A stretch of DNA of 64,000 nucleotides, taken from Gammaproteobacteria bacterium (lineage in GTDB: Bacteria; Pseudomonadota; Gammaproteobacteria; Eutrophobiales; Eutrophobiaceae). The position numbers and the translations under genes are program-made. The notes under the pieces were generated by a model. That model saw only the letters and a list, made by a program, of their open reading frames with translations, searched no databases and was not told where the DNA came from. The stretch lies in NCBI GenBank assembly GCA_965222155.1, contig CBDCTH010000012.1, positions 704,001 to 768,000 of the forward strand. Reading direction: 5' to 3'. This document shows positions 1 to 64,000 of this stretch, in pieces; within the stretch, counting starts at the first letter, position 1, and each line of letters begins with the position of its first letter.

Positions 1-1721
<1,721 letters not shown>

Positions 1722-1741
1722 CCCATTGCAGTTTCTGCCTG

Positions 1742-1772
1742 AAAAAAAACCCGCCTCTCGGCGGGTTTTTTG
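1742..1772. terminator. Intrinsic terminator, probably bidirectional
   Basis: AAAAAAAACCCGCC-TCTC-GGCGGGTTTTTT between convergent groEL and rho. Confidence 0.85.
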
Positions 1773-1795
1773 TTTCAGGGCCAGGGATGGTCTAT

Positions 1796-1888
1796 CGTCA
1801 TTCCGGCGCATGCCGGAATCCAGTAGATGGAACTTCCTGGATAAAGAATAGGTTAACTGACTGGATTCCGGCATGCGCCGGAATGACG
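1796..1888. repeat. REPIN-like paired palindrome, family A copy 1
   Basis: CGTCATTCCGGCGCATGCCGGAATCCAGT, a 35-nt spacer, then the exact reverse complement. Confidence 0.9.
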
Positions 1889-2058
1889 ATCGCTGCGAAT
1901 GACGATCGCTGCGAATGACGATCGCTGCGAATGACGATCGCTGCGAATGACGATCGCTGCGAATGACGATCGCTGCGAATGACGCTGCCGTTGCGAATGG
2001 CGACCGTTGCGAATGGCGACCGTTGCGAATGGCGACCGTTGCGAATGGCGATCGCAGC
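1881..2058. repeat. 16-bp tandem repeat, 11 units
   Basis: 6x GAATGACGATCGCTGC, one 18-bp hybrid, 3x GAATGGCGACCGTTGC, one degenerate unit. Confidence 0.95.
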
Positions 2059-2079
2059 GTATAACGGCTGGCGCTCGTT

Positions 2080-3339
2080 CTACCTCTTTTTCATGGCGTC
2101 GAAGAACTGGGCATTGTTCTTGGTCGCTTTCAGCCGCTCCAGCAGAAATTCCATGGCGGTAATAGGTTCCATGGGATGCAATAGTTTCCTGAGTATCCAC
2201 ATTTTCTGCAGTTCCTCTTTTTCCGTCAGCAACTCTTCGCGCCGGGTACCGGAACGGTTGATGAAGATGGCCGGATAGATGCGTTTTTCCGAGATCTCCC
2301 GGTCCAGGTGCAATTCCATATTACCGGTGCCCTTGAATTCTTCATAGATGACTTCGTCCATGCGCGAACCGGTATCGACCAGGGCAGTGGCCAGGATGGT
2401 GAGGCTGCCGCCCTCCTCGATATTCCGTGCGGCGCCAAAAAAACGTTTCGGTCTTTGCAGTGCATTGGCGTCAACGCCACCGGTCAATACCTTGCCTGAT
2501 GCCGGCACAACCGTATTGTAGGCCCGGGCAAGACGGGTGATTGAATCAAGCAGGACGACTACATCCCGCTTATGCTCCGTCAGGCGTTTTGCCCTTTCTA
2601 TTACCATTTCAGCTACCTGTACGTGGCGCGAGGCGGGTTCATCAAAGGTGCTGGAGATCACCTCTCCCCGCACCGAGCGTTCCATTTCCGTGACTTCCTC
2701 CGGTCGCTCATCAATGAGCAGGACGATCAAATGGCATTCCGGGTGGTTGTGCTTGATTGACTGGGCAATGGATTGCAGGATCATCGTTTTGCCGGCCTTG
2801 GGCGGCGATACGATAAGACCGCGCTGGCCCCTGCCGATAGGCGCTACCAGGTCAATGATTCTCGGGGTCAGATCCTCGGTGCTGCCATTGCCTACTTCCA
2901 GCTTCAAACGTTCCTCCGCAAATAACGGCGTCAGGTTTTCAAAGATGATCTTGTTCCTGGCCTTTTCGGGCGCTTCGAAGTTGATCTCATTGACCTTGAG
3001 CAGCGCGAAGTAACGCTCGCCTTCCTTGGGCGGCCTGATCTTGCCGGAGATATTATCACCGGTTCGCAGGTTGAAACGCCTTATCTGGCTGGGAGAGACA
3101 TAGATGTCATCGGGACCGGCCAGGTAGGAACTGTCTGCGGAACGTAAAAATCCAAAGCCATCCTGGAGAATTTCCAGGACGCCGCTGCCGTAAATATCTT
3201 CGCCCTTTCTGGCATGCGCCTTCAGGATTTCAAAAATGACGTCTTGTTTTCTTGAGCGGGCCAAACCATCGAGGCCGAGGGATTCAGATATGAGAACTAA
3301 TTCTGATGCGGGTTGTTGCTTCAATTCTGTGAGATTCAT
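2080..3339 (-). CDS. rho: Transcription termination factor Rho
   Basis: MNLTELK start, GFGFLR, PPKAGKT Walker A, DERPEE. Confidence 0.99.
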
Positions 3340-3521
3340 TTGCTACGTACAAATATGATTTTATTGACTGGCTCTATAACGACAGCCATGTGGTTGAAAT
3401 GCGCTTAAAACCCGGGTCTAAGTTAGAGGGAGTTATTACGACAGGTTAAGTGAAAATTAGCACGTCAAGTCGGAAACGTCCAGTTTTTTTATAACTTTTT
3501 TTAGTAAGTTTGTCAATAAGG

Positions 3522-3848
3522 TTAAATAGTGCTGTCAATGAAGGCAGACAACTGTAATTTCGATACCGCCCCCACTTTCGTTCCAATGACTTCGCCATCC
3601 TTGAATATCATCAACGTGGGGATGCCGCGTACCGCGTATTTCTGCGGGGTCTGGGGATTTTCGTCAATATTGATTTTTGCGACCTTCAGGTTGTCGGTAT
3701 ATTCGTCGGCAATTTCATCCAGGATTGGCGCTATCATCTTGCAGGGACCACACCACTCCGCCCAGTAGTCTACCATTACCGGCGCCCCCGATTTTAATAC
3801 ATCTTCTTCAAAACTGGAATCAGTTACGTGGATAATGCTGTCGTTCAT
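3522..3848 (-). CDS. trxA: Thioredoxin 1
   Basis: WCGPC motif; upstream of rho as usual. ATG at 3848 preferred over GTG at 3860. Confidence 0.97.
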
Positions 3849-4302
3849 ATTGTGTGCCACCTATGGTTATATCTGTAGTTTGTATGAGAGGAAGTGCCAT
3901 TTCATCCGAAATATTGATCAATTTCAAGTTCTCTTTGAAAAATCCCTATATTGCTGTGTAACTCATTAGGGAGATAGGCGATGCCAGCGCGCAGACCCCG
4001 CACCCCGTCCGAAAGAGGGCGGGTTGACCATGATAACACGGTGTTGTGGCGAAACTCTCTGTGCCATGATAGCTGCCCCGCGATTATGGCTTCATGTCGG
4101 ATCAGGTTTGCGCCACGGCACCTGTGATAGCAGCATATTGCCACAGCTCTGCGTGTGAACCAACCAACGCCGGCATGACGACGGCCGGGATTCGAAGGTA
4201 TGCATTTGCCCTGTAACCCCAAATCTCCTGATTGACATTCAAACTTATAATCTGGATGATTCACGAACCTGATCCCAGACCCCAATCATCCGGAGACGCA
4301 TC

Positions 4303-4452
4303 ATGTTTTGCCGTTGTACTATTAGTATACACCGCTGGTTACTGATCCTTACGTCGGCGCTCATCCTGACTGGCTGCGGCCAGAAGGGCGACCTTTACCT
4401 GCCCGATGACACCTCTGCAGAAGTTGTCTTGCAGACATCTGTGCATGGATAA
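4303..4452 (+). CDS. lptM: Small lipoprotein, LptM/YifL/LppL family (49 aa, not in ORF track)
   Basis: MFCRCTISIHRWLLILTSALILTGCGQKGDLYLPDD...: lipobox LTGC followed by GQKGxLYLP; overlaps the lysA start; GGAG 5' of ATG. Confidence 0.85.
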   Translation: MFCRCTISIHRWLLILTSALILTGCGQKGDLYLPDDTSAEVVLQTSVHG

Positions 4453-5749
4453 TTTTTCATACAGAAACGGCGCCTTGTATGCCGAAGGTGTCGCTTTGAC
4501 TGCCCTTGCCGAACGCCATGGCACGCCGGCGTTCGTGTATTCGCGAGCGGCAATTGAGTCCCGCTGGCGCGCCTACGCAGACGCGTTCAGCGGGAGAGAT
4601 GCACTGATCTGTTACTCCGTCAAGGCAAACGGCAACCTGGCTATCCTGAACCTCCTGGCCGGACTGGGGTCGGGTTTTGACATTGTATCCGCTGGAGAAC
4701 TGGAGCGGGTGATAGCCGCAGGGGGCGAACCGGATAAGGTGGTGTTTTCCGGTGTCGGGAAACGCGCAGACGAAATCCGGCGCGCCCTGGAAGTCGGCGT
4801 CCGCTGTTTTAACGTTGAGACTGAGGCGGAATTACTGCGCCTGGATGAGATTGCCGGGCAGATGTCCGTTACGGCCCCCGTATCCATCCGGGTGAACCCG
4901 GATACCGATGCGCAGACACATCCGTTTATTGCCACGGGCCTGCGAGAAAACAAGTTCGGCATAGACTATGACCGGGCCCTGGCCGCCTATCAGCAGGCTG
5001 ACACCCTGGACAACCTCACACCGATCGGGATTGACTGTCATATCGGTTCACAGATCACCTCTGTCGAACCGTACGTCGATATGCTGGAAAAACTGCTCTC
5101 CCTGGTAGCGAGACTGGAACGGTCCGGTATCCCCATCAGGCATATCGACATCGGTGGAGGACTGGGCATCAATTACCGGTGCGGGAGTAGCGTTCAGCGA
5201 ACCGGCAGCGAACCTCAGACAAGCAGTCGCGACGGGAACGGAGACATACCCGGTATAACAGCTTTTGCAAAGGTCGTCAGGGACCTGATTCCTGAACCTT
5301 ACGGCATCATGCTGGAACCGGGTCGTTCCATAGTCGGCAATGCCTGCGTGTTGCTCACCCGGGTTGAGTACCTGAAGACAAACAACACAAAGCGCTTCGC
5401 AGTCGTGGACGCGAGCATGAACGATTTGTTGCGTCCATCCTTATACCAGGCCTGGCACGACATCATCCCTGTTACTGAACGCGAGCAGGTAATTGAACAT
5501 GAATACGATGTCGTCGGACCGGTGTGCGAGAGCGCTGATTTCCTGGGGTTGCAGCGCAGTCTCTCCCTGTTGCCGAACGACCTGCTGGCCGTCCTGTCCG
5601 CCGGGGCCTACGGGTTTTGTATGAGTTCCAATTACAACAGCAGGCCCAGGGCGGTAGAACTCCTGGTAGACGGGGAGCAGGAACACGTCATCCGGGAACG
5701 GGAGTCGCTGGAGCAACTGATGGCAGGAGAGAAGATTTTACCGGTTTGA
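4445..5749 (+). CDS. lysA: Diaminopimelate decarboxylase
   Basis: YSVKAN (PLP lysine), HIGSQ, GPVCESAD, SNYNSRPR. Start ATG 4445 (MDNFSY). Confidence 0.96.
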   Translation: MDNFSYRNGALYAEGVALTALAERHGTPAFVYSRAAIESRWRAYADAFSGRDALICYSVKANGNLAILNLLAGLGSGFDIVSAGELERVIAAGGEPDKVVFSGVGKRADEIRRALEVGVRCFNVETEAELLRLDEIAGQMSVTAPVSIRVNPDTDAQTHPFIATGLRENKFGIDYDRALAAYQQADTLDNLTPIGIDCHIGSQITSVEPYVDMLEKLLSLVARLERSGIPIRHIDIGGGLGINYRCGSSVQRTGSEPQTSSRDGNGDIPGITAFAKVVRDLIPEPYGIMLEPGRSIVGNACVLLTRVEYLKTNNTKRFAVVDASMNDLLRPSLYQAWHDIIPVTEREQVIEHEYDVVGPVCESADFLGLQRSLSLLPNDLLAVLSAGAYGFCMSSNYNSRPRAVELLVDGEQEHVIRERESLEQLMAGEKILPV

Positions 5750-5816
5750 ACGGCGTATCCTGCATCAGCCCCGGTGCTGTTGCACAGTCACCGTTGACAG
5801 ATATTACGCTGAAAAA

Positions 5817-5952
5817 TGCGCGAAAATGGTGCATAATCCAGGGGCTTTGAGCTATTTTGGCGCGCCATACTGGTAAATATATGAGTGGTGGACAGGTAAA
5901 GTGCTGAACGACACCGTTATTTTTCGATTTCCCGGAGTGGCATAAATTGTGC
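5817..5952 (+). promoter_or_regulatory. NtrC enhancer site(s) and sigma54 promoter of glnA
   Basis: TGCGCGA-AAA-TGGTGCA at 5817-5833, weaker site at 5848-5864, and TGGCATAAATTGTGC (GG-N10-GC) at 5938-5952. Confidence 0.75.
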
Positions 5953-6049
5953 GATGTGGTATTGTTCGCTAGCGGTTGCCACTGTGAGCAGTCAGGGGAA
6001 ACCGGTAACACCATTAAATCAAATGTAAAAATGTGCGAGGAGATAAGCA

Positions 6050-7459
6050 ATGTCCAAAGAGAAGGTATATGGATTAATCGAAGAGCATGAGGTGCGTTTT
6101 GTTGACTTGCGGTTCTGTGATACGCGAGGCAAGGAACAGCATGTAACTGTGCCGGTTAATACCATCACAGACGAGTTTTTCGAAAATGGCAAGATGTTTG
6201 ACGGTTCGTCCATTGCCGGCTGGAAGGGGATTAACGAGTCAGATATGCTGTTGATGCCGGACACGGAAACAGCAGTGATCGATCCGTTTTATGATGAATC
6301 GACCCTGGACCTGCGTTGTGACGTACTGGAACCGACTACCATGCAAGGTTACGAACGCTGTCCGCGTTCCCTGGCAAAACGCGCGGAGGCCTACCTGCAA
6401 TCGACCGGCATAGCTGACTCTGCCTATTTCGGTCCGGAACCTGAATTTTTCATTTTTGATGAAGCTCGTTGGAGTGACAACCTGAACAGCGCTTTTTACG
6501 AGATTGATTCCGAAGAAGGCCACTGGAACAGTGACAAACTGATGGATAGCCCGAACCAGGGCCATCGCCCCGGCGTTAAAGGCGGCTATTTTCCGGTGCC
6601 GCCTGTGGATTCACTGCAAAACGTTCGCAGTTCCATCTGTATGGCATTAGAGGATATGGGGCAGACGGTCGAGGTGCATCACCATGAAGTCGCGACGGCC
6701 GGCCAGGCGGAAATCGGTACGGAATTCAAAACACTGGTAATCAAGGCGGATGAACTGCTCACCCTGAAATACTGCGCGATGAACGTCGCCCAGGGTTACG
6801 GCAAGACGGTGACCTTTATGCCGAAACCCCTGGTTGGCGATAACGGCAACGGTATGCACGTTCATCAGTCCCTGGGTAAAGACGGTCAAAACCTGTTTAC
6901 AGGTGATAAGTACGGTGGTCTTTCCGATCTGGCACTGCACTATATCGCAGGTATATTCAAGCATGCGCGGGCTCTCAATGCCTTCACGAATTCCGGCACC
7001 AACAGCTACAAGCGCCTGGTGCCCGGTTTTGAAGCCCCGGTATTGCTCGCCTATTCCGCGCGCAACCGTTCAGCGGCGGCCCGCATCCCCTGGGTTGCCA
7101 ACCCCCAGGCAAGACGCGTTGAAATCAGGTTTCCGGATTCCTGCGGCAATCCGTACTTCATGTTCGCGGCAATGATGATGGCGGGACTGGACGGGATTCA
7201 GAACAGGCTGGAGCCGGGCGAACCCCTGGAAAAAGACCTGTACGACCTGACGATCGAGGAAGAGTCGGAAATCCCCACCGTATGTTCATCGCTTGAACAG
7301 GCGTTGGAGGCGCTGGACCAGGATCGGGATTTCCTGACGGCCGGTGGTGTTTTTTCAGACGATATGATCGATGGTTATATTGAGTTGAAAATGGATGAGG
7401 TGAACCGTTTCCGCATGACCACACATCCGGTGGAACTTGATATGTACTACAGTCTGTAA
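6050..7459 (+). CDS. glnA: Glutamine synthetase type I
   Basis: [23 protein letters not shown], adenylylation-site motif KDLYDL. Confidence 0.99.
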
Positions 7460-7474
7460 CATTCTGCCTGCTTT

Positions 7475-7502
7475 GGGGGGACAGATTTAAATCTGTCCCC
7501 CC
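7475..7502. repeat. 28-bp perfect palindrome (family D); may also terminate glnA
   Basis: GGGGGGACAGATTTAAATCTGTCCCCCC followed by TTTT; related copies at 10926, 11094, 23176 and 53179. Confidence 0.8.
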
Positions 7503-7517
7503 TTTTCCGCAGAAGAT

Positions 7518-7659
7518 TTATCCGCAGATTACGCAGATTACGCAGATTATGATATATGATTCAAGAGAATTTGGGGCTTGATTCAAAAGTATGCGGTTGT
7601 CCTGATCCGGTGATTTAGCACTCTTTTAAATCTGCGTAATCTGCGTAATCTGCGGATAA
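7518..7659. repeat. Inverted-repeat element with internal 9-bp periodicity (family C)
   Basis: 31-bp perfect IR TTATCCGCAGATTACGCAGATTACGCAGATT ... AATCTGCGTAATCTGCGTAATCTGCGGATAA around an 80-nt spacer. Confidence 0.88.
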
Positions 7660-7668
7660 CTTACATAC

Positions 7669-8709
7669 ATGAATACGGACAGGCTGCAGGATAATCTTTA
7701 CACGGCCGTGCTGGTATTCGATGACGATCTTCGGCTTACGGATATCAATAATGCAGGGGAGACGTTATTTTTTATCAGCCGTGGCAAGATGTATGGTCAT
7801 AGCGCACATGAAATGCTGGCTGCCTCGCACAAGCTGCTGGAAAATATCGAGCGTACCCGGGCGACTAAACAACCCCGCATGGAATGGGGTATCGATTTGG
7901 ATCTTCCCGATGCAAAGTCTGTGTGTGTGGATTGTATCGTTACACCGGTAATTGAAGGCGAGGCATGTAAGGAAGTGGTGCTTGAGTTGATCAATGCCGA
8001 TTCCCGTGTGCGGGCCCTGCGAGAAAGTAATTTATCTTACTTGCACGACGCGGCGCGCAAGTCGTTAAGCGGTATAGCCCATGAAATCAAAAACCCCCTG
8101 GGGGGATTACGCGGCGCCGCGCAACTCCTGGAACGGGAGTTGAATGGTTCCAGCCTGGTGGAATATACCCAGATCATCATTAACGAAGCGGACCGATTAC
8201 GCAACCTGGTGGACCGGATGCTGGCCCCGGTGACAAGAAACCGGACCAGCCGCGTCAATATTCACAAGGTACTCGAGCATACCTGCGGCATTGTGGAGGC
8301 GGAGTCGGAATTTAATTTAAAAATCCAGCGCGACTATGATCCCAGCCTGCCGTCGTTGCGAGTTGATCGGGAGCAATTGATCCAGGCGCTGTTGAATATC
8401 TGCAGGAATGCGTTACAGGCGGTAGATGAAACCGGGAAAATTCTGATCCGTACCCGGATAAAACGCCGTTGTACAATCCGCCAAAGACATTACAAGCTGA
8501 CCGTCCAGATTGACGTTATCGATAATGGGCCCGGTGTTCCCGCAGAAATTGAGGATCATATATTTTATCCCATGGTCACAGGCCGGGTTGGCGGCTCCGG
8601 CCTGGGATTGTCCATTTCCCAGTCATTGATCCAATCCCAGAACGGCATGATTCAATACGAAAGAATCAATGACAGGACACATTTCAGGATTCTCCTGCCG
8701 GTGGAATGA
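7669..8709 (+). CDS. ntrB: Nitrogen regulation sensor kinase NtrB
   Basis: PAS N-terminus, AHEIKNPLGGLRGAAQLL H-box, DNGPG, GSGLGL. Confidence 0.96.
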   Translation: MNTDRLQDNLYTAVLVFDDDLRLTDINNAGETLFFISRGKMYGHSAHEMLAASHKLLENIERTRATKQPRMEWGIDLDLPDAKSVCVDCIVTPVIEGEACKEVVLELINADSRVRALRESNLSYLHDAARKSLSGIAHEIKNPLGGLRGAAQLLERELNGSSLVEYTQIIINEADRLRNLVDRMLAPVTRNRTSRVNIHKVLEHTCGIVEAESEFNLKIQRDYDPSLPSLRVDREQLIQALLNICRNALQAVDETGKILIRTRIKRRCTIRQRHYKLTVQIDVIDNGPGVPAEIEDHIFYPMVTGRVGGSGLGLSISQSLIQSQNGMIQYERINDRTHFRILLPVE

Positions 8710-8710
8710 A

Positions 8711-10111
8711 GTGACGGCCAACAATAAGGTCTGGATTGTTGATGACGATAAATCCATAAGGTGGGTGCTGGAACGCGCCTTGATCAAGGAACAACTGGAA
8801 CCGATAACCTTCGACAATGCACAGGATTTGCTGCAACGGCTCGGCACGGATAAACCGGACGTAATAATCTCGGACATTCATATGCCCGGCCTGGACGGCC
8901 TGGCTTTGCTGGAGGAGATAAAACAGAAGAACCCCGATGTGCCGGTTATTATCATGACCGCTTTCCCGGACCTGGACCGGGCGGTTTCATCGTTTCAGGG
9001 AGGGGCTTATGAGTACCTGCCCAAGCCGTTTGATATAGATGAACTGCTCAGCCTGGTGAAGCGCGCAGTACAGCGACATCCGGAGGGGCAGGTGGAAACA
9101 CCTGGAAAAGACAGCGCGACCACTGAAATCATCGGCTCTGCTACAGCCATGCAGGAAGTGTTTCGAGCAATCGGCAGGCTGTCGAGTTCCCACCTCACCG
9201 TCCTGGTCACCGGCGAGTCCGGCAGCGGAAAAGAACTGGTGGCGCAGGCATTGCATCGCCACAGCCCCCGGTCACAACGGCGGTTTATTGCCATCAACAT
9301 GGCGGCTATCCCCCGTGATTTGCTGGAATCCGAATTATTCGGTCATGAAAAAGGCGCGTTCACGGGCGCTACGTCACAGCGTCTTGGCCGTTTCGAACAG
9401 GCAAGCGGTGGCACCTTATTTCTCGATGAAATCGGTGATATGCCTGCAGACCTGCAAACGCGCCTGTTACGCGTACTGTCTACCGGCACCTTTTACAGGG
9501 TGGGCGGCCATTTACCCATTGACGCGGAAGTAAGGGTGATTGCTGCAACCAACCAGGACCTGGAGGAACGGGTAAAACGAAAAGCGTTTCGCGAAGACCT
9601 GTTTCATCGTTTAAACGTGATCCGGGTGCACGTTCCGTCACTGCGTGACAGGCGAGAGGATATTCCGTTATTAACGGAACATTTTCTACACTGCTCATCC
9701 ATCGAATTAAATATTGAAGCGAAACTGATGTTGCCGGCGACCCAGGAATTCCTGGACGGGCTGGATTGGCCGGGCAACGTAAGGCAACTGGAAAACCTGT
9801 GCCGCTGGATAACAGTCATGGCCCCGGGCAAGGAGATTCACCTGGATGACCTGCCGCCTGAACTGCGGGATACGGAACCGGCGGGGGAAAAAATTGAAAA
9901 CTGGGACAGCACGTTGCGTCGTTGGGTCAAATCAACCCTGCTCAAAGGTGAGACCGGATTATTGAGCAACCTCCTCCCGGAGTTTGAACGCATCCTGATT
10001 GAAGAAGCCTTGCAACAAACAGCAGGACGCCGCCACGAGGCCGCCAGGCTGCTGGGTTGGGGGCGTAATACCTTGACGAGGAAGATAAAATCACTGAATC
10101 TGAAAATTTAA
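8711..10111 (+). CDS. ntrC: Nitrogen regulator NtrC
   Basis: Receiver domain (VDDD), [14 protein letters not shown], Fis-type [13 protein letters not shown]. Start GTG 8711. Confidence 0.97.
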
Positions 10112-10195
10112 GCTCAATTTTTACGGTTTTCAGGCACACTAATATTGTCATTCTTAATTTACAATATTTCCCGCATAATTTATGGAGACTTATAA

Positions 10196-10909
10196 ATGTT
10201 ACAAGAACGATTGATTGAGTATGAGCATGCCGGAGTCACTCTGGAAGGATTCCTGGCTTGTGACGATACGGAAGACGGGCCAAGACCTGCCGTCATGGTG
10301 GTGCATGCCTGGGCCGGGCGTAGTCAGTTTGAATGCGACAAAGCTCGCGCGCTGGCTGAACTGGGCTACGCCGGTTTCGCGGCTGACATGTTCGGAAAGG
10401 GCGTTCTGGGAAGCAGCAAGGAAGAGAATGCCGGTCTCATACAGCCGTTCCTGGAAGACCGGGCCTTTCTGCAATCCCGTTTGACCACGGCCCTGGAAAC
10501 CCTGAAGGCCTTGCCGGAAGTGGATGAAAACCGGATTGCCGCAATCGGTTTCTGCTTCGGCGGTCTGTGTGTCCTGGACCTGGCCCGTATCGGTACGGAT
10601 ATCAAGGGCGTGGCCAGTTTTCACGGCTTGTTCGGCGCGCCGGGTAATACGGCCGGTACCAGGATCAATGCAAAGGTGCTGGCGTTGCACGGTCATGAAG
10701 ATCCCATGGCGCCCGTTGCTTCCGTGGTTGCGCTTGAGAAAGAGTTGACGGAAGCTGGGGCTGACTGGCAGATACATGCCTACGGCAATACCATGCATTC
10801 CTTTACCAATCCGGCGGCTAATGACCCGGGTTTCGGCACGGTTTACAGTGAGAATGCAGACCGGCGTTCCTGGCAGACCCTGCAGAACTTTCTGGACGAA
10901 CTGTTTTAA
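10196..10909 (+). CDS. Dienelactone hydrolase family protein
   Basis: GFCFGG nucleophile motif, HGHED, HSFTNP. Confidence 0.92.
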   Translation: MLQERLIEYEHAGVTLEGFLACDDTEDGPRPAVMVVHAWAGRSQFECDKARALAELGYAGFAADMFGKGVLGSSKEENAGLIQPFLEDRAFLQSRLTTALETLKALPEVDENRIAAIGFCFGGLCVLDLARIGTDIKGVASFHGLFGAPGNTAGTRINAKVLALHGHEDPMAPVASVVALEKELTEAGADWQIHAYGNTMHSFTNPAANDPGFGTVYSENADRRSWQTLQNFLDELF

Positions 10910-10955
10910 GGAAACGAGAGAAAAAGGGGACAGAATCTGAGTTATCCCCACGGTC

Positions 10956-11049
10956 CGTCATTCCGGCGAATGCCGGAATCCAGTAGACAACTTATTCATT
11001 ATTGTAAGGAAATATTGCTTACTGGATTCCGGCATTCGCCGGAATGACG
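10956..11049. repeat. REPIN-like paired palindrome, family A copy 2
   Basis: CGTCATTCCGGCGAATGCCGGAATCCAGT, 36-nt spacer, exact reverse complement; flanked by degenerate family D palindromes. Confidence 0.9.
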
Positions 11050-11122
11050 CGACGTCGATATTGTCGCGACGTCGATTTCGTGGGGATCCTTCAGGGACAG
11101 ATTTGAAATCTGTCTCCTTGTC

Positions 11123-12243
<1,121 letters not shown>

Positions 12244-12311
12244 CTCCATTGAAGAAGAAGTCAGAAACGAATAGACTTCATCCTGTTGAAGACACAGGTT
12301 GTAATTACGAG

Positions 12312-13190
12312 ATGAATTCACCAAATAAATTCCGGCAGGCAGTTGAAGAAAACAAACCGTTACAGGTAGTCGGCGCTATTACAGCCCTGTCCGCGCGCAT
12401 GGCGGAACAGGCGGGGCACAAGGCGATTTATCTGTCCGGTGGCGGCCTGGCGGCAAATTCCCTGGGGATGCCCGACCTGGGCATCAGCGCCCTGGAAGAC
12501 CTGCTGACGGATATACGGCGCATCACCGACGTCTGTGAACTGCCGTTACTGGTGGACGCGGATACGGGTTTTGGCGGCGCTTTCAATATAGCCAGGACAA
12601 CCCGAAGCCTGGGCAAAGCCGGCGCCGCGGCCATGCATATCGAAGATCAGGTGGCAGAGAAACGTTGCGGGCACAGACCCAACAAAGCCATTGTATCGCA
12701 GGGGGAAATGGTGGATCGCATCAAAGCCGCGGTGGACGCCCGTAGCGACGAGAGTTTTGTCATCATGGCCAGGACCGATGCCCTGGCAGTCGAGGGCATG
12801 CAATCCGTCATTGACCGAATCAACGCCTGTATTGAAGCCGGCGCCGATATGATCTTCCCCGAGGCGGTGTCAACACTCGACCAATATAAGATGTTGCGTG
12901 CAAACATACCCGTTCCTTTCCTGGCGAATATTACGGAATTCGGCAATACCCCGCTGTTTTCCACACCGGAATTGGGCGCGGCAGGCGTCGATATCGTGCT
13001 GTACTGTTGCGGTGCCTACCGGGCGATGAACAAGGCTGCCATGACATTTTACCAGGCCATTCTCGAAGACGGCCATCAACGCAATGTTATTGACATGATG
13101 CAGACTCGGGAAGACATGTATGACATTTTGGGCTACCACGATTACGAACGAAAACTGGATGCTTTGTTTACCCGGGAACTGGTGGAATGA
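12312..13190 (+). CDS. prpB: 2-methylisocitrate lyase
   Basis: DADTGFG and KRCGHRPNK motifs; followed by prpC. Start ATG 12312. Confidence 0.95.
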
Positions 13191-14335
13191 CTCAGGCAAA
13201 TACAGGTTTGAAACCAAAGAAATCAGTGGTCCTGTCCGGGGTGTCGGCGGGGAATACCGCCTTATGCACGGTAGGTCGCAGCGGCAATGACCTGTCTTAT
13301 CGCGGTTACGATATCCTGGATATTGCCGAGACCTGTGAATTTGAAGAGATCGCACACCTGTTGATACATGAGCGGTTGCCGACCCGGAAGGAACTGGACA
13401 GGTATAAAATAAAACTGGCCGGGTTGCGCAGACTGCCGGACCAGGTAAAGAAGGGGATGGAGTTGCTGCCTGCAACTACACCGCCTATGGATGTCCTCAG
13501 GACCGGTTGTTCACTCCTGGGCGCTGTGGCGCCGGAATCCCGCGAACATACGACAGCAGAAGCACGGGATATTGCGGACCGGCTGTTGGCCTCGTTTCCT
13601 TCCATGCTGACCTACTGGTACCACTTCAGCCATCACGGCCGGCGCATTGATGAGGATACCGGAGAGGACTCTATCGGCGGCCACTTCCTGCACATGCTGC
13701 ATGGCGAACCTCCCTCCCGGTTATGGGAGCGGGCCATGCACACCTCCCTGATACTGTATGCCGAACATGAGTTCAATGCCTCGACCTTCACCGGCCGGGT
13801 CATTGCCGGGACGGGGTCGGATATATATTCGGCCGTTACCGGCGCCATCGGCGCGCTGCGCGGCCCCAGGCACGGCGGCGCCAATGAGGTGGCCCTGGAA
13901 ATCCAGCAACGCTATGCAACGCCGGATGAGGCCGAGGCGGACATCCGGGAACGTATTGCCCGGAAAGAAATCGTGATCGGGTTTGGCCATCCCGTTTATA
14001 CCATCTCCGACCCACGCAATGAAGTGATCAAAAGCATCGCAAAAAGGCTCTCTGTTGAAAAAGCGGACATGAGCCTGTTCAATATTGCCGAAAGACTGGA
14101 AACCGTGATGTGGGATATCAAAAATATGTTCCCAAACCTGGACTGGTTCTCCGCGGTGTCCTATAACATGATGGACATACCCACTCCCATGTTCACGCCG
14201 ATTTTCGTGATGGCGCGGGTAACTGGCTGGACGGCACACATTATCGAACAACGCCAGGATGGAAAAATTATACGGCCCGGCGCCAACTACACCGGCCCGG
14301 ATAAGATGGAGTTTATCCCGATAGAAAGAAGGTAG
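13187..14335 (+). CDS. prpC: 2-methylcitrate synthase
   Basis: [11 protein letters not shown]-terminus, [22 protein letters not shown]. Confidence 0.95.
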
Positions 14336-14373
14336 TGGTTCCGGCTCTACGAACCAGGAACTCTCATTGCCGG

Positions 14374-15408
14374 CTAACCCGCATATCTCACCCGACCGGC
14401 TTTGCCGTCATGTTCCCGGATCGTGCCGAGTCGCCACGCTGATTCGCCTGCAGCGCGTAATAATCCGAGAGTTTTTTCCGCTTCATCAGGGCCGACTACA
14501 AGCACCATTCCGATACCGCAATTAAAAATCCGGTACATTTCCGCCGAGTTGACCTTACCTGTTTCCTGCAACCAATGGAATAGTGCCGGCCAGCGCCAAC
14601 TGTCCCGATTAATTTCAGCGCACATATTTTCGGGAATGACCCGGGGAATGTTTTCCGTCAATCCTCCGCCCGTTATATGCGCAATGGCTTTCAGGTTTAT
14701 CTCCGGCAACAACGCGAATATGATTTCTTTGTAAATTCGTGTCGGTTCCAGCAATAATTCCGAAAATGGGATGCCGTCCAGCTTATCGGCTAATGCAGTC
14801 CCGGAGTCGGCCAGAATTTTACGGATCAGGGAAAAGCCGTTTGCGTGTGGTCCGCTGGAGGGGAGGGCAATCAGGATATCCTCCTGTTTAACGTGTTCCC
14901 CGGTGATTACTTCATCTTTTTCCATTACTCCCACGCAAAAACCAGCCAGATCGTATTCACCGGGCTGGTACATGCCCGGCATTTCTGCGGTTTCTCCGCC
15001 AATCAAGGCGCAACCGGAGAGTTCACAACCCCGGGCAATTCCTTTCACAACGTCCGTTGCCGTGGCAACATCCAGTTTGGAACAGGCAAAATAATCGAGA
15101 AAGAAAAGGGGCTCAGCGCCTTGCGCCAGGATGTCGTTAACACACATGGCAACCAGGTCGATACCGATGCTGTCGTGTCTGCCGAGATCGATTGCCAGCT
15201 TGATCTTTGTGCCCACGCCATCGGCGCCCGAAACCAGTACCGGGTGGCGATATTTTGTCGCGGAAAGATCAAATAATGCGCCGAAACCGCCCAGTTCGGC
15301 CAATACCTCAGGGCGATGCGTAGTTCGCACCAGGGATTTAATATTGGCTACCAGTTCGTTTCCCCGGTCGATACTGACCCCGGCGGCTTCATAGTCGGAA
15401 TGCTTCAT
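14374..15408 (-). CDS. purM: Phosphoribosylformylglycinamidine cyclo-ligase
   Basis: [28 protein letters not shown]. Confidence 0.97.
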
Positions 15409-15499
15409 TGATTCGATGATATTCAGGCATAAAGTACGATACTATAATGTGATGGACTATTACTTTCCAGGGACTTGAGGTTTTATACAGCTTGAAAAT

Positions 15500-16564
15500 A
15501 TGAAAAAAGCATTACGGATTTTTTGCTGTTTATGGTGTTTGTGCCTGCCGACCGTGCATGCTATCAAGGTACCGGGACTGTACGAAGCGGAGGCCGTCGT
15601 CGCCAATCAATCGAGTGAAGGCAGAAAGACAGCTATCCGGGCATGTCTGGGTATGGTACTGGTAAAACTGACCGGTGAGCGAAACGTATCGGGTAAGACG
15701 ACGCTGCAGCCGATTCTGGACCGTGCGGACAACTTTGTTCAACAATACCGTTACCGGGAAATTCAAACGGAAACACCTGCCATACCCGCTTCACCTTCCG
15801 TGACGGCATGGCATCTTGCCGTTAAATTCGATGAAGAGAACCTGAATAAGTCTTTGCGCGCTTCGGGGATACCGGTCTGGGACAATGAGCGGCCATCCAT
15901 ACTGATCTGGCTGGCGCTGGAACAGGCGAACCGGAGATTGTTTGCCGAAGCGGAGAGCGCTCCGGAATTGTTGGCCCTGCTGCATGAGCTTGCAGAACGT
16001 CGTGGCGTTTCCATCCTGTTTCCACTGCAGGATCTTGATGATAGAACACAAATACAACCTGGTGACGTATGGCTTGGTTTCCAGGAACCCATCATAGCCG
16101 CATCGGTCAGGTATAATGCTGACATTATCCTTACCGCAAGCGTGTACTCCCCCGTTCCTGGTATATGGGAAGGCAGGTGGAGAAGCTACCGCCATGACAG
16201 GCTGAGCCATGAGTGGGAAACTGAAACCGACCTGCTGGAAACCGCCCTGGAAGAAGGGTTTGACGGATTTATTGATACCCTTGTAACCCGGTTTGCCCGT
16301 GGCGGCAGTTATACCCTGCTGGGAGATGTTGAAATAACGGTCGGTGACATTAATTCTGTCGATCAATATGCACGCCTGATAAACTACCTGGGGTCGTTAA
16401 GTTCAATCAGTCAAATCCATGTCATGGAAGTGCGGACCGGGGAAGTTAAACTGGCATTGACCGCGCATGGCGGTGAACAGGCCATAGTGCATACCATCAG
16501 TCTGGGCAGGACCCTGGAGCCGGTTGAAGGCTTCGATGGCCATTACTATCGTCTGATTCCCTAG
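15500..16564 (+). CDS. DUF2066-like periplasmic protein
   Basis: Signal peptide, LYEAE, VLVKLTG, W..ERP; usual position divergent from purM and before hda. Confidence 0.8.
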   Translation: MKKALRIFCCLWCLCLPTVHAIKVPGLYEAEAVVANQSSEGRKTAIRACLGMVLVKLTGERNVSGKTTLQPILDRADNFVQQYRYREIQTETPAIPASPSVTAWHLAVKFDEENLNKSLRASGIPVWDNERPSILIWLALEQANRRLFAEAESAPELLALLHELAERRGVSILFPLQDLDDRTQIQPGDVWLGFQEPIIAASVRYNADIILTASVYSPVPGIWEGRWRSYRHDRLSHEWETETDLLETALEEGFDGFIDTLVTRFARGGSYTLLGDVEITVGDINSVDQYARLINYLGSLSSISQIHVMEVRTGEVKLALTAHGGEQAIVHTISLGRTLEPVEGFDGHYYRLIP

Positions 16565-16602
16565 GAAGAAGTACGGGTTCCGGCTTATCTTCATGAAAAC
16601 GA

Positions 16603-17316
16603 ATGTCATTAGCTGATCAGAGTCGGCAACTCCTGTTGGCGTTCGCCCGCTACGATGTCTATGCCTTTGAAACATATATTCCCGGAGATAACAAGGAAGC
16701 GATTGACTCTTTGCAGAATACCGCAAAGGGATACGGTCACAGTAACATCTATATATGGGGAGGGTGGGGCGTTGGAAAGAGCCATTTGCTCCAGGCGCTT
16801 TGTAGCGCGGCCGCCCAGTCGCAACGGCAATGTGCATACATTCCATTGAGCCAACACGATGAGTTTACGCCGGAGCTGCTTTCATCCCTTGAGGAACTCA
16901 GCCTTGTCTGCCTGGACGATATGGATGAGGTGGCAGGCAAGACCCGGTGGGAAATGGCGTTATTTGACTTGTTCAATCGCTTAACGGATGCAAACATCCC
17001 CCTGGTGATGAGTTCCTGTCGCAGCCCCAAAGGCAGTCTGATCGAGCTGCCTGATCTGAAATCAAGACTGTCCTGGGGCCTGTGCTACCACCTGCAGCCG
17101 CTTGATGACGCCATGAAGATCGTCGCATTAAAATATCGCGCCCATGAGCGCGGATTTGAACTGACTGACCAGGTGGTGGAGTTTCTGATCAAACGTGTCG
17201 AACGAGATACCCATAATTTATTCCGTTGGCTTGACCGCCTGGACAGGCACAGCCTGATAGCGCAAAGAAGACTGACGGTAGATTTTGTCAAGGAAATACT
17301 CAAGGAAAGTCAGTAA
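16603..17316 (+). CDS. hda: DnaA regulatory inactivator Hda
   Basis: QLLL clamp-binding motif, GVGKSHLL, LPDLKSRLSWG. Confidence 0.93.
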   Translation: MSLADQSRQLLLAFARYDVYAFETYIPGDNKEAIDSLQNTAKGYGHSNIYIWGGWGVGKSHLLQALCSAAAQSQRQCAYIPLSQHDEFTPELLSSLEELSLVCLDDMDEVAGKTRWEMALFDLFNRLTDANIPLVMSSCRSPKGSLIELPDLKSRLSWGLCYHLQPLDDAMKIVALKYRAHERGFELTDQVVEFLIKRVERDTHNLFRWLDRLDRHSLIAQRRLTVDFVKEILKESQ

Positions 17317-17428
17317 TATTTGGGGTCAGGAACATTTGGGGTCAGAGTAAAAATACAGGCACAGGCGGGTGTTTCTAATCCATTGCTTGATATTTTTACT
17401 CTGACCCCAAATGTTCCCCCAAATGTTC
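17315..17428. repeat. Paired inverted repeat, family B copy 2
   Basis: GAACATTTGGGGTCAGAGTAAAAATA(C), 34-nt spacer, TATTTTTACTCTGACCCCAAATGTTC; partial end duplications on both sides. Confidence 0.9.
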
Positions 17429-17430
17429 GT

Positions 17431-18027
<597 letters not shown>

Positions 18028-18375
18028 TCAGAGTATCTCAAGCACATTTTCCGGCGGGCGTCCTATGGCGGCTTTCCCGTTAGCCAGGACTATGGGCCGT
18101 TCGATAAGGACCGGGTGCTCAATCATGGCGTCAACCAACTGGTCGTCGGACAGATCCCCGGCATCCAGGCCATTGGCTTTATATGCGTCTTCTTTTCTAC
18201 GCATCAATTCCCGGGGCGCCAGCCCAAGCAAGTTCAATAGCCGCTTCAATTCGCTCTTGTCGGGTGGATTTTTCAGGTATTCGATGATCCTTGGCTCCAT
18301 TCCCTGCCGGCGCAGTAATTCCAGGGTTTGTCTCGATTTGGAACAACGGGGGTTATGATAAATTGTTACGGTCAT
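18028..18375 (-). CDS. arsC: ArsC (glutaredoxin-type)/YfgD family reductase
   Basis: [23 protein letters not shown]. Confidence 0.88.
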
Positions 18376-20087
18376 TTTTCTGTCCGCTTCTTTCCTTTGA
18401 TGAATTCAATGACGTTATCCAGCGGGATGTCAATACTTTGCGCGTCACGTCTGCCTTTGTATTCAAGAGTATGGTTATCCAGCCCGCGCTCGCTGAATAC
18501 GTAGCGGTGGGGTATGCCGATCAATTCCATGTCGGCAAACATGACCCCCGGCCGTTCCTTTCTGTCGTCCAGTAACACATCTATGCCGCTGTCGACAAGC
18601 CGTTGATATAAATCATCAACGGCCGCGCGCAGGCGTTGTGATTTGTGTGCATTGATGGGTACCAAGGCAATCTGGTACGGGGCCAGGGCATCCGGCCAGA
18701 TAATACCGCGGTCATCGTGATTTTGTTCAATGGCGGCGGCAACGATGCGAGAGACGCCGATACCGTAGCAACCCATGTACAAGGTCACGGCCTCGCCGGT
18801 TTCATCCAGACACAGGGCTTTCATTGCCGCACTGTACTTTGTGCCCAGTTGAAAGATATGTCCCACTTCGATGCCCCGGGCGATTTTAAGCGGCCCGGAA
18901 GTGTCGGGAGCCGGGTCGCCTTCCACCACGTTACGCAGGTCGGCGTGTGCGGGCTCCGCAAGGTCCCGTTGCCAGTTAACACCCGTGAGGTGATAACCGT
19001 TTTCGTTGGCGCCACAGATGAAATCCGCCAGGATCAGGGCGGCACTGTCGGCGATAACCGGCATGTTTAATCCGACCGGGCCCAGTGAACCGGTATCACA
19101 GTCCAGTTGTTTGCTGATCTCCTCAGGGGATGCAAAGGTCAGAGGTTTTGCCAGTTCCGGAAGTTTTTCCGCTTTCAGGCGGTTCAGGTCGTGGTCACCC
19201 CGCAATACCAGGGCGACAAGGGCGGTGTTGCTGCCCCTTACGATCAGGGTTTTCAGGCAGCGCGCCGGACTGACGTCAAAGAAACGGCTGATATCGTCAA
19301 TAGTATGTTGATCCGGAGTCGCTGTTTTCTGCAGGGACTCGCCCGGCGCCGGTCTTTTTTCCGCAGGTGGGGGTGCCGCAATGAGTTCCACATTGGTTGC
19401 GAATTCGGAGCCTTGCGAAAACGCGATACTGTCCTCACCGGAGTCAGCCAGTACGTGAAATTCATGGGATACCTTGCCGCCGATATTACCGCTGTCGGCA
19501 ACAACGGGGCGGAACTCCAGCTCCAGGCGATTGAAAATGCGTGTATAGGTCCGGTACATCACTTGATACGTCTGTTCCAGGGAATCCTGGCTGAGATGAA
19601 AGGAATAAGCGTCTTTCATAATAAATTCCCGGGCCCGCATGATTCCGAAGCGAGGGCGAATCTCATCGCGGAACTTGGTCTGGATCTGGTAGAAATTGGC
19701 CGGCAGTTGTTTATAACTGCGGATTTCGTGCCGGATCAGGTCCGTTATGACTTCCTCGTGGGTGGGTCCCAGACAGAAATCCCGTTTATGCCGATCCTTG
19801 AAACGCAATAATTCCGGGCCGTATTCCTCCCAGCGTCCGGATTCCTGCCACAGCTCGACTGGCTGCACTCCGGATAACAGGACTTCCCGGGCGCCCGAGG
19901 CATCCATTTCTTCACGCACAACGGCCTCTACCTTGCGCAGCACTCTCAGACCGAGCGGGAGCCAGTTATAGATCCCGGCGGCTACTTTCCGGATCATACC
20001 GGCCCGCAACATCAATTGGTGACTGATAACCTCGGCATCCGCCGGGGCCTCACGCAGGGTGGCCAACAGTGTTTCTGTAGTTCGCAT
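18372..20087 (-). CDS. proS: Proline--tRNA ligase
   Basis: [16 protein letters not shown], insertion editing domain, MGCYGIG. Confidence 0.98.
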
Positions 20088-20135
20088 AGATGGATTTTTC
20101 CAGGGCAGACGTCAATCCCGATAATAAAGGATAGA

Positions 20136-20165
20136 ACTGTAACTATACTAGGGGCAGGCCGTCAA
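20136..20165 (-). promoter_or_regulatory. Candidate sigma70 promoter of proS
   Basis: Minus strand TTGACG-N18-TACAGT. Confidence 0.45.
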
Positions 20166-20194
20166 GAATAGAAAACCAGCTGTATAACTCAGTT

Positions 20195-20362
20195 CGTCAT
20201 TCCGGCGCAGGCCGGAATCCAGTTAACAAACCAACCTTTTACCATAAGGAACCGTCTTTTTCGACTGGATTTGCATCCTACGCTCCGTTGACGGCACATC
20301 CCCCTGCTTACAGCCTGCAGGGGCAGGCTATGTACCACTACTCGGCCTGCGCCGGAATGACG
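20195..20362. repeat. Family A copy 3 with nested insertions in the right arm
   Basis: CGTCATTCCGGCGCAGGCCGGAATCCAGT, 40-nt spacer, then ACTGGATT[~70 nt]CGGCCTGCGCCGGAATGACG. Confidence 0.85.
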
Positions 20363-20381
20363 ATAACCCGGATTCTAAAGT

Positions 20382-20620
20382 ATGCGTTCGCCCTGACGGG
20401 TTACCCTGAACCCCTTGTCAGGGGGGCGTCGTTCTGTTATACGCCCCCCTGCCGGCGCCTTCAGGCTGTCCCTGATCCCTGGCCCGTCGCAGTCAAACCG
20501 GGCCGCCTTCAGGCATAGAGGAAGTCATTACATCAGTAAATAGTAACTCACGAGTTCCTTTCTGGCGGTTAGCCCGACTTCCGGCTTACCGTTGCCTCAT
20601 TTCCTTAAGGCTGTACTGAT
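20382..20620 (-). ncRNA. Candidate structured non-coding RNA, family unidentified
   Basis: Several stems on the minus strand (GCCT/AGGC, CGGT-AGCC/GGCT-ACCG, GGCCCG/CGGGCC, 11-bp CAGGGGGGCGT/ACGCCCCCCTG), duplicated GCCTGAAGGCG, TAAAAT box at 20624-20619, no credible long ORF. Confidence 0.55.
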
Positions 20621-20724
20621 TTTAGCCGGTTAAAATGAAAGGAAAAGCAGAGAATCGGCGTAAAAGTGATAAAAGTCACAAATATATATAAAAATATAAT
20701 GATAAGTGCGGGTCCACGACCTTG

Positions 20725-20813
20725 AGATATTTGGGGTCAGAGTAAAAATACTCGACGATAAATCAGCGCCGGCTGCCAACCTGACAGTATTTTTACTCTG
20801 ACCCCAAATATCT
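20725..20813. repeat. Paired inverted repeat, family B copy 3
   Basis: AGATATTTGGGGTCAGAGTAAAAATAC, 35-nt spacer, exact reverse complement. Confidence 0.92.
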
Positions 20814-20825
20814 GCAAAGCACAAC

Positions 20826-20854
20826 TTGACGCTTGTGAAGAATATCAGTAAGTT
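20826..20854 (+). promoter_or_regulatory. Candidate sigma70 promoter of ilvIH
   Basis: TTGACG-N17-TAAGTT. Confidence 0.5.
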
Positions 20855-20868
20855 ACCATTTCTTCTTA

Positions 20869-22620
20869 TTGATTAATCTGTGGAATTATCTGGTGGGTAA
20901 GTCAAAGCCAATACTACGCGGCGCGGAAATCTTCGTGCAGGCATTGAAAGATGAAGGGGTAAAGCATGTTTTCGGTTACCCCGGTGGCGCCGTATTGCAT
21001 ATTTACGATGAACTTTACAAGCAAACAGAGGTTGAGCATATCCTGGTACGCCACGAGCAGGGCGCCACTCACGCAGCCGATGGTTACGCCAGGGCAACGG
21101 GTCGCCCCGGCGTAGTACTGGTCACATCCGGCCCGGGAATTACCAATGCCATCACGGGTATTGCAACGGCTTATATGGATTCCATTCCCCTGGTTGTTTT
21201 CAGCGGCCAGGTTCCCACGTCCGTTATCGGTAATGATGCGTTCCAGGAAGTCGATGCCATCGGCATCTCCAGGCCCTGTGTAAAACACAATTTTCTCGTT
21301 TACGATGTGAAAGACCTGGCGGGCATCATCAAGAAGGCATTTTACGTGGCTTGCAGCGGTCGTCCCGGCCCCGTACTGGTGGATATCCCAAAGGACGTTA
21401 CGGCAAACTCCTGTGCCTACGAGTACCCGGATACAGTCGATATGCGTTCCTACCGGCCCACAGTCAAAGGCCACCCGGGCCAGATCAAGCGGGCAATCAA
21501 GCTCATGCTGAAAGCGCGCAAACCCATGATCTATACGGGCGGCGGCGTTGTCCTCTCAGACGCCGACGCCGAGTTAATCGAATTTACCCGGTTGCTGGGT
21601 TTCCCGATCACCAATACGCTGATGGGCCTGGGCGCGTATCCGGCGACGGACCGGCAGTTTATCGGCATGTTGGGAATGCACGGCACCTACGAAGCCAATA
21701 TGGCCATGCACCAGTGCGACGTATTGATTGCCATCGGTGCGCGTTTCGATGATCGGGTCACGGGCGACCTGGAGAAATTCTGCCCCCACGCGAGGATCAT
21801 CCAAATCGACGTCGATCCGTCCTCCATTGCCAAGAACGTGCCCGTGGATGTCCCCATCGTCGGTGATGTCAAGCACGTATTGCAGGAGGTCAATGCCGGT
21901 TTGAAGAGTATCAGTGACCGGCCTGACGTGGACGAATGGTGGCGCCAGATCAAAGCCTGGCAGGCTATGGATTGTCTGCGCTTTGACAGAAACTCCAGTC
22001 TGATTAAACCGCAACTGGTTATTGAACGATTGTATGAACTGACCGAAGGTAATGCTTATGTGTCTTCGGACGTCGGCCAGCACCAGATGTGGGCCGCCCA
22101 GTTCTATAAATTCGACAAGCCGCGCCGCTGGCTCAATTCAGGCGGTCTCGGCACTATGGGGTTCGGCTTGCCGGCGGCGATGGGGGCCAAGATAGCCTAC
22201 CCGGATGAAACGGTCGTGTGCATCACGGGCGAGGCCAGCCTGGTGATGTGTATCCAGGAGCTTTCAACCTGCCTGCAATACCGGACACCGATCAAGATTA
22301 TTAATTTGAACAACCGTTATATGGGCATGGTCAGGCAGTGGCAGGAGTTCTTTTACGAAAAGCGCTATTCACATTCTTATATGGAGGCCTTGCCTGATTT
22401 TGTCAAACTGGCTGAAAGCTTTGGCCACGTTGGGATGCGTATCGAAAAGGCCGCTGACGTGGACGCGGCGCTTAAAGAGGCGCTGGCAATGGAGGATAAG
22501 CTAGTTTTGATGGACTTTATTACCGACCAGACCGAGAACGTATATCCGATGATAGCTGCGGGCAAGGGACAGCACGAAATGCACCTGGCGCCCGGTTCAG
22601 AAGAGCGGGAACTGGCCTGA
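20869..22620 (+). CDS. ilvI: Acetolactate synthase III large subunit
   Basis: GYPGGAVL, RHEQ, TSGPG, GMVRQWQ. True start may be GTG 20893. Confidence 0.96.
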   Translation: MINLWNYLVGKSKPILRGAEIFVQALKDEGVKHVFGYPGGAVLHIYDELYKQTEVEHILVRHEQGATHAADGYARATGRPGVVLVTSGPGITNAITGIATAYMDSIPLVVFSGQVPTSVIGNDAFQEVDAIGISRPCVKHNFLVYDVKDLAGIIKKAFYVACSGRPGPVLVDIPKDVTANSCAYEYPDTVDMRSYRPTVKGHPGQIKRAIKLMLKARKPMIYTGGGVVLSDADAELIEFTRLLGFPITNTLMGLGAYPATDRQFIGMLGMHGTYEANMAMHQCDVLIAIGARFDDRVTGDLEKFCPHARIIQIDVDPSSIAKNVPVDVPIVGDVKHVLQEVNAGLKSISDRPDVDEWWRQIKAWQAMDCLRFDRNSSLIKPQLVIERLYELTEGNAYVSSDVGQHQMWAAQFYKFDKPRRWLNSGGLGTMGFGLPAAMGAKIAYPDETVVCITGEASLVMCIQELSTCLQYRTPIKIINLNNRYMGMVRQWQEFFYEKRYSHSYMEALPDFVKLAESFGHVGMRIEKAADVDAALKEALAMEDKLVLMDFITDQTENVYPMIAAGKGQHEMHLAPGSEERELA

Positions 22621-23111
22621 TGCGCCATATTCTGTCCCTCCTGGTCGAGAATGAGGCCGGGGCGTTATCCAGGATTTCCGGACTGTTCTCTGCCCGTGGC
22701 TTCAATATTGAATCCCTGACCGTTGCGCCGACGGAAGATTCCACTGTTTCCCGAATGACCATAGTCACCTCCGGTTCCGATGCGATTATCGAGCAGATAA
22801 CCAAGCACCTGAACAAACTGGTGGATGTGATAAAAGTCGTGGATTTAAATGAAAGTGATCATATCGAAAGGGAATTGATGCTGGTGAAAGTCAATGCGCT
22901 TGATTCTTCCCGGGAAGAACTGATGCGTTTGAGTGATATTTTCAGGGGGCGTATCATCGACGTGAATGAAAATTCTTATACAATAGAAATAACCGGCAAC
23001 GGCGATAAGCTGGATGCCTTCCTGAAAGCTGTTAAACCTGAATTGATCCTGGAAACCGTCAGGACCGGCGTTTCCGGTATTGCCCGCGGGGAAAGGGCAA
23101 TCAAGGTTTAA
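22620..23111 (+). CDS. ilvH: Acetolactate synthase small subunit
   Basis: ACT domain ENEAGALSRISGLFSARGFNIESL. Confidence 0.96.
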   Translation: MRHILSLLVENEAGALSRISGLFSARGFNIESLTVAPTEDSTVSRMTIVTSGSDAIIEQITKHLNKLVDVIKVVDLNESDHIERELMLVKVNALDSSREELMRLSDIFRGRIIDVNENSYTIEITGNGDKLDAFLKAVKPELILETVRTGVSGIARGERAIKV

Positions 23112-23175
23112 TCAGGAGACAGGTGCTCCCGCTAACTCGAGGTCAATACAGTGATGTTTGCCGGATTCGAAAACA

Positions 23176-23281
23176 GGGGGGACAGATTTAAATCTGTCCC
23201 CCAGGAAATAAGCGGGCATGTTTCTCTGGGGGAGGGAGGGCGTCTCGCCCTCCACGAGGGCAGGTTGCCCTCGGTCCCGGG
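23176..23281. repeat. Family D palindrome followed by a double-hairpin element (family E)
   Basis: GGGGGACAGATTTAAATCTGTCCCCC, then GAGGGCG-TCT-CGCCCTC and GAGGGCA-GGT-TGCCCTC. Confidence 0.75.
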
Positions 23282-23320
23282 AATTAGCGGGAACTGCTGA
23301 ATCAGGAGAATGAGAGATAA

Positions 23321-24340
<1,020 letters not shown>

Positions 24341-24352
24341 TCTTTAAGCAGT

Positions 24353-24439
24353 GATATTTGGGGTCAGAGTAAAAATACGGGCAATCCGGTAGATTATGTT
24401 GCTGTGCTATTAAGTATTTTTACTCTGACCCCAAATATC
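24353..24439. repeat. Paired inverted repeat, family B copy 4
   Basis: GATATTTGGGGTCAGAGTAAAAATAC, 35-nt spacer, exact reverse complement. Confidence 0.92.
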
Positions 24440-24465
24440 TCAACCTTTCACACAGGACATAAAGT

Positions 24466-25221
24466 ATGATTAAGCGTCGCAGGGGAATTTACCTGCTGCC
24501 CAACCTGTTCACCACGTCAGCGCTGTTTGCCGGGTTTTATGCGATCGTTGCCGCGATGAACGGACGCTTCGAATCTGCCGCCATCGCCATCTTTATTGCG
24601 ATGATCCTTGATGGCATGGATGGCCGTATTGCCAGGTTGACCAAGACGGAAACCGATTTTGGCGTTCAATACGATAGCTTGTCCGACATGGTTTCATTCG
24701 GGCTGGCGCCGGCCCTGGTGGTCTACCAGTGGTCTTTGCACGGCCTGGGCAAGTTGGGCTGGTTGGCCGCTTTCATTTACGCGGCAGCGGCGGCGTTGCG
24801 ACTGGCCAGGTTCAATACCCAGGCCGGCAGCGCCGACAAACGCTATTTCCAGGGATTACCCTGTCCGGCAGCGGCTGCAGTCATCGCCGGCCTGGTCTGG
24901 TTCGATAGCGTCGGCCAGCCTGTTGACGGTAATACCCTGGTTGTGTTTGCTTTTTCGCTGACTATTTGCGTCGGCCTGCTGATGGTCAGCAACATCCGCT
25001 ATCACAGTTTCAAACAATTCGATTTGCACGGCAAGGTGCCTTTTTTCAACATATTGTTCATCGTCCTGATCATTGCTCTGGTTGCCGTCAGACCCTCGCT
25101 GGTACTATTTTTGCTGTCCTTGATCTATGCCGTATCCGGTCCCCTGATGACACTGGTACTGATTCGGCGCCATAGAAACAAGCGAATCAACGTCGATGAC
25201 AGGGAGCAGGCAACGGATTGA
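24466..25221 (+). CDS. pssA: CDP-diacylglycerol--serine O-phosphatidyltransferase
   Basis: LPNLFT, DGMDGRIAR...G...DSLSD CDP-alcohol motif, RLARFN. Confidence 0.93.
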   Translation: MIKRRRGIYLLPNLFTTSALFAGFYAIVAAMNGRFESAAIAIFIAMILDGMDGRIARLTKTETDFGVQYDSLSDMVSFGLAPALVVYQWSLHGLGKLGWLAAFIYAAAAALRLARFNTQAGSADKRYFQGLPCPAAAAVIAGLVWFDSVGQPVDGNTLVVFAFSLTICVGLLMVSNIRYHSFKQFDLHGKVPFFNILFIVLIIALVAVRPSLVLFLLSLIYAVSGPLMTLVLIRRHRNKRINVDDREQATD

Positions 25222-25377
25222 TACAGATTGATACAAATTAGTTGGCAATAGGTCAAAAATTGACTATGCTAACCTGTGTGCTGTCGTAAATGCGGGTAGT
25301 ACCAGAAGTTTGTTTCTGCCGTACATTGGATAGCTGAATACCAGTAATACATATCATAAAGTAAGGGGGAGAGCAGT

Positions 25378-25587
25378 ATGAGTACGAGGGGAACCGTCAA
25401 ATGGTTCAACAATGCTAAAGGATTTGGTTTTATTGAGCCGTCTGAAGGCGGAGATGATATTTTTGTACATTATTCGTCCATAAAATCTGAAGGCTATAAG
25501 AGTTTAAATGAGGGGCAGAGCGTAACCTATACCGCTGAGCAGGGTCCAAAAGGATTCCATGCTATTGAGGTGGTCGTTATCAACTGA
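25378..25587 (+). CDS. Cold-shock domain protein, CspD-like
   Basis: [20 protein letters not shown]. Confidence 0.92.
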
Positions 25588-25609
25588 ACAGGTTGTTATC
25601 GTCTGATAG

Positions 25610-25636
25610 AACCCCGCGCTTGCGGGGTTTTGTTTT
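25610..25636 (+). terminator. Intrinsic terminator
   Basis: AACCCCGC-GCTT-GCGGGGTT followed by TTGTTTT. Confidence 0.8.
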
Positions 25637-25768
25637 AACTGTTTATCCCCAGAGAGCGGAACAACATCTTTCGGGCATTACGGTGCCTTCGAACCTGTGG
25701 ACAATGATGTGTGGATCAGTTAATCATTCCAGGAATCAAATAGTGGTACTGACAGTCATATCAACATC

Positions 25769-25957
25769 ATGGGATTATTTGAACAGGTTTTAGTCGGTAT
25801 ATTAGCCGCCGGCGTCCTTTTCTTTTTCTGGCCCGGGGCGAAGGCCGCGATGAAGAAAAGCAGGGAAGCGGAGAACCCGGATTGGTCAAGTGCGCTTATA
25901 CCTATCGGCATAGTGGTCCTGTTCATCATATTCTTGATCATCCTTGCCCGGAATTGA
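25769..25957 (+). CDS. Small two-helix membrane protein
   Basis: 62 aa with two hydrophobic segments flanking WPG...DW. Confidence 0.65.
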   Translation: MGLFEQVLVGILAAGVLFFFWPGAKAAMKKSREAENPDWSSALIPIGIVVLFIIFLIILARN

Positions 25958-25985
25958 TCGTTAGCCTGTTTCAAGTCGATTTTCC

Positions 25986-26639
25986 ATGTACGAGCTCTAT
26001 CTGGTAGAAAAAATAGCCGTCGCCGCCGTTCCCATTATCTTTGCCATTACCGTGCATGAAGTCGCCCACGGCTGGGTGGCGAGTAAACTGGGTGATCACA
26101 CGGCAAAGCTGGCTGGTCGGTTGACGCTGAACCCGGTAAGACACATCGACCCGGTAGGTACTATTGCCGTCCCTCTCATCATGATTGCCTTAACGCCTTT
26201 TGCCTTCGGTTGGGCAAAACCGGTACCTGTGGACTGGCGCAACCTGAAGCAGCCGAGGCGTGACATGGCGCTGGTGGCGGCGGCAGGACCGGGAGCTAAT
26301 CTCATTATGCTGGCGCTATGGACGCTGCTGCTGTCGGCTTTGTTTGCAACAGGCAACTCCGTTTCTTATGTGTCAACCTTATTGATTGAAATGGCGAAGG
26401 TCGGGATCATCATCAATATCGTATTGATTGCCCTGAACCTGTTGCCCCTGCCTCCCCTGGATGGTAGCCGGATTGTAACGGCTTTCCTTTCACCCGCAGC
26501 AGCGCACAAGTATAACGCCCTGGAACGCTGGGGCCTGCCGATCCTGGTTGTCCTGATCTTCACCGGAGTCCTGGGAAAGATCCTGCATCCGCTGATTGGT
26601 TTCATGCTCTCCATTGTGAATACGTTATTAAGTGGCTAA
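25986..26639 (+). CDS. Site-2 protease (M50 family)
   Basis: HEVAH, AAAGP, NLLPLPPLDG. Confidence 0.92.
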   Translation: MYELYLVEKIAVAAVPIIFAITVHEVAHGWVASKLGDHTAKLAGRLTLNPVRHIDPVGTIAVPLIMIALTPFAFGWAKPVPVDWRNLKQPRRDMALVAAAGPGANLIMLALWTLLLSALFATGNSVSYVSTLLIEMAKVGIIINIVLIALNLLPLPPLDGSRIVTAFLSPAAAHKYNALERWGLPILVVLIFTGVLGKILHPLIGFMLSIVNTLLSG

Positions 26640-26818
26640 ACGGTGATGGCAACTGGGTTCATCACTAAAACGACAAAAGAAAATACCGGCGGGTTCAGCC
26701 TGACAACAGGGGTAATACTACCATCTGACAGTCCGTAACCTTGCGAATTCCATTGCTCCAGACGGCGTTTTGTGATAAAGTCCGCTACCGGTCGAAGAAT
26801 AAGAACAGGGGGAGGGCA

Positions 26819-28213
26819 ATGACCAGTAACTGTATCAATCTATCACTTCAACGCTTTACACTCCTCGGCAAAACTCTCGCAGGTTTCATACTGCTGCTAG
26901 TCTCAATAGACGCTAACGCCGCCGTGGAACAGGAAATACAGTTCGTATTCAATACCTTTTCATTCCTTGTCTGGGGCGCGCTCGTGATGTGGATGTGCGC
27001 CGGTTTCACCATGCTCGAAGCGGGTTCGGTGCGCACCAAGAACGCTTCGGTTATCTGCCTGAAGAACATCGGTATTTATTCCATCGCCGGCCTTATGTAC
27101 TACTTCGTGGGCTACAATCTCATGTATACGGATGTGTCCGGGTGGATCGGCTCTTTCACCTTTCTCTACGGCCCGTCGGCGGACGAGCTTGCTTTGCTGT
27201 CCGGTGATGAGAATGCGAAAGCCGCGGTGATCGATAACGGTTATTCCGTAATGTCCGACTGGTTCTTCCAGATGGTGTTTGTCGCGACCACGGCATCCAT
27301 TATTTCCGGCACCATGGCTGAACGGGTGCGGCTGTGGTCATTTTTTCTCTTTACTATTTTTCTGACCGGTCTCATTTATCCTCTCGTCGGCGCCTGGACC
27401 TGGGGCGGCGGCTGGCTCAATGAAATGGGCTTTCAGGATTTTGCCGGGTCCACTATTGTCCACTCGACCGGCGGCTGGGCAGCGCTGGCCGGCGCCCTGG
27501 TAGTAGGTCCGAGATTAGGCAAATTCCGTCCTGACGGCAGTGTCAAGTCCACGCCGCCATCGAACGTCCCTATCGTGACCCTGGGTGTTTTTATCCTGTG
27601 GCTCGGTTGGTTCGGCTTCAACGGCGGGTCGCAACTCGCCTTGGGCGGTGCAGCCGATGCAGTGGCAATGAGCAACGTGCTGGTCAATACCAACCTGGCG
27701 GCGGCGGCCGGGGTTATGGCGGCTATCAGCGTATCACGGCCTCTCCTGGGACGGATTGATCTGCTCGCCGGACTGAACGGCGCAATAGCCGGGCTGGTCT
27801 CAATTACCGCGGGCCCGGATATCGTCGCTCATTACTGGGCGGTCGCTATCGGGATGGTCGGGGGCGTTATCTGCGTGGTCGCAATGAAGCTCCTGGAAAC
27901 ATGGAAAGTGGATGACGTAGTCGGCGCGATCCCTGCGCACCTGTTTGCCGGTGTCTGGGGTACCCTGGCAGTCTGCATTGCGGCCGGCGGCGACATCATG
28001 GTGCAGCTCACCGGCGTGCTTGCGGTCGGGGCGTTTGTCTTCCTGACTTCATTAGTCTTGTGGTTTGCCATTGAGAAGACTATAGGAGTCCGGGTAACTG
28101 CCGCTGTTGAAGAGGTAGGCCAGGATTCGGCGGAACTCGGGATCGAATCCTATCCCGAGTTTGCACTGATGCCGGATGTGGATGATGTTGATTTTCTGAC
28201 CAGGGAAGATTGA
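26819..28213 (+). CDS. amt: Ammonium transporter (Amt family)
   Basis: DFAGSTIVH, WFGFNGGS, DDVVGAIPAH (twin His). Start ATG 26819 after GGAGG. Confidence 0.95.
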   Translation: MTSNCINLSLQRFTLLGKTLAGFILLLVSIDANAAVEQEIQFVFNTFSFLVWGALVMWMCAGFTMLEAGSVRTKNASVICLKNIGIYSIAGLMYYFVGYNLMYTDVSGWIGSFTFLYGPSADELALLSGDENAKAAVIDNGYSVMSDWFFQMVFVATTASIISGTMAERVRLWSFFLFTIFLTGLIYPLVGAWTWGGGWLNEMGFQDFAGSTIVHSTGGWAALAGALVVGPRLGKFRPDGSVKSTPPSNVPIVTLGVFILWLGWFGFNGGSQLALGGAADAVAMSNVLVNTNLAAAAGVMAAISVSRPLLGRIDLLAGLNGAIAGLVSITAGPDIVAHYWAVAIGMVGGVICVVAMKLLETWKVDDVVGAIPAHLFAGVWGTLAVCIAAGGDIMVQLTGVLAVGAFVFLTSLVLWFAIEKTIGVRVTAAVEEVGQDSAELGIESYPEFALMPDVDDVDFLTRED

Positions 28214-28294
28214 ACTCCGCTAATTTAGCGGGGCCAAGTAAATAATCCGGTTCGCAATATTCCAGGGAGGGGATAGCTGAAAGAAGGTGTACAA

Positions 28295-28474
28295 ATGAAT
28301 CCTGCAGATGAAACGAAAATCATAGTAGCCGATATTAAGATGCCATTCATCTCAATGGTCGTTTTCATGGTCAAATGGGCGATAGCGGCAATTCCGGCGA
28401 TTATCATTTTGTTTATATTGGGTGCAATCCTGTCCGGTATATTCGGCAGTTTATCTCTCGGCATCGGTGTATAA
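28295..28474 (+). CDS. Small membrane protein (59 aa, not in ORF track)
   Basis: MNPADETKIIVADIKMPFISMVVFMVKWAIAAIPAIIILFILGAILSGIFGSLSLGIGV*, with AAGG upstream. Confidence 0.7.
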   Translation: MNPADETKIIVADIKMPFISMVVFMVKWAIAAIPAIIILFILGAILSGIFGSLSLGIGV

Positions 28475-28527
28475 GGTGGTACCTCTTTGTGACCGTCGCC
28501 ATGGAATCAGCCCGCGCTGGGGTTGGG

Positions 28528-29868
28528 TTAATCCACTATACGGATTTTATTACCTACTGTATTCACCGGTTCGCCGTTTTCAAAACGTGGCCGGTAGATG
28601 CGCCCGCGGATCGTTTTCTTGGCATTTCTGCGGGCGGAGGTAGCATCCGGCGGCTCCGATTCGAGAATCTGTACATTTTTTGCACGGCCGGTGCTGGATA
28701 CGTCAAATGACGCGAGAACGGAAGTTGTCTTCTCCTGTTCCAGTTTGTCATCGACTTCGGGTAACGGCAGCCGTAGCGCCGGCAAATTCTGTGGCTTGCC
28801 GAATAATTCTTCAATCACTTCCTGGTGTTCACCGGTATCAGCCAGGAGTTGATAAGCGGATTTATAGTTCTTGTGGGCCGTGGTTTTCTTGCCTCTCAGG
28901 AGATTCCAGTCACCCAGGTGCACCAAGGCCCTGGCATGGGAATCCCTGGGCAGGTCAGGATTAGTCTCATGTATCTGCACAATTTGTTTCAACGCTTTGC
29001 CCACTGCAACGATACGTTGCCCCAGGGCGAAGTCCTTACTGCTGGACTGGCTGGCATAATAGCTTGGGTCGGGTACCCTTATGGTGTTACAGATACGTCT
29101 GGCGCCGCCGTTGGCTGTCGGAACGGTACGGCATATCACCTGGGTCCGGGTCGGACTACCGGCGCCGTGAAACTCATCCTGCGGGGTATTGGCGACTTCG
29201 ATGGCATACTGGTAATTTGTCAATGCCCTGCCGTAGAGCGGGTTGATCAGCCTTGGATCATTCTCACCATACTGGCGTTCCAGGATAACAATCGTATCCC
29301 GGAACAGTTTTTCGGATTCACCGATAGTACTGATTGCGCTGCTGTCCAGCAGGTCTTCCTTGTAGGCTTTCAGCTTCCAGCGCCCGACCGTATCGACGAC
29401 GGGTAACAGACGCGGGTCGCCGGCATCATAATTGCGCTTGTTTATCCATAGCAGTTGTTGATAGTTCTGATCCACTTCCTCCCAGTTGGCACTGGCGATA
29501 TTGCTTTTGATGAGTTGCTCTAAAATGAGCAGTTGGCTGGTACTGTAGAGTCCTTCATTGACCCGCTTGATTTGCAGGGCGCGTGTGAATGCCTCAACGG
29601 CTTCATCATGCTTTCCGTCGTTTTGGTAGACCAGACCGACGGATAACAGAAATTCACCCGTAGCGGGGTCGTAAACGCCATGTTCAGCCTCCCGGGCCTG
29701 GATTTCCCGCTCGTATTCCGCTATGGATTGAGAGAGATTAACCTGAGCTTGAGAATCTCTGCTGACTGAGGTGCTGTCTGCTTGACTTTCCCCGGCATGG
29801 GTGTAAGGCAGGCACACCAGAGAGAGAGAAGCAAGCGCTATTCTGATTTGAAATAAGCCAGGTTTCAT
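28528..29868 (-). CDS. Exported TPR-repeat protein with TonB C-terminal-like domain
   Basis: Signal peptide, TPR-like helices, C-terminal FDVSSTGRAKNVQI...YRPRFENGEPV. Confidence 0.75.
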   Translation of the reverse strand: MKPGLFQIRIALASLSLVCLPYTHAGESQADSTSVSRDSQAQVNLSQSIAEYEREIQAREAEHGVYDPATGEFLLSVGLVYQNDGKHDEAVEAFTRALQIKRVNEGLYSTSQLLILEQLIKSNIASANWEEVDQNYQQLLWINKRNYDAGDPRLLPVVDTVGRWKLKAYKEDLLDSSAISTIGESEKLFRDTIVILERQYGENDPRLINPLYGRALTNYQYAIEVANTPQDEFHGAGSPTRTQVICRTVPTANGGARRICNTIRVPDPSYYASQSSSKDFALGQRIVAVGKALKQIVQIHETNPDLPRDSHARALVHLGDWNLLRGKKTTAHKNYKSAYQLLADTGEHQEVIEELFGKPQNLPALRLPLPEVDDKLEQEKTTSVLASFDVSSTGRAKNVQILESEPPDATSARRNAKKTIRGRIYRPRFENGEPVNTVGNKIRIVD

Positions 29869-30027
29869 TATACCGTCACATACTTTTGGTTATCATTACG
29901 ATCCTGGACTTCCGGGATAGTTCATGATTAAAGTATAGCACCACTAAGCGGTATTTCTCACCAATGGGTTTGATGAGGACGGCCTGGATTCAATAGAACG
30001 CAGTTGCCCTGAGGTTAAGCGCGGTGT

Positions 30028-30666
30028 TTAAGGCGGCGGCTCCAAAATCCGGATCTGCAGGGCCTTGCATGAATGATCGTTGATTGCTGATATATCATCC
30101 GGGCATGCTGAAGCAGCCACTAAAACATCCATCTCAGCCAGAAACTCTATATAGTCGCCTTTTTCGGTACGGGGAGGGTCGATGCGTATGGCGCCCTCAC
30201 CCCCGGGGTCGATTCTGACATTGGCAAAAGCGTTGAAAACACTGGGACTATATATATCTTCAAGTTCCAGGCCAAATTCCCCCAGAGCGTCGGTAAAATT
30301 ATCGCTGCAGCTTCGATGACCCGGCGCCTTCCAGATGTCCATCATGGTCCTGGTGCAGTGTGGACCCAGGAAATGATCGCCGATTTTGTTATCAATAACA
30401 GTTAACATCACGTTTTCATATGGAACCTTGGAATAGAGCTTACCAAGCCTGTAATGGCTGCCCATGCCGGATGGATGGAAATAATTCAGGCCTCCGGAGA
30501 ACTCGGCCATGAACTGTTCCTTGTAATTGTGTGCGTTCAGGAATATGAGACCGGCAACTTGTTTTCCTTGATGTTCAATGACGCGAAACGCCTGACCCTT
30601 GTTGACCCTGAAGGCCTTGCCAGTGCACTTGGGGATGATGAATTCATTAATCACCTTCGAGGTCAT
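30028..30666 (-). CDS. DUF1989 (urea-carboxylase-associated/YcgI) family protein
   Basis: GKAFRVNKGQAFRVI..GKQVA, RSCSDNF, GDYIEFLAEMDVLVAASACP. Confidence 0.85.
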   Translation of the reverse strand: MTSKVINEFIIPKCTGKAFRVNKGQAFRVIEHQGKQVAGLIFLNAHNYKEQFMAEFSGGLNYFHPSGMGSHYRLGKLYSKVPYENVMLTVIDNKIGDHFLGPHCTRTMMDIWKAPGHRSCSDNFTDALGEFGLELEDIYSPSVFNAFANVRIDPGGEGAIRIDPPRTEKGDYIEFLAEMDVLVAASACPDDISAINDHSCKALQIRILEPPP

Positions 30667-30672
30667 CGTTTC

Positions 30673-31350
30673 TTATTCCTTCCATTCCAAGACCTGAAAC
30701 CTTAAGGCTTTGGCTTTAAAATCATTGCACGGACTTGTTTCATCCGGACATACCGAGAAAACGGCAATGACATCCATCTCCGCCAGAAAGTCTATATAGT
30801 CCCCCGTTTCCGCAAGGGGACGGGCAAAGTTCATGCCGCCATCTTCACCAAGCCACGAGTTCATCCAGACGTTGAAGATAGTTTCGTCATAGGTGTCTTC
30901 CTGCTTCAGGCCAATCTCTCTGAAAGCATCGGCAAAGTTATCGCTGCAGGTCCTGGTCCCCGGGAGGCCAAGATGTTCCAGTAATCGATTTGAGCAGTGA
31001 CACATCATTAAATGGCCGGCTCTTTCTCCCCCCCTGGCGCCGTCGCCAACTTTGTCATCGACGACGGTTGCCATGACATTCTCATAGGGAGGCTTGGAGT
31101 AGAGTTTGGTGAGCCGATAATAGCCACCTGTCCCCTGCATACTGTTCAGCATGGCGGAATACTCGGCGGCGAAGTGCTCCTTATAATTGTGCGCGTTTAA
31201 AAAAGTAAGATCGACTACCTGTTTCCCTTCATGCTCGATAACACGAAACACTTGGCCCTTCTCCACCCTCATCGTCTTACCCGTACTTCTGGGCACAACG
31301 AGATCCTGGATGACTTCCCACCCCATGGTTGTTTTATTTCCTACGGCCAC
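30673..31350 (-). CDS. DUF1989 family protein, paralogue of the downstream gene
   Basis: GQVFRVIEHEGKQVVD, TCSDNF, GDYIDFLAEMDVIAVFSVCP. Start may be ATG 31326. Confidence 0.85.
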   Translation of the reverse strand: MAVGNKTTMGWEVIQDLVVPRSTGKTMRVEKGQVFRVIEHEGKQVVDLTFLNAHNYKEHFAAEYSAMLNSMQGTGGYYRLTKLYSKPPYENVMATVVDDKVGDGARGGERAGHLMMCHCSNRLLEHLGLPGTRTCSDNFADAFREIGLKQEDTYDETIFNVWMNSWLGEDGGMNFARPLAETGDYIDFLAEMDVIAVFSVCPDETSPCNDFKAKALRFQVLEWKE

Positions 31351-31676
31351 TCAAAGATCAGTCTCGAAGGCGGCCCGGGAGGAGGTTGAGATAAATCAAT
31401 GCCCAGAGTTTCCCTGAGAAAATTCTTTTGCATGACTGGAAGCGCTTGTTCCGATTGGGAGAATTCCCGGAGCATGGAAAACGGGTCATCGGATTGAAAT
31501 ACCAGGATAAGCAAATCCCCTTGAGGCGTTTCCTGTATATGCCAGCTCTCATGCAATATGCTGAAACCTTTTAGCGTATCTTCAAATTCTTCATGTTCAA
31601 CAGCTTCTGCAAGATGTTGCTCCAACGCTTTTGTTTTTCCCGGCGGGACCGGAACTGCCATTGCCAGAACAGGCAT
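31341..31676 (-). CDS. Small alpha+beta barrel-like protein (DUF6176-like)
   Basis: PVPPGK...ESWHIQETPQGD...GIDLSQPPPGP pattern; GGAG RBS. Confidence 0.6.
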   Translation of the reverse strand: MPVLAMAVPVPPGKTKALEQHLAEAVEHEEFEDTLKGFSILHESWHIQETPQGDLLILVFQSDDPFSMLREFSQSEQALPVMQKNFLRETLGIDLSQPPPGPPSRLIFEWP

Positions 31677-31768
31677 GAGTGTCTCCTTTATTGGTAAAAA
31701 GAAAAGTTACTTGCTCAATGTTCAGCTTGATTGATTCAGCCAGGATTATTCTGTACCGGACATCATCT

Positions 31769-32662
31769 TCAGACTTCCGGCGGACCAGCCTGAATCTGTT
31801 CGCGCACCTGCCCCAACGTTCCGGGTCTGCCACACTCAAGCCATTCGAACCACCAGGTGGCGCCGGCGTCCCGGTAGGACTGTAACCTGCTGCGCGCTTC
31901 ATCCCTCTCCATTCCGTATGTGATGCCAGAGGCGATAACATCAAATGGCTCATCTGTGTCGCGTAAATCCGCTGTAAACCTGACCACTTCACGGATCTGT
32001 TCCGGACTGGGAGACATAATCACGCGCAGGTCCGTATCCGAGATATCCTGTGTTTCTTCAAGAATCGCCGGTATTACGTGAGGCATGATCCCATCCCAAC
32101 GCGCGGCCCGGCGTTGGCCCGGTTTTGCCGGTAACATGGCGGCAACCCAAACCGGAATGCGCGGGCGTTGCACTGGACGCGGGAGTAGTCTGGCGTCCTT
32201 AATCCGGTACATTTCTCCATCGAAGTTTACCGCTTCTCCCGTATGCAGTTTTTCCATTATGGTGACACCTTCGTCCGTTTTCCTCGCCAGCACTTTCTTA
32301 TCAGGGTCTTCCCCGAAGTTCGAAAATTCCTGATCCAGACCTCCCAACCCGATCCCAATGCGCAGGCGGCCGCCCGATAATTGATCCAGGCTGGCAAACT
32401 CCTTTGCCAGCTTCCATGGTCGTCGGCGGGATACCGGTGTGACCATCGCCCCGATAATGACCTTCTTTGTAACTGCAGCGATCCCACCAAGCGTAACGGT
32501 AGGATCTGCAAGCGCCAAGTGGCCCCCGGGATCCAGAAGCAAATGGTCACAGATGAAATAACCGTCCCAACCGGCCTCTTCAGTAATTCTGGCCAGGTCC
32601 AACAGGTTATTCGGGTCGGAATATTCGTGGATGGTCGGGGCGACGAATACTGCTTTTTTCAT
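31769..32662 (-). CDS. Luciferase-like (LLM) flavin-dependent oxidoreductase
   Basis: EEAGWDGYFICDH, VTPVSRRRPW, LDQLSGGR, PRPVQRPRIPVW. Confidence 0.9.
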   Translation of the reverse strand: MKKAVFVAPTIHEYSDPNNLLDLARITEEAGWDGYFICDHLLLDPGGHLALADPTVTLGGIAAVTKKVIIGAMVTPVSRRRPWKLAKEFASLDQLSGGRLRIGIGLGGLDQEFSNFGEDPDKKVLARKTDEGVTIMEKLHTGEAVNFDGEMYRIKDARLLPRPVQRPRIPVWVAAMLPAKPGQRRAARWDGIMPHVIPAILEETQDISDTDLRVIMSPSPEQIREVVRFTADLRDTDEPFDVIASGITYGMERDEARSRLQSYRDAGATWWFEWLECGRPGTLGQVREQIQAGPPEV

Positions 32663-32698
32663 GGATAACAATCTTTTTATTAAATTCCTGCTCGTGTC

Positions 32699-33928
32699 TC
32701 AGGTGCCCAGACTGACGATATCCGTCGGGAAAGTAGGTAACAGGTCGCAACCGTCCTTTGTGACATGCACGTAGTCTTCACCGCCGTATACCCTGTGGTG
32801 ACCCAACTCATCAGTTTCAAACATCCAGCACTCGACGGCCAGCACCATATCTTCCTTCACCACGAATTTTTCACCGAGAGCGATCGCAGGAGGTTCCTGA
32901 CCGTCCAGTCCGACACCGTGTCCGCCCTGGTCCAGGGAACAGTGCAGGCCGCCGTCCTGTAATGTCTGGTTGATGGCATCCATGATCTCACCTGTTGTCA
33001 CACCTGGTTTTGTGACTTGCGCGGCGACTTCACGGCCGCGGTCCAGGACTTGTATCTTGCGAATCTCCTCATCCGGCGCCGGCCCCATATGAAAGGTGCG
33101 GCCGGAACTTCCCCAGTAACCCTTGACTTCAGGCAGCGGTTCCAGCACCAGGCGATCGCCCGGCATCAGAGGAATGCCTTCATCCCAGGCCGGGATGTCC
33201 GCCATGAATACCTTGCGGCGGCTGGCCATACAAAGACAAGGTTTACATTCATCCGCATATTCGAGGAGTTTTTGCCGGACAAACAGACCGACGTCTTTCT
33301 CGGTCCAACCCCACTCAAAATTGGCAACCAGGTCGTGGTACGCTTTGACGTCAGCTTCACATGCGATCTTTAACGCCTCTACCTCCAACAGCGACTTGAT
33401 CATCCTGACGTTCCAGATCTGGTCTGCGGCATAGACAAACTCCACGTCCGGAAGCGCAGCGCGAAACTCATCGATATCGTTGATTGGCCTTGGAATGGTC
33501 ATGCCCCCTTTGATGCCACCCTCGATTCCAACCCGGCCCTTGCTGCTGCCCATAAGTTCCTTTGCGACATCCGCTACCTCTCTTGGCAGGCCCCTGAGAT
33601 GTGCGGTCACGTGCGGATGGTGCTGGCAGCGAATATCCTCAATAAAGGTATAACCCTCTACCACACCCTGGAAAAAGTCCGGCACGATCATTACTGGTTC
33701 CTTATCGACGGCAATCAGCAGTACGGCGGGGCATACTGTGACCGGCGGCCAGTGATTCGAGTAAAAGCCGGTGAAGTAACGGATGTTAATGTCGCCCCAC
33801 ATGACCATCACATCCAGCCTGGCCGCTGCCATTTCTTCTTTCAGTCGGCGAACGCGGTCCTCAAACTCGGGCCTGGGAAAAGGTGCATACGGGGGCTGCG
33901 CATAGAATCGTTCCACTTTATTAAGCAT
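32699..33928 (-). CDS. M24 (pita-bread) hydrolase with creatinase-type N-domain
   Basis: NIRYFTG, RMIKS..E, GHGVGL, LAVE, GGED; the two Asp metal ligands appear replaced. Confidence 0.85.
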   Translation of the reverse strand: MLNKVERFYAQPPYAPFPRPEFEDRVRRLKEEMAAARLDVMVMWGDINIRYFTGFYSNHWPPVTVCPAVLLIAVDKEPVMIVPDFFQGVVEGYTFIEDIRCQHHPHVTAHLRGLPREVADVAKELMGSSKGRVGIEGGIKGGMTIPRPINDIDEFRAALPDVEFVYAADQIWNVRMIKSLLEVEALKIACEADVKAYHDLVANFEWGWTEKDVGLFVRQKLLEYADECKPCLCMASRRKVFMADIPAWDEGIPLMPGDRLVLEPLPEVKGYWGSSGRTFHMGPAPDEEIRKIQVLDRGREVAAQVTKPGVTTGEIMDAINQTLQDGGLHCSLDQGGHGVGLDGQEPPAIALGEKFVVKEDMVLAVECWMFETDELGHHRVYGGEDYVHVTKDGCDLLPTFPTDIVSLGT

Positions 33929-33992
33929 TTGTCATGTACCTCTTATGGCGGTGACTATGTAGTAAAAGCCGGCTGATGCAGGAATATCTCAA

Positions 33993-36482
33993 CTAGAAGA
34001 AGTAGCTTAACTGCACACCGAAACGCGCCCCGCGCTCGCGGCCGACACCGTTGGCATCGTGAACCACGTCCAGACTCGTGCTCAGGAATTCGAATGCGTC
34101 CATGTGCTGGCGCTGCTCATCGGTCACATCGCGGCCGTAAGCAGCCACTTCCCAGTTGCCGTCGGGTGGGGCAATTGCCAGCCGCAAGTCAAGACGTTCC
34201 CAGGAATCAACCTGATCCAGCGGGTCACCACTGATACCGAACAGGCGATAACCGTCACTGAATATAAGGTTGGCGCTGGCGGTGACCTGAAAACCACCGA
34301 TGCTCATACGGTAGTTCGGCTGCAGGTTCACTGACCATTCGGGTGAGAACGGCAGCTCCTCTCCGGCGCCATCAATGAAGCACGGGGCAAACGGGTTCAT
34401 GGCCGCTATCCTTGCCAGTTTGCTATCCAGAGAATTACACTCAGCGCCATTGTAACTGTCATATTCGGCCTCGGTGTAGTTGCCGGCAAAGCCCAGGGTA
34501 AAGTTATCGGTGATAGCCCAACGGCCGTCGATTTCAACGCCTGTGGTATGTGAGGCGGCGGCGTTTTGGGTGATGAACTGTCCGGTCGTATTGTTGAAAA
34601 TGGTGACCTGCAGTTCGCTGAAATCGGTATAAAAGCCTGCCACGTTCAGGGCCAGTCTGCCATCGAGCAACAGCGCCTTGATGCCACCTTCCCAGCCTTC
34701 CGCTTTCTCCGGTTTGTAAGAGAAGGGATTCGGGGCGCCGCCTGTGACCGGCGGTGACTTCACAAAACCCCCGGCCTTCAATGCCTCGGAATATTTACCG
34801 TAGAGCATAATCTCGTTGCTCACGTCCAACTGCAAACCAACCTCCGGCAGAAAGTCGCTGGCATTGGATTCGTCAGATACCGGAGGTACAAAGGGAACAG
34901 CGGGGCCGAATTCAGTTGCGCCGATAGGCAGGAGCGACAGATGCGGGTTCTCGGTACCTTCTTTTTCGATGTCCACATAGCGCCCGCCGACGTTGATGCG
35001 GATATTGTCGGTCACATTGAACGTCGTGTTGAAAAACCCGGAGATCCAGCGTGAATCCTCAACCAGCGGACCACCGAAGCTGATGGCGCTGTGCAGCGTC
35101 GGGTCCAGGGCGGGATTGCGCGGGACAAAGCCCATGGAAAAGAAATGAGGCAGGTCGAACAGCCACGGCAGGTACACATCGACCTGCGTCGTCATGTCAT
35201 GTTCCTGATAATAGGCGCCGACCATCCAGACGAATCGTTGATCCTCCGGCGAGCTGAACCGGACCTCCTGGGCGAACTGTTCGAAGGATTCGTCGCGCTC
35301 ATCGGCAAACACTGCAAAACTACTCATATCCGGGTCCAGAATGTCGTATTTATCATATTCCACGTAGGACGTGGTGGAACTCATCACGATACCGCTGCCG
35401 CCGATATCCCAGTTAAACGCCAACAGGCCGACGTCAGCCTTGTGCTCACGCCGCTCCTGTTCGTTGTATATGCGCGCGCTGTTCAGGCCGCGGGAAACCG
35501 GGCTGAAGGGAGCGCCCCAATAGTTCGGGCTGCCGAACACGGCGCCGCTGGCAGCATTCAGTTCATCCATGACCGCGCGTACATCCTGCGAGCCGCCGGA
35601 ACCTACCACACCGTCCAGCCTGTTCAAATCGATACCGTTGTATGCGGCATCCAGCGCACACAGCGCCCCTGTGAAGGGAGCCAGGGCCGGATGAGAGCTA
35701 CTCAGGGCAGGCCGTGTTTCACAGCGGGTATATTCAGTCGGCACACCGATCTGGGATACGTCCTGGTGCTCGTACTTGAACGTCACTTCAAAATCATCAG
35801 TCGGGGTCCAGACGCCGAGAACCCTTATCCCCCAGTTTTCCTTGACGCCCAGTTCCTTGCCGGTCAGTACGTGTTTATAGCCGGCGTCGTTTAGTTCGTA
35901 ATAGCGCCCGGAGACACGAATACCAAACGTATCCGACAGCGGGCCACCAGCGGCGGTTTCTATGCTGAGTTCTTCATCGGTGCCGTAGGCTGCGGAAATA
36001 TTTCCCTCCCACTCGTCGCCGGGTCTGCGGCTGATATAACTCAGCGCGCCCGCAGTGGCGCTCTGGCCGGCGAATACAGGAGCGGGACCACGGATCACCT
36101 CAACCCGTTCCAGGTCAAAGAAGCTGTTCTGGCTCATATTATCGCGACCGTAATATACCCCGTCGTGGAATTGCGCGACCGCTTGTTCAAATGCTTCATT
36201 GGCAACCGTGGTGCCTATGCCGCGAATGACGAGGTTTTGACCGACAAGTGAATCCGACATGAACAAATTCGGCACGAAGCTGGACAGGTCCTCCATATCG
36301 GAAAATCCGCCGGCCTTTATATCGTCACCTGTGATCGCCAGTATCGAAATCGGTACGTCCTGCAGGTTCTGCTCACGTTTCTGTGCGGTAACGATAATTT
36401 CTTCCAGTATCTGTGCCTTCAGTGGTGTTGCGATGACAAGGGCCAACGCCAAACTCAAAGCCACCTTGGAATTCTTAATCAT
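33993..36482 (-). CDS. TonB-dependent receptor
   Basis: EEIIVTAQKREQNLQDVP TonB-box region, RVEVIRGP plug, C-terminal Phe. Start ATG 36482. Confidence 0.95.
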   Translation of the reverse strand: MIKNSKVALSLALALVIATPLKAQILEEIIVTAQKREQNLQDVPISILAITGDDIKAGGFSDMEDLSSFVPNLFMSDSLVGQNLVIRGIGTTVANEAFEQAVAQFHDGVYYGRDNMSQNSFFDLERVEVIRGPAPVFAGQSATAGALSYISRRPGDEWEGNISAAYGTDEELSIETAAGGPLSDTFGIRVSGRYYELNDAGYKHVLTGKELGVKENWGIRVLGVWTPTDDFEVTFKYEHQDVSQIGVPTEYTRCETRPALSSSHPALAPFTGALCALDAAYNGIDLNRLDGVVGSGGSQDVRAVMDELNAASGAVFGSPNYWGAPFSPVSRGLNSARIYNEQERREHKADVGLLAFNWDIGGSGIVMSSTTSYVEYDKYDILDPDMSSFAVFADERDESFEQFAQEVRFSSPEDQRFVWMVGAYYQEHDMTTQVDVYLPWLFDLPHFFSMGFVPRNPALDPTLHSAISFGGPLVEDSRWISGFFNTTFNVTDNIRINVGGRYVDIEKEGTENPHLSLLPIGATEFGPAVPFVPPVSDESNASDFLPEVGLQLDVSNEIMLYGKYSEALKAGGFVKSPPVTGGAPNPFSYKPEKAEGWEGGIKALLLDGRLALNVAGFYTDFSELQVTIFNNTTGQFITQNAAASHTTGVEIDGRWAITDNFTLGFAGNYTEAEYDSYNGAECNSLDSKLARIAAMNPFAPCFIDGAGEELPFSPEWSVNLQPNYRMSIGGFQVTASANLIFSDGYRLFGISGDPLDQVDSWERLDLRLAIAPPDGNWEVAAYGRDVTDEQRQHMDAFEFLSTSLDVVHDANGVGRERGARFGVQLSYFF

Positions 36483-36628
36483 GGATGCTCCCCAATTAGT
36501 ATTCAGGAAAAATACTAACAACAATACTCAGTTGAAAAACCAACCATAAGGCCGGTTTCTTTCAACAATATTACCCTTACCTAGCCGTAAGTATGGGTTT
36601 GTTCTGAATCTTCCCTCGGGAATATCGC

Positions 36629-38083
36629 TTACGTTTGAAATCCTGGTGGTATCTGAAATCCGCCTGTCTGCTGTGTCAGCAATCTCACGAAATCAATCGT
36701 GATGTAATCGTTGTATTCTGCACTGATAGCCTGAAGACCAATCGGCAGGTCATTTTGCGTCAATCCGGTTGGAAACACGGTACTTGGCAGATAAGACACC
36801 GTACTCATCCCTGCCCAGAACATAGGCTGAAAGTACGATTGAGGAACACCGTTCACTGTCAGCATGCGCTGATGAAGCGGGCTATGGTCGTGGTTAAAAG
36901 CCGGTATGGTAAATACCGGACAGATCAATATGTCCCATTCATTAAAGAACTCCCGCCAGGCATAACGCATATATTCACGCTGGTTATTATTCTGAAGCCA
37001 ATCCCGGTGACTGAGTACACGAGAGCGCGCGACGATAGCTGAGTCAGATAAATCATCTGATGGGAAGGAATCGGCAAGCTGACAGGCCTCGAGATACTGC
37101 TCGTCAGGAATCCCGTCTGACGTGAGCGGCCACATCAAGTTCAAAAATATTTCCTGATTTTTTCTGAAATCAATAGCCGGCAATGCCTGGTCGGATACCT
37201 TCGCGCCGAGTTTGGCAAGGATCTCACCCACACCCGCAACACGGGAGGTTATCTCCTCATCAACCGGCGCAATTTCATAGTCTGACCAGATAGCAACTTT
37301 GTATTCTTCAAGAGATTTTTTACCAGGGCGCGGTAATCGGAGGCGCCAGCCCGGCTGATTTAATGGCTGGGCTCCGCCAAGCAAATCCATGGTAAGTCTG
37401 AGATCCTCTATACTACGCGCCATTGGCCCAACTACGCCAAGGTCCGGCGAAGCAACGACGCCAGGCATAGCGTGCCCCTGGTTAGGTACTACACCCCAGG
37501 TGGGTTTGTGACTATAAAGACCACAAAAATGCGCGGGCACGCGGATGGAACCTGCCATGTCAGAACCAACTTCCAGGGCACAAAGTCCCGCTGCCAGTGC
37601 TGCAGCCGAGCCTCCCGAAGAGCCTCCAGGAGAACATGACAGATCCCAGGGATTATTCGTTACCCCGAATATATCATTGTAAGTTTGAATATCACCAAGT
37701 CCGAATGGAACATTAGTCTTTCCCATGAATACCGCACCGGCCTGCCTGACCCGTTTGACAACTTCAGCATCGGCATCGGCGATATTGTCTTTTAAATCAG
37801 GTATACCCCAGGTAGTTGCTAACCCCGCTATGTTAAACGCTTCCTTGACAGTAACAGGAACACCATGCAAGGGTCCTGCTATATTGCCCCTGGCTAACTC
37901 CTTGTCTGCCTTTGAAGCTGCTGCCAGCGCCCTGTCAAAATCCCTGACTACGACGGCGTTGATTCTACCGTCCAATTTCTCGATGCGATTGATAAAGTGA
38001 TCTGTCAATTCCAGGGAACTGATTTCCTTATCCCGGATTTTGCGGGCTAACTCGACGGCACTCAGAAAAGCAAGTTGACTCAT
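36629..38083 (-). CDS. Amidase signature family enzyme
   Basis: GVPVTVKE (Lys), GGSSGGS, GSDMAGSIRVPA (Ser-cisSer-Lys triad). Confidence 0.94.
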   Translation of the reverse strand: MSQLAFLSAVELARKIRDKEISSLELTDHFINRIEKLDGRINAVVVRDFDRALAAASKADKELARGNIAGPLHGVPVTVKEAFNIAGLATTWGIPDLKDNIADADAEVVKRVRQAGAVFMGKTNVPFGLGDIQTYNDIFGVTNNPWDLSCSPGGSSGGSAAALAAGLCALEVGSDMAGSIRVPAHFCGLYSHKPTWGVVPNQGHAMPGVVASPDLGVVGPMARSIEDLRLTMDLLGGAQPLNQPGWRLRLPRPGKKSLEEYKVAIWSDYEIAPVDEEITSRVAGVGEILAKLGAKVSDQALPAIDFRKNQEIFLNLMWPLTSDGIPDEQYLEACQLADSFPSDDLSDSAIVARSRVLSHRDWLQNNNQREYMRYAWREFFNEWDILICPVFTIPAFNHDHSPLHQRMLTVNGVPQSYFQPMFWAGMSTVSYLPSTVFPTGLTQNDLPIGLQAISAEYNDYITIDFVRLLTQQTGGFQIPPGFQT

Positions 38084-38128
38084 AACTCGTCTCACAGATT
38101 ATAGGATTTGATAATTGCGGATTCCGGC

Positions 38129-40861
38129 TTAACTTATCAGGCCGCTGTTTCTGGCCGTAGCTACGGCGAGGGTTCGATTGGTGACATGTAGCTTGCTGAA
38201 TATATTACTTACATGAAATTTCACCGTTGCCTTGGCTATAAATAAGTGCTCTGCAATTTCAGTGTTTGTTTTTCCCGCAGATACTAATTGCAACACTTCA
38301 AGCTCACGTTTGCTCAGCGCCTCTACATTGACGATACGGTTCTCATTGTGATGTGTCATGTGGTCAGGTGTCATACAAAAAGCTCTCACAGAAGAATATG
38401 TGCCCAATATTTTTTCGATATATGCTGAGACCTGGATTGTAATCGACTTGTTCTTTAAACAGTCATCCAACAACTCCCTGATTATCTCTCCTTCGTCGAT
38501 AAAGGTACGCAATAGTCCGGCCGGTTTAGCCAACTTGACGGCCTGTTCTACCAGGTTGACCGCCTGAGCATGGTTATCTTGCAACTTAACGATTTGTGCT
38601 TCCAGAAGCAGGCAATCAAGTACTGCTTGATAAGCCTTGTATTGCTCTGCATATTTACGTAAATATATAAGCCGGTCCCGAGCGTTATCGGGGTTGTTCT
38701 CCAAAATACCCAGGCGAATTTTGTTAGCCCGCTCAAAAAAATCGCCAATATCCCAATTATCAGGGATGGTATCTGCTGCCGGAGAACGGTGATTTGCAAG
38801 ATCAGAATAAGCTGCTCCGCTGTTGCGGATTTTCCTGGCAAGCAGTAATCGTTCTCTTTCAACCCAGGCAGGAAACAAGTTGCTTATACACTGCTTTGAA
38901 CGAAACAGGCATCGGTTCAATGCATTATAAGCAGCATCCCAGTCTCCTGTGGCGCTATAGCAACGGGAAAGAGTGGCGTAACCGTAACATGAAAAAATCG
39001 GTGGGCCAATCTCTTCAATGAGCAGCAGATTAGAGTTTAATAGTTCCTGCGCCTCCTCGACTCTGTTCCATTCATAACATACTGTTGCACGCATAGTGCT
39101 GGCCAGGGCGCGCGCAAAAATATTGCCGCTAGCGACATCTTTTGCAGCTTCTTCCGAGCGCTCAAAAACCCGATAAGCGTCTTGATAATTTAGCTGCTGA
39201 ATGTCTACTATCCCTGCAAAACCATCCACTACTGCCATACCATAGCACTGTTTATTTATGGAAAAATACTGCCACGCTTGAGCCAGCAACTTTTTACTTT
39301 CCTCAAAACGGCCCAGGCGAAATTGTGCATATCCCCTGAGGTCGTTCAGCGTTGCTATCATGAGATTATCTACGGGTTTATCATCCAACTGTTCGGTCAG
39401 TGCTAATAGCTGCGCGTTATCATCCTTCATAGCGGCTATGGATGCGGGTACAACGAGTGCCTCTGCTTCAAGAGATCTTAATTCTTCATGGTCAACATCA
39501 CCTGAAGCGTCGGCTAACTCCATCAACGCCTGATTAATCCGCGTATTAACAATTTCCGCATTCTGAATCCTGTTCATCAGGCACAGGGCAAAACCCTCCA
39601 GTATCAGGAGTCGCGGAAATCTTTCTTTAACAGCATCAGGGATATTACTGAGCCAGGTATATACTTGTGCTGTGGTTCCCATCAGTGACATGATCGCTAT
39701 CGCGTCCCGATGGATATCCTCTATGATCTCCAAATCGTTTGAGTGTAGTGCGTAATCAACCGCTTCCTTAATAAGTCCCTGGGCACGAAACCAAACTGCC
39801 GCTTTATGATATAAGTTCAATAGTTCATGCGGATATTGGCGTCGAAGCCTGCCAATGAGGAAATCATGAAACAAGTGGTGGTACCGGTACCAGTGTCCGT
39901 GTGTATCCAGCGGCAACGTAAATAATCCATCATTTTCCAGTTGTTCCAGAACACTTTGCGCATCATTTCGACCGGTCAATAAATTGCATATGTCCGCATT
40001 AAATCTCGATAAAATGGAAGTCTTCAGCAAGAAGTCAGTCAGGGGTTGAGATTGTTGTATTAATACATTATTGGTTAAATAATCTGCGATCTCATAAAGA
40101 TTGCCTGAGAAGGAAGCAATAAACTCATCGCGTTGAGCATAATTTTTCAATACCAGTGCCACCAGTTGCAGGCCGGCAGCCCAGCCTTCACTTTTTTCAG
40201 TGATGATCGCGATCTGCTCCCTGGTAAGCTGAAGTTTATGCTTACGCTCCAGGAACGCCTTGGCCTCGATACTGCTGAAGCGAAGCATACTGACATCTAC
40301 CTCAGTCATTTTCTCACTGACTCGCCATTTGCTCAGGGATAGCGACGGTACGATACGACTACCAATGACCAGTAAAAAATTCTCCGGAGACCAGTCAATG
40401 AGTCGCTCAATAAACTGGTGGATATCTACGGAATTGATATGCTGATAATCATCTATAAATAAAGTTATGGGTGTGCCGATCCTGATCAATTCATTGATTA
40501 TGTGATTAAGCGTAATAGTGATATCAGGTTGTAATCGACCTTCCATCCAATTCGCGGCATCCACCCAAAAGCCGTCGATGACTTCCTGATACGCGCATAG
40601 GACATATCTGATGAAGGTTGCCGGATCATCATCCAACTCATCGAGAGACAGCCAGCAAGCCGTTTGCCCATTGTCTGACATGAATTTATGCCACTGATAC
40701 AACAAGGTCGTTTTGCCGTAACCGGCAGGCGCATGCACCAAAGCCAAATTCTTTGTGCCAACCGTGTTCAATAGATTACTCAGACTGGGTCGTGTTATTA
40801 CTCCAGTCCTGTTTGCGGGCGGGAACAGTTTAGTTTTGATAATTAAATTATTTGAATGCAT
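38129..40861 (-). CDS. MalT-like ATP-dependent LuxR-family transcriptional regulator
   Basis: TKLFPP, APAGYGKTT, FIDDYQ, EGWAAGL, WYRYHHLF, C-terminal LuxR HTH. Confidence 0.93.
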   Translation of the reverse strand: MHSNNLIIKTKLFPPANRTGVITRPSLSNLLNTVGTKNLALVHAPAGYGKTTLLYQWHKFMSDNGQTACWLSLDELDDDPATFIRYVLCAYQEVIDGFWVDAANWMEGRLQPDITITLNHIINELIRIGTPITLFIDDYQHINSVDIHQFIERLIDWSPENFLLVIGSRIVPSLSLSKWRVSEKMTEVDVSMLRFSSIEAKAFLERKHKLQLTREQIAIITEKSEGWAAGLQLVALVLKNYAQRDEFIASFSGNLYEIADYLTNNVLIQQSQPLTDFLLKTSILSRFNADICNLLTGRNDAQSVLEQLENDGLFTLPLDTHGHWYRYHHLFHDFLIGRLRRQYPHELLNLYHKAAVWFRAQGLIKEAVDYALHSNDLEIIEDIHRDAIAIMSLMGTTAQVYTWLSNIPDAVKERFPRLLILEGFALCLMNRIQNAEIVNTRINQALMELADASGDVDHEELRSLEAEALVVPASIAAMKDDNAQLLALTEQLDDKPVDNLMIATLNDLRGYAQFRLGRFEESKKLLAQAWQYFSINKQCYGMAVVDGFAGIVDIQQLNYQDAYRVFERSEEAAKDVASGNIFARALASTMRATVCYEWNRVEEAQELLNSNLLLIEEIGPPIFSCYGYATLSRCYSATGDWDAAYNALNRCLFRSKQCISNLFPAWVERERLLLARKIRNSGAAYSDLANHRSPAADTIPDNWDIGDFFERANKIRLGILENNPDNARDRLIYLRKYAEQYKAYQAVLDCLLLEAQIVKLQDNHAQAVNLVEQAVKLAKPAGLLRTFIDEGEIIRELLDDCLKNKSITIQVSAYIEKILGTYSSVRAFCMTPDHMTHHNENRIVNVEALSKRELEVLQLVSAGKTNTEIAEHLFIAKATVKFHVSNIFSKLHVTNRTLAVATARNSGLIS

Positions 40862-41191
40862 CGTATTTCGGATAGTTACTCGCTAAAAAACAACCCGGCG
40901 GGAGTCATCGACATTCTCACCTGGAGTCGCAGTCGGCTCTTTTTCTACATCCTGATATATAACTTTAACCTATCAGATACTGGAATTCTTCCCCATAAAT
41001 ATGATATAACTACAATCAGTACTGTCTTCAGTTCCACAGCGCTTTTTCGTTGTTTCCTGAAACTGCATTATGGGATTATCGCAGATCTGCTTTTGGAACA
41101 ACTAAAGCTCCATTTATTAGTTTTAAATTACGTATTTTTGTCGTCTGCAATTATTGCAGGCGTGACCGAGTGTATTTTGGAGGTTATTGAT

Positions 41192-41914
41192 ATGGGAAGA
41201 GTAGCAGTAGTAACGGGCGGCACCCGGGGTATCGGCGGGGCCGTTTCAATTGCTTTGAAGGAGGCAGGCTATAAGGTTGCGGCGAATTACGTGGGCAACG
41301 ATGATGCAGCCGCTAAATTCAAGGAAGTAACACACATTGGTGTTTACAAATTCGACGTGGGTGAATTTGACGCATGCCGGGATGCCGTTGCCCGGATTGA
41401 AGAGGATCTCGGTCCGATAGATGTGTTGGTCAATAATGCCGGCGTTACCCGGGACGGCACCATGCACAAGATGGATTTCGAGCAGTGGGATAAAGTAATC
41501 CAGACCAACCTGGGTTCCTGTTTCAATATGTCTCGTTGCGTGATCGACGGAATGCGCCAGCGCGGTTTTGGTCGTATCGTAAATATCGGTTCAATTAATG
41601 GCCAGGCCGGACAATACGGCCAGGTGAATTACGCTGCCGCCAAATCGGGAATACATGGTTTTACCAAGGCATTGGCCCAGGAAGGCGCGGCGAAAGGGAT
41701 AACGGTCAATGCAATCGCACCGGGATATATCGATACCGATATGGTCCGGGCCGTACCGGAAAACGTATTGGAAAAGATCATTGCCAGGATCCCTGTCCGT
41801 CGTTTGGGAAAAGCCGAGGAAATCGCGCGTGGGGTATTGTTCCTGGTCAGTGATGAAGGCGGGTTTATAACCGGGTCAACTCTCAGTATAAATGGCGGAC
41901 AACACATGTACTGA
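41192..41914 (+). CDS. phbB: Acetoacetyl-CoA reductase
   Basis: TGGTRGIG, NNAG, GQYGQVNYAAAK, INGGQHMY. Start ATG 41192 after GGAGG. Confidence 0.88.
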   Translation: MGRVAVVTGGTRGIGGAVSIALKEAGYKVAANYVGNDDAAAKFKEVTHIGVYKFDVGEFDACRDAVARIEEDLGPIDVLVNNAGVTRDGTMHKMDFEQWDKVIQTNLGSCFNMSRCVIDGMRQRGFGRIVNIGSINGQAGQYGQVNYAAAKSGIHGFTKALAQEGAAKGITVNAIAPGYIDTDMVRAVPENVLEKIIARIPVRRLGKAEEIARGVLFLVSDEGGFITGSTLSINGGQHMY

Positions 41915-41927
41915 GGGCGGAATAAGG

Positions 41928-42052
41928 TGGTAGCCCCTCCTCATCTCCTGCAGTTGGGGGGGCAAAGCAGGAGAAACGGGGAGCTACCAAGATAAAAGGG
42001 CATTCCAAACATATTATACAGTATCGCCGAGGAGGAGGATCGGAATGCCCTT
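41928..42052 (-). ncRNA. Twin-hairpin region, candidate sRNA or terminator
   Basis: Stems AAGGGCATTCC/GGAATGCCCTT and TGGTAGC..CTCCTGC/GCAGGAG..GCTACCA; C-rich loops on the minus strand. Confidence 0.35.
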
Positions 42053-42115
42053 CGTTACCTGTTACTTTATTTGGTTAATTTTATCGTTACAAGTTCCCTG
42101 TTACAAATTTTTTTT

Positions 42116-43234
42116 TCATGCAGCCAACGCCTCCACAGCCGGGAGGTAATCATAATGAAGATCGTTCGCCACGGCTTCGCAGGTAACGCGACCCTGATAC
42201 ACATTCAGGCCGTTTCGTAAACCGGGGTCATCCATCAATGCCCGCTTGACTTCCTTATTGGCCAGCGCTACGATGTAGGGCAGTGTGGCGTTGTTGAGGG
42301 CAAACGTCGAAGTGCGCGGGACTGCGCCGGGCATATTCGCCACACAATAATGCACAACGTCATCGACGATATAGGTGGGCGTCTGGTGGGTGGTTGGCCG
42401 GGATGTCTCGAAGCAACCCCCTTGATCAATTGCCACGTCGACCAGGACCGAACCCGGTTTCATGCGGGCAACCAGTTCTTTGCTTAATAGTTTGGGCGCC
42501 GTGGCGCCGGGTTTGAGAACAGCGCCGATGACAAGGTCGGATTGTAACGCGTATTCCTCTATGGTATCCCTGGTTGAATAAACACACTTGACCCGTCCGC
42601 CGTATTCTGCATCAACCTGCCGTAAACGCGGTAATGAGCAATCCAGCAACGTCACGTCTGCCCCCATCCCCAGGGCCATGGCCGCGGCATTATCGCCCAC
42701 CACGCCACCGCCGATGACCAATACTTTGGCCGGCGCCACGCCGGGAACGCCGCCCAGCAGGACTCCGGAACCGCCTTGCGCTTTTTCCAGGCAGTGTGCC
42801 CCTGCCTGAACGGACAGACGTCCGGCCACTTCACTCATGGGCGCGAGCAAAGGCAGGGACCGGTCTGCCGCGGTGACCGTTTCATAGGCAATAGCGATTG
42901 CCCCGGAGTTAAGCAGGGTGTGTGTCTGTTGCGGATCAGGCGCCAGGTGCAGGTAGGTAAACAAGACCTGCCCAGGGCGCAGCAGCCGGCACTCACCGGG
43001 TTGCGGCTCTTTTACCTTTATGACCAGAGCGGCTTCGGCAAAGACTTCAGCTGCGGTCGCTACAACTGTAGCGCCCGCGCTGGTGTAATCAACGTCTGTC
43101 ATACCGATACCGATGCCGGCATTACTTTGAACTATCACCCGGTGGCCCACCCGCACCAGTTCACGGACACTGGCAGGCGTCAAGCCCGCGCGATATTCAT
43201 GGTTTTTGGTCTCTTTTGGCACTCCGATCTGCAT
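42116..43234 (-). CDS. ald: Alanine dehydrogenase
   Basis: [33 protein letters not shown]. Confidence 0.97.
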
Positions 43235-43379
43235 GATTTTTTTACCCGTTAAAGGTTGTGCTGGAAATGCTTTGATCTTAGTGAAAAAAGAACTGAATTT
43301 CTTTGCAAAATATTAGATAATATAGCGCGTAAAATGAATTATCTTCTAAAATTCTTTGTAAATATGAAATTATATTTCA

Positions 43380-43850
43380 ATGATATCTTTGGATAGAACG
43401 GATCACTCCATTCTGCATGAGCTGCAACTTGACGGCCGTATAAGTAATGTCAAGCTGGCGGAACGGGTCAATTTATCCGAGTCGGCCTGCTTGCGCCGGG
43501 TTAAATTACTGGAGGATGCCGGCATAATCAGTGGTTATGCCATGTTGATCAACCAGGCTGCAGTAGGGTTGTCGGGTAACGTCTTCGTCGAAATTACATT
43601 GAACCGTCAGCGCCGGGAAGATCAGGATGCCTTTGAAGCCGGTGTAGCCCGGGTACCTGAAGTTATGGAGTGTTATCTCATGTCCGGAGATTATGATTAC
43701 CTGTTACGAGTCGTCGTCGCCGATGCCGGAGATTATGAACGGATACACCACGAGCAGTTGACCTCGTTACCCGGCGTTGCCAGGGTCAGGTCCAGTTTCG
43801 CCCTGCGCGCAGCGACGAAAAGAACGGAATTACCCATCCCGTCCAAATAG
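43380..43850 (+). CDS. Lrp/AsnC regulator divergent from ald (AldR-like)
   Basis: LQLDGRISNVKLAERVNLSESACLRRVK, SGDYDYLL. Confidence 0.92.
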   Translation: MISLDRTDHSILHELQLDGRISNVKLAERVNLSESACLRRVKLLEDAGIISGYAMLINQAAVGLSGNVFVEITLNRQRREDQDAFEAGVARVPEVMECYLMSGDYDYLLRVVVADAGDYERIHHEQLTSLPGVARVRSSFALRAATKRTELPIPSK

Positions 43851-43961
43851 TCGCCAGCTACCGAATCATCAAAGAACCGGACGATGCGGTTTATATTTGA
43901 CCAAACATATCTAATGATATATATTATGATATATATTTAAAATTGACATCTGAGGAATAAA

Positions 43962-44225
43962 ATGACCGATACGGCAAAAATATTTGTAAACGGCCGCAGC
44001 CAGGCGGTGCGCTTGCCGGCTGCCTACAGGTTTGACTCAAAGGAAGTCTTTGTAAGGCGCGACGAAAAAACCGGCGATGTCATTCTGTCAACGCGCCCGG
44101 ATGACTGGGACAGTTTGTTCAGCGCCCTTGACGGGTTGGTTATACCGGACAGCTTTTTGTCTGACAGAAAGCAAACGCAGAAACCTGAAACAAGAGACCC
44201 ACTTGGTGGAGTTGATGTTTTATGA
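43962..44225 (+). CDS. vapB: VapB/VagC antitoxin (AbrB-type)
   Basis: AKIFVNGRSQAVRLP; AT-rich palindromic operator-like sequence upstream. Confidence 0.92.
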   Translation: MTDTAKIFVNGRSQAVRLPAAYRFDSKEVFVRRDEKTGDVILSTRPDDWDSLFSALDGLVIPDSFLSDRKQTQKPETRDPLGGVDVL

Positions 44226-44701
44226 CAAATGTGCCTGGAGCGCATTTGGACGTCCGCAGGACGCCCGCAGGGTATGCGCCAGGGAGGGCGCATATCAAAT
44301 TCATGCTCGATACGAATATTGTCAGCTTTCTGCTGCGCAATAATGAGCAGGTTAAAGCCCATCTTCGGGAACACACACCGCATGATATATGCCTGTCAAG
44401 TATTACCAAAGCAGAACTGCTTTATGGTCTGGCAAAGCGTCCTGAGGCGACCAAATTGCATGATGCGGTCCATACCTTGCTTCGCTCATTTGATATTTTG
44501 CCCTGGCATGCAGATATCGCCGAACATTACGGCAGGCTGCGCGCGGGTATCGAAAAGAAAGGCAATTCACTCTCTGACCTGGATATGCTGATCGCCTCAC
44601 ACGCGGTTGCCGAAGACCTGACTTTGATAACCAACGATGCTGCCTTCTTAAAAATTGCCGGTCTGGAGACAGCCGACTGGACACAGCAGCAAACTGATTA
44701 A
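44222..44701 (+). CDS. vapC: VapC PIN-domain toxin with N-terminal insertion
   Basis: MLDTN, SIT.AEL.YG, DMLIASHA, LITND; overlaps the vapB stop (ATGA). Confidence 0.9.
   Translation: MTNVPGAHLDVRRTPAGYAPGRAHIKFMLDTNIVSFLLRNNEQVKAHLREHTPHDICLSSITKAELLYGLAKRPEATKLHDAVHTLLRSFDILPWHADIAEHYGRLRAGIEKKGNSLSDLDMLIASHAVAEDLTLITNDAAFLKIAGLETADWTQQQTD
44228..44296. repeat. 69-bp four-hairpin element inside vapC
   Basis: AAATGTGC/GCGCATTT, CGTCC/GGACG, CCC/GGG, TATGCGCC/GGCGCATA; bounded by CAAA on both sides. Confidence 0.7.
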
Positions 44702-44870
44702 AATGCCGGAACAGGATGGATAGGTTATACTGCGACGGTCCACCCTCCAGCAGTGCAATGCTGCGCCCGAAACCTGGATATAGCGGACAATCGCAATAAA
44801 TATTCTTGCGTTATACTGCCTGCAAGATTTTATGAAAGAACACTTTTAACAGCAACCCAAGGGTCTGGTC

Positions 44871-46970
44871 ATGTCTGATAAAACAAGCTACGAAGTCGTA
44901 GACGGTATTGCCGTTATTACGATTGATAACCCTCCGGTTAATGCCATGTCCACGGCGGTGAGAAAAAGCTGCTGGGACGCTCTGGGCAAACTGGCCGCCG
45001 ATAATTCAGCCAGGGCCGCGGTGCTGATATGCGCGGGCAGAACTTTTGTCGCCGGCGCCGACATTACTGAATTTGACAAACCCATTGAGGACCCCTGGTT
45101 GCCCGATTTGGTTGAGAAATTCGAGGCATCGGACAAACTCATCGTTGCCGCCATCCACGGTACTGCCCTGGGAGGTGGCCTGGAAACGGCCATGGGTTGT
45201 CACTACCGTTGTGCGCTGCCAACGGCAAGAGTGGGTCTGCCGGAAGTCAATCTGGGTCTGTTGCCCGGCGCTACGGGTACACAACGTTTGCCGCGCCTGG
45301 CCGGAGCAGGTAAGGCCCTGGACATGATGATCTCCGGCTGGCCCATTAGCGCTGGAGAAGCCCTGGAAGCCGGCATAATTGAAAAACTGGTTAAGGGTGA
45401 CCTGCGCGCCGGTGCCATCGCTTATGCCGGAGAATTGTTGGATACCGGCGCGCCGCTTAAGCGAGTCAGTCAATTGAAGGTTGCTGCTGAAGACATCGAT
45501 GATGAGTTTTTTGCGGGATACCTGCAAAAACTGGCCAGGACGGCCCGGGGTTTCTTCGCGCCGACGCAAATAGTGAAATGCGTACAGGCAGCCATGAAGG
45601 AATCCTACCGGGACGCGCTGAAAACGGAACGGCGGCTGTTTGATGAATGCAAGGCGTCCACCCATTCCCAGGCACAGCGTCACCTGTTTTTTGCGGAAAG
45701 GGAAGTGGCCAAGATCCCCGACGTCCCCAAAAACACCCCCGTGAGAGAAGTAAAGAACGTTGCAGTCATCGGCGCAGGCACCATGGGCGGCGGTATCGCG
45801 ATGAACTTCGTCAACGCCGGCATGCCGGTCACGATATTGGAGGCGGATCAGGCCGGCCTGGAGCGCGGCCTGGGGATTATCCGGAAAAATTACACGCTCG
45901 CCGTTGACAAAGGACGTATGACGGAAGCGCAACTGGAACAGGCCATGGGGATGATTACCCCCACTACTGATTATGCCGATATCGCCGCTGCCGACCTGGT
46001 GATTGAAGCCGTTTTCGAAACTATGGAGGTCAAAAAAGATGTATTCACAAAGCTGGATCAAGTCTGTAAACAAGGCGCAATCCTGGCGAGCAACACCTCC
46101 AGCCTGGATTTGAATGAAATCGCCGCCGTGACAAGCCGGCCGCAGGACGTCATCGGCATGCACTTTTTCGCCCCGGCCAACGTCATGAAATTACTGGAAA
46201 TAGTGCGCGGCGATAAAACCGCCGGGGACGTCATCGCCACGGCCATGGCCGCCGCAAAAAAGATACGCAAAGTGGGCGTCCTGGTGGGCGTCTGTTTCGG
46301 TTTCGTCGGCAATCGCATGTTTTTCCCCTACATCAGGGAAGCGCAGTTGATGATGCTGGAAGGCATCCCGCCGCAGCGGGTTGACCAGGTTGCGTTTGAC
46401 TGGGGCATGGCCATGGGCCCCCACGCGGTCATGGACTTGTCCGGTCTTGATGTTTTCTACAAGTTGAATAACGAGTGGCAGGACCGGCCCGATGATCCGG
46501 TTTACTGCCGTATGATCAATGTACTCAGTGAAATGGGGCGTCTCGGCCAGAAAACCGGCGCCGGTACCTACCGCTACGAGGGCAGGAAAGCCGTGCCGGA
46601 CCCTGAAGTGATGGAAATCGCCATGCGGGAAGCACAGGCACTGGGTGTGCAACAGGTCGAGGTCAGTGATGAAGAGATCATTGAGCGTCTGCTGTATTCA
46701 ATGATCAACGAAGGCGCGCGGGTGCTGGAAGAAGGGATTGCCATACGACCGGGTGACATCGACGTCATCTTCGTCAACGGTTACGGCATGCCGCGCTATC
46801 GCGGCGGCCCCATGAAATATGCCGACATGGTGGGTCTCGATAAAGTTTACGCTGCCATCGTTAAATATCGCGAACGCTACGGCGATTTATGGTGGACACC
46901 CGCCCCGTTACTGGAACAACTGGCTGGCGCAGGCCGCACTTTCCAGGAGTGGACCGAGAACAGGTTATGA
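44871..46970 (+). CDS. Enoyl-CoA hydratase/3-hydroxyacyl-CoA dehydrogenase fusion
   Basis: AGADI, GGGLE, PEVNLG, GAGTMG, ASNTS, GMHFF. Confidence 0.94.
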   Translation: MSDKTSYEVVDGIAVITIDNPPVNAMSTAVRKSCWDALGKLAADNSARAAVLICAGRTFVAGADITEFDKPIEDPWLPDLVEKFEASDKLIVAAIHGTALGGGLETAMGCHYRCALPTARVGLPEVNLGLLPGATGTQRLPRLAGAGKALDMMISGWPISAGEALEAGIIEKLVKGDLRAGAIAYAGELLDTGAPLKRVSQLKVAAEDIDDEFFAGYLQKLARTARGFFAPTQIVKCVQAAMKESYRDALKTERRLFDECKASTHSQAQRHLFFAEREVAKIPDVPKNTPVREVKNVAVIGAGTMGGGIAMNFVNAGMPVTILEADQAGLERGLGIIRKNYTLAVDKGRMTEAQLEQAMGMITPTTDYADIAAADLVIEAVFETMEVKKDVFTKLDQVCKQGAILASNTSSLDLNEIAAVTSRPQDVIGMHFFAPANVMKLLEIVRGDKTAGDVIATAMAAAKKIRKVGVLVGVCFGFVGNRMFFPYIREAQLMMLEGIPPQRVDQVAFDWGMAMGPHAVMDLSGLDVFYKLNNEWQDRPDDPVYCRMINVLSEMGRLGQKTGAGTYRYEGRKAVPDPEVMEIAMREAQALGVQQVEVSDEEIIERLLYSMINEGARVLEEGIAIRPGDIDVIFVNGYGMPRYRGGPMKYADMVGLDKVYAAIVKYRERYGDLWWTPAPLLEQLAGAGRTFQEWTENRL

Positions 46971-47049
46971 TCTTGCCTTGACTAAGCTCGAACGCACGCC
47001 GGCATAAAATTTAGAAATAACTATCATATTATGGTATCCTCATTTCATT

Positions 47050-49716
47050 ATGACGAAACAGTATTTCAAGTCCGTTTATTTCAGAGACTATCCTGCTGCA
47101 AGTTCAAAGGGAAAGACGATTACGCTTGCTTTCAGTGAACCTGAAGCGCCTTACTACAGCAAAGTAAAAGCGTTCAGCAGTGAGGAGATCAGGGAACTCA
47201 TCCGTATAGACAGCTATAAGCAATTGGAGCTTTTTGCTGAAAAACAAGAACGCTCTATCAATCAGGTTGCTAAAAGACTTCTCAAGAAGCGCATTAACGG
47301 CGTTGAAAAAATAAAAGTACAAGATATAACTTTTGCCGGAAGTAAAACCGTTCCTTTTCAAAGATGGTATCCCTATATTGAAGGTTATTCCCCTGACTAT
47401 GTGAAAGCCTTAATCGAAAGCTATTCACTTGAAAACTGTAAATGTATTTATGATCCGTTTATTGGTACCGGAACAACCATCTTTGCAGCAAGTACATTCG
47501 GGATAAAAACGGTTTATTCCGAGATCAACCCGCTCTTACAGTTTCTTATCCAGACCAGGTTGTTGATTTTACGATCGAGCCAGGCAGAACGCCAAAAGTT
47601 GGCTAATCGATTGAAGCAGGTCGCAAACCAGATTTTTAACAACCTGAAAAAGTTTGAAGAAGATAAATGCTTAAAACAAAGCTATGCTGCCTTATTCAAC
47701 AGCAGCATATATTTTGACGAAAAGGTTTACTCCGACGTTCTCCGTCTTCGTTCCTACCTGGACGTTATCAAATTGGAAGATGAATTATTAGCCGATACGA
47801 TAACTATTGCGGTTTTAGCAAGCTTAATCCCTGTTTCTTACTTGAAAAAGTCTGGCGACGTTCGATTTAAGACAAAAAAGGAACTGGAAAAAGAGAAATT
47901 CGAGTTGAGTGAATTCCTTCCTGCCAAATTGGCTGAAATGGCGGGGGACATCGTTAATATGGACTATGTATCAGTATCCGCTCCCGAATTTGTAGCTGCC
48001 AATGCCAAAAACATCGATCTTGTCAATGATCTCGAGATTAACGCCGTCATTACAAGCCCGCCTTACTTGAACGGCACGAACTACTTCCGCAATACCAAGC
48101 TGGAACTTTGGTTTCTACGCCACATCCAGTTCAAAAACGATCTCAGATACTTTCGCGATCAGGCATTAACGAGTGGCATTAACGACGTTAAGCAAGAAAA
48201 TGGGTTGTACACTAAAAATCGGATAATAAATAAAAGTAAACTACTGCAAGACACTCTTTTGTTACTTGACAAGCAGGCTTATGACCAGCGCATTCCGAAA
48301 ATGGCCCGCGACTACTTTGAGGAAATGGATACCGTTTTTTCAAAACTCAGGAAACATCTTACCGGAAGCGCAAAGATCCTGATTGACATCGGCGATTCCA
48401 TTTTTGCCGGCGTTCATGTCCCGACTGATGAAATATTGATGGAGGTACTGCAAAAGTCAGGCTACTCTTTCCTGGAAAAGAAGCTGCTTCGCAAGCGCAG
48501 GTCCAGAAACAAGCAGGTGCTCAGCCAGAGCTTACTGGTATTCGAATACAAAAGGCCGCAGGGAAAAAGAAAAAACAATAATGACGTATTTTTTTACGGT
48601 AGAGAAAACTGGCAAAACTTCAAAAATAACTTGCCTCACCAACAACTCCCTTATTCCAGGAGAAATTGGGGGCACAACCTGCATTCGCTTTGTTCCTATC
48701 AAGGCAAATTAAAGCCGGCGATTGCCTATCACCTGGTCAAAACATTCGTTCCTGATGGTGGTAAGGTGTTAGACCCTTTTTCCGGGGTAGGAACGATCCC
48801 ATTTGAAGCATCACTGAATGGTATGAAGTCTTATGGCATGGACATCAGTGTCCCCGCCTATTACATCTCGTCGGCCAAAATTGCCATACACTCGAAAGAC
48901 GATTGCTTCAACTATATAAAGCAAATCCGGGATTTTATCCGAGACAATCGGTGCACTAACCAGGAAATCCAAGAGACAAAGCAATTCGGCTTCAACAAAA
49001 CCTTGGCAGAATACTACGAAGATAAAACGCTAAAAGAAATAATACTGGCGCGAAGGTTTTTGCAGGAGTCGCCTCCCAAAAATCCAAGTGAAATGTTTGT
49101 GGTGGCATCTCTTTTGCACATACTCCACGGCAATCGCCCTTATGCGCTCAGCCGGCGGTCACACCCCATCGTTCCTTACGCCCCCCAAGGGGAATTTGTA
49201 TACAAAGACTTAATCAAGCATCTCAGCGACAAAGTGAACAGGGCGCTGGATAAAGAACTGCCGGTCGGCTTTACTCCCGGCAAAATCTTTAATCAGGATA
49301 CAACGGCTGTTTGGCCGCAGGAAATCAACGACGTCGACGCCGTGATAACCTCGCCGCCTTTCTATGGGAGTACGCGGTTTTATTCAGTGAATTGGCTTAG
49401 GATGTGGTTTGCCGGTTGGTCGTCCGTTGATTTCAAGTACCAGGTAAATTCTTTTATGGAAGAAAAACAAAAAAAAGATTTTGCCGTTTATGAAAACATA
49501 TTCCGACAAGCCCGGGAGCGTCTGAAAAGAGGTGGGGTTTGCGTGTTCCACCTGGGAAAAAGTGTTAAATGTGATATGGCAGAAGAATTAAAAAGAGGCA
49601 GCAAAAGATGGTTTCATGCCGCTGATTTATTCAATGAAAGCGTTGCTCACTGCGAATCACATGGAATACGTGATAAAGGAACGGTGACTTCTCATCAGTA
49701 TCTGGTACTGGTTTAG
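47050..49716 (+). CDS. Fused double amino-DNA methyltransferase (two alpha-order, m4C-like domains)
   Basis: Domain 1 DPFIGTGTT...TSPPY; domain 2 DPFSGVGT...TSPPF; AT-rich codon usage. Confidence 0.88.
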   Translation: MTKQYFKSVYFRDYPAASSKGKTITLAFSEPEAPYYSKVKAFSSEEIRELIRIDSYKQLELFAEKQERSINQVAKRLLKKRINGVEKIKVQDITFAGSKTVPFQRWYPYIEGYSPDYVKALIESYSLENCKCIYDPFIGTGTTIFAASTFGIKTVYSEINPLLQFLIQTRLLILRSSQAERQKLANRLKQVANQIFNNLKKFEEDKCLKQSYAALFNSSIYFDEKVYSDVLRLRSYLDVIKLEDELLADTITIAVLASLIPVSYLKKSGDVRFKTKKELEKEKFELSEFLPAKLAEMAGDIVNMDYVSVSAPEFVAANAKNIDLVNDLEINAVITSPPYLNGTNYFRNTKLELWFLRHIQFKNDLRYFRDQALTSGINDVKQENGLYTKNRIINKSKLLQDTLLLLDKQAYDQRIPKMARDYFEEMDTVFSKLRKHLTGSAKILIDIGDSIFAGVHVPTDEILMEVLQKSGYSFLEKKLLRKRRSRNKQVLSQSLLVFEYKRPQGKRKNNNDVFFYGRENWQNFKNNLPHQQLPYSRRNWGHNLHSLCSYQGKLKPAIAYHLVKTFVPDGGKVLDPFSGVGTIPFEASLNGMKSYGMDISVPAYYISSAKIAIHSKDDCFNYIKQIRDFIRDNRCTNQEIQETKQFGFNKTLAEYYEDKTLKEIILARRFLQESPPKNPSEMFVVASLLHILHGNRPYALSRRSHPIVPYAPQGEFVYKDLIKHLSDKVNRALDKELPVGFTPGKIFNQDTTAVWPQEINDVDAVITSPPFYGSTRFYSVNWLRMWFAGWSSVDFKYQVNSFMEEKQKKDFAVYENIFRQARERLKRGGVCVFHLGKSVKCDMAEELKRGSKRWFHAADLFNESVAHCESHGIRDKGTVTSHQYLVLV

Positions 49717-50495
49717 TCAAAATTCAACAGCTTTTTATTTTCAGGAGAAAGACGATCAACGAGACCGTAATGCTGAAGTATCTTTTTGATTTCCTTGATC
49801 CGTTTGGCCAGGTCCGATTCTTCCCGTACCTGCAAATACCTTTCAACCCCTTTGTCGACGTCAATATCATGATTTCTGACAGGGTGCTTGCCTGATATCA
49901 ACCCAAGATCAGCGCCAGTAATCTTTGCCAATTCGATTAATTCGTTATTCGTGTAAAATTTGCTCGGCCACCTGTCACGTTTATTCTCATTAGCACTTTT
50001 TGAAAGTAGTGCAGCATTTTCCTTTTTAAGAGGATACAAATATTTTGATGGCAAGATATGGTCAATAGCCCCTTTACAACTTCTACATTCCATCTGCCTT
50101 TCTAATGGTCCCCATCCCGAATGCTTGCTGAATGCCTGAAATGACAATATCCGACAACAGACATTACACTGCTTCCAATACGATTCTGGCTGTTCCGTTG
50201 CTATTCGGAAAAACCCTTCCCAAAACCTGAGGGTAGTCATGGACTCGGAGTCATTGTACTCCATCCCCCAATTTTCAAACGGCAGGTCGGACTCCTTTGA
50301 ATGGATAAATTCACAATGCTTACACTCCCATATACAGTTTTCAACAGCTTCTTTCGGAGATAGTAATTCCTGTCCGATGCGGACATGGTTCAATCTCCGA
50401 CAGCCCACGCATTGATATGCCACCCATGCGTCACGATAGGGAATACCTTCGACCCTTTTTATTTCAGTTGCGTTTATTGTTTTTCTTCTGACCAT
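49713..50495 (-). CDS. Cys-rich HNH-like putative restriction endonuclease
   Basis: CVGC, CKHC, CNVC, CRSC, then DHILP...EN...ANENK; convergent with and overlapping the MTase stop. Confidence 0.6.
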   Translation of the reverse strand: MVRRKTINATEIKRVEGIPYRDAWVAYQCVGCRRLNHVRIGQELLSPKEAVENCIWECKHCEFIHSKESDLPFENWGMEYNDSESMTTLRFWEGFFRIATEQPESYWKQCNVCCRILSFQAFSKHSGWGPLERQMECRSCKGAIDHILPSKYLYPLKKENAALLSKSANENKRDRWPSKFYTNNELIELAKITGADLGLISGKHPVRNHDIDVDKGVERYLQVREESDLAKRIKEIKKILQHYGLVDRLSPENKKLLNFD

Positions 50496-50702
50496 CTTAG
50501 CGTGTTTCCTGTTCAGTACACCTGCTGAGGGGAAGTGGATATATTCTGCATAAAATTTCCTAAAAACTGACTATTAAAGATATTTTGAAATTAATTTAAT
50601 TACTAAGTATTATCTCCGTACTTGAAAAATAAGAATAATATCAGTTATCGCCAGCGTCGAGTATCAACAGTATACTCACACCAATTTCCATAACTTACAC
50701 AG

Positions 50703-53165
50703 GTGCCCGGAATGAATAACCGAGTGATACAAACCCCTTGCATCATCGCGATGGTGATTGCGACAATACTATTCACGGAGGCCACGGCAATCCTGAAGCC
50801 AGCCCATGCCCAGGGCAGGAGCAGCGCATTGCTCGAGGAAATTGTGGTCACCGCGCGCAAACGCGAAGAAAACCTCCAGGATGCCCCCATTGCCGTATCC
50901 GCGTTTACCGGAGACGCCCTGGACTTTCGCGGCGTCACGGAAATCGGCAAGCTGGACCAGTTTGTGCCTAACCTTGTCCTGAATGAATCAACTACTTATT
51001 CCAACGTCTCCAATGCCGCTGTATACATCCGTGGTATCGGGCAGAATGACTTTACGCCGGTGATCGACCCCGGTGTGGGCATCTATGTTGACGGCGTCTA
51101 CCTGGGCCGTTCCGTTGGCGCGGTATTGGATATCGTTGACGTGGATCGGATTGAGGTGTTGCGCGGACCGCAGGGCACACTATTCGGTCGCAACACCATC
51201 GGCGGCGCCATCAGTCTCAGCAGCAAAAAACCTGACGAAGAGTTCGGCGGCAAGGTGGATGTCAAGTACGGCACCGATGATCGCTTTAACGTCAGGGGTA
51301 CAGTCAACATTCCTTTTGGCGATAAGTTCTTCGCCCGTTTGTCGGCGGCCACCTTCCTGCAGGACGGCTATGTCACCCGTGTGGTTGACGGCAAGGACCT
51401 GGGAGACCAGGACGTAGTGGCCCTGCGTGGCGCACTGCGCTGGCTGCCTGCCAACAATCTTGATATCAACTGGTCCGTGGACTACAGTCGTGAGCGCGAA
51501 AACGGTAATCCTTTTGTTCTGGCCGGTATCCAACCGCTTAACGTCGGCATACTGACTGGCGGTGGTCCGTCCATGACCCTGGCGGCCAACACCCTGGCCG
51601 CGCAGTTGGCCACCGGCGGGCCGCCGTCAGTTCTTGGAGGCGAATTTTTTAATGTACTTCATCCCAGCGGGTTCCCGTTCCAGTTCCTGGCCTGCTTTTC
51701 ACCTCAGAATGCCAACAACCCCGTCTGTTTCAACCAGCAATATATAGACAATGGCGACAAGAAACTGAATTACAGCTCCGATCCCTCTTACCAGAAACTG
51801 GATGTCTGGGGCACGGGTCTGACCGTCGACTGGCAAATCAACGAGAAACTCAAGGTGAAGTCAATCAGTTCAATGCGTGGCTTTGAAGGTGACTTTGAAG
51901 GCGACCAGGATGGCTCTCCAATCCGGGTTTCCTACCTCATCGATATTTACCAGCACGAGCAGTTCAGTCAGGAGTTGCAACTGCTGGGAACCAGTTTTGC
52001 CGACCGCCTGGACTGGATAGTAGGCGGTTATTACTTTGAGGAAGACGGGAAGAACATCAACCCGGTGCGTTTTTCCCAGGTATACCTGCAATCCGGCGGG
52101 CATTATGACGCGGATTCCTGGGCGCTTTTTGCCCAGGGCACCTGGCACTTCACTGATCAACTGGACCTGACCTTCGGCCTGCGTTACACCGAGGATACCC
52201 GCGATTATCTGCCGGACCAGTACATCGAATTCCTGCCGACGGGACCCTTGCCCATACCGGGAACCAATATCGGCGACCGGCCGCTCCCGTATGAATGGAC
52301 CTCGAGTGGAACCTCGGAACTGGTGCCCATGGTGAACCTGTCCTACCGCTGGAATGAAAGCCTGATGACCTATTTCACTTATTCCGAAGGTTTCAAGTCC
52401 GGCGGTTATACGCAACGCATCTTCCCGCCTGAGGCCAGCACGCCGAGTTTTGATCCCGAGTTTGTCAAATCCTACGAAGGCGGTTTCAAGTTCGATGGCT
52501 GGAACGATCGGTTGCGCTTTAATGTCGCCGTCTTTTTTACCGATTACACCGACCTGCAATTGTTGGTGGCCGATCCGTCCCGACTCGGGCCTTTTGTCAG
52601 CAACGCCGGTGACGCGGAAGTCGTCGGGGTGGAGCTGGAAACGCTGCTGAACCCGGCGGAAGGCTGGTATATCACCGGCAGCGCGGGGATGACCGATATT
52701 GATCGCACCGCGCTGGGAGGCGGCGTACAGGGTTTAACCCTGGACAGCCCGTTCCAGCATATTTCCAAGTGGACGGCTAATGCCCAAATTTACAAGGAAT
52801 TCGCCATTGGTGACCTGGGTTACCTGACTCCCCGGTTTGAATGGTCTTATCGCACGGATTGGGGCACAAACTCAAACAACGTCCCTCGTGTGGGTGATGA
52901 CGTTCTGCCCGGCGGGCCGTTTGCCGGCGTACCGCTGAGTTTCGGCGTGCCCAATCCGGTTCTGGAAGAGGATGATCTGCACCTGCTCAACGCCAGCGTG
53001 CGCTGGGATGTGCGTAATTCCGGCTTGTCTGTTTCGGGTGGCGTGGACAACCTGACCGACGAAGAATACACCGTATTCGCCAATTACCAGGACGGCTTTG
53101 GTTTTACTCAACAAACGTTTGATCGCGGTCGGCAATGGTACATACAGGCTGGTTACGAGTTCTGA
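50703..53165 (+). CDS. TonB-dependent receptor
   Basis: EEIVVTARKREENLQD, RIEVLRGPQGTLFGRN, terminal YEF. Confidence 0.95.
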   Translation: MPGMNNRVIQTPCIIAMVIATILFTEATAILKPAHAQGRSSALLEEIVVTARKREENLQDAPIAVSAFTGDALDFRGVTEIGKLDQFVPNLVLNESTTYSNVSNAAVYIRGIGQNDFTPVIDPGVGIYVDGVYLGRSVGAVLDIVDVDRIEVLRGPQGTLFGRNTIGGAISLSSKKPDEEFGGKVDVKYGTDDRFNVRGTVNIPFGDKFFARLSAATFLQDGYVTRVVDGKDLGDQDVVALRGALRWLPANNLDINWSVDYSRERENGNPFVLAGIQPLNVGILTGGGPSMTLAANTLAAQLATGGPPSVLGGEFFNVLHPSGFPFQFLACFSPQNANNPVCFNQQYIDNGDKKLNYSSDPSYQKLDVWGTGLTVDWQINEKLKVKSISSMRGFEGDFEGDQDGSPIRVSYLIDIYQHEQFSQELQLLGTSFADRLDWIVGGYYFEEDGKNINPVRFSQVYLQSGGHYDADSWALFAQGTWHFTDQLDLTFGLRYTEDTRDYLPDQYIEFLPTGPLPIPGTNIGDRPLPYEWTSSGTSELVPMVNLSYRWNESLMTYFTYSEGFKSGGYTQRIFPPEASTPSFDPEFVKSYEGGFKFDGWNDRLRFNVAVFFTDYTDLQLLVADPSRLGPFVSNAGDAEVVGVELETLLNPAEGWYITGSAGMTDIDRTALGGGVQGLTLDSPFQHISKWTANAQIYKEFAIGDLGYLTPRFEWSYRTDWGTNSNNVPRVGDDVLPGGPFAGVPLSFGVPNPVLEEDDLHLLNASVRWDVRNSGLSVSGGVDNLTDEEYTVFANYQDGFGFTQQTFDRGRQWYIQAGYEF

Positions 53166-53291
53166 TTTGAGGAAAACAGGAGACAGATCAGGTTTTCCCT
53201 GTCATATGCCACAGAGGACAAAGAAATCACAGAGCGTATGTGTCGGGGTGTGACTGATAGTGTGGTCAAAATCGATGTATGTATATAACGC

Positions 53292-53321
53292 CGTAATTCC
53301 GGGCTTGACCCGGAATCCAGT
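53292..53321. repeat. Single REP-like palindrome related to family A
   Basis: CGTAATTCCGGGCTTGACCCGGAATCCAGT. Confidence 0.7.
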
Positions 53322-53361
53322 GGATAAGCCTTCGTGTGGCCTTTTACGGAAATAACGTGGC

Positions 53362-54771
53362 GTGAACATCCTTGAATTGACGCTGGTCAAGGCGCTTGAA
53401 CTGATGCGGGCCAGGGAGTTCAGCGCAGTCGAGTACGTTCAGGCAATGTTGGAGCGTAACAGGGAGGCAGCTCATTTAAATGCAGTAATTTGCCTGGATG
53501 AACAGTCTGTGCTGGATTCCGCAGCACAACGGGACGGGCAACGACAGGATAATGACAATCCGGCGCTGCTCGGCGCTCCCCTGTTGCTGAAAGACAATAT
53601 CAACAGCGCTAACCTGCCCACCACAGGTTGTACGCCGGCGTTGACAGGTAATATCCCGCCGGCAAATGCCCCGATTGTCGGGACGTTACTCAATGCGGGC
53701 GTGGTCATCTTCGGCAAGGCAAACATGCACGAACTGGCCTTTGGCATCACCAATAACAATCCCACGTTCGGACCGGCCAGGAACCCTTATAACCCGAGCC
53801 TGATCCCGGGAGGCAGCAGTGGCGGCACCGCGTCTGCCGTCGCGGCAGGTATACTGCCTGCAGGGCTTGGCACGGATACCGGCGGGTCATCGCGCCTGCC
53901 TGCCGCTTTGTGCGGGATCTGCGGGTTCAGGCCAACCATAGGGCGTTATCCGACAACCGGGGTCATCCCGATTTCCACTACCCGGGATACGCCGGGACCC
54001 ATGGCCAGGGCGGTTGAGGATATACAGTTGCTGGACCGGGTCATGGCCGCCGATCAGGAACCCATTGAGGCAGTCAACCTGGCCGATGTAAGACTGGGAG
54101 TCCCCAGAGCTTACTATTATGAAAACCTGGAAACAGGCATGGTCAAGGTGATTGAGTCTACCCTTGAGTTGCTCGCCAGGTCATGCAAGGCACTGGTTGA
54201 AGTCGACCTGGAACGGGTAGCTGATTTAAACCACAAGGTGGGTTTCCCTGTAGCGCTGTACGAGGCCCGGCGCGACATGATGAAATACCTCGCTGGTTCC
54301 GCCCCCGGCATCTCCATCGAAGATGTACTTGCACAAATAGCCAGCCCGGACGTGAAAGAAATTTACCGCGCGGTAGTATCCGCTGAGGCTGTTACCGAGG
54401 CTGCGTACAGAGATGCAATAAACGTTCATCGTCCTGAGATGCAGGCGATATTTTCCGGCTATTTCGCCGATAACAACCTCGATGCGCTAGTCATCCCCAC
54501 AGTCACAATGACCGCGCCCCCCATAGGTCATGATAATACCGTTGAACTGAACGGAAGACAACAACCCACCATGGCGACGATAATTCGTAATACTGACCCT
54601 TCCAGCAACGTCGGTATACCCAGCCTGTCCGTTGCCGTCGGCCTGGCGGCAAACGGCCTGCCTATCGGAGTCTGCCTGGAAGGACCGGCGGGGTCTGATC
54701 GGAGGTTACTGGCCATCGGGAAGGCCCTTCAGGATGAGGTTGGTTTTTTACCGCGACCTGCTGTCAATTGA
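53362..54771 (+). CDS. Amidase signature enzyme, IaaH/mandelamide hydrolase-like
   Basis: LKDNI, NMHELAFGIT, GGSSGG, GTDTGGSSRLPA, RNTDPSSN. Confidence 0.88.
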   Translation: MNILELTLVKALELMRAREFSAVEYVQAMLERNREAAHLNAVICLDEQSVLDSAAQRDGQRQDNDNPALLGAPLLLKDNINSANLPTTGCTPALTGNIPPANAPIVGTLLNAGVVIFGKANMHELAFGITNNNPTFGPARNPYNPSLIPGGSSGGTASAVAAGILPAGLGTDTGGSSRLPAALCGICGFRPTIGRYPTTGVIPISTTRDTPGPMARAVEDIQLLDRVMAADQEPIEAVNLADVRLGVPRAYYYENLETGMVKVIESTLELLARSCKALVEVDLERVADLNHKVGFPVALYEARRDMMKYLAGSAPGISIEDVLAQIASPDVKEIYRAVVSAEAVTEAAYRDAINVHRPEMQAIFSGYFADNNLDALVIPTVTMTAPPIGHDNTVELNGRQQPTMATIIRNTDPSSNVGIPSLSVAVGLAANGLPIGVCLEGPAGSDRRLLAIGKALQDEVGFLPRPAVN

Positions 54772-55799
54772 TGATGCACAATTTCTATCAACTTCCCGTG
54801 ACGGAGCTGGAACAGCGTTATGAAGCCCTGGTGCGTGACGCGTTGCCCCTATGGAATATTGATCGCACGTCAGTGTTGAGATTGTTCAAGGTACGTGAGA
54901 ATGCCGTGTACGAGGTAATTGACCAGGCTACGGCTGCCAGATACGTTGTCCGCGTCCACCGGGCGAATTACCACAGTGACGCCGAGCTCCGCTCCGAATG
55001 GCAGTGGATAGGCAGTCTGAGGGAATACGGAGTACTGACGCCTGTCCTGCGCCGTTCAAGTTATAACCGCATGTTTGAAATGGTGGAGTCGACCGCGGTC
55101 CCGGAGCCACGCCAGGTTGATATCGTCGACTGGATAGAAGGTAAGCAGTTGGGAAGCGTTGAGGCGGGATTGGAAGGTACTGCGAGTGAGATATGCGAAC
55201 AGTTTATGACCCTGGGCAGCATCATGGCCAGGATGCACAACCATGTCGAACATTGGCGTGAACCGGCAGGTTTTACCCGCCATGCCTGGGACGTTGACGG
55301 TCTTACCGGAGATCAACCTTTCTGGGGACGCTTCTGGGAATTACCGGCCCTGAGTGCCTGGCAGAAAGACAGGATGATCAAGGTGAGGGACAAATTACGT
55401 GTCGAACTGACTGAATTTGGCGCGGCCCCGGACAGATACGGCTTAATCCATGCAGACCTGGTGTTTGAAAACATCCTGACAGGCGCAGATGGGGTACGGG
55501 TTATTGATTTCGATGACTGCGGCTACGGCTGGCACTTGTTTGATCTCGTTACCGCAATCATTTTCCTGCACGGCACAGAACATTTTGCCGTGGCGAAACA
55601 AACGCTGATTGCGGGTTACCGGAAAAACAGAACTCTGACGGATGAGCATTTAGCCTGGCTGCCGGTCATTCTCATGGCGCGGGCGACCACCTACCTCGGT
55701 TGGATGCATACCCGTTCCGAAACGGAAACAGCGAGGGAAATGACCCCGTACATCATCGAACTGGTTTTGAACCTCGCGGAAAATTACCTGAGTGTCTGA
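54768..55799 (+). CDS. APH/type II homoserine kinase-like phosphotransferase
   Basis: RENAVY, VRVHR, GLIHADL..ENIL, IDFDDCGYGW. Confidence 0.88.
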   Translation: MMMHNFYQLPVTELEQRYEALVRDALPLWNIDRTSVLRLFKVRENAVYEVIDQATAARYVVRVHRANYHSDAELRSEWQWIGSLREYGVLTPVLRRSSYNRMFEMVESTAVPEPRQVDIVDWIEGKQLGSVEAGLEGTASEICEQFMTLGSIMARMHNHVEHWREPAGFTRHAWDVDGLTGDQPFWGRFWELPALSAWQKDRMIKVRDKLRVELTEFGAAPDRYGLIHADLVFENILTGADGVRVIDFDDCGYGWHLFDLVTAIIFLHGTEHFAVAKQTLIAGYRKNRTLTDEHLAWLPVILMARATTYLGWMHTRSETETAREMTPYIIELVLNLAENYLSV

Positions 55800-57165
55800 A
55801 CAGGCTCTGCAAAGAACGGCGCTCATTGTCGTCTGCCTGGGTGCATTTATCACCCCGTTGATGCTGTCGGCCGTAAACGTGGCCATCCCCACTATCGCGC
55901 AGGGATTAAAAATGGACGCGATAACAGCGAGCTGGGTCCCATTGGCTTACCTGTTATCAAGCAGCGTTTTTTTATTACCGTTCGGCCGGCTTGGCGATAT
56001 GTATGGACGCAAGAAAATGTTCCTGTCAGGAATGATAACGGTGACCATTGCTTCCATTCTTGCATCAATTGCCCCATCGGCACTGTTTCTGATCCTGGGC
56101 AGGATGTTGCAGGGGATGGGGGCAGCCATGTTGTTCGGTACCGGCATTGCCATCCTGTCTTCCGTTTTTCCCCCGGAGAAACGCGGAAGGGTGTTGGGGC
56201 TGTCAGTTTCTTCGGTTTACCTGGGACTGACCTGCGGGCCTTTTGCCGGTGGCTGGGTCACCCAGCATTTCGGTTGGCGCAGTGTGTTTATATTCCACAT
56301 CCCGGTGGTCGTCCTGGTCATTGTCCTGGCACTGCTGAATTTAAAGGGGGAGTGGCGCGGTCCGTCCGGGCAGAAATTCGATTTTCCCGGCACGTTTATC
56401 TACGGCGCGACCGTGATTGCCCTCATGTACGGCTTTTCGACCCTGCCTGGTCCCTCCGGGTTTGCCTTGATCCTGCTGAGCGGAATCGGCTTTGTCGTTT
56501 TTTTCAGGTACGAAAAGCGGCTGCAGCATCCCCTCTTCAATGTCAACCTGTTTTCTGAAAATCCGGTGTTTACCTATTCCTGTATAGCCGCGCTCATTAT
56601 GTATTCATCCACATTTTCTATGACGTTTCTTATGAGTCTGTACCTGCAGAATATCAGGGGGTTTACGCCACAGTCTGCCGGGCTGATAATGATCTCCCAG
56701 CCCCTGGTCATGACGTTGTTTTCTCCGCTTGCAGGCAGAATGTCGGATCGCCATGAACCGCGCTTCATTGCTTCTTCGGGGATGGGTCTGACGGCAATCG
56801 GCCTGGCCTTGCTGGCTACGGAAAACCCGCAGACACCAACCGTATTTATCGTGCTGACTTTAATGCTCACAGGTCTGGGATTTGCCTTGTTCAGCTCTCC
56901 GAACACCAATGCCATCCTGAGTTCGGTGGACAGGAAATACCTGGGCGCGGCCTCCGGGACGGTGGCGACCACACGCGTTATCGGTCAGATGTTCAGCATG
57001 GGCATCGTGACATTAATCTTTGCCCTGATGTTAGGCCCCGTGCAGTTCACACCGGAGCAACACGGTCAATTACTCGCCAGTATCAACACCAGCTTTATAG
57101 TGACATCCCTGCTTTGTTTTATCGGTGTCTATTTTTCACTTAAGAGAGGAAACCTGCGCGTCTGA
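55792..57165 (+). CDS. MFS transporter (DHA2-like, about 14 TM)
   Basis: VNVAIP, GRLGDMYGRKK motif A, GRMLQG. Confidence 0.92.
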   Translation: MSEQALQRTALIVVCLGAFITPLMLSAVNVAIPTIAQGLKMDAITASWVPLAYLLSSSVFLLPFGRLGDMYGRKKMFLSGMITVTIASILASIAPSALFLILGRMLQGMGAAMLFGTGIAILSSVFPPEKRGRVLGLSVSSVYLGLTCGPFAGGWVTQHFGWRSVFIFHIPVVVLVIVLALLNLKGEWRGPSGQKFDFPGTFIYGATVIALMYGFSTLPGPSGFALILLSGIGFVVFFRYEKRLQHPLFNVNLFSENPVFTYSCIAALIMYSSTFSMTFLMSLYLQNIRGFTPQSAGLIMISQPLVMTLFSPLAGRMSDRHEPRFIASSGMGLTAIGLALLATENPQTPTVFIVLTLMLTGLGFALFSSPNTNAILSSVDRKYLGAASGTVATTRVIGQMFSMGIVTLIFALMLGPVQFTPEQHGQLLASINTSFIVTSLLCFIGVYFSLKRGNLRV

Positions 57166-57167
57166 CG

Positions 57168-57734
57168 TCAATACCAGGGAGACATGCTGTAGTCCAGGGG
57201 CAGGTCATCATAATGGCCCATGGTGGTGGTAAATGCCCGGTTTGAGTAGAGCAGGGGTTTCTTGCCGCCATTGACGATCACGTCCTTTACCTCGCCTATA
57301 ATGACCGCATGGGTGTGAGCGACCAGCATTTCTTCTACAGTGCAATCAAAACCTGCCAGGGCCTCCTCCAGCACCGGCGCGCCGGTTACCAGTTCAGTCC
57401 ATTTGCCGTAGTTAAAACGATCTTCACGCTTATCACCAAGCATGTCGGCAAAACGTTTAGCCAGCGTTTCCTGGCTCTGCGCCAGCACGTTGACGCTCAT
57501 GCAACGACTTTCCGCTATATGCTGAAAGCTGTTGCCGCTGAAATTCACACAGGCCAGGAGGCGCGGGGGCTCAGTCGAAAAAGAACAGACAGCACTCGCG
57601 GTCAATCCCGACCTGACCTCGCCATTGCGGGTGGCGATAATGTTCACAGCGCCGGTCAACAGGGCCATGCCGGAGCGAAACCGGTCAGCGTCGATATTGG
57701 TATCTCGAAGAAATTTTTTCATAGTCATTATCAA
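57168..57734 (-). CDS. Flavin reductase (HpaC/RutF-like)
   Basis: GLTASAVCSFSTEPP, VTGAPVL, THAVIIGEV, PLLY. Confidence 0.9.
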   Translation of the reverse strand: MIMTMKKFLRDTNIDADRFRSGMALLTGAVNIIATRNGEVRSGLTASAVCSFSTEPPRLLACVNFSGNSFQHIAESRCMSVNVLAQSQETLAKRFADMLGDKREDRFNYGKWTELVTGAPVLEEALAGFDCTVEEMLVAHTHAVIIGEVKDVIVNGGKKPLLYSNRAFTTTMGHYDDLPLDYSMSPWY

Positions 57735-57782
57735 CTGGATAATCCACGCTGATTATCAATGATCAGCGGGATAATTTAAACA

Positions 57783-58025
57783 AGCCTGGATTTCTCACCA
57801 GGCCGCTTGTTGCTATCGGAAACATGTTTGCTGTCAATGGATTATAGTAGTATCCCCACTTTTTCGACATTACAGACTGCGCTTGATGCGCCCTTGCTTG
57901 TCTTTTTTGCGCCAGTGGGCACGTGCTCCCTCAACCAGAGCTACTGCTATGCTTTCGGTCGCAGGCACCCACTGGCGCAAAAAATCCGGCGCAAACATCG
58001 CATCGCCTGGTGAGAAATCCGGGCT
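57783..58025. mobile_element. 243-bp MITE-like element
   Basis: 21-bp TIRs AGCCTGGATTTCTCACCAGGC / GCCTGGTGAGAAATCCGGGCT (one mismatch); inner 17-bp perfect IR at 57903-57919 and 57968-57984; no transposase. Confidence 0.75.
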
Positions 58026-58195
58026 AGCCGTTTCTCACACTCCAGGCAATGTTTCACATTGCCGCCAAGGTTATGGTACGGTAAGTGCCGTTGACTTGCT
58101 ATAAGACCAGAGAGGACGAACAATGCTCAGAACAGGTAAAGAATATCTGGAATCAGTACGCGACGGTCGCCGCGTCCTTTGTGGTGGTGAATGGA

Positions 58196-58993
58196 ATGAA
58201 TAATACCCGTGCATCTGCGAAGTATATGGCATTCCTGGAGACGTTGGTCGAACAGGCCGGGGAGATTGCACTGAAATATTTCCGCAGTGAACTGACGGTA
58301 ACCGATAAACGCCAGAAGGGAAAAGCATTTGACCCTGTCACCCAGGCGGACAGGGAAACAGAGAGGTTCATCCGGGAGAGGATCGCTGCCGTTTATCCGG
58401 GTCATGCCATTATCGGTGAGGAGTTCGGTACAAAAGTGGGGGCGGATTCATTTACCTGGCTGGTTGATCCCATTGACGGCACCCGGGGGTTTATTTCAGG
58501 CACCCCCATGTGGGGAGTGTTGATAGGTCTGAAACGGGCTGATGAATGCCTGGTCGGCGCCATGCGCCAACCCTATACCGCGGAAACCTGGGTAGGTGAC
58601 GGCAAGTCGGCTTATTTCATACGCCGGCATGAACGCACCCGTATCAGAGTACGGGGGAGCGCAAGCCTGGATGAAGCCATCGTGTGTTGCACTCATCCCG
58701 CCATGTACCCGACTGATGAAACACGGGAAAAATTTATGGGCGTCATCGACGTATGCCGCTTTTCCCGTTATGGAACGGAGTGTCTGGGCTACGGGATGCT
58801 GGCGAGCGGTTACGTTGACCTGGTTGTCGAAGGAGGACTGGCGGCCTATGACATTATGCCCCTGATCCCTGTTGTTGAAGGCGCCGGTGGTATCATTACC
58901 GACTGGCAGGGCAATACGGCCATAAATGGTGGGCTGATAGTTGCCGCGGCGAGCAAAAAGTTACACGAAGGAGTCCTGGATTTATTGAACTGA
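58196..58993 (+). CDS. Inositol monophosphatase family, histidinol-phosphatase HisN-like
   Basis: DPVTQAD, IIGEE, DPIDGT, YDIMPL. Start ATG 58196 estimated. Confidence 0.85.
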   Translation: MNNTRASAKYMAFLETLVEQAGEIALKYFRSELTVTDKRQKGKAFDPVTQADRETERFIRERIAAVYPGHAIIGEEFGTKVGADSFTWLVDPIDGTRGFISGTPMWGVLIGLKRADECLVGAMRQPYTAETWVGDGKSAYFIRRHERTRIRVRGSASLDEAIVCCTHPAMYPTDETREKFMGVIDVCRFSRYGTECLGYGMLASGYVDLVVEGGLAAYDIMPLIPVVEGAGGIITDWQGNTAINGGLIVAAASKKLHEGVLDLLN

Positions 58994-59043
58994 ATGCTGT
59001 TTGTGGTAACCTGTGCCGTCCGTAGTTCCATTTATATATCAGA

Positions 59044-59535
59044 ATGGCCATGATAGAAGAACTTCTCCTCAACAACAGACGCTATGCCGATAATTTTGAC
59101 AAAGGCGACCTGCCCTTGCCGCCTGCGCGTAAACTGGCGATCGTGGCCTGTATGGATGCCCGTCTGGACCCTCACCGGGTCCTGGGCCTTGAAGAAGGTG
59201 ACGCACACGTGATACGTAACGCCGGCGGCGTGGTCAGCGACGACGTAATCCGCTCACTGGTTATTTCCCAGCGCTTGCTCGGTACCCGGGAAATCGCGTT
59301 AATCCACCATACGGATTGCGGGATGCTGACTTTTCGCGATGATGAGATCAAAGACGGTATCGAAGCAGATACCGGCCTGCGCCCGGCGTTCGCGCTGGAG
59401 GCATTCAGGGACCTTGAGCAGAATGTACGCCAGTCGATGTCTCGTATCCACGCGAGCCCGTTCATACCCCATAAAGATCAGGTTCGCGGTTTCATCTACG
59501 ACTGCGCCACGGGTCGACTCAACGAGGTTTCCTGA
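59044..59535 (+). CDS. Beta-class carbonic anhydrase (short clade D type)
   Basis: CMDAR, RNAGG, HHTDCG zinc ligands. Confidence 0.92.
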   Translation: MAMIEELLLNNRRYADNFDKGDLPLPPARKLAIVACMDARLDPHRVLGLEEGDAHVIRNAGGVVSDDVIRSLVISQRLLGTREIALIHHTDCGMLTFRDDEIKDGIEADTGLRPAFALEAFRDLEQNVRQSMSRIHASPFIPHKDQVRGFIYDCATGRLNEVS

Positions 59536-59645
59536 TAATAAACAGGGGAGATTGTCTGTTTCGACAATCCTCTCAAACCACAGGTTACCCGAGGTGGTTC
59601 ATCCTTTATCAGTGCATACCTGCTTAATCTGCGGATAATACGTTT

Positions 59646-60713
59646 ATGAAGAGGATTATTAAATTATTGGTTATCTGTTATGCCGCGCTTGCTTACGGTC
59701 AGGAAGACGGGTACCAGGCAGCTCTGGTGATGTATACGGAAGCAATAGAAAAACCTGTCGAACAGGTGGTGCAACTGCCGGGTTACGTCGAGGCGCCCAA
59801 CGTCAGTATACTTGCCAGTGAAACAGATGGGCTGGTTACGGAACTCAAGGTAAGGGAAGGGGATCGGGTGGCCAGGGGTCAAGCCCTGGTGATGCTCCGC
59901 ACCACGCCGTTGGAATTGAAACTGCAGGCTGCGCAAGCCCGCTTGAAAGAAGCCCGGGCACGGGAAAAGCTGGCGGAAAAAAACCTGGAACGGTTCAGGG
60001 GTCTGGCTGAATCAAAGACCATATCGCTTCAGCAACTTGATGAATCACAATATGAATACGATGCCTGGCAGAGCCGTATCGAAACATTGCGCGCAGAGAT
60101 TGCGAGTATTCAATTTGATATAAAACGGAGCACGATCCGTGCGCCGTTTAATGGTGTAGTGGTTTCCCGCCATACTGAAGTCGGGCAGTGGAGTAACGTC
60201 GGCGACAGCGTGTTGGAAGTTTTGTCTACGGATATTCAGGAAGTTCACGTGGATGTCCCGGAAAAATATTTCAATGATATTAAAGTTGGTGAGGAGGTGA
60301 GCGTTACCTTCGACTCTTTTCCCGGCCAGACTTATCCAGCCTATATACGCACATTTATTCCCAGGATGGATACCAGTGCCCATACTTTTACAGTGAAACT
60401 GCGGTTAAGCAATTCCAGCGAAAATATCGGTGCCGGGATGCTCGCACGGGTGACGTTTGCACTGGGACAATCCAGGGTAGGCACGCTGGTTCCCAAGGAT
60501 GCCATCGTGCAGCAGGGTGGTATTACTGTGGTGTACCTGGTCAAAGGAGGCAGCGCCATCCCGGCGCCGGTGACGCCCGGCACCGCCATGGGGTTGTGGA
60601 CAGTGGTAGACGGCGATGTTTTCCCGGGAGATAAGGTGATTACCCGCGGTAATGAACGATTACAGCCCGGCCAGCCCGTGCAGGGCGAAGTGATTCAATA
60701 CCTGTCCCCATGA
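59646..60713 (+). CDS. RND efflux periplasmic adaptor (MFP)
   Basis: VREGDRV, coiled coil, IRAPFNG, VPKDAI. Confidence 0.92.
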   Translation: MKRIIKLLVICYAALAYGQEDGYQAALVMYTEAIEKPVEQVVQLPGYVEAPNVSILASETDGLVTELKVREGDRVARGQALVMLRTTPLELKLQAAQARLKEARAREKLAEKNLERFRGLAESKTISLQQLDESQYEYDAWQSRIETLRAEIASIQFDIKRSTIRAPFNGVVVSRHTEVGQWSNVGDSVLEVLSTDIQEVHVDVPEKYFNDIKVGEEVSVTFDSFPGQTYPAYIRTFIPRMDTSAHTFTVKLRLSNSSENIGAGMLARVTFALGQSRVGTLVPKDAIVQQGGITVVYLVKGGSAIPAPVTPGTAMGLWTVVDGDVFPGDKVITRGNERLQPGQPVQGEVIQYLSP

Positions 60714-63700
60714 ACCTGATAAGGACCTGTATCAGCTACCCGGTTTCAACCGCAGTGGGCGTTATCCTGCTGCTGCTGTTCGGCATAATTTCGTTTCTGC
60801 GGCTGCCCGTACAGTTGACGCCTGACGTCGACAAGCCGGAAATTACAGTGACAACCTACTGGCCCGGGGCGAGCCCCCTGGAGGTTGAGCGGGACATCAT
60901 CGATGAGCAGGAAGAGGAACTTAAATCTCTGGAAGGACTGGTGCAGATGCGTAGCGAGAGCCATGATGGTTTCGGGGTGATCACGCTGCGGTTTCAGACG
61001 GGTACCGATAAGGATGCCGCCAGGCTCAAGGTATCGAATCACCTGGACCAGGTGGAGTCCTATCCCACCAACGTTGAGAAGCCTGTGATTTCGGGTCAGT
61101 CCGGAGTCGCGGGCGCGATAGCCTGGTTCCACCTGGATCCCACCGAGGAAAACGGCTTCGAAGGCGATATATCCACTACGTATGATTTTGTCGATGATTA
61201 CGTCATACCCGAACTGGAGCGGGTGGAAGGCGTCTCATCAGCTAACACCTACGGTGGTCGTGAAGCAGAGATCCACGTCATCGTTGATCCGGCAAAGCTG
61301 GCATTGCGTCGAGTGACGCTGACGCAGCTTGCCGACGCTATCGAACGGGAAAACCGTAATTACAGCGGCGGCGACTTTGACGAAGGCAAGCGGCGTTATA
61401 TCGTGCGTACCGTGGGTGAATATCAATCCCCGCGAGACCTGGAAAACATCGTCATTGCCAACCGCAACAACGTGCCGATCTACCTGCGTGACGTGGCTCG
61501 GGTAGAGTTGACCCACGAGAAGCCCACGGGCGCGATATTCAGTCTGCATAATAAAAGTATCGCGTTGAACATCCAGCGCCAGACGGGGGCCAATGAACTG
61601 GACGTAATGAACGAGGTAAGGAAGAAGCAGGAAAAGCTCAACCGGGAAGTACTGGGCCCCCGCGGTTTGCAACTGGTGCATGCATGGGACCAGACCGGCT
61701 ACATCAACAGCGCCATAGGACTGGTACGCAATAACCTGTTAATCGGCGGCACTCTGGCTATTATCGTATTGCTGATATTTTTACGCAGCGCCAGCAGTAC
61801 GCTGATCCTCGCTCTCGCCATTCCCATCAGTATTGTCGGGACGTTTTTGATGATGGCCGTGTTCAATCGGAGCATCAACGTCATCAGTCTGGCCGGCCTG
61901 GCGTTTGCAACCGGCATGGTGGTGGATAATTCCATTGTGGTGCTGGAGAATATCTACCGGCATCGGCAGGCCGGTCAATCATTATTCAGCGCGGCGTATA
62001 GCGGCGCCACAGAGGTATGGGGAGCAGTCCTGGCCAGTACCCTGACAACTATTGCCGTATTCGCCCCGGTGGTGTTGATCGAAGAAGACATAGGAAAATT
62101 ACTGGCTGATATCGCGGTTGCAATCAGTTGCGCGGTAGGACTGAGCCTGGTTATTGCCATTACGGTGATTCCAACCCTGTCGGCGCGTCTCCTCAACGTA
62201 GCGGGAGAGACCCCAACCGCCGGCGGATTTCGCTCTCTCTGGGGGGGCGTGCGCCTGGCTTCGGCAGTCAGGGACCGGATTGCCTCATTGTCCCACTGGA
62301 TCAATGCTACGGTCCTGCGCCGTCTGCTTGTTGTGGGTGTGTGCGTTACCCTGGCCGTAATTATCAGCCTGGTCATCAAACCCAAGACGGAGTACCTGCC
62401 CGCGGGTGATACCGATTTTCTGTTTGGCCTGCTGTTGCCGCCACCGGGCTATACGGTGGCGGAACGGGCCGGGATTCACGGCGTGTTCTCCGGGGCTTTG
62501 GAAGACCTGATGGAATATCCGGCCGGGTCGGTCGAGGCGGAAGCTTTACCCGGCGGCGGACTGCATGTTTTCTTCTATGGTTTCGAGGGTAGCGTAATCT
62601 TTATGGGGGTGACCTCCAACGACCCGCGCCGAACGAAAGAATTGTACCCGATCTTTCACGATGCCATGGTCAGTGTTCCCGGCGCTATCCCCATCCTGCA
62701 ACAATGGGGTATCTTTGAAGAAGAAAGTGGTGAAGGCCGCAGTATTGATGTTGAAATAAAAGGGCCGGAACTGGAAAGACTGATTGCCCTGGGCGGGGAG
62801 GTCTTTCAAAAATCCTTTGCAGTGTTGCCCGGCGCCCAGGCGTTTCCCATCCCTGGCCTGGACCTGGGAAACCCTGAGCTTCAGGTGGTTACGGATCGAC
62901 GCCGGGCCGCGCAACTTGACATAAGCAATCGCGACCTGGGCTTTACTGTGAATGCTCTGGTGGACGGCGCCAAGGTCAGTGATTACCAGTATGAGGGCAA
63001 GGAAATCGATATCCGGCTGAAAGCTGAAGACAGCTTTATCCACAGCACCCATACGCTGGAGCAGATGCCCATCGCCTCGCCGGATGGTCGTCTCGTGACG
63101 CTTGGATCTGTTGCTGACGTATCACTCACCTACGGCCCGGTGCAGATCAATCACCGGGAAAGGGAACGGACCATCACTATACGGGTACAGCCCGCCGATG
63201 AAATGCCTACGGAAACGGCAATGGAGGTCATACAGGATCAGATCATCGGTCCCATGAAGGAAAGAGGGGACCTCGGTGGAGTCTACAAGGCCGAGCTGAC
63301 GGGTAGCGCCGATAAACTGGTGGCCGCGGGTAACGCACTGAAATGGAACCTGCTGCTTGCTGTCATTATCACGTTCCTGCTGATGTCCGCCCTGTTTGAG
63401 AGTTTTCTATATCCTTTTGTCATCATGTTCAGCGTACCCCTGGCGATACTGGGAGGACTTATCGGCCTGGCCCTGGTCAATGCGACCATTGCCTATCAAC
63501 CCCTGGACGTATTGACGATGCTTGGATTCATCATCCTCCTGGGTACGGTAGTCAATAATCCCATATTGATCGTGCACCAGTCCCTGAACCATATCAGGAA
63601 AGCGGGGATGGAATCCCATGAGGCGATTCGGGAGGCAGTACGAAATCGGATCCGTCCCATTTTCATGAGCGCCGGCACCTCAACGTTTGCCATGTTGCCC

Positions 63701-63892
63701 CTGATCCTCGCCCCGGGGGCCGGTTCGGAGTTATACCGGGGCATAGGCGGCGTAGTGGTCGGCGGCCTGCTGGTTTCCACCGTGTTTACCCTGTTTATCG
63801 TCCCCGCCATGCTGAGCCTGGTGTTTGACCTGCGCAAGCTGCTGACGGGAAATCCGGACGGCGCGGTCAACGCAGAAGTATTGCTGGATTAA
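60710..63892 (+). CDS. RND efflux permease
   Basis: LPVQLTP, GMVVDNSIVVLENI, RIRPIFMS; 1060 aa. Confidence 0.95.
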   Translation: MNLIRTCISYPVSTAVGVILLLLFGIISFLRLPVQLTPDVDKPEITVTTYWPGASPLEVERDIIDEQEEELKSLEGLVQMRSESHDGFGVITLRFQTGTDKDAARLKVSNHLDQVESYPTNVEKPVISGQSGVAGAIAWFHLDPTEENGFEGDISTTYDFVDDYVIPELERVEGVSSANTYGGREAEIHVIVDPAKLALRRVTLTQLADAIERENRNYSGGDFDEGKRRYIVRTVGEYQSPRDLENIVIANRNNVPIYLRDVARVELTHEKPTGAIFSLHNKSIALNIQRQTGANELDVMNEVRKKQEKLNREVLGPRGLQLVHAWDQTGYINSAIGLVRNNLLIGGTLAIIVLLIFLRSASSTLILALAIPISIVGTFLMMAVFNRSINVISLAGLAFATGMVVDNSIVVLENIYRHRQAGQSLFSAAYSGATEVWGAVLASTLTTIAVFAPVVLIEEDIGKLLADIAVAISCAVGLSLVIAITVIPTLSARLLNVAGETPTAGGFRSLWGGVRLASAVRDRIASLSHWINATVLRRLLVVGVCVTLAVIISLVIKPKTEYLPAGDTDFLFGLLLPPPGYTVAERAGIHGVFSGALEDLMEYPAGSVEAEALPGGGLHVFFYGFEGSVIFMGVTSNDPRRTKELYPIFHDAMVSVPGAIPILQQWGIFEEESGEGRSIDVEIKGPELERLIALGGEVFQKSFAVLPGAQAFPIPGLDLGNPELQVVTDRRRAAQLDISNRDLGFTVNALVDGAKVSDYQYEGKEIDIRLKAEDSFIHSTHTLEQMPIASPDGRLVTLGSVADVSLTYGPVQINHRERERTITIRVQPADEMPTETAMEVIQDQIIGPMKERGDLGGVYKAELTGSADKLVAAGNALKWNLLLAVIITFLLMSALFESFLYPFVIMFSVPLAILGGLIGLALVNATIAYQPLDVLTMLGFIILLGTVVNNPILIVHQSLNHIRKAGMESHEAIREAVRNRIRPIFMSAGTSTFAMLPLILAPGAGSELYRGIGGVVVGGLLVSTVFTLFIVPAMLSLVFDLRKLLTGNPDGAVNAEVLLD

Positions 63893-63929
63893 CGTTTCCC
63901 AGGCAAACCCTGCCGTTATCAAGCCCTGT

Positions 63930-63963
63930 CGTCATACCGGACAGGGATTGTCCGGTATCCAGT
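63930..63963. repeat. REP-like palindrome related to family A
   Basis: CGTCATACCGGACA-GGGAT-TGTCCGGTATCCAGT. Confidence 0.65.
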
Positions 63964-64000
63964 CACAAGGATGTGAGAAGTTCAGAATTAACCGACCTCA

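Follow-up and report, generated by a model that had tools for sequence, protein, structure and literature searches.

The analyzed window is a stretch of 64,000 nucleotides from a member of the Gammaproteobacteria (contig CBDCTH010000012.1). Between the genes proS and ilvI its minus strand carries a previously undescribed small-RNA (sRNA) gene, the promoter of which is conserved and the core of which is folded. The features of the locus are compiled in Table 1. An original prediction, made from the sequence letters, had described a structured RNA candidate at 20382-20624, and all minus-strand features which it listed are present. These include the hairpins GCCU..AGGC and CGGUAAGCC..GGCUAACCG, the motif AGAAAGGAAC followed by a GTG..TAA frame of seven codons, as well as the stems GGCCCG/CGGGCC and the 11-bp GC stem of the 3' domain. 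Two of the listed features have to be read differently. The TAAAAT box is found as described but represents a -10 box and lies outside the RNA. Likewise, both copies of GCCTGAAGGC(G) exist, but instead of two local hairpins the two GCCUGAAGGC copies more likely make up one long-range helix, each providing one of its strands.

Table 1. Features of the sRNA locus between proS and ilvI (window positions)
Feature	Position	Strand	Remarks
Upstream palindrome TGTGACTTTTATCACT (TGTGA-N6-TCAC[A/T])	20665..20680	-	presumed Crp-family activator site, centre ~-60.5/-61.5
-10 box TAAAAT	20619..20624	-	exactly 40 nt past the box end in 36/40 boxed copies (regular expression)
HP1 hairpin GCCU[UAAGGAAAUG]AGGC	20594..20611	-	A-N-GGA in loop
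HP2 hairpin CGGUAAGCC..GGCUAACCG	20566..20591	-	length variable across the family
Second A-N-GGA motif AGAAAGGAAC	20554..20563	-	'Shine-Dalgarno' of the original prediction; positionally conserved as A-N-GGA-A/G-U-U/C
Seven-codon frame GTG..TAA (MSYYLLM)	20528..20551	-	start codon and length not conserved
3' core, three-way junction	20411..20521	-	covarying; P0 + P1 + P2 + P3
P0	20521-20517 with 20415-20411	-	also recovered independently by RNAalifold
P1	20514-20505 with 20466-20457	-	central tandem G.A; also recovered independently by RNAalifold
P2 hairpin, stem GGCCCG/CGGGCC	20504-20481	-	
Junction AGGGAUCAGGGACA	20467..20480	-	two adjacent CA-N-GGA motifs; most conserved single-stranded stretch
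P3 GC hairpin, 11-bp stem	20453-20417	-	also recovered independently by RNAalifold
3' tail	20382..20410	-	GGGUU[CAGGGU]AACCC hairpin; kept only in G019; 3' end uncertain

Since TAAAAT is the -10 box, the RNA is predicted to begin near 20612, and the 5' limit given before was too far upstream. The 3' limit has to be drawn in as well: conservation across the sRNA family stops at 20411, and the tail to 20382 is shared with the closest relative (query positions 1-229), all other matches stopping at 183-221. The sRNA would therefore have a length of roughly 200 nt, from ~20612 to ~20405. No intrinsic terminator or terminator-like site was found on the minus strand in 20382-20624. The minus strand folds at -93.7 kcal/mol (z = -3.36) and none of 200 shuffles was as good; the opposite strand reached z = -2.93.

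A scan of the whole window against Rfam at gathering thresholds gave no match, and at E-values up to 10 (window 20050-20900) no family matched within 20382-20624. This is in agreement with the original prediction, which had proposed a possibly undescribed RNA and had recognized neither tmRNA, RNase P, SRP, 6S nor a T-box; no Rfam match to these or to other aminoacyl-tRNA-synthetase leaders was obtained at the sRNA. Its further assumption of an independent ncRNA gene is supported by the own conserved promoter, the covarying structure and the conservation across the genus. The sole Rfam matches in the intergenic region were microRNA-like, on an 89-bp palindrome, and FtrB-like, on a repeat element. 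True repeat elements flank the sRNA gene at 20194-20363 and 20725-20813.

In the alignment of the core 85% of 1504 cells were paired compared with 80.6% in shuffles, and the covariation score was 0.197 compared with 0.139; for both values none of 500 shuffles was as high. In total, 13 pairs change on both sides, and slid controls were paired to only 36-57%. Within P1, the columns 25/80 were occupied by CG (19), UA (17) and UG (3) and the columns 28/77 by GC (15), GU (13) and AU (12). The strand is fixed by G.U pairs such as UCCUCC/GGGGGA. In the junction GGAUCA and GG are invariant in the alignment, with G, C or U at one N position and G or A at the other; the mean unpaired probabilities of the two motifs are 0.72 and 0.60. 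Its function aside, this is a clean, covariation-backed new RNA family, fit for adding to Rfam.

The 5' domain gave a less uniform picture. HP1 was paired in 78.5% of the cells compared with 17-52% in slid controls, and its covariation was no better than in shuffles. For HP2 compensatory differences were seen by eye and not counted by a tool, e.g. GCGGC/GCCGC versus GCGAC/GUCGC. The second A-N-GGA motif sits in a CGAAUGGAAUUCG hairpin in many paralogues.

The region had been regarded as single-copy, which does not hold: the genome carries three copies with 128, 105 and 97 bits in our own covariance model, the window copy (match 20407-20533) being the one with 97 bits. A BLAST comparison of the 3' domain gave two paralogues in this genome, 87% and 78% identical, both with the same promoter and overall architecture. 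The model matched 16 of the 19 sampled genomes of one uncultured gammaproteobacterial genus, G003 and G008 as candidate matches with 32-33 bits. There was no match in G009, G012 and G017 of the genus, although CsrA and the Crp-like factor described below are present there. Outside the genus, 81 genomes representing other genera of the order yielded weak matches in two cases (28.6 and 34 bits). The sRNA family is in essence confined to one genus. Among 150 genomes of other families sampled across the class, a single one gave a match of 26.9 bits, which lacked P2 and the junction and was rejected as a member.

Up to 8-9 matches per genome occur in the family, including tandem arrays. Short forms consist of promoter and core only (loci L013, L015, L016 and L050). 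With its core either on its own or joined to the 5' domain, the family is modular and offers a tidy system for dissecting the role of the core.

The upstream palindrome was present in front of 40 of the 50 core-pattern matches (loci L001-L050). The form TGTGA-N6-TCACA is common to the family copies and is located 40 nt upstream of the -10 box, which corresponds to a CRP class-I geometry. A single Crp-like protein of 245 aa with a cNMP-binding domain and a Crp-type HTH is encoded in the genome; its recognition helix reads R-E-x-x-x-R, like that of CRP. The gene adjoins one for a P-loop AAA/STAND ATPase, the visible N-terminal part of which we take to be cyclase-like. Homologues of the Crp-like protein were found in 18 of the 19 genomes of the genus (61-97% identity) and in five of 81 elsewhere (29-50%). 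An orthologue of E. coli CRP was rejected, since the factor scored 58.8 bits against a cut-off of 266, and the search for a class I adenylate cyclase gave none. The Crp-family factor is presumed to be the activator of the sRNA promoter, its identity and action being deduced from sequence.

A GacA-type box is a hallmark of canonical Csr/Rsm sRNA genes. Using the commonly known GacA/UvrY consensus, no such box was found near the gene, and genome-wide there were two poor, unrelated matches at up to one mismatch. The best match to the UvrY model in the genome had 177.7 bits, below the cut-off of 280. The GacA/UvrY palindrome and GacS/GacA control of Csr/Rsm sponges are therefore not seen here, the palindrome present being of the CRP type.

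Evidence for expression of the sRNA is weak and consists of one deep contig of 203 nt in run X4, probably an RNA run, the library type of which was guessed. This contig covers 20444-20606 at a depth of 142; the proS and ilvI contigs of the same run had depths of 2.5-4.7. Contigs began at 20606 and 20603, and the RNA-run contig ended at ~20404. In metatranscriptome X1 the sRNA contig had a depth of 4.4, about equal to that of ilvI (4.55), and the runs X2 and X3 had no cover on the RNA. All these data are assembled contigs, which do not fix starts, ends, strand or level. A very deep bin at 20170-20236 corresponds to a dispersed repeat.

The motif A-N-GGA occurred 158 times in 43 copies compared with 41.4 expected from dinucleotide shuffles. 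It is found at fixed positions, four per RNA in the long forms and two in the short forms. Within the motif GGA is kept and N is variable, and GGA has a mean unpaired probability of 0.66 compared with 0.37 for other bases. According to excerpts of PMC7652899, ACA and GGA are invariant in the SELEX consensus, and GGA is mostly located in hairpin loops. Conserved A-N-GGA motifs in loops with a variable N are the signature of CsrA binding sites, and the present motifs are predicted to be such sites. Exposed GGA motifs as in the Csr/Rsm sponge class are thus found, at a lower density than in canonical members.

CsrA itself is encoded in this genome as a protein of 88 aa (PF02599 at 91 bits) and was present in 18 of the 19 genomes of the genus and in 90 of 101 of the order. 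The models of CsrB (RF00018), RsmY (RF00195) and RsmZ (RF00166) reached at best 13.7, 20.2 and 15.4 bits in the whole genome, below the cut-offs and at other places. In the 101 sampled genomes, RsmZ and RsmY never exceeded the cut-off, so that no known candidate is at hand here for the antagonist side of the Csr circuit. A weak RsmY match at 25511-25631 of the window turned out to be the 3' end of a cold-shock gene with its terminator, and the best sub-threshold RsmY matches in other genera (L101 and L104) were rejected for the same reason.

Based on these observations we tentatively propose, at somewhat less than an even chance, that the sRNA is activated by the Crp-family factor and titrates CsrA. 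The factor would bind the TGTGA-N6-TCACA box at ~-61 and activate a weak promoter. The RNA would then fold into the 5' hairpins and the three-way-junction core. Of the four A-N-GGA motifs displayed in this way, two would lie in hairpin loops and the other two next to each other in the bulge of the core. These motifs would bind CsrA, a global translational repressor, and titrate it off its mRNA targets. The putative CsrA binding is deduced from a short degenerate motif, and several points speak against it. The two core motifs are just 8 nt apart, a spacing too short to be bridged by a single CsrA dimer. The covariation of HP1 does not exceed that of shuffles, and both the GacA-type box and an intrinsic terminator are absent. 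A sponge would not require so elaborate and strongly conserved a three-way junction with tandem G.A pairs, which hints at another or additional partner. Furthermore, four GGA motifs in ~200 nt are few beside the 18 sites given for CsrB in excerpts of PMC8151843.

Other explanations of the locus were considered as well. To regard the element as a dispersed DNA repeat or the remnant of a mobile element instead of an RNA gene is hardly credible, even though the family is multi-copy with tandem arrays and the intergenic region of the window does hold true repeats. This genome contains just three copies, which are diverged and not near-identical as those of dispersed repeats or MITEs. Different species carry the element in synteny between ilvI and proS, each copy has its promoter at a fixed spacing, the element is strand-specific as seen from G.U pairs and compensatory changes, and terminal inverted repeats of its own are missing. 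A dual-function RNA with a translated frame MSYYLLM, as raised in the original prediction, is very improbable. A GGA-containing, Shine-Dalgarno-like motif is indeed located 5 nt before the GTG; the frame is found in the same place in L004 (same peptide, one synonymous change) and L005, and a related frame of 13 codons in L006, L009 and L010 (by eye). However, L007 no longer has the start codon, in L008 the frame stays open and continues through the core, it is differently placed in L011, L012 and L022, and the short forms, as read from their sequences, lack it. Judged by eye, its length is 7 codons in three loci and about 13 in three, so that start, frame and length are not conserved among orthologues as in a small-protein gene; for Ka/Ks it is too short. 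The alleged Shine-Dalgarno sequence is one of the conserved A-N-GGA motifs of the family, and a conserved UCUCCUUG stretch is able to pair with the AAGGA motif, which explains the conservation of UCUCCUUG at the RNA level. We regard the frame as probably not coding. Less far-fetched but still improbable is that the element acts in cis as a 5' leader of proS, and elsewhere of the downstream operon, in the manner of a riboswitch, an attenuator or a leader responsive to CsrA. In many species the copy in the syntenic position has the same orientation as proS; the divergent neighbour is ilvI in 11 loci, and proS was confirmed as the downstream gene in L006 and L013. In several species the gap between core and proS is roughly 70-90 nt without a terminator, so read-through into proS is possible, and one array copy precedes a sugar-modification operon. 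In the window, however, RNA and proS are separated by ~320 nt including a 170-bp inverted-repeat insertion. A sigma-70-like site at 20165-20136, between the two and downstream of the sRNA, is consistent with the earlier assumption that proS has its own promoter. Both further copies of this genome are convergent with the next gene and have no co-oriented downstream gene, and copies in other species lie in polysaccharide gene clusters, which also fails to support the functional link to an aminoacyl-tRNA synthetase suggested before. Downstream genes are functionally unrelated, a conserved expression platform is absent, and an activator-dependent promoter would be odd for an essential synthetase. 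The constant upstream, co-oriented position with an expression platform that characterizes riboswitches and leaders is therefore not found.

Two further explanations concern the mode of action of the RNA. It is unlikely, on our estimate, that the core binds another partner, either a different protein or a small ligand, with the GGA motifs as part of that recognition surface. The core is constrained far beyond the needs of a sponge (30 invariant columns in the alignment, tandem G.A, covarying P0/P1/P2/P3), the short forms keep the core alone, and tandem amplification of the RNA gene along with a 272-aa Uma2-like gene is seen in G005, G010 and G018. On the other hand, no partner is consistently adjacent; none of the ~8 Uma2-like paralogues in this genome adjoins one of the three RNA copies, and an obligate partnership was rejected here. 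Moreover, at four separate sites, those in the 5' hairpins among them, it is precisely the N of A-N-GGA that varies, which fits CsrA better than a single bespoke pocket. Rather unlikely as well is a trans-acting base-pairing sRNA under Crp-family control with incidental or secondary GGA motifs. The gene has its own regulated promoter and stands alone, two of the three copies here being convergent with the next gene, and the several paralogues differ in their 5' domains as in multi-copy sRNA families. The 5' strand of P0 contains a CU-rich, anti-Shine-Dalgarno-like UUCCUC; in many paralogues, however, it is replaced by AUGCCC with a compensating partner strand, so this strand is structural. Unlike in a seed, two internal positions vary within the one single-stranded stretch of high conservation, and the Rho-independent U-tailed terminator typical of Hfq-dependent sRNAs is missing. 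According to excerpts of the literature, the closest analogue McaS does both jobs.

McaS (IsrA) of E. coli binds and antagonises CsrA with few GGA motifs, and its transcription is glucose-repressed and partly CRP-dependent (excerpts of PMC8151843 and PMC7652899). It is linked to polysaccharide (pga) expression, and some of the present paralogues are located in polysaccharide gene clusters. The two RNAs are not homologous, as no Rfam family matches the region. McaS has ~96 nt, is Hfq-dependent and also base-pairs with mRNAs, whereas the present RNA has ~200 nt and a complex conserved core.

With CsrB, RsmY and RsmZ the family shares the occurrence as non-coding RNAs in a CsrA-encoding gammaproteobacterium, repeated GGA exposed in hairpin loops and single-stranded linkers, multi-copy paralogues and a dedicated activator-dependent promoter with an upstream palindrome. 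It differs from them by the absence of sequence or structure homology (models below the cut-offs here), by only four GGA motifs and by a covarying three-way-junction core in place of a string of simple stem-loops. Furthermore, it has a CRP-type palindrome at ~-61 rather than a GacA/UvrY box and no U-tailed terminator. In CRP-cAMP-activated sRNA genes such as CyaR, a Crp-type palindrome likewise precedes an sRNA gene that stands alone, but the present factor is no orthologue of E. coli CRP and a class I adenylate cyclase was not found.

The Uma2-like neighbour had no NCBIfam match; Pfam Uma2 remained below the cut-off and PADLOC PDC-S17 gave 34-38 bits. The core with its tandem G.A helix and 14-nt GGA-UCA-GGA bulge may conceivably be a recognition module for a non-CsrA partner. 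In the species with joint tandem amplification, the RNA and the diverging 272-aa Uma2-like (PD-(D/E)XK-type) genes would form a new RNA-protein module, possibly a nuclease or defence unit that is controlled by the RNA and responds to cyclic nucleotides. We consider this a long shot.

If the family is a Csr antagonist as proposed, the sponge function would have been reinvented with an unrelated and much more structured RNA. This sponge would be wired to a Crp-family, probably cyclic-nucleotide-sensing factor in place of GacS/GacA. The same palindrome is also present in front of a comEA-like gene and of a second sRNA-like gene, and the regulon of the factor would then comprise a competence-type gene together with two or more families of sRNA. 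The second sRNA-like gene is conserved and located beside the Crp-like gene. In all six loci examined a box at class-II distance ahead of it directly follows the Crp-like gene, and the RNA carries loops of the GUACAGGA-N-GUAC type.

All the sequence features that the original prediction had listed for a single-copy non-coding RNA between proS and ilvI were present on the minus strand of 20382-20624 and are collected in the table. The same strand forms a more stable fold than shuffled sequences (z = -3.36; 0 of 200 shuffles equalled it). At gathering scores no Rfam model matched anywhere in the window, and at E values up to 10 none fell inside 20382-20624.

Features of the sRNA locus and its flanking genes (window coordinates)
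Feature	Position	Strand	Basis
Box (upstream palindrome TGTGA-N6-TCACA)	20680-20665	minus	sequence read
-10 box TAAAAT	20624-20619	minus	sequence read
HP1, 5' hairpin GCCU..AGGC	20611-20594	minus	sequence read
HP2, 5' hairpin CGGUAAGCC..GGCUAACCG	20591-20566	minus	sequence read
AGAAAGGAAC (the predicted "Shine-Dalgarno")	20563-20554	minus	sequence read
Seven-codon frame GTG..TAA	20551-20528	minus	sequence read
GCCUGAAGGC, two copies	20514-20505 and 20466-20457	minus	sequence read
GGCCCG/CGGGCC hairpin	20504-20481	minus	sequence read
GC-rich hairpin	20453-20417	minus	sequence read
Proline--tRNA ligase (proS)	18372-20087	minus	822 bits
Acetolactate synthase large subunit (ilvI)	~20893-22620	plus	flanking gene

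The RNA is a gene family and not a single-copy oddity as first supposed. By BLAST the 243-nt query matched two further places in the window's own genome (87% and 78% identity, both covering only query positions ~98-183). A covariance model (R1), built from 41 aligned sequences of the core, the conserved 3' three-way junction, found exactly three copies there with 128, 105 and 97 bits, the match for the window copy spanning 20407-20533. When the two paralogous loci were read, they shared the overall plan of the window copy. This common plan begins with the box, lying within a longer conserved T-rich stretch, and a TAAAAT-like -10 box, continues with a 5' domain consisting of a hairpin with GGAAAC loop, a variable hairpin and a second GGA motif, and ends with the conserved 3' core.

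BLAST found matches in 18 of 22 further genomes belonging to this genus; 0/2 genomes of the family's other genera and 0/16 of other families had one. Of 19 genomes sampled within the genus, the covariance model matched 16. In 32 other genera of the order (81 genomes) it gave only two weak matches, with 28.6 and 34 bits; a single 26.9-bit match among 150 genomes of other families was devoid of P2 and the junction and was not counted as a member. Scanning 185,579 species genomes for the exact pattern of the core junction yielded 27 stretches, 22 of them in records titled "MAG: Gammaproteobacteria bacterium" and one in a record labelled "uncultured Enterobacteriaceae". The remaining four (Actinomycetes or Sporomusa) had no box upstream and were regarded as chance matches.

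Four helices were proposed on a MAFFT alignment of the 41 cores: P0 closes the domain, P1 pairs the two GCCUGARGGC copies with each other over a long range, P2 is the GGCCCGG hairpin and P3 a long GC hairpin. Standard pairs occupied 85.0% of 1504 cells compared with 80.6% in column shuffles (0/500 as high), the covariation score was 0.197 compared with 0.139 (again 0/500), and 13 of 37 pairs changed on both sides. In a control with the 3' partners shifted by 1-3 columns, pairing fell to 36-57%. The clearest covariation signal came from P1, with CG 19, UA 17 and UG 3 at columns 25/80 and GC 15, GU 13 and AU 12 at columns 28/77; its two central positions were G.A/A.G in ~34 sequences, with Watson-Crick pairs in a few others. 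Local folding of each GCCUGARGGC copy cannot account for these pairs, since only a 2-nt loop would remain. P0 is formed by UCCUCC/GGGGGA in some sequences and by AUGCCC/GGGCAU in others. RNAalifold, which was not given the proposed structure, recovered P0, P1 and P3 and missed P2, which MAFFT had misaligned in one subgroup. That the RNA is encoded on the minus strand of the window follows from the G.U pairs.

Within the 5' domain HP1 was paired in 78.5% of cells (slid controls 17-52%) and showed no covariation beyond shuffles, and HP2 contained compensatory differences, read by eye only. Four loci (L013, L015, L016 and L050) carried a short form of ~125 nt in which the core directly follows the promoter, so the core is the essential unit. 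Since the short form occupies the ilvI-proS position in some species, with the whole 5' domain absent, this domain is an add-on module.

The seven-codon frame had been described as a micro-ORF of a possible dual-function RNA. According to a comparison of printed sequences by eye, it reads MSYYLLM in L004 as it does in the window, gives MYFSLLK in L005, has 13 codons in L006, L009 and L010, has lost its start codon in L007 (ACC), continues into the core in L008, is placed elsewhere in L011, L012 and L022 and is absent from the short forms. Additionally, its "Shine-Dalgarno" is the second A-N-GGA motif of the family, with which a conserved UCUCCUUG stretch is able to pair. These findings argue against a conserved coding unit. 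The observation behind the original prediction was largely right and its interpretation half right. The locus belongs to an sRNA family that is new, is supported by covariation and has a promoter of Crp type.

The box was found no more than 330 nt upstream in 40 of the 50 core-pattern matches (L001-L050). In 36 of these 40 copies a [T/C]A-N-A-[A/C]T hexamer follows exactly 40 nt past the box, which puts the palindrome centre at about -60.5/-61.5, where the activator site of class I CRP-dependent promoters lies. The promoter has a poor -35 region. From the box and the -10 box in the window, transcription should start near 20612. The identical 48-nt geometry (-10 box TAAACT) recurs ahead of a gene for a 90-aa helix-hairpin-helix protein (ComEA-like, HHH_3; L059:1127-1520, G000:C12 ~2992773), suggesting that a competence-type gene is part of the Crp-family regulon. 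Near-identical stretches, one box-bearing promoter among them, were present on contigs C8 and C10 of the same genome (C8:5932/C10:91419; C8:15044/C10:100529), which fits the 7.28% contamination or duplication figure of the assembly.

The only Crp-family gene of this genome encodes a protein of 245 aa (cNMP_binding 68.9 bits, HTH_Crp_2 38.6 bits) which is not an orthologue of E. coli CRP (58.8 bits, cut-off 266). A class I adenylate cyclase was not found in the genome. The gene upstream encodes an AAA_16/STAND-type protein whose visible N-terminal part looks, in our judgement, cyclase-like. Its recognition helix, R-E-A-I-T-R, matches the R-E-x-x-x-R with which CRP recognises TGTGA. Within the genus, 18/19 genomes encode a homologue of this Crp-family protein (61-97% identity), and in the rest of the order only 5/81 do (29-50%). 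This distribution parallels that of the RNA, related genomes not being independent observations. We consider it rather likely that this protein regulates the sRNA gene.

A second sRNA-like gene lies outside the window directly after the Crp-family gene (L110:2286-2500, G000:C12 ~2145346-2145560), with the same TGTGA-N6-CACA box, spaced as in class-II promoters from its -10 box TAGACT/TATACT. Conservation extended over ~165 nt in all six genus loci examined, and an Rfam search of it gave no match. Its hairpin loops contain GGA and are of the type GUACAGGA-N-GUAC (N varying) or ACAGGA-N-GU.

Expression was read from assembled contigs aligned to the window. Run X4, whose library type was guessed to be RNA, provided a 203-nt contig with a depth of 142 on 20444-20606, running 40 nt further into a variant P3; its contigs on proS and ilvI had depths of 2.5-4.7. 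Metatranscriptome X1 contained a 151-nt contig on 20453-20603 (depth 4.4 compared with 4.55 for ilvI), and contigs of X2 and X3 did not cover the RNA. The limits 20606 and 20603 fall short of the predicted start by 6-9 nt; the opposite contig end is near 20404, just beyond P0. The contigs are a weak hint at a discrete, abundant RNA of ~200 nt. Overall, we regard a real, independently transcribed sRNA gene as very likely.

The most conserved unpaired stretch of the core alignment was CCA-N-GGAUCA-R-GGACAGCC, with GGAUCA and GG invariant (N = G/C/U, R = G/A). The HP1 loop reads A-N-GGAAAC, N being A, G, C or U, and the third site reads A-N-GGA-A/G-U-U/C, lying within a CGAAUGGAAUUCG hairpin in many paralogues. 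In 43 distinct copies A-N-GGA occurred 158 times compared with 41.4 expected from dinucleotide shuffles. There are four motifs in long forms and two in short forms, and the GGA triplets had a mean unpaired probability of 0.66 compared with 0.37 for all other bases. This conservation pattern is the one described for CsrA sites; PMC7652899 gives the SELEX consensus RUACARGGAUGU with invariant ACA and GGA, the latter mostly in hairpin loops. A typical 88-aa CsrA is encoded in the window's own genome, and CsrA was present in 18/19 genomes of the genus and 90/101 of the order. The CsrB, RsmY and RsmZ models gave nothing at cut-off in this genome, nor did RsmZ and RsmY in any of the 101 genomes of the order. 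The inspected sub-threshold RsmY matches were cold-shock gene ends. In the window such a match (19.4 bits, below threshold) falls on the gene of a cold-shock protein, which has a strong terminator (25379-25640), and the identical artefact explains the two best matches looked at from other genera of this order (L101, L104).

The most likely role of the RNA is that of a predicted CsrA antagonist on an unrelated scaffold. The Crp-family factor, probably sensing a cyclic nucleotide, would activate the promoter from about -61; the RNA would fold and display four GGA sites, and these would capture CsrA and hence withdraw it from its mRNA targets. Among working systems E. coli McaS is the closest analogue; according to PMC8151843 and PMC7652899, it binds CsrA and is glucose-repressed and partly CRP-dependent in its transcription. 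That CsrA titration is the main action can be proposed only tentatively. A sponge would be expected to have more than four sites, only 8 nt separate the two in the core, and neither a GacA box, a UvrY equivalog nor an intrinsic terminator was found. The elaborate junction suggests another or an additional partner.

In 11 loci ilvI lies divergently beside the RNA gene, and the downstream gene is proS in the two loci checked (87% identity). This syntenic copy may have a leader role, as proS begins roughly 70-90 nt past the core in several species. However, both paralogues of the window copy in its own genome face convergent genes, and in the window the RNA is separated from proS by an inverted-repeat element of 170 bp and by a sigma-70-like site (20165-20136).

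A different arrangement was present in the genomes G005, G010 and G018, where tandem units of ~1.4 kb, each with one sRNA gene divergent from a 272-aa gene, form arrays of 3-6 units (L025:2100-11600, L023/L024, L073/L088) inside glycosyltransferase/aminotransferase (polysaccharide-biosynthesis) clusters. The 272-aa paralogues are 62-85% identical to each other; the protein is weakly Uma2-like (E = 5e-5, below cut-off) and matches PADLOC PDC-S17 with 34-38 bits. The window's own genome carries ~8 paralogues, none of which adjoins an RNA copy.

Between the sRNA promoter and ilvI lies an element of 89 bp (20725-20813) whose 28-nt inverted arms match perfectly; it is missing at the corresponding position in species such as those of L013, L015 and L016; its microRNA-like Rfam matches are surely spurious. 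A MITE-like insertion of ~170 bp (20194-20363) has perfect 21-nt terminal inverted repeats (TCGTCATTCCGGCGCAGGCCG) and a partial FtrB-like Rfam match, and its arm is massively repeated in the RNA-run contigs (summed depth 560-3400 at 20170-20236).
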